The translations under genes and the position numbers were made by a program. The notes under the pieces were generated by a model. It made no database searches and was not told the DNA's origin. It saw nothing but the letters and a program-made list of their open reading frames with translations. Positions 1-35,235 of a stretch of 35,235 nucleotides of DNA are shown one piece after another; positions within the stretch are counted from its first letter, which is position 1, and each line of letters starts with the position of its first letter. The DNA comes from Candidatus Undinarchaeota archaeon (lineage in GTDB: Archaea; Undinarchaeota; Undinarchaeia; Undinarchaeales; UBA543): contig CAZMMZ010000001.1 of NCBI GenBank assembly GCA_964567575.1, forward strand, positions 1-35,235. Direction: 5' to 3'.

Positions 1-949
1 AATCAAATCCGAATCGAACTTCACTTAAACCTTGTTTCTCCATTGCAGTTCTTAACTTTTCTTTATCATTTGCGTAGAACATTAAAAATCCTCCGCCACC
101 AGCGCCAACAAGTTTTCCACCAAGTGCTCCATTTTCCATTGCAGTTGTATACCACTCGTCAATTTTCGGATTGCTCATTGAAGAAGAACGTTTCTTTTTG
201 TTTTGCCAGTGAATATCAAGAAGTTCGCCAAGTTTATCAGGATCATCAGCTTCAAATGCTTGCTTGCTTTGGAATCCAAGATCTTTTACTTTGTGGAGAT
301 TCTCAATCATTTCATCTTCATCCTGTTTGCTCTTGTCATCTTGCTCTTTCAAAATTCCAGACGCACTGCGAGAATAGTTTGTGAAAAAGAGAAGAAGATT
401 GTCTTCAAGAGTATTCATTGTGCTTTTAGAAATCTGAAGAGGTTCTGAAAGTACAGTACCATCGCGCTCGAATGTGAAGCAAGTAACTCCACCAACTGCG
501 CAGGCGTATTGGTCCTGTTTACCAATTGGTTCTTTTAGAGTATCAATTTCAATTTTGCATGCTTCCTCTGCAAGGCGTCTTGCTGAAAGTTTCTCTCGCT
601 TGTGCAAGTGCAGTGCATTCAATAAACCAACAGTGAAACAACCAGATGAACCAAGCCCTGTGCCAGCAGGAATGTCTGCCATGCTTGCCATTTCAATACC
701 GCTTTGAATGTTTGTTAATTTGAGGGCTTCGCGAATAATTGGATGTTGAAGCTCGTCAACATTTGAAACTTTTTCATGTTTGGAATAATGAGCAGTAATA
801 TCATTGTCAAAAGTCTCGTGCAGACTAATGTAAACGTATTTGTTAATAGCAGCGCTGATTAGGAACCCCCCGTACTTAGAATAATATGATTCTAGGTCAG
901 TTCCGCCTCCGCCAAGAGTTACTCTCAAAGGTGTCTGGGTTATGATCAT
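1..949 (-). CDS. hddA: GHMP-family sugar kinase, D-glycero-alpha-D-manno-heptose-7-phosphate kinase (HddA-like); 3' end runs off the window
   Basis: Absent from the ORF track because there is no stop in the window. Hand translation from ATG at 949 gives MIITQTPLRVTLGGGGTDLESYYSKYGGFLISAAINKY...IPAGTGLGSSG...IGKQDQYACAVGG...GGKLVGAGGGGF. These are the GHMP PxGxGLGSS motif and the HddA-type PLRxxxGGGGTD, GKQDQY and GAGGGG motifs. Exact substrate is inferred. Confidence 0.85.
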   Translation of the reverse strand, partial: MIITQTPLRVTLGGGGTDLESYYSKYGGFLISAAINKYVYISLHETFDNDITAHYSKHEKVSNVDELQHPIIREALKLTNIQSGIEMASMADIPAGTGLGSSGCFTVGLLNALHLHKREKLSARRLAEEACKIEIDTLKEPIGKQDQYACAVGGVTCFTFERDGTVLSEPLQISKSTMNTLEDNLLLFFTNYSRSASGILKEQDDKSKQDEDEMIENLHKVKDLGFQSKQAFEADDPDKLGELLDIHWQNKKKRSSSMSNPKIDEWYTTAMENGALGGKLVGAGGGGFLMFYANDKEKLRTAMEKQGLSEVRFGFD

Positions 950-1000
950 TTGTATACATAATCGGGGGAAAATTCATTTAAAAAAGTTATGATATGCAAA

Positions 1001-3316
1001 TCAGTCGGTTTTTTTCTTTGATTTCTTCCGTAAGAAGCCTAGGTAATCAAACAGTACTTTTGGATTCCTCTTCACAAGCTGATAATACTTCTTTGCAAAC
1101 TTCCAAGGATTCCTGAACAAAAGAGACATATTAATCTTAATAATGTTCTCTGAAACCATTTGCTCAATTTCATCAGGAGTAAAATCAGGAGTGACAATGT
1201 TTCCAACCCCATAATTCACTCTTTCGAAATCGAAACCAGGTCGGAGATATCCTTTCTCTTTGCAAATCTTATATAGCTCAGTTCCAGGAAGAGGTGTTGC
1301 TATAAAAATCCCAGCAGCATCAAACTTCAAGTCTTTTGCAATATCAAAAGTCTTCTGCATTTGGTATTTCTTTTCACCTGGGAACCCTACAACAAAATAT
1401 CCTTTCACAATCAATCCAAGTTTCTTGGCATGCTTCACAATTCCCTCAACTTTTGAAAGGTTTGTGGGTTTGTGAATTATATGAGTAAGAACATCCTGAT
1501 CTCCACTCTCAACAGCAATTGTGATTTCATAACATCCAGATTCTTTCATCTTATCAAGAAGCTCATTATCTAATGCCCAAATCGCTATGCCTTGTGGAGT
1601 ATTCCAAACAATGTTAAATTTCCTGTCAATCATTCCTTGGAAAATCTTCATAGCTCTTTCTTTATTCAAAGTGAGATTATCATCTATGAATTGGAACTCT
1701 TTGATTCCATACTCTTTAATCAGAGTCTCCATTTCATCCAAAACTCTTTCAACAGCAAACGGTCGGAAACGCCTTCCCCAGAGTTTTGTAGTTGCACAGA
1801 ACACACAATTACCAGTGCATCCCCTTGAAGTTGCGATTGTAGTGTTCGGTCTTTTAAGAGAAGTTCCGCACTGAGGCAAATTAATATCAAAATAAGTTTT
1901 CATAGGAAGCAGGTGTCTTGCTGGTTTTGGAAGCTCGTTAATATCTTCTATGAATTTTGTTTTAGGATTAACATGAATCTTGCCATCTTCCTTCCAGGCA
2001 AATCCATCAATATCAGAAACAGCCTCATTGTTTTTCAATTTATTGAGAAGCTCTCTAAAAGTGTATTCGCCTTCTCCGATTATTACATAATCCAGGAAGC
2101 TGGACTTAAGGGATTGTTCGGGTAGTGCTGATGGATGAGAACCACCAATTACAACAGGAACACTAGGATCAACTTGCTTTATGGAATTACAGATTTCAAG
2201 AACAGTCTTAATCTGAGCTGTGAAAAGACAAGATACCCCAACAACATCTGGATGGTACTCAGTTATTCTCTGCTTCAAGTCTTCCATACTTATACCTAGC
2301 CGTACCATATTGTCATTAATTTTTTCAGAATGATTGAAATCCTCTGCAGCAGCATCAATAATTTTAACTTCGTATCCTGCTTTTTCCAGGACTGCACCGA
2401 GGCACGCCATACCCATTGGAGGTGATAAATCTTCTTTGTAACCGGAAAAGCTTATCCTGTGCGGGAAGATTAATAGAACTTTCTTGATGTTTTTCCCTTT
2501 TCCAACACTGTCAGGTACCCCAACAATTGTTTCAACTCTCTTATGTTCAAAAGAAGTCTGAACGCCAGATCCGCAGATTCCAGATTTTGAACAGCCTGTG
2601 CAATCAGATGATTTAGTTGTTTCTGATTTGCCCTTCAGATAATCTTTAAATTGTTTGAGTCCTTCAGGTTCGCCAATTTCATAAAACCTGTCAGAAATTT
2701 CGCAAGCAAGCAGCCCTTTGTTCGCGATTAGAGTTTGGAATATTTCTTCAAGTTGTATTACTTTTTCAGAATGAATGGAATCTAAAATGGATTTTCTAAT
2801 AATTGAAAGACCATAGTCAACATGTTTCATGTCTGGGGATTGCGCAGTCTTGTCATATTTTACAATCAGCCCATCTGCAACCTGCATGTTATTCTTATGA
2901 TATTCCAAATCATTTTTGTAAACAGTGCAAAGCGCTGACTTGTCATTCTTGTTGAAATGGTCTATTACATCTTGAAAATTAGTTGTAAGATATGAATCGC
3001 CGTAAATCACAAGGAATTTATCATCCAAAAGATCTTCAGCCTGCTTTAACGCGCCCGCAGTTCCTTTGAGGTTCTCACCTTCGTCACTGTAGCGGATTTT
3101 GACATCGAATTTTGATCCGTCTCCGAAATAATCCTTGATTTGCTGAGCCTTGTAGCCAACGCAAAGAATAATATCAGTAACTCCGTTTCTCCTGAACAAT
3201 TCAATTTGATGTTCTAGGAACGGCTTCCCATTAACTAGAATCATTGCTTTTGGAATCTTCTCAGTAATCGGACGCATACGAGTGGCCAATCCACCAGCTA
3301 GAACTACAATCTGCAT
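1001..3316 (-). CDS. Fusion: N-terminal sugar-phosphate nucleotidyltransferase (HddC/WcbM-like) + B12-binding domain + radical SAM domain
   Basis: aa 1-~230: LAGGLATRMRPITEKIPKAM and YGDSYL (NTP_transferase). aa ~290-430: PPMGMACLGAVLEKAGYEVKIIDA, PDVVGVS, VVIGGSHPS, DYVIIGEGE (B12-binding, class B rSAM). C500-x3-C504-x2-C507 in SRGCTGNCVFC, then FIDDNL, AVESG, YFVVGFPGE and PLPGTELY (rSAM core). SD-like AGGAG upstream. Confidence 0.92.
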   Translation of the reverse strand: MQIVVLAGGLATRMRPITEKIPKAMILVNGKPFLEHQIELFRRNGVTDIILCVGYKAQQIKDYFGDGSKFDVKIRYSDEGENLKGTAGALKQAEDLLDDKFLVIYGDSYLTTNFQDVIDHFNKNDKSALCTVYKNDLEYHKNNMQVADGLIVKYDKTAQSPDMKHVDYGLSIIRKSILDSIHSEKVIQLEEIFQTLIANKGLLACEISDRFYEIGEPEGLKQFKDYLKGKSETTKSSDCTGCSKSGICGSGVQTSFEHKRVETIVGVPDSVGKGKNIKKVLLIFPHRISFSGYKEDLSPPMGMACLGAVLEKAGYEVKIIDAAAEDFNHSEKINDNMVRLGISMEDLKQRITEYHPDVVGVSCLFTAQIKTVLEICNSIKQVDPSVPVVIGGSHPSALPEQSLKSSFLDYVIIGEGEYTFRELLNKLKNNEAVSDIDGFAWKEDGKIHVNPKTKFIEDINELPKPARHLLPMKTYFDINLPQCGTSLKRPNTTIATSRGCTGNCVFCATTKLWGRRFRPFAVERVLDEMETLIKEYGIKEFQFIDDNLTLNKERAMKIFQGMIDRKFNIVWNTPQGIAIWALDNELLDKMKESGCYEITIAVESGDQDVLTHIIHKPTNLSKVEGIVKHAKKLGLIVKGYFVVGFPGEKKYQMQKTFDIAKDLKFDAAGIFIATPLPGTELYKICKEKGYLRPGFDFERVNYGVGNIVTPDFTPDEIEQMVSENIIKINMSLLFRNPWKFAKKYYQLVKRNPKVLFDYLGFLRKKSKKKTD

Positions 3317-3364
3317 TGTAAAAAGAACTCCTTTGATTAGTTTTTATAACTTATGGAAACAAGA

Positions 3365-4333
3365 TTAGGATAATTTGAATGGGTTTTTAATCCAAAAAAG
3401 AACTCCAAAAAGATTCATAATATAATTCAAAATTAAAATCATTATAGAAAATGAAACAGCTAAACTTGAAGATATGCCAAGAAGTGTAAACATCAAGATT
3501 AAAACTGCATCCCTAGTTCCAACACCTGAAAATGAAATTGGTAATGCTTCAACAAGAGTTGTGAAAGGAAGAATCAAAATCATGTGAAAGTAGGTTACAG
3601 GGATATTGAGTGCCATTGCCCCAAAATACATTGATAAGAAACCAAATAGCCACGTAAGTATTGTAAAAAACGACAAAGAAAATACTGCTCTCTTGTTTTT
3701 AATAAAAATAAGTATGCTAGAATAAAAATCATCAAAAGCATTTCTCAGTTTACTCTGGAATTTTTCAGGGATAAGCATGTAAAAGAATGGCCTGAGAAGT
3801 TTCCTGATAATCGTCTTCTTGAGAAGTAATAAGAGTCCAAAAGCAAAAGCAATCGCCACAATAATTATTGTAATCATACTGGAATAAGAAAATGAGTAGA
3901 AATTAATAAGGAAAATTATACTGAAAAATGAAAGGATAATTAAAAAACCAATATCAAAAATTCTATCAATTAATGTAGAAGAAAATCCTTTGATAAGATT
4001 TGAATCTCCTTCTTTTTTCAAATAAAGTGCTCTTGAAAAATCACCAACTCGTCCAGGTGTGAGGGATCCAATAAAATAAGAAATTATAATTATCTTAAAA
4101 CTTTCCCAAACTGAAATTTTTATTGATAATGATTTTAAAATGCACTTCCACTTTTTGGCTTTGAAAAAAGTAACAGGCGCCATAAAAATTATTGCCAGGG
4201 AAAAATAAATTAGATTAATTTCTTTGAATGTAGTAAGAATTGAAGAAATCCCTACTTTGCTTAAAATAAAAATAAAAAGCAAAACTCCAATCAGTGGGAG
4301 TACTCGTGATATTAAATTTTTTAATTTAATCAT
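3365..4333 (-). CDS. Lysylphosphatidylglycerol synthase TM-domain / flippase-like membrane protein (UPF0104 type)
   Basis: Multi-pass hydrophobic protein with KWKCIL, SLTPGRVGDFSR, STLIDRIFD and LPISFSGVGTRD, typical of the LPG_synthase_TM family found in glycosylation loci. Confidence 0.85.
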   Translation of the reverse strand: MIKLKNLISRVLPLIGVLLFIFILSKVGISSILTTFKEINLIYFSLAIIFMAPVTFFKAKKWKCILKSLSIKISVWESFKIIIISYFIGSLTPGRVGDFSRALYLKKEGDSNLIKGFSSTLIDRIFDIGFLIILSFFSIIFLINFYSFSYSSMITIIIVAIAFAFGLLLLLKKTIIRKLLRPFFYMLIPEKFQSKLRNAFDDFYSSILIFIKNKRAVFSLSFFTILTWLFGFLSMYFGAMALNIPVTYFHMILILPFTTLVEALPISFSGVGTRDAVLILMFTLLGISSSLAVSFSIMILILNYIMNLFGVLFWIKNPFKLS

Positions 4334-6515
4334 AGTTAACTTTGAATACTTTTATTTCTCCGCCGAAATCCTGCACTAACTCAAAATGATCAAGGTTTTC
4401 TCCATTAAAGAAATGTAATTGAGTTAACATATTATTCTCTAAATGTTCTGGGAAGAATATGGCATTGCGGAAGGTAGGATCTAAGTAAAGCATTGCATCA
4501 TAAGCATTTTCATCCGGGGAGTCTACTAAATAATTATTACCTTCCTGAGAATAATAAATTCGTTTGATAGTTTGACTCTGGTATCCTTGACGTATTGATG
4601 CAGATATACTGTTTTCAGATAATGTTAAAAGAATCTGTGTATCTCCTTGAAGAGGATAAATTAAAACTTGACCAGATGCGATATTCTTTGCTTCAGATAA
4701 GGATAAGAAAGAATACCCCTGTCCCTGCCCACTAGCAAGGAAACTTATCGCCCCATATTTACTTATGAGATCTGTGCTCGTATAGAAATACGAGACCTCA
4801 TATTTCTTCAGTCTCTCGACAGCTATAGCCTCATCAGTTGTTGTAAATGCAATTGCAAGATCATGAACATGATACCCATTTTGACTCCCGTCAGCAACAG
4901 CTGGCCGCTCACCAATAGCAGTCATTGCATGCCCAGGATCCCACCAAGAAGCAAAGATTGAATCTGTTGGTGTTGAATCGCGAGCCCAATACAAAAAGTC
5001 AAACCAGTTCTGACCAAGTGATGGACCAGATTGCAATGCAGAAAGTTTACCTGTCTTGTAATAAGAAATTCCACTTTGTCCACCTGGTTCAATTGAGATG
5101 TTTGGAACTGCGAATATCAACAATAATACTATAAGGATTGTAATAATTGAAACAATTGGTTTTTTAGCTTTGATTTTGGATACTGCAAAACCAATTGAGA
5201 TTCCAGCAAAGATACAGAGAGGAAGTGCTAACATTGTAACAAATCTTGTTGCTTTCAAAGACATGTAAACACTAGCCGCGAGCCAGAGTGTAAAGAAAGC
5301 CAGGTGCGATAGATTACCCTTTAATTTTTTCCACAAACCTAACGGCAGAAGCGCAAGGAAGGATAGCGTCAGTAAAACAGGAGCGATATGTAATCTGTTT
5401 ATAATTTGTCTTAGAGATGCTGGATTCATTTCAGAAACTGTTTTGTAAACATTTCTGACTTCTTCCCCACCGGGAGCGTCTACTAAAACTTCTGAAACTT
5501 TTAATTGCGTTCCTGCAGTGATAGAGGATAGAATATTGACATGAGCCATACCCCTACTAATACCAACAATAGACAATCCAAGAACAAGAACAATTGCAAA
5601 GACAATATATTTTTTCCAATTTGTTTGGAAATGCTCTTTAACTAAATTAAGAAGATTTCGACTGCCTGAGATGAATTTTACTCCAATCTGATAAATAAAA
5701 TAAAATCCAACAAGACCTATCATTAAGATAGGGACAAATGTATAAGCAGTCCAAGTAAGTCCGAACAGTCCTAGACAGATACCTCCGGCTATACCATAGA
5801 TATACGACGAATTATCCCAAGCTTTTAGGAATAAATAAAAGGTGAATACTGTGAAAAAAGCAACTATAGCATCACTATCTGCAAAACCAGAAACACTTCT
5901 TGTAATAAATGATGGGGCAAGTGAGAAAAGGAATCCGGCAGAAAGACCCGCATACGGACCAAATAATTGCTTAACAAGTAAAAACATTCCTAGAACAGCG
6001 AGAACTCCAAACATAGCAGGTGTCCAGCGATGCCAGACTAATAAACTAGGTGCGAATATCCGACCGAAATATTTGTAGGAATATGCTGAGAAATATGGAT
6101 AGAATTCTTGATATGCTCGTCCACCTTCAGGAGCGTCGTGCATAGTATCCCACGCATATAACGTCGCACCATTCGGACACGGATCAGAGAATTCAACTTC
6201 TTCACCAAGAACTTCACTATAACAAATTTTCGTATCGCCAACATAACCGTGATCATAAACATTCTTAGCGTGTCTGTAATGCCAATAAGGATCCATTGCT
6301 GAGAGAGAATTTTCATGGATTCCAGTATATTTTTCTTCAGGGGCAAATCTAAGCCAACCTGAGAATAAAAGAAGTGCAAAAAGTAACAAATAAATTATAA
6401 CTTTTTTATGGTTTTTTAACCAGCTTCCTGCTTTCGAAAGATCCAACGCCATTTCATCTCCAGAGTCTTTATCGCGTTTGAATTTTCCTTTTAGTTTTTC
6501 AAAACTAAAGGACAT
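4326..6515 (-). CDS. aglB: Oligosaccharyltransferase AglB (STT3 family), paralogue 1
   Basis: AMDPYWH, RSVSGFADSD (DxD), KTVSE (TIXE-like), SWWDPGH, ADGSQ and many TM helices. Start placed at 6515 (MSFS) because GGAGG lies 6 nt upstream; the track ORF begins at 6545. Confidence 0.93.
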   Translation of the reverse strand: MSFSFEKLKGKFKRDKDSGDEMALDLSKAGSWLKNHKKVIIYLLLFALLLFSGWLRFAPEEKYTGIHENSLSAMDPYWHYRHAKNVYDHGYVGDTKICYSEVLGEEVEFSDPCPNGATLYAWDTMHDAPEGGRAYQEFYPYFSAYSYKYFGRIFAPSLLVWHRWTPAMFGVLAVLGMFLLVKQLFGPYAGLSAGFLFSLAPSFITRSVSGFADSDAIVAFFTVFTFYLFLKAWDNSSYIYGIAGGICLGLFGLTWTAYTFVPILMIGLVGFYFIYQIGVKFISGSRNLLNLVKEHFQTNWKKYIVFAIVLVLGLSIVGISRGMAHVNILSSITAGTQLKVSEVLVDAPGGEEVRNVYKTVSEMNPASLRQIINRLHIAPVLLTLSFLALLPLGLWKKLKGNLSHLAFFTLWLAASVYMSLKATRFVTMLALPLCIFAGISIGFAVSKIKAKKPIVSIITILIVLLLIFAVPNISIEPGGQSGISYYKTGKLSALQSGPSLGQNWFDFLYWARDSTPTDSIFASWWDPGHAMTAIGERPAVADGSQNGYHVHDLAIAFTTTDEAIAVERLKKYEVSYFYTSTDLISKYGAISFLASGQGQGYSFLSLSEAKNIASGQVLIYPLQGDTQILLTLSENSISASIRQGYQSQTIKRIYYSQEGNNYLVDSPDENAYDAMLYLDPTFRNAIFFPEHLENNMLTQLHFFNGENLDHFELVQDFGGEIKVFKVNYD

Positions 6516-6579
6516 ACTGTCCTCCCCCTCATTAGCCATGCACATTGGTTGAGAAATACAATTAATAAAGGTTATGATT

Positions 6580-8736
6580 TCAGCCTAAAAATTTGAAAAC
6601 TTTGATTTCTTCATTGAAATTTCCAACAAGTTGGAAATGATCAAGATTTTGTCCATTGAAAAAGTGCAATTGCGTTAACATATTATTCTCTAAATGTTCT
6701 GGGAAGAACAGAACACTATCAAACTCAGGAGTGACATATAATAAATTAGACGTGCTGTTTATGTTTGAAGATTCAAGAAGGTATTGTTGATCGTCAATGT
6801 AATATAGAATTTTGTTGAGTTCGTAGTTTCTCCCAGCTTCTTTGAGAATAGCACTAACATGATCGCCATCAATATTTAAAATAATTTTAGAAGACGGGCT
6901 TAAATAATAAATAAAAAGACTACCAGATGCAGTTTCTTTAATTTCACTTAATGCTGCTATAGGATAACTAACTTTTTGGCCAGTTACAAGGAAACTTATT
7001 GCTTCATATTTAAGTAATAGATCGCTACTCGTATAGAAATAAGAAGTATTGTATTTTTTTAATCGCTCAAAAGCTAAAGATTCATCTGTTGTTGTAAGTG
7101 CAACTCCAAGATCGTGAACATGATAATCATTCTGGCTTCCATCAGCAACAGACGGGCGCTCACCAACAGCAGTCATTGCATGACCAGGATCCCACCAAGA
7201 AGCAAAAATCGCATCTTTAGGAGTTGAATCACGGGCCCAATGTAAAAAGTCAAACCAATTTGGCCCAAGTATTGAATTTGCTTGGGTGGCAATAAGTTTT
7301 CCAGTTTTATAGTAAGAAATTCCAGCTGACGAGGTTGGTGACATTGAAAGGTTTGGAAGTGCGAATAGTAATAAGAACAAAACAATAATTGTGAGAACAG
7401 AAACAACTGGTTTTTTAAATTTGATTTTTGAAACTGCAAAAGCAACTGAAGTTCCAGCAAAAATACAGATAGGTAATGATAACATTCCGACAAATCTTGT
7501 GGCCTTTAGAGACATGTAAATGCTAGCTAAAAGCCAAACAGAAAAAAGTACCAAATGAGGAATATATTTCTTTACTTTTTTCCATAACCCTACTGGTAAA
7601 AGCGCAAAGAAAGCTGCTGCTAGTAAAAACGGAGCTAGGTGTATTCGTTGAATTACTTGTCTTAAAGAAAGAGATTGCAATTCAATAATTGTTTTATGAA
7701 CATTTCTAACAGATTCTCCTTCAAGAGAAGCTTCAGAAAGTTCTACGTTTTTTAATTTTGTTGACGCTGTGATTGAAGAAAGAATATTGGCATGGCCAAT
7801 ACCTTTGACAAAACCAACAATAGATAATCCAAGAACAATCACAATTGCAAAGATAACATACTTTTTCCAATTGGTTTCTAAATGATCTTTAATTAATTGA
7901 AAAATATTTTTACTTTTTTTACGGAATTTTCTGGCAATTTGATAAAGGAAATAAAATCCAGCAAAACCGAACATTAAAACAGGAACAAATGAATACGCTG
8001 TCCAGGTTATTCCAAAAAGACCAAGACAGAGACCACCAAGAACTCCATAAACATACGAAGATTTATCCCACGCTTTTATGAATAAGTAAAAAGTAAATAT
8101 TGTAAAGAACGCAACGAGCGCATCTGTATCAGCAAAACCAGAAACACTTCGTGTAAGAAAGATTGGAGAAATGGAATATAAAAGTGCAGCAAAAATTCCT
8201 GCAGAAGATCCAAACAAATGTTTAACAAGAAGAAACATACCAAGAACTGCAAAAAGAGCAAAGAACACAGGAGTCCACCTGTGCCAAGTTAAAAGATTAG
8301 GAGCAAAGAAACTTCCAAAATATTTGTAAGAATACGCAGAGAAATATGGATAAAATTCTTGATACGCTCGACTTCCTTCAGGAGCATCGTGCATAGTATC
8401 CCAATAAACTTCCTCACCATCAACAATCCTTATTTCATCACCAATATATCCATGTTCATAAACATTTTTGGCGTGGCGATAATGCCAATAAGGATCCATA
8501 GCAGCGAACCCATCAGAGAGGTCTCCTGTGAATTTTTTTTCAGGAATAAATCGAATCCACGCAGAGAAAAACAATAAGAGAATTAATAGAACATACAGAA
8601 TGGTTTTTTTATTTTGTTTAACCCATTTACTAATAGCAGAAAGATTAAGTCGCACTTCATCTTTTTCCTTCTTGTGCTTTTTATTTTGAATATCCCCACC
8701 TGAAAGATAAGACGTATCTATATCTACATCACTCAT
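6580..8736 (-). CDS. aglB: Oligosaccharyltransferase AglB (STT3 family), paralogue 2
   Basis: AMDPYWH, RSVSGFADTD, KTIIE (TIXE), SWWDPGH and ADGSQ; colinear with and clearly homologous to paralogue 1. Confidence 0.93.
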   Translation of the reverse strand: MSDVDIDTSYLSGGDIQNKKHKKEKDEVRLNLSAISKWVKQNKKTILYVLLILLLFFSAWIRFIPEKKFTGDLSDGFAAMDPYWHYRHAKNVYEHGYIGDEIRIVDGEEVYWDTMHDAPEGSRAYQEFYPYFSAYSYKYFGSFFAPNLLTWHRWTPVFFALFAVLGMFLLVKHLFGSSAGIFAALLYSISPIFLTRSVSGFADTDALVAFFTIFTFYLFIKAWDKSSYVYGVLGGLCLGLFGITWTAYSFVPVLMFGFAGFYFLYQIARKFRKKSKNIFQLIKDHLETNWKKYVIFAIVIVLGLSIVGFVKGIGHANILSSITASTKLKNVELSEASLEGESVRNVHKTIIELQSLSLRQVIQRIHLAPFLLAAAFFALLPVGLWKKVKKYIPHLVLFSVWLLASIYMSLKATRFVGMLSLPICIFAGTSVAFAVSKIKFKKPVVSVLTIIVLFLLLFALPNLSMSPTSSAGISYYKTGKLIATQANSILGPNWFDFLHWARDSTPKDAIFASWWDPGHAMTAVGERPSVADGSQNDYHVHDLGVALTTTDESLAFERLKKYNTSYFYTSSDLLLKYEAISFLVTGQKVSYPIAALSEIKETASGSLFIYYLSPSSKIILNIDGDHVSAILKEAGRNYELNKILYYIDDQQYLLESSNINSTSNLLYVTPEFDSVLFFPEHLENNMLTQLHFFNGQNLDHFQLVGNFNEEIKVFKFLG

Positions 8737-8767
8737 ATCTCTGATTACAATAAAGAATTAATAAACA

Positions 8768-9919
8768 TTATGCTTTCAATAATTCTCTTAATAAAATTGT
8801 TGCGTACGCGCCTTTCTCCAAATCGAATTTAATAGTAACAAAATCTTTTCCAGGTTTGCATTCCCAATTTTTTATTTCAGCTAGCCATTTTCTTGGACCA
8901 CCTTTCACACTTGCTTCAGGAAATTGTTTTATTCTTAATTTTTCTTGAGAAAGATTATCTTTTTCTAAGAATTTTTTTTCTTTATCTGAAAGATCGGAAT
9001 CATATCCAAGTAAAATACCCTCGCCGGCTAGTGATTCTCCCTTCTTCAACCGCTCTGATAATAATATATTAAAAATATTTGATTGATATGCATGTGTAAA
9101 AATCTTGTAGAGATTTTTACTAAGTTTTTTGAAAGCCCCAACAAAATCTGCAGGATGTTTAATTAATTGATTAATTATTGCATTCTCAAATCGCATGAAT
9201 CGTGGGAACTGTCCAACCTCTTTAAAGTTTGGCCATTGTTTTGCAAGCTCAACTCGCATTGCTTTGCCTTCTGGTTGTTCATCATCTGTTGTTACTGTAA
9301 GGAATTCCTTGCACGCTCCTTCAATATTTTCCTGAAGCAAATATTTTCCAACAATATGATTATTTCTCCTCATTCCAAATCGTTGCTGTCCGAAAAAGTT
9401 TGGCATTCCACCAAGCTTCTCCAATTCAGCAAAAGTTTCTTCACAAGATTGCGCAGCTTTCTTTGGGTTTTTAACATCCGTGATTTTGATTGTAAAACGA
9501 TTGCCCCAGAGATCACCGAGTTCCAAACGTTTGTCAAATTCCTCAAAGTCTCCGATTTGCACATCTTTTATTTTAATTTTAGATAATCTATCTGGATAAA
9601 TTTTCCAAGCAGAGATTTTTTGAGAAGTTAATGCGAATTTATCTTTTGTGCCGGCATAAGAAAGACGTTTTCTAGAATTGCCAGAAAATCTTGCAATGTT
9701 TTGAAGGATTGTATCTTGATTCCAATCGCGTTTTACAAGAGTGAACCGCGTGTACTCGGTTTTGATATCAGTTACACTAGGTTTTGGATCAAGACTTGCA
9801 ACAGATCCATCTGTTAAAATTTCCTGAACTACGAAATCTTTTGGCTCTTGTTTAAATTTTCCACTAAAGCCAGAGGATTTTGTGGCGAATTGTGTGATTC
9901 CAATTATTGAATAATCCAT
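8768..9919 (-). CDS. truD: tRNA pseudouridine(13) synthase TruD/Pus7
   Basis: KQEPKDFVVQE, YAGTKDKFALTSQ (catalytic GxKD), GDLWGNRFTI, PNFFGQQRFG, KGAYATILLREL. Confidence 0.95.
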   Translation of the reverse strand: MDYSIIGITQFATKSSGFSGKFKQEPKDFVVQEILTDGSVASLDPKPSVTDIKTEYTRFTLVKRDWNQDTILQNIARFSGNSRKRLSYAGTKDKFALTSQKISAWKIYPDRLSKIKIKDVQIGDFEEFDKRLELGDLWGNRFTIKITDVKNPKKAAQSCEETFAELEKLGGMPNFFGQQRFGMRRNNHIVGKYLLQENIEGACKEFLTVTTDDEQPEGKAMRVELAKQWPNFKEVGQFPRFMRFENAIINQLIKHPADFVGAFKKLSKNLYKIFTHAYQSNIFNILLSERLKKGESLAGEGILLGYDSDLSDKEKKFLEKDNLSQEKLRIKQFPEASVKGGPRKWLAEIKNWECKPGKDFVTIKFDLEKGAYATILLRELLKA

Positions 9920-10281
9920 TAACCTAAAAGTTTCAACTCCCCAGTAACTTTGTCAATATCAGCTTCAATTGCAGGTCCAATTCCAACTGCGGTTTCTGTT
10001 CCAGCAGGAATTTCTGTGTGCCCTGCATCAGTTATGAGTACAGCATGCAGACCAAGATCTTTTGCTTCCTGAAAATATTTCACAAGCTCTTTCTCATCCT
10101 TAACTTCAAGAACAACTTTCTTCATTCCTTCTTGAAGCCAGTCCTGCGCGCAAGACTCTGTATCTCGATCAGCTTTTAGAAACGCCCCAACACTTGCATG
10201 CGCTCCTTGCGCAACTGCCTTGCCTTTGCTAAGAGTAAGGTCTTTTCTCAAAAGAATTGCTTGTTTGTATTTGAAATCCAT
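9919..10281 (-). CDS. pth2: Peptidyl-tRNA hydrolase Pth2
   Basis: KQAILLRKDL, GKAVAQGAHAS, KKVVL, DAGHTEIPAGTETAVGIGP. TAATG overlap with truD. Confidence 0.95.
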   Translation of the reverse strand: MDFKYKQAILLRKDLTLSKGKAVAQGAHASVGAFLKADRDTESCAQDWLQEGMKKVVLEVKDEKELVKYFQEAKDLGLHAVLITDAGHTEIPAGTETAVGIGPAIEADIDKVTGELKLLG

Positions 10282-10310
10282 AGTAAAAATAAGAAAGAAG
10301 TAGTTTAAAC

Positions 10311-12269
10311 TTATTTCCCTGCTAACTCTTTTCCTTTCTGTGCAATAAATTCAGCAGACAAACCAAAATACTTGACTAATTCCCAAGAACCACCAGATTC
10401 TCCGAATCTGTCAGGAACTCCAATCATTGCAAACTTTTCAGGAGCAACTCCTGCTTCGAGTAGTGCCGCTGCAACACGATTTCCAAGCCCGCCTTTCTGA
10501 TGCTCTTCTGCTGTGATTACAATCTTAGTTTCCTTACCAGCTTTTGCAAGTGTATCATTATCTAATGGTTTGAGAGTATGCATATTAATTATTCTGGTTT
10601 CAATTCCAAATTCTTCTTTCAAAATCCAAGCAGCTCGCATTGCTTCAGGAACTTCTGGACCGCATGCAACAATTGTTAAGTCCTCATTCTCAGATTTGTA
10701 ATCAGATGCAAGTTTAGTTTCAAATGCATCAATGAAATTTTCTTTTGCTCCTCTGTATCGGATAACATTTGCTGTTCCGAATTTATATGGAGTAGATTCC
10801 GTTGTTACAATTGGAGTAGACTCGCGAGCGTATCGAATATAACAAGGACCTTCAATATCAAGAATCATTGTATTTGATGCTTTCTTAGTTTCAATAGAAT
10901 CGCAAGGAACAAATACATTCATATTTGGTAAACCACACATTTGGAAAATATCTTCAAGAGCTTGGTGAGTTGCACCATCCGGTCCAACAGAAACCCCACC
11001 ATGTGCCCCAGTGATTTTAACATTGTAATTCCCATAGCAAACAGTTGTGCGGATTTGATCAAGTGCTCGGCCTGCTGAGAAAACTGCATAAGTTCCAAAG
11101 ATTGGAATCTTTCCTTCTTTTGCAAGACCTGCAGCAACTGCAGTTCCGCTTTGCTCTGCAATTCCCATACTCAAGAACCGATCATTACGATGTTTTTTGT
11201 CCTTGTGAAACATGTCGATGCATATTGATCCTGAGATATCAGCTCCAAGACAAACAATTCTTGGATCATCTCCAACCTCAGCAAGACATTCACCAAAACC
11301 TTTTCGAGTTGGCCTCATCTCTGCTTTCATATTGTCTTGTTCATTCCACCAATAATTTTTTGAAAATTTAGGAAGATTGCCTTCAACTTTCTTATCCATT
11401 TTTGTTTGGTAGTCTTGAGCAATTTTCAAAAGATCATCAACAGGAAGTTCAACCCCGATTTCTTTCAATGCCTGATCAAGCTGTTCTCTGTTAGGAGCTT
11501 TGCCGTGCCAGCCAGCTTCATTCTCCATAAAAGAAACAGACTTTCCTTTTACAGTGTTTGCAAGAATAGCTGTTGGTTTTTCCTTGACTGTTTTTGCTTT
11601 CTCGTAAGCATCAACGATTTGTTGCATGTTGTGGCCATCAATTTCAATTACATTCCAGCCAAAAGATTCGTACTTTGCTTTCAATTCACCCAAATCCATA
11701 ACATCACTAACTTTGCCATCAATTTGTAAGCGATTAATATCAACAATTGCAACAAGGTTATCGAGTTTGTAATGAGCTGCTTCCATTACAGCTTCCCAAA
11801 CCTGTCCTTCTTGCTGTTCGCCATCACCCATTAAACAATAAACTCTGTGATCTTTCTTGTCAAGCCGTCCAGCAAGTGCCATTCCAACAGCAATGCTTAA
11901 ACCCTGACCAAGCGACCCTGTGGACGCTTCAACTCCCTCAAGTTTGAGTCTGTGCGGATGTCCCTGATAAGGACTTTCAAGTTTTCTGAGTTTCATTAAA
12001 TCCTTGATATCAAAATAACCAGAATATCCAAGAGCTGTGTAAAGTGCAGGAGCTTTGTGCCCTGCAGAGAATAAGAAACGATCACGATCTTCCATTTGCG
12101 GATTCTTTGGATCGTGCTTCATTACATTAAGATACGCAGCTGCAACAAGATCCATACAAGATAATGAACCACCAGTGTGGCCAGAACCAGCAGCATGCAG
12201 AGCAACAAGCATATATGCTCGCATTTCTTTTACTGCGTTTTCAAGTTCAGGTATTGAGAGTTTTTTCAT
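10311..12269 (-). CDS. tkt: Transketolase, TPP-binding and pyrimidine/C-terminal domains in one chain
   Basis: GSGHTGGSLS, RFLFSAGHKAPALY, STGSLGQG, TPP motif GDGEQQEG...N, GIAEQ, VGPDGATHQ, AEEHQ. Confidence 0.93.
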   Translation of the reverse strand: MKKLSIPELENAVKEMRAYMLVALHAAGSGHTGGSLSCMDLVAAAYLNVMKHDPKNPQMEDRDRFLFSAGHKAPALYTALGYSGYFDIKDLMKLRKLESPYQGHPHRLKLEGVEASTGSLGQGLSIAVGMALAGRLDKKDHRVYCLMGDGEQQEGQVWEAVMEAAHYKLDNLVAIVDINRLQIDGKVSDVMDLGELKAKYESFGWNVIEIDGHNMQQIVDAYEKAKTVKEKPTAILANTVKGKSVSFMENEAGWHGKAPNREQLDQALKEIGVELPVDDLLKIAQDYQTKMDKKVEGNLPKFSKNYWWNEQDNMKAEMRPTRKGFGECLAEVGDDPRIVCLGADISGSICIDMFHKDKKHRNDRFLSMGIAEQSGTAVAAGLAKEGKIPIFGTYAVFSAGRALDQIRTTVCYGNYNVKITGAHGGVSVGPDGATHQALEDIFQMCGLPNMNVFVPCDSIETKKASNTMILDIEGPCYIRYARESTPIVTTESTPYKFGTANVIRYRGAKENFIDAFETKLASDYKSENEDLTIVACGPEVPEAMRAAWILKEEFGIETRIINMHTLKPLDNDTLAKAGKETKIVITAEEHQKGGLGNRVAAALLEAGVAPEKFAMIGVPDRFGESGGSWELVKYFGLSAEFIAQKGKELAGK

Positions 12270-13456
12270 GATTCAACAAATTCCTTTAATCTTTTTAGTC
12301 CTTCGACAATACCTTCCTTAGAAGTGGCATATGAAAACCTTATGTATTCTTGTTCTTGGCCCGGATTCTTCGATCCGAAGTGAGTATCAGCTAAAACCGC
12401 TACGCCGTGGTCAAGTAATTTCTGTCGGAAATCCTCTGCGCTTGAAGCCCCGACTTTTTTGCAGGCTTCAGTTACATTTGGTAGTGCATAGAAAGCTCCA
12501 CCAGGAGATATGCAAGAAATCCCTTCAATTTCATTCAAACCTTTAACAATTTGATCTCTGCGCTCTTTGAAACTCTTTGTCATCATTTCTGTTGCATCTT
12601 GTGGACCATTTAGAGCTTGAACAGCAGCCCATTGAACATGGTGTGGGGCGCAAGAATCTGTATTAGTCATCCATCTGGAGAAATGTGGTGAAAGGTTTTT
12701 GCTGTACGCGTAACCAAGTCGCCACCCAGTCATTGCATAACTCTTTGAAACGCAATCAACAATAATTGCGCGATCTTCCATTCCTGGAATGGAAATAATT
12801 GATTCGAATTTATTATCATAAACAAGCGAGGAATAAACTTCATCAGAATAAACCCAGAAATCGTGATCCATCGCCAGGTCTGCAATTCCTTTTAATTCAT
12901 GTGATTTCAAAACTGCGCCAGTGGGATTCTGCGGAGAATTAATAATTAAGAGTTTAGTTTTTGGAGTAATCTTTTCAGCAAGCGAATCAATACTAAATGA
13001 AAATCCATTTTCTTCTAGCAAAGGAATTGGAACAGGAACTGCACCATTTGCTTTTGCTTGTGATTCGTAAATAGGAAATCCTGGGTTTGGATAAATAACT
13101 TCATCGCCAACTCCATGGTCTGTTGTTGAGAGAATGCTCCAGTAAATGAATGGCTTGCCACCGCAAGCAGTTGAGATGTGTTTTGCATCAACTTCAACTC
13201 CGCGGGTTCTTGAAAAATAATTTGCAGCAGCTTCTCGGAGTTCTGGAATTCCTGAAGAAGATGTGTAACCAGACTTTCCGTCTTTAATTGCAGTGATTGC
13301 AGCTTCTTTAATATGCTCAGGGGTATCGAAGTCAGGCTGGCCTATACAAAAGTTTACAATATCGGCTCCTGCTTTCAAGCGTTTATTAACATCTGCTAAA
13401 ACAACGAAGGCATTTTCAGTTCCTAGTGTTGCTGTGCGATTAGATATATCAACCAT
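12266..13456 (-). CDS. PLP-dependent class I/II aminotransferase (aspartate aminotransferase-like)
   Basis: IGQPDFDTP, INSPQNPTG, SDEVY, SKSYAMTGWRLGY (PLP lysine), GAFY, IRFSYA. ATGA overlap with tkt and GGAGG SD upstream. Confidence 0.92.
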   Translation of the reverse strand: MVDISNRTATLGTENAFVVLADVNKRLKAGADIVNFCIGQPDFDTPEHIKEAAITAIKDGKSGYTSSSGIPELREAAANYFSRTRGVEVDAKHISTACGGKPFIYWSILSTTDHGVGDEVIYPNPGFPIYESQAKANGAVPVPIPLLEENGFSFSIDSLAEKITPKTKLLIINSPQNPTGAVLKSHELKGIADLAMDHDFWVYSDEVYSSLVYDNKFESIISIPGMEDRAIIVDCVSKSYAMTGWRLGYAYSKNLSPHFSRWMTNTDSCAPHHVQWAAVQALNGPQDATEMMTKSFKERRDQIVKGLNEIEGISCISPGGAFYALPNVTEACKKVGASSAEDFRQKLLDHGVAVLADTHFGSKNPGQEQEYIRFSYATSKEGIVEGLKRLKEFVES

Positions 13457-13570
13457 GTGTCCTCCCAGTATAATTATGGCGCTTTGTTATAAAAGTTATG
13501 GCGATTGTGACATATGTAATAGACTAGGAAATAATAAAACACATATATTGGTTATTGTGAGAGAATTGGT

Positions 13571-14230
13571 GTGGTAAGAATATTCGCTTCTGCAAAAAAC
13601 AGTTTTAAGGACTTTCTATTTAATTTAGAGTCTTGGAAAATTGGTGTGTTTGTTGCAGTTATTCTTCTTTCATTTGTGTGGCTTTTGGTGTGGGCAATAA
13701 ACTCAGCTACTGCATTTGTTAATTGGAGAATGTTGGGGCTCTATACTGTTCTGATTCTGTTGCTAACATTTTCAAGAATGGGACGCTTCACAAAAGTTGG
13801 TATAAAATTCTCATACTTCTTGCTGTTCATGATAACAATTACACTTGGACCAATGACTGCAATTGTGCTGAGAATTATTTCAGTTCCGATTCGGTTGTGG
13901 ATGTTTATTGCAGATTTGCCATTCAAGAGTTTCTTGAAAACAAAAGAGGATTATATTTTCAAGCAGTGGGCTTACAGTGCTCTTTCAATTCTGATAATTT
14001 GGCTTTTTGTAAAAATTATTGGAGTTAGTGTTGTTGTTTCAAATCTCAAATTATATTATTTGATACTTTACGGAGCTTGGACACTTGGATTACTTATTTT
14101 GCATATTGTGTTCCCGCGTGATTCTTTAACAAGATACTTTATTAACAGTGGCGCTGGGTTTGTGTTTAATTGGTTCTTGGTTACAAGCATTGGTTTATGG
14201 TTGTATACTTATTTGCTTGGGTTTATTTAA
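13571..14230 (+). CDS. Hypothetical integral membrane protein (about 6-7 TM)
   Basis: 219-aa hydrophobic ORF with GTG start about 25 nt downstream of a TATA-like ATATAT. No family confidently recognised. Confidence 0.65.
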   Translation: MVRIFASAKNSFKDFLFNLESWKIGVFVAVILLSFVWLLVWAINSATAFVNWRMLGLYTVLILLLTFSRMGRFTKVGIKFSYFLLFMITITLGPMTAIVLRIISVPIRLWMFIADLPFKSFLKTKEDYIFKQWAYSALSILIIWLFVKIIGVSVVVSNLKLYYLILYGAWTLGLLILHIVFPRDSLTRYFINSGAGFVFNWFLVTSIGLWLYTYLLGFI

Positions 14231-15239
14231 TTCCAAGAGTTTGATTGGTCTTCTCCATACTCTCTTCTTTGCTAACATCACTGCACATTGCACGAATACA
14301 ATCAATATTTTCTGGAATAACAAGACTTTCTTGTGGAATTGCTTGGAAGAAAAACAATTCATTTCCCTGAATTCCAATTGAATCTTCCCAAACCAAATTC
14401 TCATACATATCATATCTTGGACGACCGAAGTCACGAGCGAATTCCATAAGCTCTGCAGTTGATGTTAACCCGTCAGATGCTTTGACAAGCATGATTCTTG
14501 GATTCTTTTTGAAAAGTTCTTTGACTTGATCTGCAGTTGCTTCCTTGTCAAGTTCAATCATTAAAGAATGTGCATGCATGAAAGTTGAAGAAACTTTGAA
14601 AGCACTTGTAATAATATTAAGATCTGGAAGAACTGTATTTACATCAGGACCGTGATGACTTGGCACAGTAATTGGATTAGGAACAATCCCATCAACAGGA
14701 CCGCTCTTGGAACTACCAGGATCTGAAGCGCGCCTAACTAAAACTACTCGAGCTTTCTTAATACCGAACTCTTTGTTAATATCATTTAGAGCTCTGCTCA
14801 ATCCTGTGGTGTTACAAGAAACAACGCGAACCTCTTTCTTTCCAACAGCATCAGAATAATTTGAATAAGCATTGAAACTTGTTCCAGCAACTTCGTGCTT
14901 CTCTGCACCTTCGTAAATTACTTTCACAGATTTTGCATCATAATATTTTTCTTTGTTCTCTGCGCCTTTTCCTTTTGGTGAACAATCAACAACAATATCA
15001 CATTGATCTAGAAGATCATTAATGTCGCCTTCGATTTTAATTCCAGCTTCTTCGAATTTGGATTTGTTATCAGGAAGTCCACAATATAATTTGAATCCTT
15101 TCTCAATTGCATTCTTTGCTTCCCAAGTAGGTCGAGTTTTTGTAACTCCAACAACTTCCATGTCGTCCTGCTTGGCAACTGCGTCAGCAACGCGCTTGCC
15201 AATTGTTCCATATCCGTTTATTGCAACTTTAATTGTCAT
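14223..15239 (-). CDS. gap: Glyceraldehyde-3-phosphate dehydrogenase, archaeal phosphorylating type II
   Basis: VAINGYGTIGKRVADA, VVSCNTTGL (catalytic Cys), RRASDP, SHHGPDV, QESLVIPENID. Start set at MTIK (15239). Confidence 0.96.
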   Translation of the reverse strand: MTIKVAINGYGTIGKRVADAVAKQDDMEVVGVTKTRPTWEAKNAIEKGFKLYCGLPDNKSKFEEAGIKIEGDINDLLDQCDIVVDCSPKGKGAENKEKYYDAKSVKVIYEGAEKHEVAGTSFNAYSNYSDAVGKKEVRVVSCNTTGLSRALNDINKEFGIKKARVVLVRRASDPGSSKSGPVDGIVPNPITVPSHHGPDVNTVLPDLNIITSAFKVSSTFMHAHSLMIELDKEATADQVKELFKKNPRIMLVKASDGLTSTAELMEFARDFGRPRYDMYENLVWEDSIGIQGNELFFFQAIPQESLVIPENIDCIRAMCSDVSKEESMEKTNQTLGIK

Positions 15240-16452
15240 TGTTTTCCCTCTTTGCAGCTTTTTCCAAAGCTTCAATTGCGTAAAGTTTGATACCAGCGAG
15301 GTGAGTAATACACGCCCCTCCGCCAGTGCTAATATGAGTTATCTTATCTTCAAGCCCGTGCTTTGTTATTGACATGGCAATGTGACCTCCGCCAACAACT
15401 GAGAATGCATCAGAATCTGCAATTGCTTTCACAAGATCAAAAGTTCCTTTTTCAAATTCTGCTTCCTCAAACACTCCCGCTGGCCCATTTGCAATAATTG
15501 TTCCAGCTTCTTTAATTCGTTCAATATATTTTGCAATTGTTTTGCTTCCAATATCTGCGAATCTTAATGGAAGAGGAGTTTCAGCAAGATCAATTTCAAA
15601 TCGCTTTCCTTCTTTGTCAAGAGCCAAATCAACTGGCACTTCGATTTTGTCAGGGAATTGATCAAGAAGTTCCTTAGCTGAATTTACAAAACCATCAAAA
15701 TTTTCAATTGCATCTGCACCGTGAATATTATATCCTTTTGCTGAAAGGAAAATTGTAGCAACAAGACCAGTTGTTAAAACTTTGTCCATAATCCCTGTTG
15801 CAAGGAATTGTCGAGCAACACGAAGACTTGATTTGATTTTGGAACCGCCTGCTATGTAAATCGCTGGCTTTTTATTTGAGCTCAGGATTTTTTCCATAAC
15901 TTCAATTTCGTTTTGCATAACTAGTCCTGCGCATGATGGCAAGACTTCACAGAAACCAACAATTGATGGTTGCGATCTGTGAGCAGTTGCAAAAGCATCA
16001 CTAACAAAATAATCTACAAGTGGTGCAATTGTTTTTACAAAATGAGTATTAGCTAAAACATCTGAAGGTCTTTTGAGAAGTTCTTCAGAAAGGAATCGAA
16101 CATTTTCAAGAAGAAGTATTTCTCCAGATTTTAAATTCTTAATTGCGTCCTGCGCTGCAGGACCAACAACATCCGGCACATATGAAACTGGCTTGCCAAC
16201 ATATTTTTCAAGTTCTTTTGCATGTTTCTCAAGAGTTGTAAATTCATATTCAGAATCTGGTCGACCCTGGTGAGTCATTACAACAACTTTTGCGTCTTTA
16301 TCAGAAAGATCTTTGATTGTATTAGCATGTGTTTTAATTCTTCGACAATCTAAGAACTCATTTGTTTCTGGATCAATTGGACAATTAATATCAATTCGAA
16401 CAAGAGCTGTTTTGTCTTGAAAATTAAAATCATCAATTACTTTGAAATCCAT
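15229..16452 (-). CDS. pgk: Phosphoglycerate kinase
   Basis: LVRIDINCP, THQGRP, LLENVRF, DAFATAHRS, NGPAGVFE, VGGGH, ISTGGGA. Start set at MDFK (16452), a TAATG overlap with tpi. Confidence 0.96.
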   Translation of the reverse strand: MDFKVIDDFNFQDKTALVRIDINCPIDPETNEFLDCRRIKTHANTIKDLSDKDAKVVVMTHQGRPDSEYEFTTLEKHAKELEKYVGKPVSYVPDVVGPAAQDAIKNLKSGEILLLENVRFLSEELLKRPSDVLANTHFVKTIAPLVDYFVSDAFATAHRSQPSIVGFCEVLPSCAGLVMQNEIEVMEKILSSNKKPAIYIAGGSKIKSSLRVARQFLATGIMDKVLTTGLVATIFLSAKGYNIHGADAIENFDGFVNSAKELLDQFPDKIEVPVDLALDKEGKRFEIDLAETPLPLRFADIGSKTIAKYIERIKEAGTIIANGPAGVFEEAEFEKGTFDLVKAIADSDAFSVVGGGHIAMSITKHGLEDKITHISTGGGACITHLAGIKLYAIEALEKAAKRENNDN

Positions 16453-17108
16453 TAAATGCCTCCGCAAATACCAATTAAAACTGCACGAGGATCCGCTGCT
16501 TTTGTGAATGCACTTGCAAGAAGAACTCCATCAACTCCGAGTTCCATTGCTTTCTTAACATCTGAGCCAGTTGAAATACCGGCGCCGCATAGCACTTTTA
16601 CATTTGAATTAACTTGTTTAATGTTTTCTACAGTTTTTGTAATAACTTCGGGTTTTGCTTCTGATACTGAAATGCCAGCGCCAATAAGTTCTGGTGGCTC
16701 AACTGCAATATAATCCGGTGAGAACTCAGCAAGTTCGCGAGCTTCATCTTCATCTTGCGCGCAAACAATGCTAATCATTTCAGCTTGTTTTAATTTGTCA
16801 ATTGTTTCATGAATTTGTAAATGAGGAATTCTTCGCTCTGAATGATTCAAAAGTGATCCAGTTGCTCCTGCTTGTTTTAATGCTTCAACAAGATTTGAAC
16901 CAGTTCCGCTCCCAGGATTAATTGGGCTAGCATATTGTGCAATTGTTTCAATGTATTTAGAAGTTCTTAGAATATCAGTTGTTTGCGGAGCTGCAATTAC
17001 GCGAACTCCAGTTGACTCTGCTGTTTCTTTGCAGATCTTTGCAAGTTCCTCTGATTTTTCTCCAATAGCTTCAGCGTAAGCCTTGAAATTTAAAATTACT
17101 ATTCCCAT
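16452..17108 (-). CDS. tpiA: Triosephosphate isomerase, archaeal type
   Basis: NFKAY, LLNHSE, AVEPPELIG, CGAGI, GVLLAS. Confidence 0.96.
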   Translation of the reverse strand: MGIVILNFKAYAEAIGEKSEELAKICKETAESTGVRVIAAPQTTDILRTSKYIETIAQYASPINPGSGTGSNLVEALKQAGATGSLLNHSERRIPHLQIHETIDKLKQAEMISIVCAQDEDEARELAEFSPDYIAVEPPELIGAGISVSEAKPEVITKTVENIKQVNSNVKVLCGAGISTGSDVKKAMELGVDGVLLASAFTKAADPRAVLIGICGGI

Positions 17109-17225
17109 TTGTTCTCTTACGAATACACCCGTGAAATTGCTTTAAAAGGATTATGTAAAGCAAATTTGTAGTGGGGGAAACGAAACCGCTAAACTTATAA
17201 CCACCCTGTTTGATAGAAATCCACT

Positions 17226-17387
17226 ATGACCACATGTACTAGCTGCGGGGCAAACCTGCAAGCAGAAGGAATAAAAGCCGAATTCAAGTGCCCTAAATGT
17301 GGGGAAGACACTATCGGCCGATGCGAGCGCTGCAAGAAGCTCTCTAGACCATACACTTGCTCTAAATGCAAGTTCGTGGGGCCATAG
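17226..17387 (+). CDS. Small Zn-ribbon protein (COG2888-like), 53 aa, preceding EF-1beta
   Basis: Not in the track. Hand translation: MTTCTSCGANLQAEGIKAEFKCPKCGEDTIGRCERCKKLSRPYTCSKCKFVGP. Four CxxC pairs and a C-terminal GP. This family commonly lies directly upstream of aEF-1beta in archaea. Confidence 0.9.
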   Translation: MTTCTSCGANLQAEGIKAEFKCPKCGEDTIGRCERCKKLSRPYTCSKCKFVGP

Positions 17388-17488
17388 TAAGGGCTAGTAG
17401 TTGGTGGCCAGTGGCTTGTGGTTACAAACCACGAGCTGAACCAATTTCACCAAACAAACTACAAACCAAATAAGGAGGACAAACAAAA

Positions 17489-17806
17489 ATGGGAAGTGTA
17501 CTTATTGTATTCGATATTATTCCAAACGAGAAAGATCAGGCTGGAGCAGAAGCACTAGCTGAGAAACTCAAACAAGTTACAATTACAGGTTCAGGTCCAA
17601 GTGCAAAAGACGAATCTGTGCCAGAAGAATATTATGTTAATATAGGAGCTATTGAAGTTCAGGATTTTGTTTTCGGAACTAAGAAAGTTGCAGCAACTTA
17701 TGAAATTCCAGATGCTGGTGGAGCGCAGGACGCATTAGAAACTGCACTCGAAGGTGTTGACGGAGTAGAAACAGTAACTTTCGTAACAGCTGGCAGACCG
17801 GTATAA
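17489..17806 (+). CDS. ef1b: Archaeal translation elongation factor 1-beta
   Basis: Acidic ferredoxin-like pattern (FVFGTKKV, DALETALEGVDGVETV), strong AGGAGG SD, and synteny with the Zn-ribbon gene. Confidence 0.8.
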   Translation: MGSVLIVFDIIPNEKDQAGAEALAEKLKQVTITGSGPSAKDESVPEEYYVNIGAIEVQDFVFGTKKVAATYEIPDAGGAQDALETALEGVDGVETVTFVTAGRPV

Positions 17807-17808
17807 GA

Positions 17809-17952
17809 TTATTTCTTTAAAGAATTACTACAGAATTTATTTGTGTTAGCTGTAGCAAGACATGTTGAACAAATTGGCTGATTGCAATACGGACACGTGG
17901 TTGTGGAGGGCCGCATATTACAATGTCTGCAAACAGACATGAGTTCGTTCAT
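17809..17952 (-). CDS. Small Cys-rich protein, putative B-box-like zinc finger (47 aa)
   Basis: Not in the track. MNELMSVCRHCNMRPSTTTCPYCNQPICSTCLATANTNKFCSNSLKK: three CxxC pairs plus a seventh Cys. It fills the intergenic gap, with a TATA-like TTTATAAC about 22 nt upstream. Confidence 0.7.
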   Translation of the reverse strand: MNELMSVCRHCNMRPSTTTCPYCNQPICSTCLATANTNKFCSNSLKK

Positions 17953-17973
17953 AAAAGTTTATTAGGCTGTGAT

Positions 17974-17982
17974 GTTATAAAA
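17974..17982. promoter_or_regulatory. Shared TATA element (TTATAA core) between two divergent, probably leaderless genes
   Basis: GTTATAAAA. The palindromic TTATAA core at 17975-17980 lies about 20 nt from both the ATG at 17952 (-) and the ATG at 17999 (+). Confidence 0.5.
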
Positions 17983-17998
17983 AGTTAGGTAAAAAGAA

Positions 17999-18364
17999 AT
18001 GACACCAGACCATACAGAAATCAGCCAGTTCTTTGATGAGATAATTCATATTCTAATTAAAATTACTCCAATGCATGCAGATGTGCAAGATCATATTGCA
18101 AAACTAAGAACTTCTATTGACAAGCACAAATTACTTGGAGATAAATACGCTGAGGCATTGGATCAATTAACTGATACAGATTTGGAAAAGATGATTAGGT
18201 TTGTGGAAAGGCCAGGCAACCATCATCATATTGCTGAATTAGAAAAAATGGAGAAAGAGTTTGGAATTGAAGCTGCTGGCAGGCAATTCTTGAAACACTT
18301 TTACGACCACAACAAGAACCAGCTGATACACGCGGAAAAACTTCAGCATGTTGCAAGGCACTAA
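17999..18364 (+). CDS. Hypothetical His-rich helical protein
   Basis: 121 aa with 13 His, including HHH. No family recognised. Confidence 0.7.
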   Translation: MTPDHTEISQFFDEIIHILIKITPMHADVQDHIAKLRTSIDKHKLLGDKYAEALDQLTDTDLEKMIRFVERPGNHHHIAELEKMEKEFGIEAAGRQFLKHFYDHNKNQLIHAEKLQHVARH

Positions 18365-18395
18365 GCTTTAATACACGCAAAACCAACTTCTACAT

Positions 18396-19400
18396 GTGAT
18401 TAATATCAGGCCAATTTTAAAAGAAAAAGATCTTGATGCTATTCTGATTTTTAATCCAAAGCTTCACAACCGCGATCCAGCATTCACTTATTTCACTGGA
18501 CTTATGGATTATGAACGAGCGCTTTACATTGGAAGTTCAACCCAGCGAGCTTATGTTGCAAGTTTTGAAATCCCGCGCGCAAAGAAAGAATCGTTCTTGA
18601 AAAATATCCAGCCAACACCAAAGAAAGGTGTGAAAAATATTTTGACTCGATACTCTGGAAAAACCGTAGGGATAAATGGAACCGCGCTTCCACTTTCAAT
18701 TTTCAAAGTTCTGAAAAAACACAACATCAAAACAAAAGATGTTTCTCAGGAAATTGTAAACACAATGATGGTGAAAACCCCTGCTGAAATTTCTAAACTT
18801 AAGAAAGCTATCAAATTAACTCAAGGAATGTTTAAACTTGCAAAGAATGGTAAAAGTGAATTAGATATTGCTGCAGATATGGCAGCGTACTTGGTAAAGA
18901 ATCAAGCAGAATTTTCTTTTGGCCCAATAATTTCTTATGGAAAGAATTCAGCATTACCACATGCAAAACCAACAAGCGCCGCCACAGGAATAAACCTGCT
19001 TTGTGATATTGGCGCAAAGTGGAAAGGGTATCATGCAGACATCACACGAAATTTTTCTTTGAAACCAGATAAAAAATACAAACAAGTTTACGAGATTGTT
19101 AAAGAAGCACATGACTTGGCAATTGATGCAGTTGAACCAGGGAAAACTGCAAAAGAAATTGATGCAATTTGCAGAGATCATTTGAAAAAGAATGGTTATG
19201 ATTTAGTTCATTCAACTGGCCATGGAATTGGATTAACAATTCATGAGCAGCCATACATTTCCAGCAAACGCGACACTGTTCTAAAACCAGGAATGGTTTT
19301 CACAGTTGAACCTGGTGTTTATATTAAAGGACAATTCGGAGTTCGGATTGAAGATGATATTTTAGTTACAAAAACAGGAAGACAAATTTTAAGCAAATGA
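18396..19400 (+). CDS. Xaa-Pro peptidase / prolidase (M24 family)
   Basis: LPHA, DIGAKWKGYHADITR, HSTGHGIGLTIHE, FTVEPGVY, GVRIEDD. Confidence 0.93.
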   Translation: MINIRPILKEKDLDAILIFNPKLHNRDPAFTYFTGLMDYERALYIGSSTQRAYVASFEIPRAKKESFLKNIQPTPKKGVKNILTRYSGKTVGINGTALPLSIFKVLKKHNIKTKDVSQEIVNTMMVKTPAEISKLKKAIKLTQGMFKLAKNGKSELDIAADMAAYLVKNQAEFSFGPIISYGKNSALPHAKPTSAATGINLLCDIGAKWKGYHADITRNFSLKPDKKYKQVYEIVKEAHDLAIDAVEPGKTAKEIDAICRDHLKKNGYDLVHSTGHGIGLTIHEQPYISSKRDTVLKPGMVFTVEPGVYIKGQFGVRIEDDILVTKTGRQILSK

Positions 19401-20230
19401 AAAGTGATCCAAAGTATTGTATTGACTGTCAGAAACAACAAATAGAGCGCGCTGTTGAACTTGGAGGAGTTTCTAATAAAATTAAACAAGAAGCTTTGAA
19501 ATATTCTAAAGAACATGTTGCAGGAGTTCCTGCAACTGAAGGAACTGTTTTTCACCGGATGATAATGAAGGAAGCTGGAAAGAATCCATTTGCAGAGGAA
19601 AAGCAAGAAGGCACAGAAGCTGCTACTGAAATTCTCCAACATATTGAACCAACAATAAAGACTTTGAAAGATGCTTGCACTGCTGCTGTTGCTGGAAACT
19701 TTGTTGATGTTGTTACTGTGAAAAGTGAACAAGAACTTGAGAAAGTTGCAGCTGCATTTAATATTGAATTGGCAATTGATGATTTTGACAAAGCAAAAGA
19801 ATGTTTCCAAAAAGGAAAGAAAATTTTGTATTTGACAGATAATTGTGGAGAGCATTTGTTTGATTTATTATTTATTAAAAAATTAAATGAAGTTGGTGTT
19901 GAAGTTATTGCTGCAGGGAAAGAAAGTGATATTACAAATGATGCAACTGTTGAGGATTTAAAGAACGCTGGGTTTGAGAAGTATTGCAAGGTAATATCAA
20001 TAGGCAGCGACTGTATTGGAACGAACCTCGCTGAAGCGTCTGAAGAGTTTTTGAATTATTTTGAAACAGTTGATTTAATAATTTCAAAAGGAATGGGACA
20101 TTACGAAACTTTGAGTGATAATCCAAAAAGAATTTTATTTATGTTGAAAGCAAAGTGCGAACCAGTTGCAAATGATTTGGGTGTTGAGAAAGATTGTAAT
20201 GTGTTGAAGTTTAAAGAAAACTCCACGTAA
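19397..20230 (+). CDS. DUF89 / ARMT1-like metal-dependent phosphatase
   Basis: N-terminal CxxC, AGNFVD, LTDNCGEH, NDAT, SKGMGHYETL, KAKCEPVA. ATGA overlap with the peptidase. Confidence 0.9.
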   Translation: MKSDPKYCIDCQKQQIERAVELGGVSNKIKQEALKYSKEHVAGVPATEGTVFHRMIMKEAGKNPFAEEKQEGTEAATEILQHIEPTIKTLKDACTAAVAGNFVDVVTVKSEQELEKVAAAFNIELAIDDFDKAKECFQKGKKILYLTDNCGEHLFDLLFIKKLNEVGVEVIAAGKESDITNDATVEDLKNAGFEKYCKVISIGSDCIGTNLAEASEEFLNYFETVDLIISKGMGHYETLSDNPKRILFMLKAKCEPVANDLGVEKDCNVLKFKENST

Positions 20231-20263
20231 GTTATAAGTAAAAGGAGAAACAATTAGAATACA

Positions 20264-21100
20264 ATGGGAAATAACATTTACAAGAATTACTGGAAATTAA
20301 TAAATCCAGGGGGATTAAGAGATGATAGAAAACTGTATACTTGTGTTGAAGTTTTTTACAAGGCAATAAAAAAACTGGGTGCTGAAAAGGTGTACATATT
20401 CCAAAATCCAAAATATCTTGCAAAAGGAGATCATCACAAAAAAAGAACTATTATGTATGAAGAAGCAGGGTTTGAGTTGCTAAGTAATTATTTAATTAAA
20501 AAGAGATATGATTTAGTTTTTCTTTACAAAAAAGGGAAAATGTTTAGAGTAGTTAAACCAGAGCATTGCATAACATTAGATAGAGGGGAAGAATCGCAGA
20601 CAGAGTATGAGATTTCAAAAGACGCTTTTGAAAAAGCACGAGCGTCCCCAAGAGTTTACGACTTTATTTTAACGAATCTCATGTATGTGAGATCGAATAT
20701 CTACATATTTGAGGAAGAATTTCTAAATCCTGCAAGAGGATGGGGAGAAATTTACAATCCAGAAGTAATGAAGAAAGTTATGAAACGAAAGACTACTACG
20801 TGTAAACTTGTTGGACAAATTTTAGCACACCTTCACTCAGCCGGTATACTACATAATGATGACCCAGGAGCTCATGCTTTCATAAATAGAAACACTATGG
20901 CTAACAGAAAACGCTCATTAGAGGAAAAGATTCGGATAATTGATTATGGGAATTCAGAACGGACTACAGATGAAAGAAAATTCGCAGAGGAACTTAGAAA
21001 GATTATTAGATATTATGAAAGATTGAAACTGGGGGTTGCATGTGGGCAAATAAAAATTGCTTATGATAAAACGAGGAAATTATTGAAAGAAGGTAATTAA
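20264..21100 (+). CDS. Divergent atypical protein-kinase-like protein (Bud32/RIO-like fold)
   Basis: RVVK, EYEI, GQILAHLHSAGILHNDD and IRIIDYGNS occur in kinase-subdomain order. Alignment by eye only. Confidence 0.55.
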   Translation: MGNNIYKNYWKLINPGGLRDDRKLYTCVEVFYKAIKKLGAEKVYIFQNPKYLAKGDHHKKRTIMYEEAGFELLSNYLIKKRYDLVFLYKKGKMFRVVKPEHCITLDRGEESQTEYEISKDAFEKARASPRVYDFILTNLMYVRSNIYIFEEEFLNPARGWGEIYNPEVMKKVMKRKTTTCKLVGQILAHLHSAGILHNDDPGAHAFINRNTMANRKRSLEEKIRIIDYGNSERTTDERKFAEELRKIIRYYERLKLGVACGQIKIAYDKTRKLLKEGN

Positions 21101-21525
21101 TCCACAACCTCAATAATAAATTCTAATTTTGTTTCAGGTTTCTCAAGTGCATCAACTAATTCCTTTTTCAAATCGCACGCTGCCTTGTCTGCATTTATCA
21201 TAAGAGTTCGCTGGCATTTGAAATCAGATTTGCGAATAACAATATCATCTGGGTGTGTAAGAGTAAGTAAAGCATGACCTTCTCCAATTACAACATCTTC
21301 AATTTCTCCGACTTTCAAAGTAACTTGTATTTTTTTTCCAGATTGAATTAAATCTTTTAATTCAGGATTAAGATCTGCGCAACCGTGACTTGCCTTGACA
21401 CCAATAATGCAGTCGCCCATAACAGTTAAGTCTGGGTGCTTAGTGATTTCAATTGTTGTCCCGTGCTCTGCGAGCACGTTTTCGTGTCCTGTTGCTGTAA
21501 TTGTTTGTTTCATTTTCAACCCCAC
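21097..21525 (-). CDS. DUF371 family archaeal protein
   Basis: GHENVLAEHGTTIEITK, GDCIIGV, IVIRKSDF, RTLMINADKAACDL. Confidence 0.9.
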   Translation of the reverse strand: MGLKMKQTITATGHENVLAEHGTTIEITKHPDLTVMGDCIIGVKASHGCADLNPELKDLIQSGKKIQVTLKVGEIEDVVIGEGHALLTLTHPDDIVIRKSDFKCQRTLMINADKAACDLKKELVDALEKPETKLEFIIEVVD

Positions 21526-22517
21526 TGCTCCAAGCTTGATTGATTCTTTGCTCTTCCTGCTTTTTCTAATTTTTCATAAACGTGTTCAACTCTGTCTTTT
21601 GAAAAGTCGTGCTTCTCATGAAGAATTTCAAGAAGCTTATCAAGATCTGGTTCTCCCCATTTCAATTCATAATCTTTTGTGATATTTGGTTTAAGGAAAA
21701 TTTCCTTAACCTCTTTTGGATCAACACCGAATTCGTGCTCTGCCCATGTTCCTTCTTTCACAGCTTTGAGAGCTTTCTTTGGGCCGAATCCTTTAATACC
21801 AGGATTGAAATCAGTGCCAACCATCAAACCGATTTCAACAAGCTGTTCGCGAGTCACATCAATTGTTTCTAAAACATCTTGCAATTCTGTGATAATTGGT
21901 TTGAGTTCGTAATAATAACTTTTGTTTGGAACTTTTCGTTTTCCAGTGATTGTAATATTACGAATAAATCGAGGAGCTCCGAAAAGTAGAGAATCGAAAT
22001 CCTGCGACCCAACAGCATACACATCTTTTTCCTTGCACATCCATGCAGCTTGTGATTCCCCTTCTGATGGCGCTTGAACCCAAGGAATGCCAAGTGCATC
22101 AAGAAGATCTTTTGATGCTTGAATCATTGTTGAATCTAATTTGGAGGTTGCTTGCGCATATTTCTTTGCTGCCACCATATCTTTTTTTTCAATTGCATCC
22201 TGCCATTGTCTTCTGGCTTTCTTTTTGATACGACCGCGCGCAATAATTGTTCCTGCTTTTAATTTTGGTGGTTTGCCATCAAAAACAAAAGAAGGCAATA
22301 TTCCAAATTCAATTAATTTTGAAGTGCGATAAAATAAACCTGAGAGGTGAGAAGTAACTCTTCCTTCTCCATCCATTAATGGTGTTCCATCGGGCTGGCG
22401 GATAATTGCAAGAAATTGATAAAGTGTGTTAAATGCATCAATAGCAACACGTTTGCCTGCTAGCTCTTTTAATTCAATTTCTTTTCCTTCAACAAGGCCA
22501 GATATATCAACACCCAT
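21516..22517 (-). CDS. fen: Flap endonuclease 1
   Basis: MGVD, AIDAFNTLYQFLAIIRQPDG, FVFDGKPP, APSEGESQA, SQDFDSLLFGAP, GTDFNPGIKGFGPK, and C-terminal PIP box QSSLEQW. Confidence 0.97.
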   Translation of the reverse strand: MGVDISGLVEGKEIELKELAGKRVAIDAFNTLYQFLAIIRQPDGTPLMDGEGRVTSHLSGLFYRTSKLIEFGILPSFVFDGKPPKLKAGTIIARGRIKKKARRQWQDAIEKKDMVAAKKYAQATSKLDSTMIQASKDLLDALGIPWVQAPSEGESQAAWMCKEKDVYAVGSQDFDSLLFGAPRFIRNITITGKRKVPNKSYYYELKPIITELQDVLETIDVTREQLVEIGLMVGTDFNPGIKGFGPKKALKAVKEGTWAEHEFGVDPKEVKEIFLKPNITKDYELKWGEPDLDKLLEILHEKHDFSKDRVEHVYEKLEKAGRAKNQSSLEQWG

Positions 22518-22581
22518 ACAATGGCTTGGAGGGAATTGTTTATTAAAGTTATTGACTATAAGAATTAAGAATAAAACGCAA

Positions 22582-23964
22582 ATGGATAAAGAAAAATACG
22601 AAAAATTATTGGAAGAATATATTGGATCAACAGATGGAGCTGTTGATGAACTTGAAATTATTGGAGATTATATTGAATTTGGAAAAATAAGACAAGCAAT
22701 GTACAACTGGTCTGAGCCAGTATTCTTAGGAGTAACTAAATTAATGCAAGACTTAGAATTGCAAGAAAAGGGTATTCTTGGAAAAATAGGAAGAAGCCGG
22801 GCGTGGAAAAGATTTCAGAAATCAAAAACAGGAAATTTTTTAAAGATGCCAGAAGGAGTTCTTGCTGATGATAAAAAATCGATGAAAGAGCGGTGGGACA
22901 CTTATATCATGGGTGTTTTATACATACATTCACTAGTTGCATTTTCGGTTTTTGGGCTTTCATTACCAACCAATGCATATTTAGGAATATTAGCACTGGG
23001 TTTAGGAGGAAATACTGTTTTCAGTGTTACTGGAAATATGATAGCAAGCACTCTTAGAATTGGATTGCATTATCAGGATTTTAAGAAATTCGCAAAGAAA
23101 AATGACATTAATCTTATTGGGGATACTGCAGGGATTAAATTTATAAATATTGTAAAATTGCTGAAAATAACAAAGGTTTCTAGAGAAAAATATGGTAAAC
23201 GGTTAGAAAGCCATAAAAAATTCTTGAAAAGTTCCAGAAAAATTCACAAAGCAAAACAAAAAACAAAAAAGATGTACAAAGAATATATCAAATATTTCAA
23301 GAGAGCATATCTTCCAAATATAGGAAATGTAAATCAAAAGAACAAGCTAGCAAAGCTTTACTATGAAGTAGAATGTGTACAAGAAAATATGAAGAAAAAA
23401 GATAGTGGCTTGAAAGACTTCTTTGCCAAACCAATAATGAATAAAAAGAAAGGGGCGCAGAGACCTGTCCTTTTAAAAGAACTAGAATTTGCTAACACAT
23501 ATGCAGAAGCACTTGGTTTTTTTGGTGCCGATGAGATTAGAAAATTACCAGATGGATCGACTGTTAACAAATCGATGACTGCTTGGCACACTTTTAGAAA
23601 AGAACTTAAAAATTTTGCTGAAGAGATGGGAAAAACAGATGAGAAGGAATTGAAGGAACGGGCCCTTAACTTGCGACTTATAAAAGAACTTACAGCACAA
23701 GTGGGAACATTTATGCCAGCAACTTTGTTTACAGGATATGATCTTAGAGAGGGATGGAAAAATCAGCCAGCAGGTAGACAAATTATCACCGTGCCACAAA
23801 TAGTTGCAACAAACTGGATGTTATCAATAGGAATTACATTAAAATTTCATAATCTTTTATTAGAACTACTAGCGAAAGGAGTAACTCATATTAAATTTAA
23901 AGTTGATAAAAATATGTTAGATATATTAGTTAAAATGAAGAATGCAAAACTCCTGGGTTCGTAA
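22582..23964 (+). CDS. Hypothetical Lys-rich protein with hydrophobic segments (460 aa)
   Basis: Long ORF. Start moved to MDKEK (22582) because the track's upstream part overlaps fen in antisense. No family recognised. Confidence 0.7.
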   Translation: MDKEKYEKLLEEYIGSTDGAVDELEIIGDYIEFGKIRQAMYNWSEPVFLGVTKLMQDLELQEKGILGKIGRSRAWKRFQKSKTGNFLKMPEGVLADDKKSMKERWDTYIMGVLYIHSLVAFSVFGLSLPTNAYLGILALGLGGNTVFSVTGNMIASTLRIGLHYQDFKKFAKKNDINLIGDTAGIKFINIVKLLKITKVSREKYGKRLESHKKFLKSSRKIHKAKQKTKKMYKEYIKYFKRAYLPNIGNVNQKNKLAKLYYEVECVQENMKKKDSGLKDFFAKPIMNKKKGAQRPVLLKELEFANTYAEALGFFGADEIRKLPDGSTVNKSMTAWHTFRKELKNFAEEMGKTDEKELKERALNLRLIKELTAQVGTFMPATLFTGYDLREGWKNQPAGRQIITVPQIVATNWMLSIGITLKFHNLLLELLAKGVTHIKFKVDKNMLDILVKMKNAKLLGS

Positions 23965-23995
23965 ACCTTTTAAACAACCACCCGAACCATAATTT

Positions 23996-24295
23996 ATGGG
24001 ACTTATTATTGAAAAAGCATCTATATTCTGCAGCGGTTTCGCAGTGTTAGCTCTGGTCTTAGGGGCGAACCCATATGTTGCTTTTGCAATAAGCATGGCA
24101 GGTTTTGTTCCAGTAAGGATGCTTCTTGGTGGACGAGTGTTTTCGCAAACAGGCGCTTTCGCAGCATTCTGGGCTGTTATTGGAATGTATTATTTTGGTT
24201 TCTCACCACTTTACGCATTTGCTTTCGGAGCAGGTACTGGTTATTCCTTCCTTTATTTCTGGCTTTTCGCAATGCCGAAAATATTAAAAGACTGA
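23996..24295 (+). CDS. Small hypothetical membrane protein
   Basis: 99 aa, Gly/Ala/Phe-rich hydrophobic helices, TATA-like TTTTAAA upstream, co-oriented with carS. Confidence 0.65.
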   Translation: MGLIIEKASIFCSGFAVLALVLGANPYVAFAISMAGFVPVRMLLGGRVFSQTGAFAAFWAVIGMYYFGFSPLYAFAFGAGTGYSFLYFWLFAMPKILKD

Positions 24296-24310
24296 AACAA
24301 TAGTTCTCGT

Positions 24311-24781
24311 ATGAACCAGTTGATTCAACAACTTTTACAATGGGGCTTGCCAATGGCTATTGCCAATATGGCACCAGTTTTCATAAAAGGAAAACATCCA
24401 ATAGATTTTGGAAAAGAAAAAAATGGAAGACGGATTCTTGGAAAAGGGAAAACTTGGGAAGGATTGTTTGGTGGCACGTTGATAGGAGGGATTGTTGGAT
24501 TCTTGCTTGGAAATTTCCAATTGGGTCTTGCAGTTGCTTTTGGTGCTTTGCTTGGGGATATTATTGAAAGTTTTATTAAACGAAAAGTTGGAATAAAAAG
24601 CGGTCATCCTTGGTGGGGTTTCGATCAATTAGATTTTGTTATTGGAGGAATATTATTGGGTTCCTTTATAGAAACACCAATGACAAAAACAGTAATCATT
24701 TTACTTTTGGTAATGTCACTTGGTCATCCACTTGCGAATTATATCGGCTATAAGCTAAAGATGAAGAAAAATAAATTTTGA
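24311..24781 (+). CDS. carS: CDP-archaeol synthase (CarS / DUF46)
   Basis: ANMAPVF, PIDFG, RILGKGKTWEG, GDIIESFIKR, DQLDF. Confidence 0.9.
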   Translation: MNQLIQQLLQWGLPMAIANMAPVFIKGKHPIDFGKEKNGRRILGKGKTWEGLFGGTLIGGIVGFLLGNFQLGLAVAFGALLGDIIESFIKRKVGIKSGHPWWGFDQLDFVIGGILLGSFIETPMTKTVIILLLVMSLGHPLANYIGYKLKMKKNKF

Positions 24782-24791
24782 AGGCACACGC

Positions 24792-26105
24792 TTAAATGCG
24801 CCTTCCGCGTTTCTCTAAAACGAAAACAACACCAATAATAACTCCAATCAGTAAGAAGATCCAGAGCAGATAATTTTTAGCTTTCTTTGCACCAGGACTT
24901 AATTTAGGTAAAGAACTTTCACTGCCTTCAACATCACCGATTTTTTCATCATCAGATGGGGGTGCAACAGGAGTATCATCAATTACTGTCTTTTTAACAA
25001 CTGAAACTGTCTTGGTGTGTTTGAAAGATTGTGGTGCATTCCATTCACAATCAACATAATTTCCAGATAATACAATATCATATTCTCCTTCAGGTATAGA
25101 TTCTGGAAGTTCCATTGTAAATATTGCAGTTGGGTCGGAAGATTGTGATTCACCAGGGGGGAATGTTTTGTCGCTCGGTAATATGTTCTTTGTAGGGAAT
25201 TCAAATTCACCAGATTCTTCAGAAAGTGTAAGATTTATTTTACACGCAGAGTGACTTCCAGATTTACTGTTCCACACAAAAACAGGAACATCAAGAACAT
25301 TACCTTGAATAAGAGTGTTTGAAACATCAATTAAAGAATTTATTGTTGGTAAATTGTTTCCAATTTTTTGGCGATTATAAATAACTACAGTCTCATTAAA
25401 AACCCAGGAAACATATTTCCCGAAATACCGGTAAGAAAACCTAAGAGGGATATTGATTGTTTCATATACAATGGTTTCTGGCATACTTCGGCCAGAGAGT
25501 TTGTAGGTAAATGCATAATCTGCAGTTCCGTTTTGGCCAAGAGTGGTGTGCTCATATGAATCAGAAACAAAGGTATAGTATTTTGGATGCTCAAGATATT
25601 CTGCGTTTATATTAGAAATTGCTTTTTCTCCACTGGCTTTCATTGTTAGATAAATAGTGAATGATGCGTTTGATGTTATAAGCTCTGGGTCAGTTCTTGT
25701 GCTAATTAATTCCATACCTGGTTTTGCAAAAGCATATGAAATTTCCCTGTCATATGTATGACCGGCTGTGTCTGTAAAAGCGACTCCAACAGTTGCATAT
25801 TCTGTTTCTGGCCATGCATGATCAATTACAACTAATTTTATTGCTTCAGTTAAAATTCTGTCAGCTGATTCAGATGGAATTGAATAAATTGTTTCATTGT
25901 TAACAAAATAATTTAACACACTTGTATTGTCCTCAGAATTGTCTGTTCGCATAGAAAGTCCAACATCATTTCTAATGTAAAGTCCGATTTTTCCATTAAC
26001 CTCTTGGACATCAGTTACTGTAATAACGTCTCCTGCCAGCACTGGCGCTGACAGCATAGCTGCAAAAAGCAGTATTGAAAGTGCTAAAATTGTTCGTTTC
26101 ATCAT
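24792..26105 (-). CDS. Secreted, C-terminally anchored cell-surface protein
   Basis: Signal peptide (MMKRTILALSILLFAAMLSAPVLA), beta-rich body, six N-X-S/T sequons, Pro/Ser/acidic spacer, C-terminal TM followed by EKRGRRI. Confidence 0.75.
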   Translation of the reverse strand: MMKRTILALSILLFAAMLSAPVLAGDVITVTDVQEVNGKIGLYIRNDVGLSMRTDNSEDNTSVLNYFVNNETIYSIPSESADRILTEAIKLVVIDHAWPETEYATVGVAFTDTAGHTYDREISYAFAKPGMELISTRTDPELITSNASFTIYLTMKASGEKAISNINAEYLEHPKYYTFVSDSYEHTTLGQNGTADYAFTYKLSGRSMPETIVYETINIPLRFSYRYFGKYVSWVFNETVVIYNRQKIGNNLPTINSLIDVSNTLIQGNVLDVPVFVWNSKSGSHSACKINLTLSEESGEFEFPTKNILPSDKTFPPGESQSSDPTAIFTMELPESIPEGEYDIVLSGNYVDCEWNAPQSFKHTKTVSVVKKTVIDDTPVAPPSDDEKIGDVEGSESSLPKLSPGAKKAKNYLLWIFLLIGVIIGVVFVLEKRGRRI

Positions 26106-26132
26106 TCTCCCCTCACAAGATAAGGATATAGC

Positions 26133-27158
26133 TTACTTATAAATTTTAATGTCGGCGCAAAAACAGTATTCTCTTGGCGCATAGGGCTTGACTTTGCGAA
26201 CAGCAAGAATTTTGTGTTTCTTATCCCCCAACCGAGATTTAACTTCAGCGCTTACTTCCTGTTTTGTTGCTTTGAATGTGTAATAGTGAATAATCCCCCC
26301 GTTTTTATTCAATGCTTTAAGGGCTGTTGGCAAAAAGTTCAAACTGGTTTTTGGAAGGTTCATTATGATACGATCTGCACTTTCTTTGAATTTTTTAGGA
26401 ACAAGAATCTTTGAATCTCCCGCATATGCAGAAATTCTTTCTGAAACTTTATTGAGATTTGCATTGATTTTGAGATAATCAATTGCAGATTTGTTAATAT
26501 CAAGTGCAATAACTTTGCAGCGGGTTTGCGTTTTTGCAATTAAAATTGCAAATGGCCCAACACCTGCGAACATGCAAAGAACAGTTTCATTTGGTTTTAC
26601 TTTGTCAGCAATAATTTTGCGTTCTGTAGCAAGACGAGGAGTGAAAAACATTTTTCCAATATCAAATTTAAATGTGCAACCATGTTCCTTGTAAATAACT
26701 TCAGAGGTCCCTGTGCCCGCTATTCGTTTGAGTGGCCGGACTCTAGCAATGCCTTTCACTGCGCCAGTTTTTTTGAAAACTGCTCTGCGATTTTTGTAAA
26801 GTTTTAAAAGCGAGTCTCCGATTAGTTTTTCTTTTTTCTTTAATTCAGGAGGAACTTCTAAAATTATTATATCACCAAAAATATCAAATGCTTTTTTTAG
26901 TTGTGTTAATTCTTTTTTTGTTAATTTTTTTGAAAGAATTTCGGAAAGACTGTGAGGCATTGTTTTAATTGTTTGAAGTTTCTTAGAAGAGATGGTTCCG
27001 AGGCTATTGATTTTACTCTTTAGAAAATCCTTAATAGGAAAATAAACAAATTCTTTTGTAGAAATGATTTTTCTAGAATTATCAATGTAATTTAATTGAA
27101 CAAGTTTCTGTCGGGAAGATTCAGCTTTCTTTTTGAAAACTTTTAAAGATTTTTCCAT
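26133..27158 (-). CDS. trm5: Trm5/Tyw2-family SAM-dependent tRNA methyltransferase
   Basis: FDIFGDIIIL, KMFFTPRLATER, MFAGVGPFAI, DRIIMNLP, GIIHYY. The subfamily (Trm5a/b/c versus Taw2) cannot be fixed by eye. Confidence 0.85.
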   Translation of the reverse strand: MEKSLKVFKKKAESSRQKLVQLNYIDNSRKIISTKEFVYFPIKDFLKSKINSLGTISSKKLQTIKTMPHSLSEILSKKLTKKELTQLKKAFDIFGDIIILEVPPELKKKEKLIGDSLLKLYKNRRAVFKKTGAVKGIARVRPLKRIAGTGTSEVIYKEHGCTFKFDIGKMFFTPRLATERKIIADKVKPNETVLCMFAGVGPFAILIAKTQTRCKVIALDINKSAIDYLKINANLNKVSERISAYAGDSKILVPKKFKESADRIIMNLPKTSLNFLPTALKALNKNGGIIHYYTFKATKQEVSAEVKSRLGDKKHKILAVRKVKPYAPREYCFCADIKIYK

Positions 27159-27746
27159 TTATTCCTCATAACTGCAATCAAATACATCATTGATAGCTAT
27201 CAATGCTAGTTTGCACGCCGCAGCATCCATATCATAAGCCGTTTTTGCTGAAACAATAACAGAATTGTTGGAGATTTCTATTAAATTTTTATCTTGATTA
27301 TCTCGAAGCCAGATTATTGGATAGCTAATTGTTGAATTTTCAATAGACAGAATAGGAACTTCAGATTGGTTCACAGCCGGTTCTGTATAAACAACTCCTG
27401 TCTTGACAAGAAGACTTGAAAAGGTTTTGAAAAGCTCGTGGGTTGATAAACCAAGTTCAGCTGGACTTGTTGGATCAACTAAGATGAAAACTGTGTTAGC
27501 CATAGGATTCATAATAAGTTGTTTGAATTCTGTTTCAGTTGAATCCATTGGAAAAGAATTACAATCTGTGATGTTTGCCCGGAATGGAACAAGTGTCTTT
27601 GCACACCGATAATAATTTGCAGCGATTTCTGGTTCTTTTAAAATTTGATCGCCAAAATCAAAAAACCCAAGGAAGAGCATTCCAAATATGAGTAATAAAA
27701 GTATTACAACAATTGAAATACTGAAAACAGATTTATCAAGTTTCAT
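27159..27746 (-). CDS. Hypothetical N-terminally anchored extracellular protein
   Basis: N-terminal TM helix, four sequons (NIT, NQS, NST, NNS) and four Cys. Stop abuts the trm5 start. Confidence 0.7.
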   Translation of the reverse strand: MKLDKSVFSISIVVILLLLIFGMLFLGFFDFGDQILKEPEIAANYYRCAKTLVPFRANITDCNSFPMDSTETEFKQLIMNPMANTVFILVDPTSPAELGLSTHELFKTFSSLLVKTGVVYTEPAVNQSEVPILSIENSTISYPIIWLRDNQDKNLIEISNNSVIVSAKTAYDMDAAACKLALIAINDVFDCSYEE

Positions 27747-27792
27747 ATAGACTCCCGTTCGAAACTGTACTTTATAATATTATTGAAAAATT

Positions 27793-27828
27793 AAAAAGGG
27801 GTGAAAAGGGGGTCTTATACCCCTTTTC
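27793..27828 (-). terminator. Hairpin plus U-tracts downstream of the S-layer gene
   Basis: Minus strand: GAAAAGGGGU-AUAAG-ACCCC(C)UUUUC followed by ACCCCUUUUUAAUUUUUC. Confidence 0.6.
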
Positions 27829-27844
27829 GAAGAGTAGTTACTCT

Positions 27845-30196
27845 TTATACTTCGTAAACTGTTTTACCAGCTAGGCTTGCTGTATCCTTTGTTAGGATTG
27901 CAGCTGCTTTTGCTGTACCAGCTCTGTCGGAACCTGCAACAACAATTGCGTACTTTCCAGTAGCAAATGCATCTGCAACAAGTTCAATTACACCAGCACC
28001 AGCTGAAGCAATATCAGCTGTTGAACCAGCAGCACCGATTGTCTTTGTAAGTTTTCCTTCGGTCTGTAGGCCGTTCACAAGTGTGTTGACAGCTGGACCA
28101 CCAACAAGAACCAAGTTGTAACCGGTCTTGTCAGCTGAAGTTACATCAGTGTCAAGTTTGGAGATAGCTGATGGTAGAGTTGCTTTTGTAACTCCTCCAA
28201 CGCTTCCTTCAACCATAACTTGCATGTCGCCTACTGCAACTGTCTCGCCAGCTTCTGCACTTATAGGTGTGCCTTCAAGTTCAGCTTGGGTACCAACAAC
28301 ATATTCACTGAAGAGCTGCTCTTGTGGAGCTCTCAATGAAACTAAGGTTTGACCGACACTGTCCACATATGTTCCCCATCGTGTGTAGTAATCACGGGTT
28401 AGAGGTGTGGTTGTTCCTTCTCTTGCGATGAAGTCAACAGTTGTGTCATATTCAACATAGTTTGCGTTGTGTGTGTACTCATCCTCAAACTGACCAACAC
28501 TGCTTGCAGCTGAAGAGTTGTAGGACATAGTTATGTTATAACCAGTTGATGTAACATCTGTGGTTGGGTCTGAGATAGAGAAGTTACCCAACTCTGTCAT
28601 GTTTCCCTGTGTTGCTCCGCCTGATGTTGAGTTACCTACATAGTACATCAACATGTTGTTAGAGGTTGTCAACTTAATGTATGGTCTGTTGGTTGACAGC
28701 AATGGTATTGGAGAACCAGTAACACGTGTGTATGTCAATGTTGATTGACTTGGGTCTTTGTAGAACCATCTGTTCATATTCATACTGGAATATGAACTGG
28801 TGTTTGCCTCTGTTGTGTTAATCCATATTTCATCCGTAATCATGGATGTATTTGAAGAATCCTTGTAGGAAATGTATTCTCCGCCAGGGGTTCTAATACG
28901 TAGTACTGCTTGTGCAGCACCATTTTTGTCCAAATCACGGGTTGTTGGCATAATGTCAATGTCAACGAATGCTGGTTCTTCTCCATACTTGTCTGTTAGA
29001 CCGTTGTATGTTAAACCGAACAAATCGTTTGGTGACATTATAGAATCGCCTGGATACAACACAGTGTTAGTTGAACTAACAGTTGTGTGAGGCTCTGTGT
29101 CTACAACCTTGAGGTATTTAATACTGGTTTCTGAACCAGAAACTTCATGGGTTGTTTGCCAAGTTGTCTCAGTTCCATCACCGAGTTTTAGGTAGCCACC
29201 ATCCTCAAGTTTGAGAATACCAGCACCAACTACAACCTGTGCTTCTCCTTCATTTGTTCCAGAAGTTGTAACAACAGCGTTCTTAACGTAAACTTCAATA
29301 CCTGCAAGTGTCTCTGTGCTGCCAGAATCTACATACTTTGTTTCTGTAGTTCCGCCGCTTGTAACAGTGACTTTTGCTTTGTATGTGTTACTTGTACCAG
29401 CTGCGTAAATACCACCGAGTGTGGTCTCAACGCCACCAATAGTGATTGAAGGGTCTGCAGTTGTTAAAACAACTTCAGCATCGGATGCACCGAGTTTAAT
29501 TTGGTCATTAATAACGGCAGAAATAACTGTGTATTCCTTACCCATGAACCAAAGCTTTTTACCTTTCAAATCAGCACCAGCAACAGATGTAATGAAGTAC
29601 AGTTGATATTCTACTGCATTTCCTTGGGTTTCAAGGAAAATTTCATCAAATTTGTCCCCGTCATTTGTGTCTTTCTGATCACGAAGTGATTTGATTTTAC
29701 TAAGGTCAACATCTACTTTCTCATACCAATTAATTTCAGTAGAGTTGATGTATAGTGCACCTTTGTCTTTGTAACTGTAGAGATACTCTACAATTCCATC
29801 ACCAGATGCGAATCCAGCTGCTCCGATTGTGTCGGTTGATGCATTTGATCCACCGAACTCGAAAGCGCCTTCTGCATCCTGATCAAATTCTACGTGTCGT
29901 TTGACACCACTAACGTCTGTGGAGATTGGTGTAAGGGTTACTCCCCCTTCGCCAGATCCCTCTGTTAATACGTTCTGACCGATATACGCACCCATGTTGA
30001 TTGCACTGACAACGTCAGCTGTTGCTGCGTTAGCACCAACCACAATCATTCCGCCGACAACACCGTCAGCTACCATGAGGTCCGTATAGTCGCCTAAATC
30101 TTTTGTGTCCGCAGCTAGAGCTGCACCTGCTAGGGTTGCGCCAATCATGACGGCAGACCCGAGAGCTGCTCCAACTTTCTTCCACATGCTTTGCAT
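27845..30196 (-). CDS. S-layer glycoprotein (Methanococcales/Thermococcales-type S_layer_N and S_layer_C domains)
   Basis: KKVGAALGSAVMIGATLAGA signal, VVGANAATADVVSA (N domain), LVLVGGPAVNTLV and IVVAGSDRAGTAKAA (C domain), GGAGGT SD, ten sequons. Confidence 0.92.
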   Translation of the reverse strand: MQSMWKKVGAALGSAVMIGATLAGAALAADTKDLGDYTDLMVADGVVGGMIVVGANAATADVVSAINMGAYIGQNVLTEGSGEGGVTLTPISTDVSGVKRHVEFDQDAEGAFEFGGSNASTDTIGAAGFASGDGIVEYLYSYKDKGALYINSTEINWYEKVDVDLSKIKSLRDQKDTNDGDKFDEIFLETQGNAVEYQLYFITSVAGADLKGKKLWFMGKEYTVISAVINDQIKLGASDAEVVLTTADPSITIGGVETTLGGIYAAGTSNTYKAKVTVTSGGTTETKYVDSGSTETLAGIEVYVKNAVVTTSGTNEGEAQVVVGAGILKLEDGGYLKLGDGTETTWQTTHEVSGSETSIKYLKVVDTEPHTTVSSTNTVLYPGDSIMSPNDLFGLTYNGLTDKYGEEPAFVDIDIMPTTRDLDKNGAAQAVLRIRTPGGEYISYKDSSNTSMITDEIWINTTEANTSSYSSMNMNRWFYKDPSQSTLTYTRVTGSPIPLLSTNRPYIKLTTSNNMLMYYVGNSTSGGATQGNMTELGNFSISDPTTDVTSTGYNITMSYNSSAASSVGQFEDEYTHNANYVEYDTTVDFIAREGTTTPLTRDYYTRWGTYVDSVGQTLVSLRAPQEQLFSEYVVGTQAELEGTPISAEAGETVAVGDMQVMVEGSVGGVTKATLPSAISKLDTDVTSADKTGYNLVLVGGPAVNTLVNGLQTEGKLTKTIGAAGSTADIASAGAGVIELVADAFATGKYAIVVAGSDRAGTAKAAAILTKDTASLAGKTVYEV

Positions 30197-30283
30197 AGCT
30201 TTTTACCTCCATGTATATTGAGAGACTGTTGTAATGTCGTAAAAAAACAAAACAAAAACAACAACAATACTATATCGTTCAAA

Positions 30284-30296
30284 AATACTATATAAG
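30284..30296 (-). promoter_or_regulatory. Probable TATA box of the S-layer gene
   Basis: Minus strand CTTATATAGT, giving a predicted TSS near 30265 and a leader of about 70 nt. Confidence 0.5.
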
Positions 30297-30311
30297 TGTT
30301 TCTATACGGCT

Positions 30312-30755
30312 TTAGGATTTTTTCTGGCTAGGTGCAGTGCCTTTTAGCCGATTTATTTCCCCTTGGGCCGCGAAAACTGAGTGAGCAAGAGAAACAACAA
30401 CACTTGAAATATCGGCGAGGATATTCTCTGCCTCTCCGGCGTTCAGCGAAAGGTTCTTTGGCGATAATATCTGAGCGCTTGAAGGAGAATACATTAATGC
30501 AACATATGCTAATTTTCCGAAATCTCTTGCTACGAATTTAACTTCAACGTGACTAGATAACATGTCGCCTTCTAGCGATTCTGGGTCGTGAAAGTTCTTC
30601 TCATAGACTTTAATTTTTTCTTCTTTTTCTAGGCGCTCAATCATATTCTTTAGAGCGTCCTCTACATGTTCCTTATCATTTCCCTGAACTTCAATGATGA
30701 TGGCGGCGTTTATCCATCCGCCATCTTCGATTAGTTCTCGAATCTTGTCATCCAT
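30312..30755 (-). CDS. Hypothetical archaeal protein (alpha/beta N-terminus, helical C-terminus)
   Basis: 147-aa ORF with IIIEVQG, SSHVEVKF and YSPSSAQILSP. It resembles an uncharacterised archaeal family from memory; not verified. Confidence 0.7.
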   Translation of the reverse strand: MDDKIRELIEDGGWINAAIIIEVQGNDKEHVEDALKNMIERLEKEEKIKVYEKNFHDPESLEGDMLSSHVEVKFVARDFGKLAYVALMYSPSSAQILSPKNLSLNAGEAENILADISSVVVSLAHSVFAAQGEINRLKGTAPSQKKS

Positions 30756-31321
30756 TATACCTCTAGGTTGAAAGTTAGGGTTTTTATATTATTCGATTTG
30801 TCTGCATCTTTTCCAAACCCAGAATAGTCCATAATTTCAAAAGTTATTGTATGTTCACCAGGCCCTGAGAACTTTTTGGTGTATGTTCGTGTCATTGATT
30901 TCTTAATGACCGCTTTGTAAGGACCGTATTCTTGCTCCACACCATCAATTGTTCTTTTGAGAACAAGACCACCTGCTGATTCTGAACCATAATTTTTAAC
31001 AGCGAGTTTGATCTGAACTTTTAAAGGATCAGTCTCGTCTGGAATTATATACAGGTCTTCTAGAACTAATTCATTTGCAGCTCCAGATGCAACAGAGGGG
31101 TTGCTAGAAGTTTTTTCAACAACAGGCGTAATTTTGTGAGCTGACTGAGATGCATCTGACCCAGTTACTGAGCTCGCTACTATATTACCAGTAGTGTTTT
31201 CAAATCCGAATATTCTGACAGCCCCTATCACTAAGAAAAACGCAGCAAAGACCGCAAGAACTTTCCAGTTGAATTTGCTTTGCCCTCCTCCAAGAGACTT
31301 TAAAATGTTTTTAATTTCCAT
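30755..31321 (-). CDS. Membrane-anchored CARDB/Ig-like domain protein
   Basis: N-terminal TM, Ser/Thr linker, then ELVLEDL...VKNYGSESA...GEHTITFEI...DADKSNNIKT (CARDB-type NN ending). Confidence 0.75.
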   Translation of the reverse strand: MEIKNILKSLGGGQSKFNWKVLAVFAAFFLVIGAVRIFGFENTTGNIVASSVTGSDASQSAHKITPVVEKTSSNPSVASGAANELVLEDLYIIPDETDPLKVQIKLAVKNYGSESAGGLVLKRTIDGVEQEYGPYKAVIKKSMTRTYTKKFSGPGEHTITFEIMDYSGFGKDADKSNNIKTLTFNLEV

Positions 31322-31439
31322 AAAAAAAGAGCATTAAAAAATACTTATAATGTTTTTTTAACTTTCGTGGGTTTCTGAAGTGAGAAAATAATAACCAGAA
31401 ATAATATAAGCCGCCATGAGATTTTACTTATTGATTAAA

Positions 31440-31745
31440 ATGGTTGAAGAAATTACTGATGCAAATTTTGTTGAGAAGACTGGTGGTGGATTAGTTGTGG
31501 TTGATTTTCACGCTACTTGGTGCGGACCGTGTAAAATATACGGACCAGTTTTTGAAGAGGTTGCTGGACAGTATTCTGATATAAAATTCTTCAAAATGGA
31601 CAATGATGCTAATCAAAAAGGGAAAGAGTTAGGTGTAATGGGTGTTCCAACAACAATATTCTTCAAAGACGGAAAGGAAGTAGATAGACAATCTGGTGCA
31701 ATGCCTGCAGAGACACTAAAAAGTAAAATTGACTCATTAAAATGA
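31440..31745 (+). CDS. trxA: Thioredoxin
   Basis: VVDFHATWCGPCK, GVMGVPT. Start set at MVEE (31440). Confidence 0.95.
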   Translation: MVEEITDANFVEKTGGGLVVVDFHATWCGPCKIYGPVFEEVAGQYSDIKFFKMDNDANQKGKELGVMGVPTTIFFKDGKEVDRQSGAMPAETLKSKIDSLK

Positions 31746-31834
31746 GATAGTAGTGACATAAGTGAAGTTGAACCAGAACAAAGGGAAAACCCTTAAATAC
31801 TTCCGTGCCAGAGTAAAAAGACAGGGAGAGAACA

Positions 31835-32092
31835 ATGGCAAGAATACCTTTTAGAGAAATACAAGCAAAGACTGTCGTGTCAGAAGGCGGCAGAATGTTC
31901 GGGAAAGTACTGGACTTAACAGTTGACGTATCAACTGGTGAATTAATCAACCTTTTAGTTGAACCAACAAAATACATCACTGCTCATTTTGAAGACCTTG
32001 TACAAGACCACAGAGGCCGATTGTTATTGCCATTCAGTTCAGTAACTGCTGTTGGTGATTTTGTCCTTATTAACGAGCAAGACGTTATTTAA
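31835..32092 (+). CDS. Stand-alone PRC-barrel protein (CdpB-like)
   Basis: KTVVSEGGRMFGKVLDLTVDVSTGELINLLVE...LPFSSVTAVGDFVLI, the archaeal PRC-barrel pattern. Confidence 0.85.
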   Translation: MARIPFREIQAKTVVSEGGRMFGKVLDLTVDVSTGELINLLVEPTKYITAHFEDLVQDHRGRLLLPFSSVTAVGDFVLINEQDVI

Positions 32093-32134
32093 TTAGCGCT
32101 AGTTTTAAATAAAAGAATAATAACAGTATTAATC

Positions 32135-33031
32135 ATGATATTGGTTCTTTCAGATTTGCATATTGGTGCTAATGAGCACAGTGGACACAGAAACAATCGT
32201 GGATCACCAGAAGAAATTGAAAAGGTGTTTAAAGCTGTAGATCAGAAAGTTGATACTTTAATTATTACAGGAGATTTATTTGAAAGCAGGTGTCCTGCTG
32301 ATAAATTGAAAATATTAGTGGACAGAACTTTTAAAGTTATAAAGAAATATATGAAACCCGGAACAACTATTTTTTACATAGCAGCTGACCATGATATTCT
32401 TCATGACAAAATTAATCCCGGGAAAAATTATTTGAAGATAATAAAACCAGCATTCATAAAAAAGTTAGGGCTGAAAGATACCAGACAGATTATAGATGAA
32501 TTAACACCAGAACAAGATTTTGATAATGTTGAAATACGGCCAGAGCGGGTTTTTTTGACATTGGGGGAAAAGAGACTTGTGTTTATGCATGGTGATTTTG
32601 GGGAAAAAATATGGAATATGGCAATTGAATTTGAATCAACAGGAAATAAGGTTACAAATAAATTATCAAAATTTTTTATACGGAATATTTGGGACAATAT
32701 GATGAACTTATTAGGAAAGCTATCAGAAATACCAAAGAAACGTGAACAAAATCGGTATATTGGACAGGTTTCACGGGTTTTGAAGAAAAATAATATAGAT
32801 GTTTCAGCTGTTTTCTTCGGTCACTTACACCGACCGTTTATTCAAAGGAAAAAATCTAAAAAGAAAAAACCATTGATGGTAAGTTTAGGATCTTGGGGAT
32901 TGTACCCAGTTAATAAAAACAGCCCGGGGATACGGAATTTTGCCACAATTTCAAACAAGCTTGAAGTAAATTTATATTCTTTAAATCATGAAAATGGGGA
33001 AGAACCAATAGCTACTGGGGCAATACTTTAG
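32135..33031 (+). CDS. Calcineurin-like metallophosphoesterase
   Basis: SDLHIG, TGDLF, ADHD (variant of GNHD), MHGD, FGHLH. Confidence 0.85.
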   Translation: MILVLSDLHIGANEHSGHRNNRGSPEEIEKVFKAVDQKVDTLIITGDLFESRCPADKLKILVDRTFKVIKKYMKPGTTIFYIAADHDILHDKINPGKNYLKIIKPAFIKKLGLKDTRQIIDELTPEQDFDNVEIRPERVFLTLGEKRLVFMHGDFGEKIWNMAIEFESTGNKVTNKLSKFFIRNIWDNMMNLLGKLSEIPKKREQNRYIGQVSRVLKKNNIDVSAVFFGHLHRPFIQRKKSKKKKPLMVSLGSWGLYPVNKNSPGIRNFATISNKLEVNLYSLNHENGEEPIATGAIL

Positions 33032-33572
33032 ATAAAATTTTCCCAATTTTTTGTTTGAATTCTTCCAAGGTCCCTTCATTAACAATTTGATAATCAGCTT
33101 TGCTGATTGTTTCAGCAAGACCCCAACTCAATTCTTCTTTGTTCCGCCACTTAAGGCCTGCTTCATCAACTGGGTCATCCTTTCTGGTTTTTGATCTTTT
33201 CTTGAGCCGGGATAGACACACTTTGAAAGATGCATTAACAGAAATAAGAATAAAATCCTTACCATACTTTTCCTTGAAAATATCAATTTCTTCAGGAGAA
33301 CGAATACCATCAATAACAATTACATCTTCTGATTTAGCAAGTTTTTTAATTGCAGGAATAGCGAGTTCTGCAGCTACACCACGACCGCGATCTTTGCGGA
33401 TATCTGTTGCGAAATTGCGGATATTTTCATGCGTCACCTCAATGTTTTGCTTGTGCATTTCATCCTTAATTCCGTTGCTCATAACAACTTGTTTGTATCC
33501 TCGGTTAATGAGCTCTTTTGTTAATTCTCCTTTACCAACGAGCGGCATGCCGGTTATTGCTATGATTTTCAT
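33012..33572 (-). CDS. P-loop nucleotide kinase-like protein (UPF0200 / dephospho-CoA kinase-like)
   Basis: ITGMPLVGKG Walker A, VIDGIRSPEE, R..R..R lid, ADYQIVNEGTLEEF. Confidence 0.85.
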   Translation of the reverse strand: MKIIAITGMPLVGKGELTKELINRGYKQVVMSNGIKDEMHKQNIEVTHENIRNFATDIRKDRGRGVAAELAIPAIKKLAKSEDVIVIDGIRSPEEIDIFKEKYGKDFILISVNASFKVCLSRLKKRSKTRKDDPVDEAGLKWRNKEELSWGLAETISKADYQIVNEGTLEEFKQKIGKILSKVLPQ

Positions 33573-34237
33573 TTAATTCCGTGAACCTCTTCTTCAATTC
33601 TTTGCAAGAATTTAATCATATATGCTATTCGTTTTTCAGACATTCTCTGTGCGGTTTGCGTATACATGCGTTCGGATCTGTTGAGCATATGATCTTGGAT
33701 GAATCTAACAGTTCCGCGAACATCTCGTTTAATATTTCCACCATATGTAAATGTTCGGCCAATACCAATAGCCCCTAACGCATCTAAATTATCAGCATCA
33801 GACAGAACTTTTGCTTCAAGTGTTGATGGCGCGTCTCCGTGTCTTGCCCGGTGTTGTTTAATTGCAGTAAACACCCCTTTCATTTTCTCGCGAGGGAAAT
33901 TAATACTTTTGAGAATATCTTTTGCATAATATGCAGAAGTTTCTGCATGATCGGCACCGATTCCTTCTTCAATAACTCGCCCTAAATCGTGAAGCAGCGC
34001 CGCAGTTAAAACAATAAGAAGATCTGCCCCTTCCCATCGACCAATGTGATACGCAAGATTGTAAACTCTCTGCGTGTGATCGAATCCATGCGAAATGCTT
34101 TTCAAATTCTCTTTTGAATATTCCTCAACTTTTCGTATAAGTGCGGATTCATCAGGAGACACCAGGCGCTCAAGCTCTTTTGAGATTGTCCATTCCCTCT
34201 CCTGTAATTTTTTTATATCACTGCCATTGGTTATCAT
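33569..34237 (-). CDS. HD-domain phosphohydrolase
   Basis: SHGFDHTQRV, AALLHDLGR, DHAETSA, LSDADNLDALGAIGIGR. Confidence 0.92.
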   Translation of the reverse strand: MITNGSDIKKLQEREWTISKELERLVSPDESALIRKVEEYSKENLKSISHGFDHTQRVYNLAYHIGRWEGADLLIVLTAALLHDLGRVIEEGIGADHAETSAYYAKDILKSINFPREKMKGVFTAIKQHRARHGDAPSTLEAKVLSDADNLDALGAIGIGRTFTYGGNIKRDVRGTVRFIQDHMLNRSERMYTQTAQRMSEKRIAYMIKFLQRIEEEVHGIK

Positions 34238-34407
34238 TTTTCATCAACCCCCAAATCTTTTCTTAGCTGGGCTCGGACTGCGTTGCGCACGTACTCGCTT
34301 ACGGAAGCGTATCCCCCACCCCCCTTCTTAATGTACGCCAACACCTGTTTGTAGTGCGCTTCTGGTATTTGCACGGTTTTCCATTTTGTTGCCCAGTTTT
34401 TTGTCAT
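34234..34407 (-). CDS. Ribbon-helix-helix (CopG/Arc/MetJ) DNA-binding protein, 57 aa
   Basis: Not in the track. MTKNWATKWKTVQIPEAHYKQVLAYIKKGGGGYASVSEYVRNAVRAQLRKDLGVDEK shows the beta strand TVQIP, helix A, and the Y.S.SE.VR.AVR helix B. ATGA overlap with the HD gene; TATA-like AAATATATAT about 30 nt upstream. Confidence 0.85.
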   Translation of the reverse strand: MTKNWATKWKTVQIPEAHYKQVLAYIKKGGGGYASVSEYVRNAVRAQLRKDLGVDEK

Positions 34408-34528
34408 TTAGTTTCCAGATTAGTTAATTTAGGTGATATATATTTACTACGTGGCCCATATATAGTTTTCTATAGCGCGGGGAAGCGCTTTCAAAACATA
34501 TATAAACCCAAATATACAATAGAGTATT

Positions 34529-34634
34529 GGGAGGGAGAGATAGTAGCTTTGTTAAGTGATTACTCGATAAAGCTCGGCCTCTCACCATTATATTCTTGGA
34601 GGTGGGGCGACAAGGCATGTCGCCTCTTTTCTCT
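34529..34634 (+). ncRNA. Candidate small structured RNA or orphan leader
   Basis: TATATAAA at 34499-34506, G-start about 23 nt downstream, several hairpins, and a final GC-rich hairpin followed by UCUUUUCUCU. No convincing ORF. Confidence 0.4.
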
Positions 34635-34675
34635 AATCTGAAATTATTGAAAAACTAGAGTAGTTGGGAAAATAA

Positions 34676-35142
34676 TTATTTTTTAAAAACAAGTTTAAGA
34701 GTTCCAACAGCAGCGTTTTTATTGAGAGAGAAAGACACTGTTGCCACAGAAATTTTCCCGACAGTTGATAAATTCTCAAGTGTGATCTTTCCAAAAAAAG
34801 GTTTTGTAACATCAGTTTCCTTTTTAAATTTCTTGTTAGATTCAACAATAAACATGTTTTCTTTCATAAAGATTAGATACTCTGCGAAAGACATGTTTTC
34901 AAACCCCTTTAATTTTTTATCTAAAATCGCTTTAGCAAAAAAACATAGCAGATTTGATTTAAACACAATTGCGCTTCAACATCAGTCATATGCCCAAGAT
35001 CTTCCATATACTCTGTGATGCCTAATTTAAATTCACCGTTACAAACAAATTTTTTCCCAAAACTTATTTTAGCAGATTTCAAATACCGATAGCCTGGTTT
35101 GTATATTCCAACAACATCATCCACGATTTTAGATATTTCCAT
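34676..35142 (-). pseudogene. FcoT-like hotdog thioesterase split by a frameshift at a T7 run (pseudogene, slippage-expressed gene or assembly error)
   Basis: Joining ORFs 34921..35142 and 34676..34966 at A7 (34937-34943) gives ~155 aa: ...RYLKSA...GEFKLG..EY...GHMTDVEAQLCLNQICYVFFAKAILD...SFAEY...MFIVESNKKFKK...AAVGTLKL. This is colinear with the mycobacterial FcoT pattern as I recall it (RYL..A, GNF.IG, GHFNAVE..LCFNQ..Y..FA.A.L, SRFRK, AASGEIEL). Confidence 0.75.
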
Positions 35143-35169
35143 TATAGTGTTATTGGGTTAGGACTTATT

Positions 35170-35184
35170 TAAGAGTAACTCTTA
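35170..35184. promoter_or_regulatory. Palindrome TAAGAGT-A-ACTCTTA, candidate operator
   Basis: Perfect 7-bp inverted repeat between TTTATAAA (35193-35200) and the FcoT-like start codon. Confidence 0.4.
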
Positions 35185-35235
35185 GAGAATAATTTATAAA
35201 TAAAAAAGACTAATAAAATTAGATATGGAGATCAA

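Follow-up and report, generated by a model that had tools for sequence, protein, structure and literature searches.

A nucleotidyltransferase fused to a cobalamin-dependent radical SAM domain in a heptose-type gene cluster of an Undinarchaeota archaeon: a candidate enzyme for making and modifying NDP-heptose

The window analysed here is a stretch of 35,235 nt from Candidatus Undinarchaeota archaeon (assembly GCA_964567575.1, contig CAZMMZ010000001.1, positions 1 to 35,235). Close to its start, the minus strand holds a single open reading frame (1001..3316) that encodes 771 aa plus a stop codon, begins with ATG and has zero internal stops. A plus-strand gene at these positions was rejected, as that translation has stops throughout. 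The original prediction, which named no strand, had described one unbroken 771-aa ORF combining a complete NTP_transferase domain, a B12-binding domain and a radical SAM (rSAM) domain with a CxxxCxxC motif; our translation, Pfam matches and an alignment of orthologues bear out this description.

The N-terminal domain (residues 1-234; 2615..3316, minus strand) is an HddC-like sugar-1-phosphate nucleotidyltransferase domain. The Pfam family NTP_transferase (PF00483) matches residues 4-135 (E 3e-23), and the entire domain of about 230 aa aligns end to end with stand-alone orthologues of 232-240 aa (67%, 47% and 41% identity). It shows the characters of the NTP_transferase fold, namely a length of about 220-235 aa and the GGxGTR(L/M)xP...PK and GD / (D/E)xG metal-binding motifs. 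The residues G8, G9, T12, R13, P22, K23, G106 and D107, which are invariant, are retained. The GGxGTR motif takes the form LAGGLATRMRPITEKIPK, with the second glycine replaced by alanine in this genus and kept as glycine in two genomes of other families (G008 and G010). The motifs YGDSY and YEIGEPE align with those of the stand-alone orthologues. The top NCBIfam matches were Arch_glmU (125 bits), MurU (120 bits) and HddC, all under cut-off; the domain lies outside the NCBIfam equivalog NF049965 (115 bits against a 300-bit cut-off), with Arch_glmU and MurU scoring about equally. The HddC structures 5XHW and 6JQ8 were among its PDB sequence matches.

A linker of 41 residues follows (residues 235-275; 2492..2614, minus strand) that is specific to the fusion, being missing from both the stand-alone nucleotidyltransferases and the stand-alone rSAM relatives. 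It is the most variable stretch of the protein (46-80% identity) and was predicted to be disordered (pLDDT <50). Within it lies a C239-x2-C242-x5-C248 motif (2573..2602, minus strand), the three cysteines of which are present in 4/4 fusion sequences while the intervening residues vary. These cysteines are a possible metal or Fe-S site.

The C-terminal half has the architecture of class B rSAM enzymes, a B12-binding Rossmann domain placed N-terminal to a CxxxCxxC-bearing radical SAM TIM barrel. The cobalamin-binding domain (PF02310, 96 bits, E 1e-27) covers residues 299-424 (2045..2422, minus strand), with identical coordinates in the genome search, and the radical SAM core (PF04055, 70 bits, E 4e-19) covers residues 496-658 (1343..1831, minus strand). 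The cluster motif C500-x3-C504-x2-C507 (1796-1819) is built on three cysteines that are invariant across 31 relatives. The protein ends in a cationic amphipathic tail (residues 733-771; 1004..1120, minus strand), which has the top helical hydrophobic moment of the whole protein (0.74 vs a mean of 0.25) and contains 12 K/R vs 2 D/E. The tail may serve to anchor the protein peripherally to the membrane.

In the AlphaFold2 (AF2) model the rSAM half was predicted at pLDDT >90, and its top fold matches were TsrM, AprD4, MgmA, CysS, TokK and OxsB, so that the nearest solved structures of the modelled half are all of class B-type rSAM enzymes. The best PDB sequence match was the diol dehydratase AprD4 with 82 bits, covering only the rSAM core (residues 461-692). 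The N-terminal domain was modelled poorly because the alignment was thin; two of the three stand-alone nucleotidyltransferases added to the input (alignment A5) were badly aligned. The docking of the two domains in the full-length model was not confident. Among named families, the P-methyltransferases of the SD_1168 type (Sden_1168, NF038361) scored best for the rSAM half, with 313 bits vs a cut-off of 575 over HMM positions 61-540. The order of domains is the same, but HMM positions 1-60 are unmatched, the N-terminal extension of about 60 residues of that family being missing in the fusion, and the fusion differs also in a context that offers no P-H substrate. The only activity known for SD_1168 is P-methylation, in vitro, of a surrogate phosphinate. 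A relative with 44% identity, P0041, is labelled 'phosphonoacetaldehyde methylase' by JGI.

The reading frame including the linker recurs in four independent assemblies at 77-92% identity (G012, 92%; JGI contigs L009/L010, 80%; NCBI partial P0004, 77%). At a dS of ~1.1-1.2, dN/dS was 0.046 in the N-terminal domain and 0.030 in the rSAM domain, against 0.14-0.32 in the linker. Both domains are thus under strong purifying selection and the linker is relaxed. A misassembly, be it a chimeric junction or an artefactual frameshift of recent origin, can be ruled out because the frame is kept across assemblies and dN/dS of the domains is as low as 0.03-0.05; this also disposes of the misjoin or stop within the linker that had been named beforehand as the observation that would overturn the fusion.

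The fusion gene is flanked by an HddA-like GHMP sugar kinase (2..949, minus strand; best NCBIfam match HddA with 180-185 bits, under cut-off) and by a flippase-like membrane protein gene (3365..4333, minus strand; LPG_synthase_TM, TIGR00374), which is followed by two Pfam-supported copies of the AglB/STT3 oligosaccharyltransferase gene (4326..6545 and 6580..8736, both minus strand). The Pfam and NCBIfam matches agree with the original prediction as to this position between an HddA-like kinase and the flippase/aglB genes. A transketolase gene (10311..12269, minus strand; Pfam) lies further on, with synteny kept in G012, G013 and L009, and the window also encodes the S-layer protein (27845-30196). 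The kinase gene is cut by the contig end; its 3′ part, encoding the C-terminus, continues on another contig of the genome, C10, which shares an exact overlap of 55 nt with the start of the window. Contig C10 bears genes for an SDR, a GFO/IDH/MocA oxidoreductase, a SIS protein (best match gmhA), a HAD protein (best matches GmhB), a TAL/FSA transaldolase (223 bits vs the 246-bit cut-off of the FSA/TalC equivalog), a GT2, an epimerase/dehydratase and a PMT_2, in a gene order identical to that of G012 and of JGI contigs L009/L010. The fusion gene sits within a full heptose supply line of transketolase, transaldolase, GmhA-, HddA- and GmhB-like genes. This line adjoins a small GT2, the flippase-like gene, a GT-C and the two aglB genes, and the N-terminal domain of the fusion is the sole nucleotidyltransferase of the cluster, encoded alongside the GmhA-, HddA- and GmhB-like genes. 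The same contig also carries a split Fom-like phosphonate cluster (PepM-NTPt, Ppd, Fe-ADH, NTPt, B12-rSAM and CDP-OH_P_transf), and the B12-rSAM of that cluster is only 28% identical to the rSAM half of the fusion. The gene setting of Fom3-type enzymes is missing around the fusion itself, PEP mutase, phosphonopyruvate decarboxylase and phosphonoacetaldehyde reductase being absent from the window and from the syntenic relatives. Searches of this genome, which is 82% complete, yielded no CobS for cobalamin synthesis and no BtuC-type importer, and the archaeon would have to scavenge cobalamin.

In a sister species of the same genus (G013) the synteny is unchanged, but the nucleotidyltransferase is a stand-alone protein of 232 aa (67% identity) whose gene immediately precedes that of the kinase; the best rSAM match in this genome reaches only 31% identity. 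Stand-alone nucleotidyltransferases of 232-240 aa are likewise encoded in heptose-type clusters of G008 and G010. By sequence comparison the N-terminal domain is the orthologue of this stand-alone enzyme in the pathway of the relatives. The rSAM domain nests with 100% local support in a clade of stand-alone proteins of ~500 aa (56-61% identity), some of which carry bacterial names, and no other Undinarchaeota B12-rSAM gene exceeds 39% identity to it. Because the sister species maintains the same synteny without the rSAM domain, this half of the fusion is best described from the comparison as a horizontally acquired, optional tailoring module.

Among 136 neighbours of homologues with 30-45% identity there were 13 GT2, 13 class I methyltransferases, 8 GT1/GT4, 5 epimerase/dehydratases, 4 NeuB, 3 DegT and 4 PMT_2, and most of the sampled clade members are located in glycan clusters. 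Some sister-group members adjoin PMT_2, GT2, GFO, DegT and carbamoyltransferase genes, others GT9 heptosyltransferase-family, GT4 and PMT_2 genes. Further fusions occur in the clade: rSAM with DegT (P0155) within an NDP-aminosugar operon of the RmlA/RmlB/ketoisomerase type, rSAM with a methyltransferase and a GT2 (P0149), and a second, unrelated lineage of nucleotidyltransferase with rSAM that occurs with or without a PhnW domain (P0082, P0141). These independent fusions point to nucleotide-linked substrates. Members of the 56-61% clade in Vulcanimicrobiota are flanked by a thioredoxin-like gene on one side and an MFS transporter gene on the other, with no sugar genes nearby, and sugar genes were likewise looked for and not found in the neighbourhood of loci L011/L012. 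Searches with phmmer and custom HMMs for GHMP, SIS, HAD and TAL covered 10 kb around each of the 80 GTDB homologues and detected no GmhA, HddA, GmhB or transaldolase gene. On these grounds we rejected the idea that the rSAM clade is linked to heptose genes in general; the association is peculiar to the fusion described here. At E <= 1e-30 there were 10,735 cluster representatives, a tally that includes matches to the nucleotidyltransferase half; the ESM Atlas gave only generic 'B12-binding/radical SAM' clusters. No description of the fusion was found in the literature searched, which covered little subscription literature. As in the original prediction, this architecture is not known to have been characterised, and it is rare. 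The comparison of architectures and neighbourhoods that had been proposed as a check returned a clade whose sampled members reside mostly in glycan clusters and which is fused independently to NDP-sugar enzymes.

Taken together, the gene content and the relationships of the two halves suggest a bifunctional enzyme of surface-glycan synthesis that would make an NDP-heptose and then modify it by a radical reaction, probably C-methylation. We give this reading a probability of about 0.5. Judged by gene content, transketolase and the C10 transaldolase would supply sedoheptulose-7-P, which the GmhA-like, HddA-like and GmhB-like enzymes would convert to heptose-1-phosphate. The N-terminal domain, by its orthology the pathway's own HddC-type nucleotidyltransferase, would then yield NDP-heptose, the nucleotide probably being GDP by analogy with bacteria. 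The rSAM domain, presumably gained by horizontal transfer and joined in frame to the end of the nucleotidyltransferase, would attack the heptose before it loses its nucleotide handle, removing hydrogen from an unactivated carbon; methyl transfer from methylcobalamin would most likely follow. We infer this tailoring step from the fusion, from the other fusions of the clade and from the Fom1/Fom3 precedent. If Fom3 and GenK are a guide, the likeliest site would be a carbon that bears a hydroxyl, for instance the terminal C7, and methylation at C7 would give a C-methyl-heptose (8-deoxy-octose) heavier by 14 Da. For export, the small GT2 would load the modified sugar onto polyprenyl phosphate, the flippase-like protein would flip the lipid-linked sugar, and the PMT_2-type GT-C and/or AglB would pass it on to surface glycoproteins. 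The sister species runs the same cluster without an rSAM step, which is thus optional. Pathway genes, orthology of the N-terminal domain and the contexts and fusions of the clade thus support, at the level of sequence, the original prediction of heptose activation followed by modification of the NDP-sugar by a class B rSAM enzyme, the chemistry of which is entirely a prediction.

Several known systems share features with this scheme. In fosfomycin synthesis of Streptomyces, Fom3 methylates 2-hydroxyethylphosphonate only as the CMP adduct made by the cytidylyltransferase Fom1 (PMC8158854). The likeness, drawn from described function, consists in a nucleotide-linked intermediate that is subsequently C-methylated by a class B rSAM enzyme at an unactivated, hydroxyl-bearing sp3 carbon (PMC8158854), and in both systems a nucleotidyltransferase is fused to another pathway enzyme. 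However, the Fom substrate is a phosphonate, 2-HEP-CMP, and not a sugar, Fom1 is fused to PEP mutase and not to an rSAM enzyme, the N-terminal domain of the archaeal fusion is a sugar-1-P transferase of the HddC/RmlA type, and the real Fom-like cluster of this genome lies elsewhere, on contig C10. The bacterial GDP-heptose pathway (GmhA/HddA/GmhB/HddC) shares four enzyme types with the archaeal cluster, with the same best family matches, although the archaeal proteins all score below the NCBIfam equivalog cut-offs and their output feeds an AglB / GT-C system. In Campylobacter further tailoring occurs at the level of GDP-heptose (PMC10680097). The enzymes known for such tailoring are dehydrogenases, dehydratases, epimerases, reductases and O-methyltransferases, and no report of an rSAM enzyme in this role was found in the literature searched, again with little subscription literature covered. 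GenK, GenD1, Fms7 and MoeK5, here compared by description, resemble the proposed step in the cobalamin-dependent radical methylation of unactivated sugar carbons (PMC12931638), but they act on aminoglycoside pseudo-oligosaccharides or on a lipid-linked sugar instead of sugar nucleotides, and none of them has a nucleotidyltransferase fused to it. Methylation is not the only reaction of class B rSAM enzymes (PMC12931638).

The rSAM domain could also act one step later, on heptose already transferred by the GT2 to polyprenyl (dolichyl) phosphate at the cytoplasmic membrane face, the fusion then merely ensuring co-expression and keeping the supply of sugar nucleotide near the membrane. MoeK5 C-methylates a lipid-linked sugar. 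Small GT2 genes (polyprenyl-phosphate sugar synthase-like) and PMT_2/GT-C genes repeatedly adjoin relatives, the start of the tail (RNPxxFxKKY) is retained in the consensus of the stand-alone proteins, and this tail combines the strongest amphipathic moment of the protein with a net charge of +10; archaeal B12-rSAM lipid enzymes have been predicted to be peripheral membrane proteins anchored C-terminally (bioRxiv 10.1101/2025.10.20.683597). The membrane anchoring of the fusion is itself predicted from sequence, though, and fusions to a soluble nucleotidyltransferase, to DegT and to PntC-like nucleotidyltransferases tie the clade to enzymes of nucleotide-bound substrates, in line with the requirement of Fom3 for its nucleotide handle (PMC8158854). 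We consider a lipid-linked substrate rather unlikely but a live rival, since the tail and the recurrent small GT2 and GT-C genes suit it as well as they suit NDP-heptose. A radical reaction on the pathway heptose other than methylation, for example an AprD4-like dehydration/deoxygenation, an epimerisation or a rearrangement of the carbon skeleton, appears decidedly improbable. It would fit the standing of AprD4 as the best PDB sequence match and among the top fold matches, the B12-rSAM enzymes OxsB, BchE, HpnJ, Grs and Ted that are not methylases (PMC12931638), and the adjacent SDR and GFO-type redox genes. Yet the AprD4 match is confined to the rSAM core, the canonical B12-binding domain is strong (96 bits), and SD_1168, the nearest named family, as well as most characterised class B enzymes are methyltransferases (PMC12931638). 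The SDR and GFO genes are not dedicated partners of the rSAM domain, since they are present also in G013 and G008, both of which lack it.

We see only a slight chance that the substrate has nothing to do with heptose, being a membrane lipid or carrier, a phosphonate or a peptide, and that the place in the cluster is an accident of insertion. The lack of surrounding sugar genes in the Vulcanimicrobiota members of the 56-61% clade, the P-methyltransferase activity of the nearest named family, the phosphonate production shown by the PEP mutase cluster on C10 and the existence of lipid-modifying archaeal B12-rSAM enzymes would agree with it. The Vulcanimicrobiota loci also leave some probability to the wider case that had been named beforehand as a refutation, an rSAM domain with a substrate other than the NDP-sugar. 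An accidental neighbour is nonetheless hard to reconcile with an in-frame fusion kept at dN/dS ~0.03-0.05 through saturating synonymous divergence, and most sampled neighbourhoods of the clade are glycan clusters. A phosphonate role, prompted by the SD_1168 match and by the PhnW-NTPt-rSAM protein P0082, was rejected and reduced to a minor part of this explanation because neither PepM nor Ppd occurs within 10 kb of the 80 homologues (PepM, 0/80) and because the phosphonate cluster is served by its own, distant B12-rSAM. Slimmer still is the chance that the cluster makes an NDP-octose by a lincosamide-type route, in which an LmbR-like transaldolase would join a C3 to a C5 unit and an isomerase, a kinase, a phosphatase and a nucleotidyltransferase resembling LmbN/P/K/O would act next, and that the rSAM domain tailors the octose. 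The Lmb route uses enzymes of the TAL/FSA, SIS, GHMP, HAD and NTP_transferase types, and exactly these five are present in the cluster. The best family matches are gmhA, GmhB and HddA, however, the transaldolase comes near the ordinary FSA/TalC equivalog (223 vs 246 bits), and transketolase and transaldolase exactly suffice to make sedoheptulose-7-P from glycolytic intermediates in so small a genome.

Under the preferred reading, NDP-heptose as the substrate of the rSAM domain, this could be the first cobalamin-dependent rSAM enzyme to C-methylate a sugar nucleotide, yielding from NDP-heptose a C-methyl-heptose of eight carbons destined for the surface glycan of an archaeon, with the fusion as a Rosetta stone for an orphan clade; we hold this stronger claim tentatively and at less than even odds. 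Class B rSAM enzymes form a very large group, mostly without known function, and the main obstacle to assays is the identity of the substrate. The fusion ties one such enzyme to the maker of its presumed substrate in a pathway that is legible gene by gene, and the sister species without the rSAM domain provides a natural minus control. The orphan clade thereby becomes a directly testable hypothesis, as the fusion hints at what a large family of uncharacterised enzymes may act on. If correct, radical C-methylation would join the known means of diversifying sugar nucleotides, tailoring of NDP-sugars would be assigned to a large orphan B12-rSAM clade with many members in glycan clusters of uncultured bacteria and archaea, and a new eight-carbon sugar would be predicted on the surface of this tiny marine archaeon of the DPANN group, as part of its glycan; surface chemistry probably matters when the organism attaches to its host.

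Scans for promoters and terminators gave matches no more frequent than in shuffled sequence. By eye, a TATA-like TTATAAAA and an AAGGAG can be seen upstream of the ATG of the fusion gene.

The fusion gene occupies positions 1001..3316 on the minus strand, which the original prediction had left unspecified; the plus-strand reading of this interval was ruled out, as its translation is full of stops. In agreement with that prediction, it forms one uninterrupted 771-aa ORF read in a single frame, in which Pfam recovers an NTP_transferase domain (residues 4-135, E 3e-23), a B12-binding domain (residues 299-424, E 1e-27) and a Radical_SAM domain (residues 496-658, E 4e-19), whose cluster motif is C500-x3-C504-x2-C507. 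The window makes up the first 35 kb of contig C1 in a 745-kb genome that is 82% complete. A fusion frame of 769-771 aa recurs in the same-genus genome G012 (92% identity) and, as protein P0003, on two JGI metagenome contigs (80%); the partial NCBI MAG protein P0004 carries the fusion too (77%). Between our genome and G012, dS of the fusion gene is ~1.1-1.2, with synonymous sites nearly saturated, and dN/dS is 0.046 for the nucleotidyltransferase domain, 0.030 for the rSAM part and 0.14 for the linker. The low values in both domains show that selection maintains both halves as a single protein. The shared frame in the relatives, together with the low dN/dS, rules out a misjoin or recent frameshift as the source of the fusion.

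The predicted flanks were also recovered by Pfam and family matches. Downstream lies a GHMP kinase (2..949, top family match HddA) that is cut by the contig end; upstream are a flippase-like LPG_synthase_TM gene and two tandem STT3/AglB paralogues (4326-6545 and 6580-8736). The window also encodes a transketolase (10311..12269). The last 55 nt of contig C10 exactly match the first nucleotides of C1, and C10 supplies the kinase C-terminus, followed by a classical SDR, a GFO/IDH/MocA oxidoreductase, a SIS protein (top match gmhA), a HAD-IIIA phosphatase (top matches GmhB), a TAL/FSA transaldolase, a 246-aa GT2, an extended-SDR epimerase/dehydratase and a PMT_2-type GT-C. As a gene set, the locus covers a putative route from glycolytic intermediates via sedoheptulose-7-P, heptose-7-P, heptose-1,7-bisphosphate and heptose-1-P to NDP-heptose, and onward via a polyprenyl-phosphate sugar and a flippase to GT-C/AglB. 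None of the heptose-pathway proteins reaches its NCBIfam equivalog cut-off, and their assignment is based on top family matches and on the complete, conserved gene set. The order of the heptose cluster is identical in G012 and in the JGI contigs L009/L010. The AglB/STT3 pair is also found in G012 and in a further same-genus genome, G013; L009 has one copy only. A 783-aa S_layer_C-domain protein at 27845-30196 is a likely acceptor of the cluster's glycan. At C10:5068-8116 (locus L015) lie genes for another heptose route, one of ADP-heptose type: they encode a SIS protein resembling GmhA, a kinase of the PfkB type, a CTP_transf_like adenylyltransferase and a member of the GT9 heptosyltransferase family. 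With two heptose-type clusters, the organism seems to produce two heptoses that differ in their activation.

G013 shares the synteny of the window (aminotransferase, transketolase, PTH2, TruD, AglB, AglB, flippase, X, kinase, SDR). At X, G013 encodes a free-standing nucleotidyltransferase of 232 aa that shares 67% identity with fusion residues 1-228 and whose stop overlaps the kinase start. The closest rSAM match in G013 is only 31% identical. Stand-alone N-domain orthologues of 232-240 aa also lie within heptose-type clusters of G008 and G010, genomes of two other families (47% and 41% identity), and the conserved nucleotidyltransferase residues are intact in the fusion. These orthologues identify the N-domain as the HddC-type enzyme belonging to the pathway and show the rSAM half to be an optional add-on, placed between nucleotidyltransferase and kinase and fused in frame.

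In a FastTree phylogeny, the four fusion rSAM domains form one clade within a 27-member group of stand-alone proteins of ~500 aa at 56-61% identity, each with local support of 100%. The few source-named members of this group are bacterial (Vulcanimicrobiota, Coatesbacteria), and other Undinarchaeota B12-rSAM genes reach at most 39% identity. This nesting among stand-alone, partly bacterial proteins, together with the distance to the Undinarchaeota kin, shows that the rSAM domain arrived by horizontal transfer. Its top named family is NF038361 (SD_1168 P-methyltransferase; 313 bits versus a cut-off of 575), followed by HpnJ, BchE, ApyD, MgmA and PhpK. The rSAM half was modelled with pLDDT >90, and the solved structures closest to it in fold are TsrM, AprD4, MgmA, CysS, TokK and OxsB, at 21% identity or less; fold and family comparisons found no close solved structure or characterised orthologue. 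Another protein of this rSAM clade, P0231 (797 aa), is interrupted between its B12-binding domain and rSAM core by an intein that carries an HNH endonuclease.

The proteins that flank 43 GTDB homologues at 30-45% identity number 136, among them GT2 (13), class I methyltransferases (13), GT1/GT4 (8), epimerase/dehydratases (5), NeuB (4), PMT_2 (4) and DegT (3). Arrays of several B12-rSAM paralogues are present at many loci. Within the fusion's sister group, P0012 lies amid PMT_2, GT2, GFO/IDH/MocA, carbamoyltransferase, DegT and methyltransferase genes, and P0018 adjoins PMT_2 and DUF2079. A GT9 (heptosyltransferase-family) gene directly precedes a 51%-identical relative. The rSAM clade is thus associated with glycan genes. 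It is not heptose-specific, since no GmhA, HddA, GmhB or transaldolase gene was found near any of 80 GTDB homologues, custom HMMs included. Other clade members are themselves fused: P0155 (L127:310-3123) joins a B12-rSAM to a DegT/DnrJ/EryC1 sugar-nucleotide aminotransferase in an operon with RmlA-, RmlB- and ketoisomerase-like genes, GT2, GT4 and a second B12-rSAM; P0149 carries methyltransferase and GT2 domains, and P0123 and P0160 class I methyltransferases.

The proposed architecture search, in which HMMER was run exhaustively over 1.84 billion cluster representatives, showed the NTP_transferase + B12 + rSAM arrangement to be rare: it turned up only twice, in the fusion's own cluster and in P0141 (728 aa). 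The latter is 60% identical to P0082 (1115 aa), both from ENA metagenomes. P0082 has, in addition, a genuine 2-aminoethylphosphonate aminotransferase domain of the PhnW family (405 bits, exceeding the cut-off). The nucleotidyltransferase domain of both is of a different, PntC/LicC-like kind, hence they represent a second, independent fusion lineage; their B12-rSAM is SD_1168-like. An HD-domain gene adjoins both, and P0082 also adjoins a CDP-OH_P_transf gene and a second B12-rSAM, which suggests that a CMP-linked aminophosphonate is modified by radical chemistry.

Fom3 accepts 2-hydroxyethylphosphonate for methylation only once Fom1 has converted it to the CMP adduct (PMC8158854). The overall logic proposed for the fusion is alike, and a split version exists in the same very small DPANN genome, in a complete phosphonate cluster at C10:8113-15598 (L015:8113-15598). 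Its PEP mutase, which scores 320 bits and so lies at the equivalog cut-off, has a nucleotidyltransferase fused to its C-terminus. The cluster further encodes a phosphonopyruvate/sulfopyruvate-type decarboxylase of two subunits, an Fe-ADH, a CDP-alcohol phosphatidyltransferase, a class I methyltransferase, and a nucleotidyltransferase of 245 aa whose gene shares 8 nt with that of a 499-aa B12-rSAM. It resembles the early Fom1/Fom2/FomC/Fom3 steps and ends in transfer to a lipid or glycan; its product is possibly a (hydroxypropyl)phosphonate head group. The genome holds three B12-binding rSAM genes (C1, C4, C10). Neither CobS nor a FecCD/BtuC-type permease was found in the 82% recovered, therefore cobalamin would come from outside or via genes in the missing 18%.

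Taken together, the neighbourhoods, the other fusions and the Fom precedent make a nucleotide-activated sugar the most economical candidate substrate. That the rSAM domain tailors the pathway's heptose has, in our estimate, a probability of about 0.5; its specific form, C-methylation at the NDP-sugar stage, is a more tentative proposal. The N-domain would convert heptose-1-P to NDP-heptose, and the rSAM domain would reductively cleave SAM, the 5'-deoxyadenosyl radical taking a hydrogen from a hydroxyl-bearing heptose carbon to which methylcobalamin would deliver a methyl group. To judge from Fom3 (C2 of HEP-CMP) and GenK (C6'), the terminal C7 would be the likeliest site, giving an 8-deoxy-octose. 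GT2, the flippase-like protein and GT-C/AglB could then deliver the sugar to surface proteins, e.g. the S-layer protein at 27845..30196.

Alternatively, the enzyme may act on polyprenyl-phosphate heptose at the membrane. The C-terminal 39 residues are the most amphipathic stretch of the fusion (hydrophobic moment 0.74, protein mean 0.25; net charge +10), the consensus of stand-alone relatives retains the beginning of the tail, small GT2 and GT-C genes recurrently adjoin relatives, and a peripheral membrane location is predicted for archaeal B12-rSAM lipid enzymes (bioRxiv 10.1101/2025.10.20.683597); these features keep the membrane alternative alive. Methylation, the reaction of most class B enzymes (PMC12931638), is not guaranteed here: the diol dehydratase AprD4 is the top PDB sequence match, which would fit other radical chemistry on the heptose, but that match is limited to the rSAM core. 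The glycan association of the clade also has to be set against members in other contexts, which would fit a substrate unrelated to the heptose. No sugar genes occur at the locus pair L011/L012 or near the Vulcanimicrobiota members of the 56-61% clade, where the B12-rSAM (57-58% to the fused domain) lies between a thioredoxin-like gene (137 aa) and an MFS transporter on the Vulcanimicrobiota-type contigs L013, L014, L123 and L124. This conserved trio adjoins a giant FHA-domain protein.

The likeness to HddC lies in the first half of the fusion. By score the fusion falls outside HddC and SD_1168, and by gene context outside Fom3; we therefore assign it to broad classes only, a sugar-1-P nucleotidyltransferase and a class B radical SAM enzyme. 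A literature search of incomplete coverage found no paper describing the architecture and no B12-rSAM acting on a sugar nucleotide. The fusion, whose chemistry we wholly infer, is of genuine interest for research on radical SAM enzymes and on archaeal glycobiology.

Neither the stand-alone nucleotidyltransferases nor the stand-alone rSAM proteins have an equivalent of the 41-residue linker, which is predicted to be disordered and is the most variable segment of the fusion. Despite this variability, a C-x2-C-x5-C motif (C239, C242, C248; window 2573-2602) is kept in all four fusion sequences and may form a site for a metal or an auxiliary cluster that arose with the fusion.
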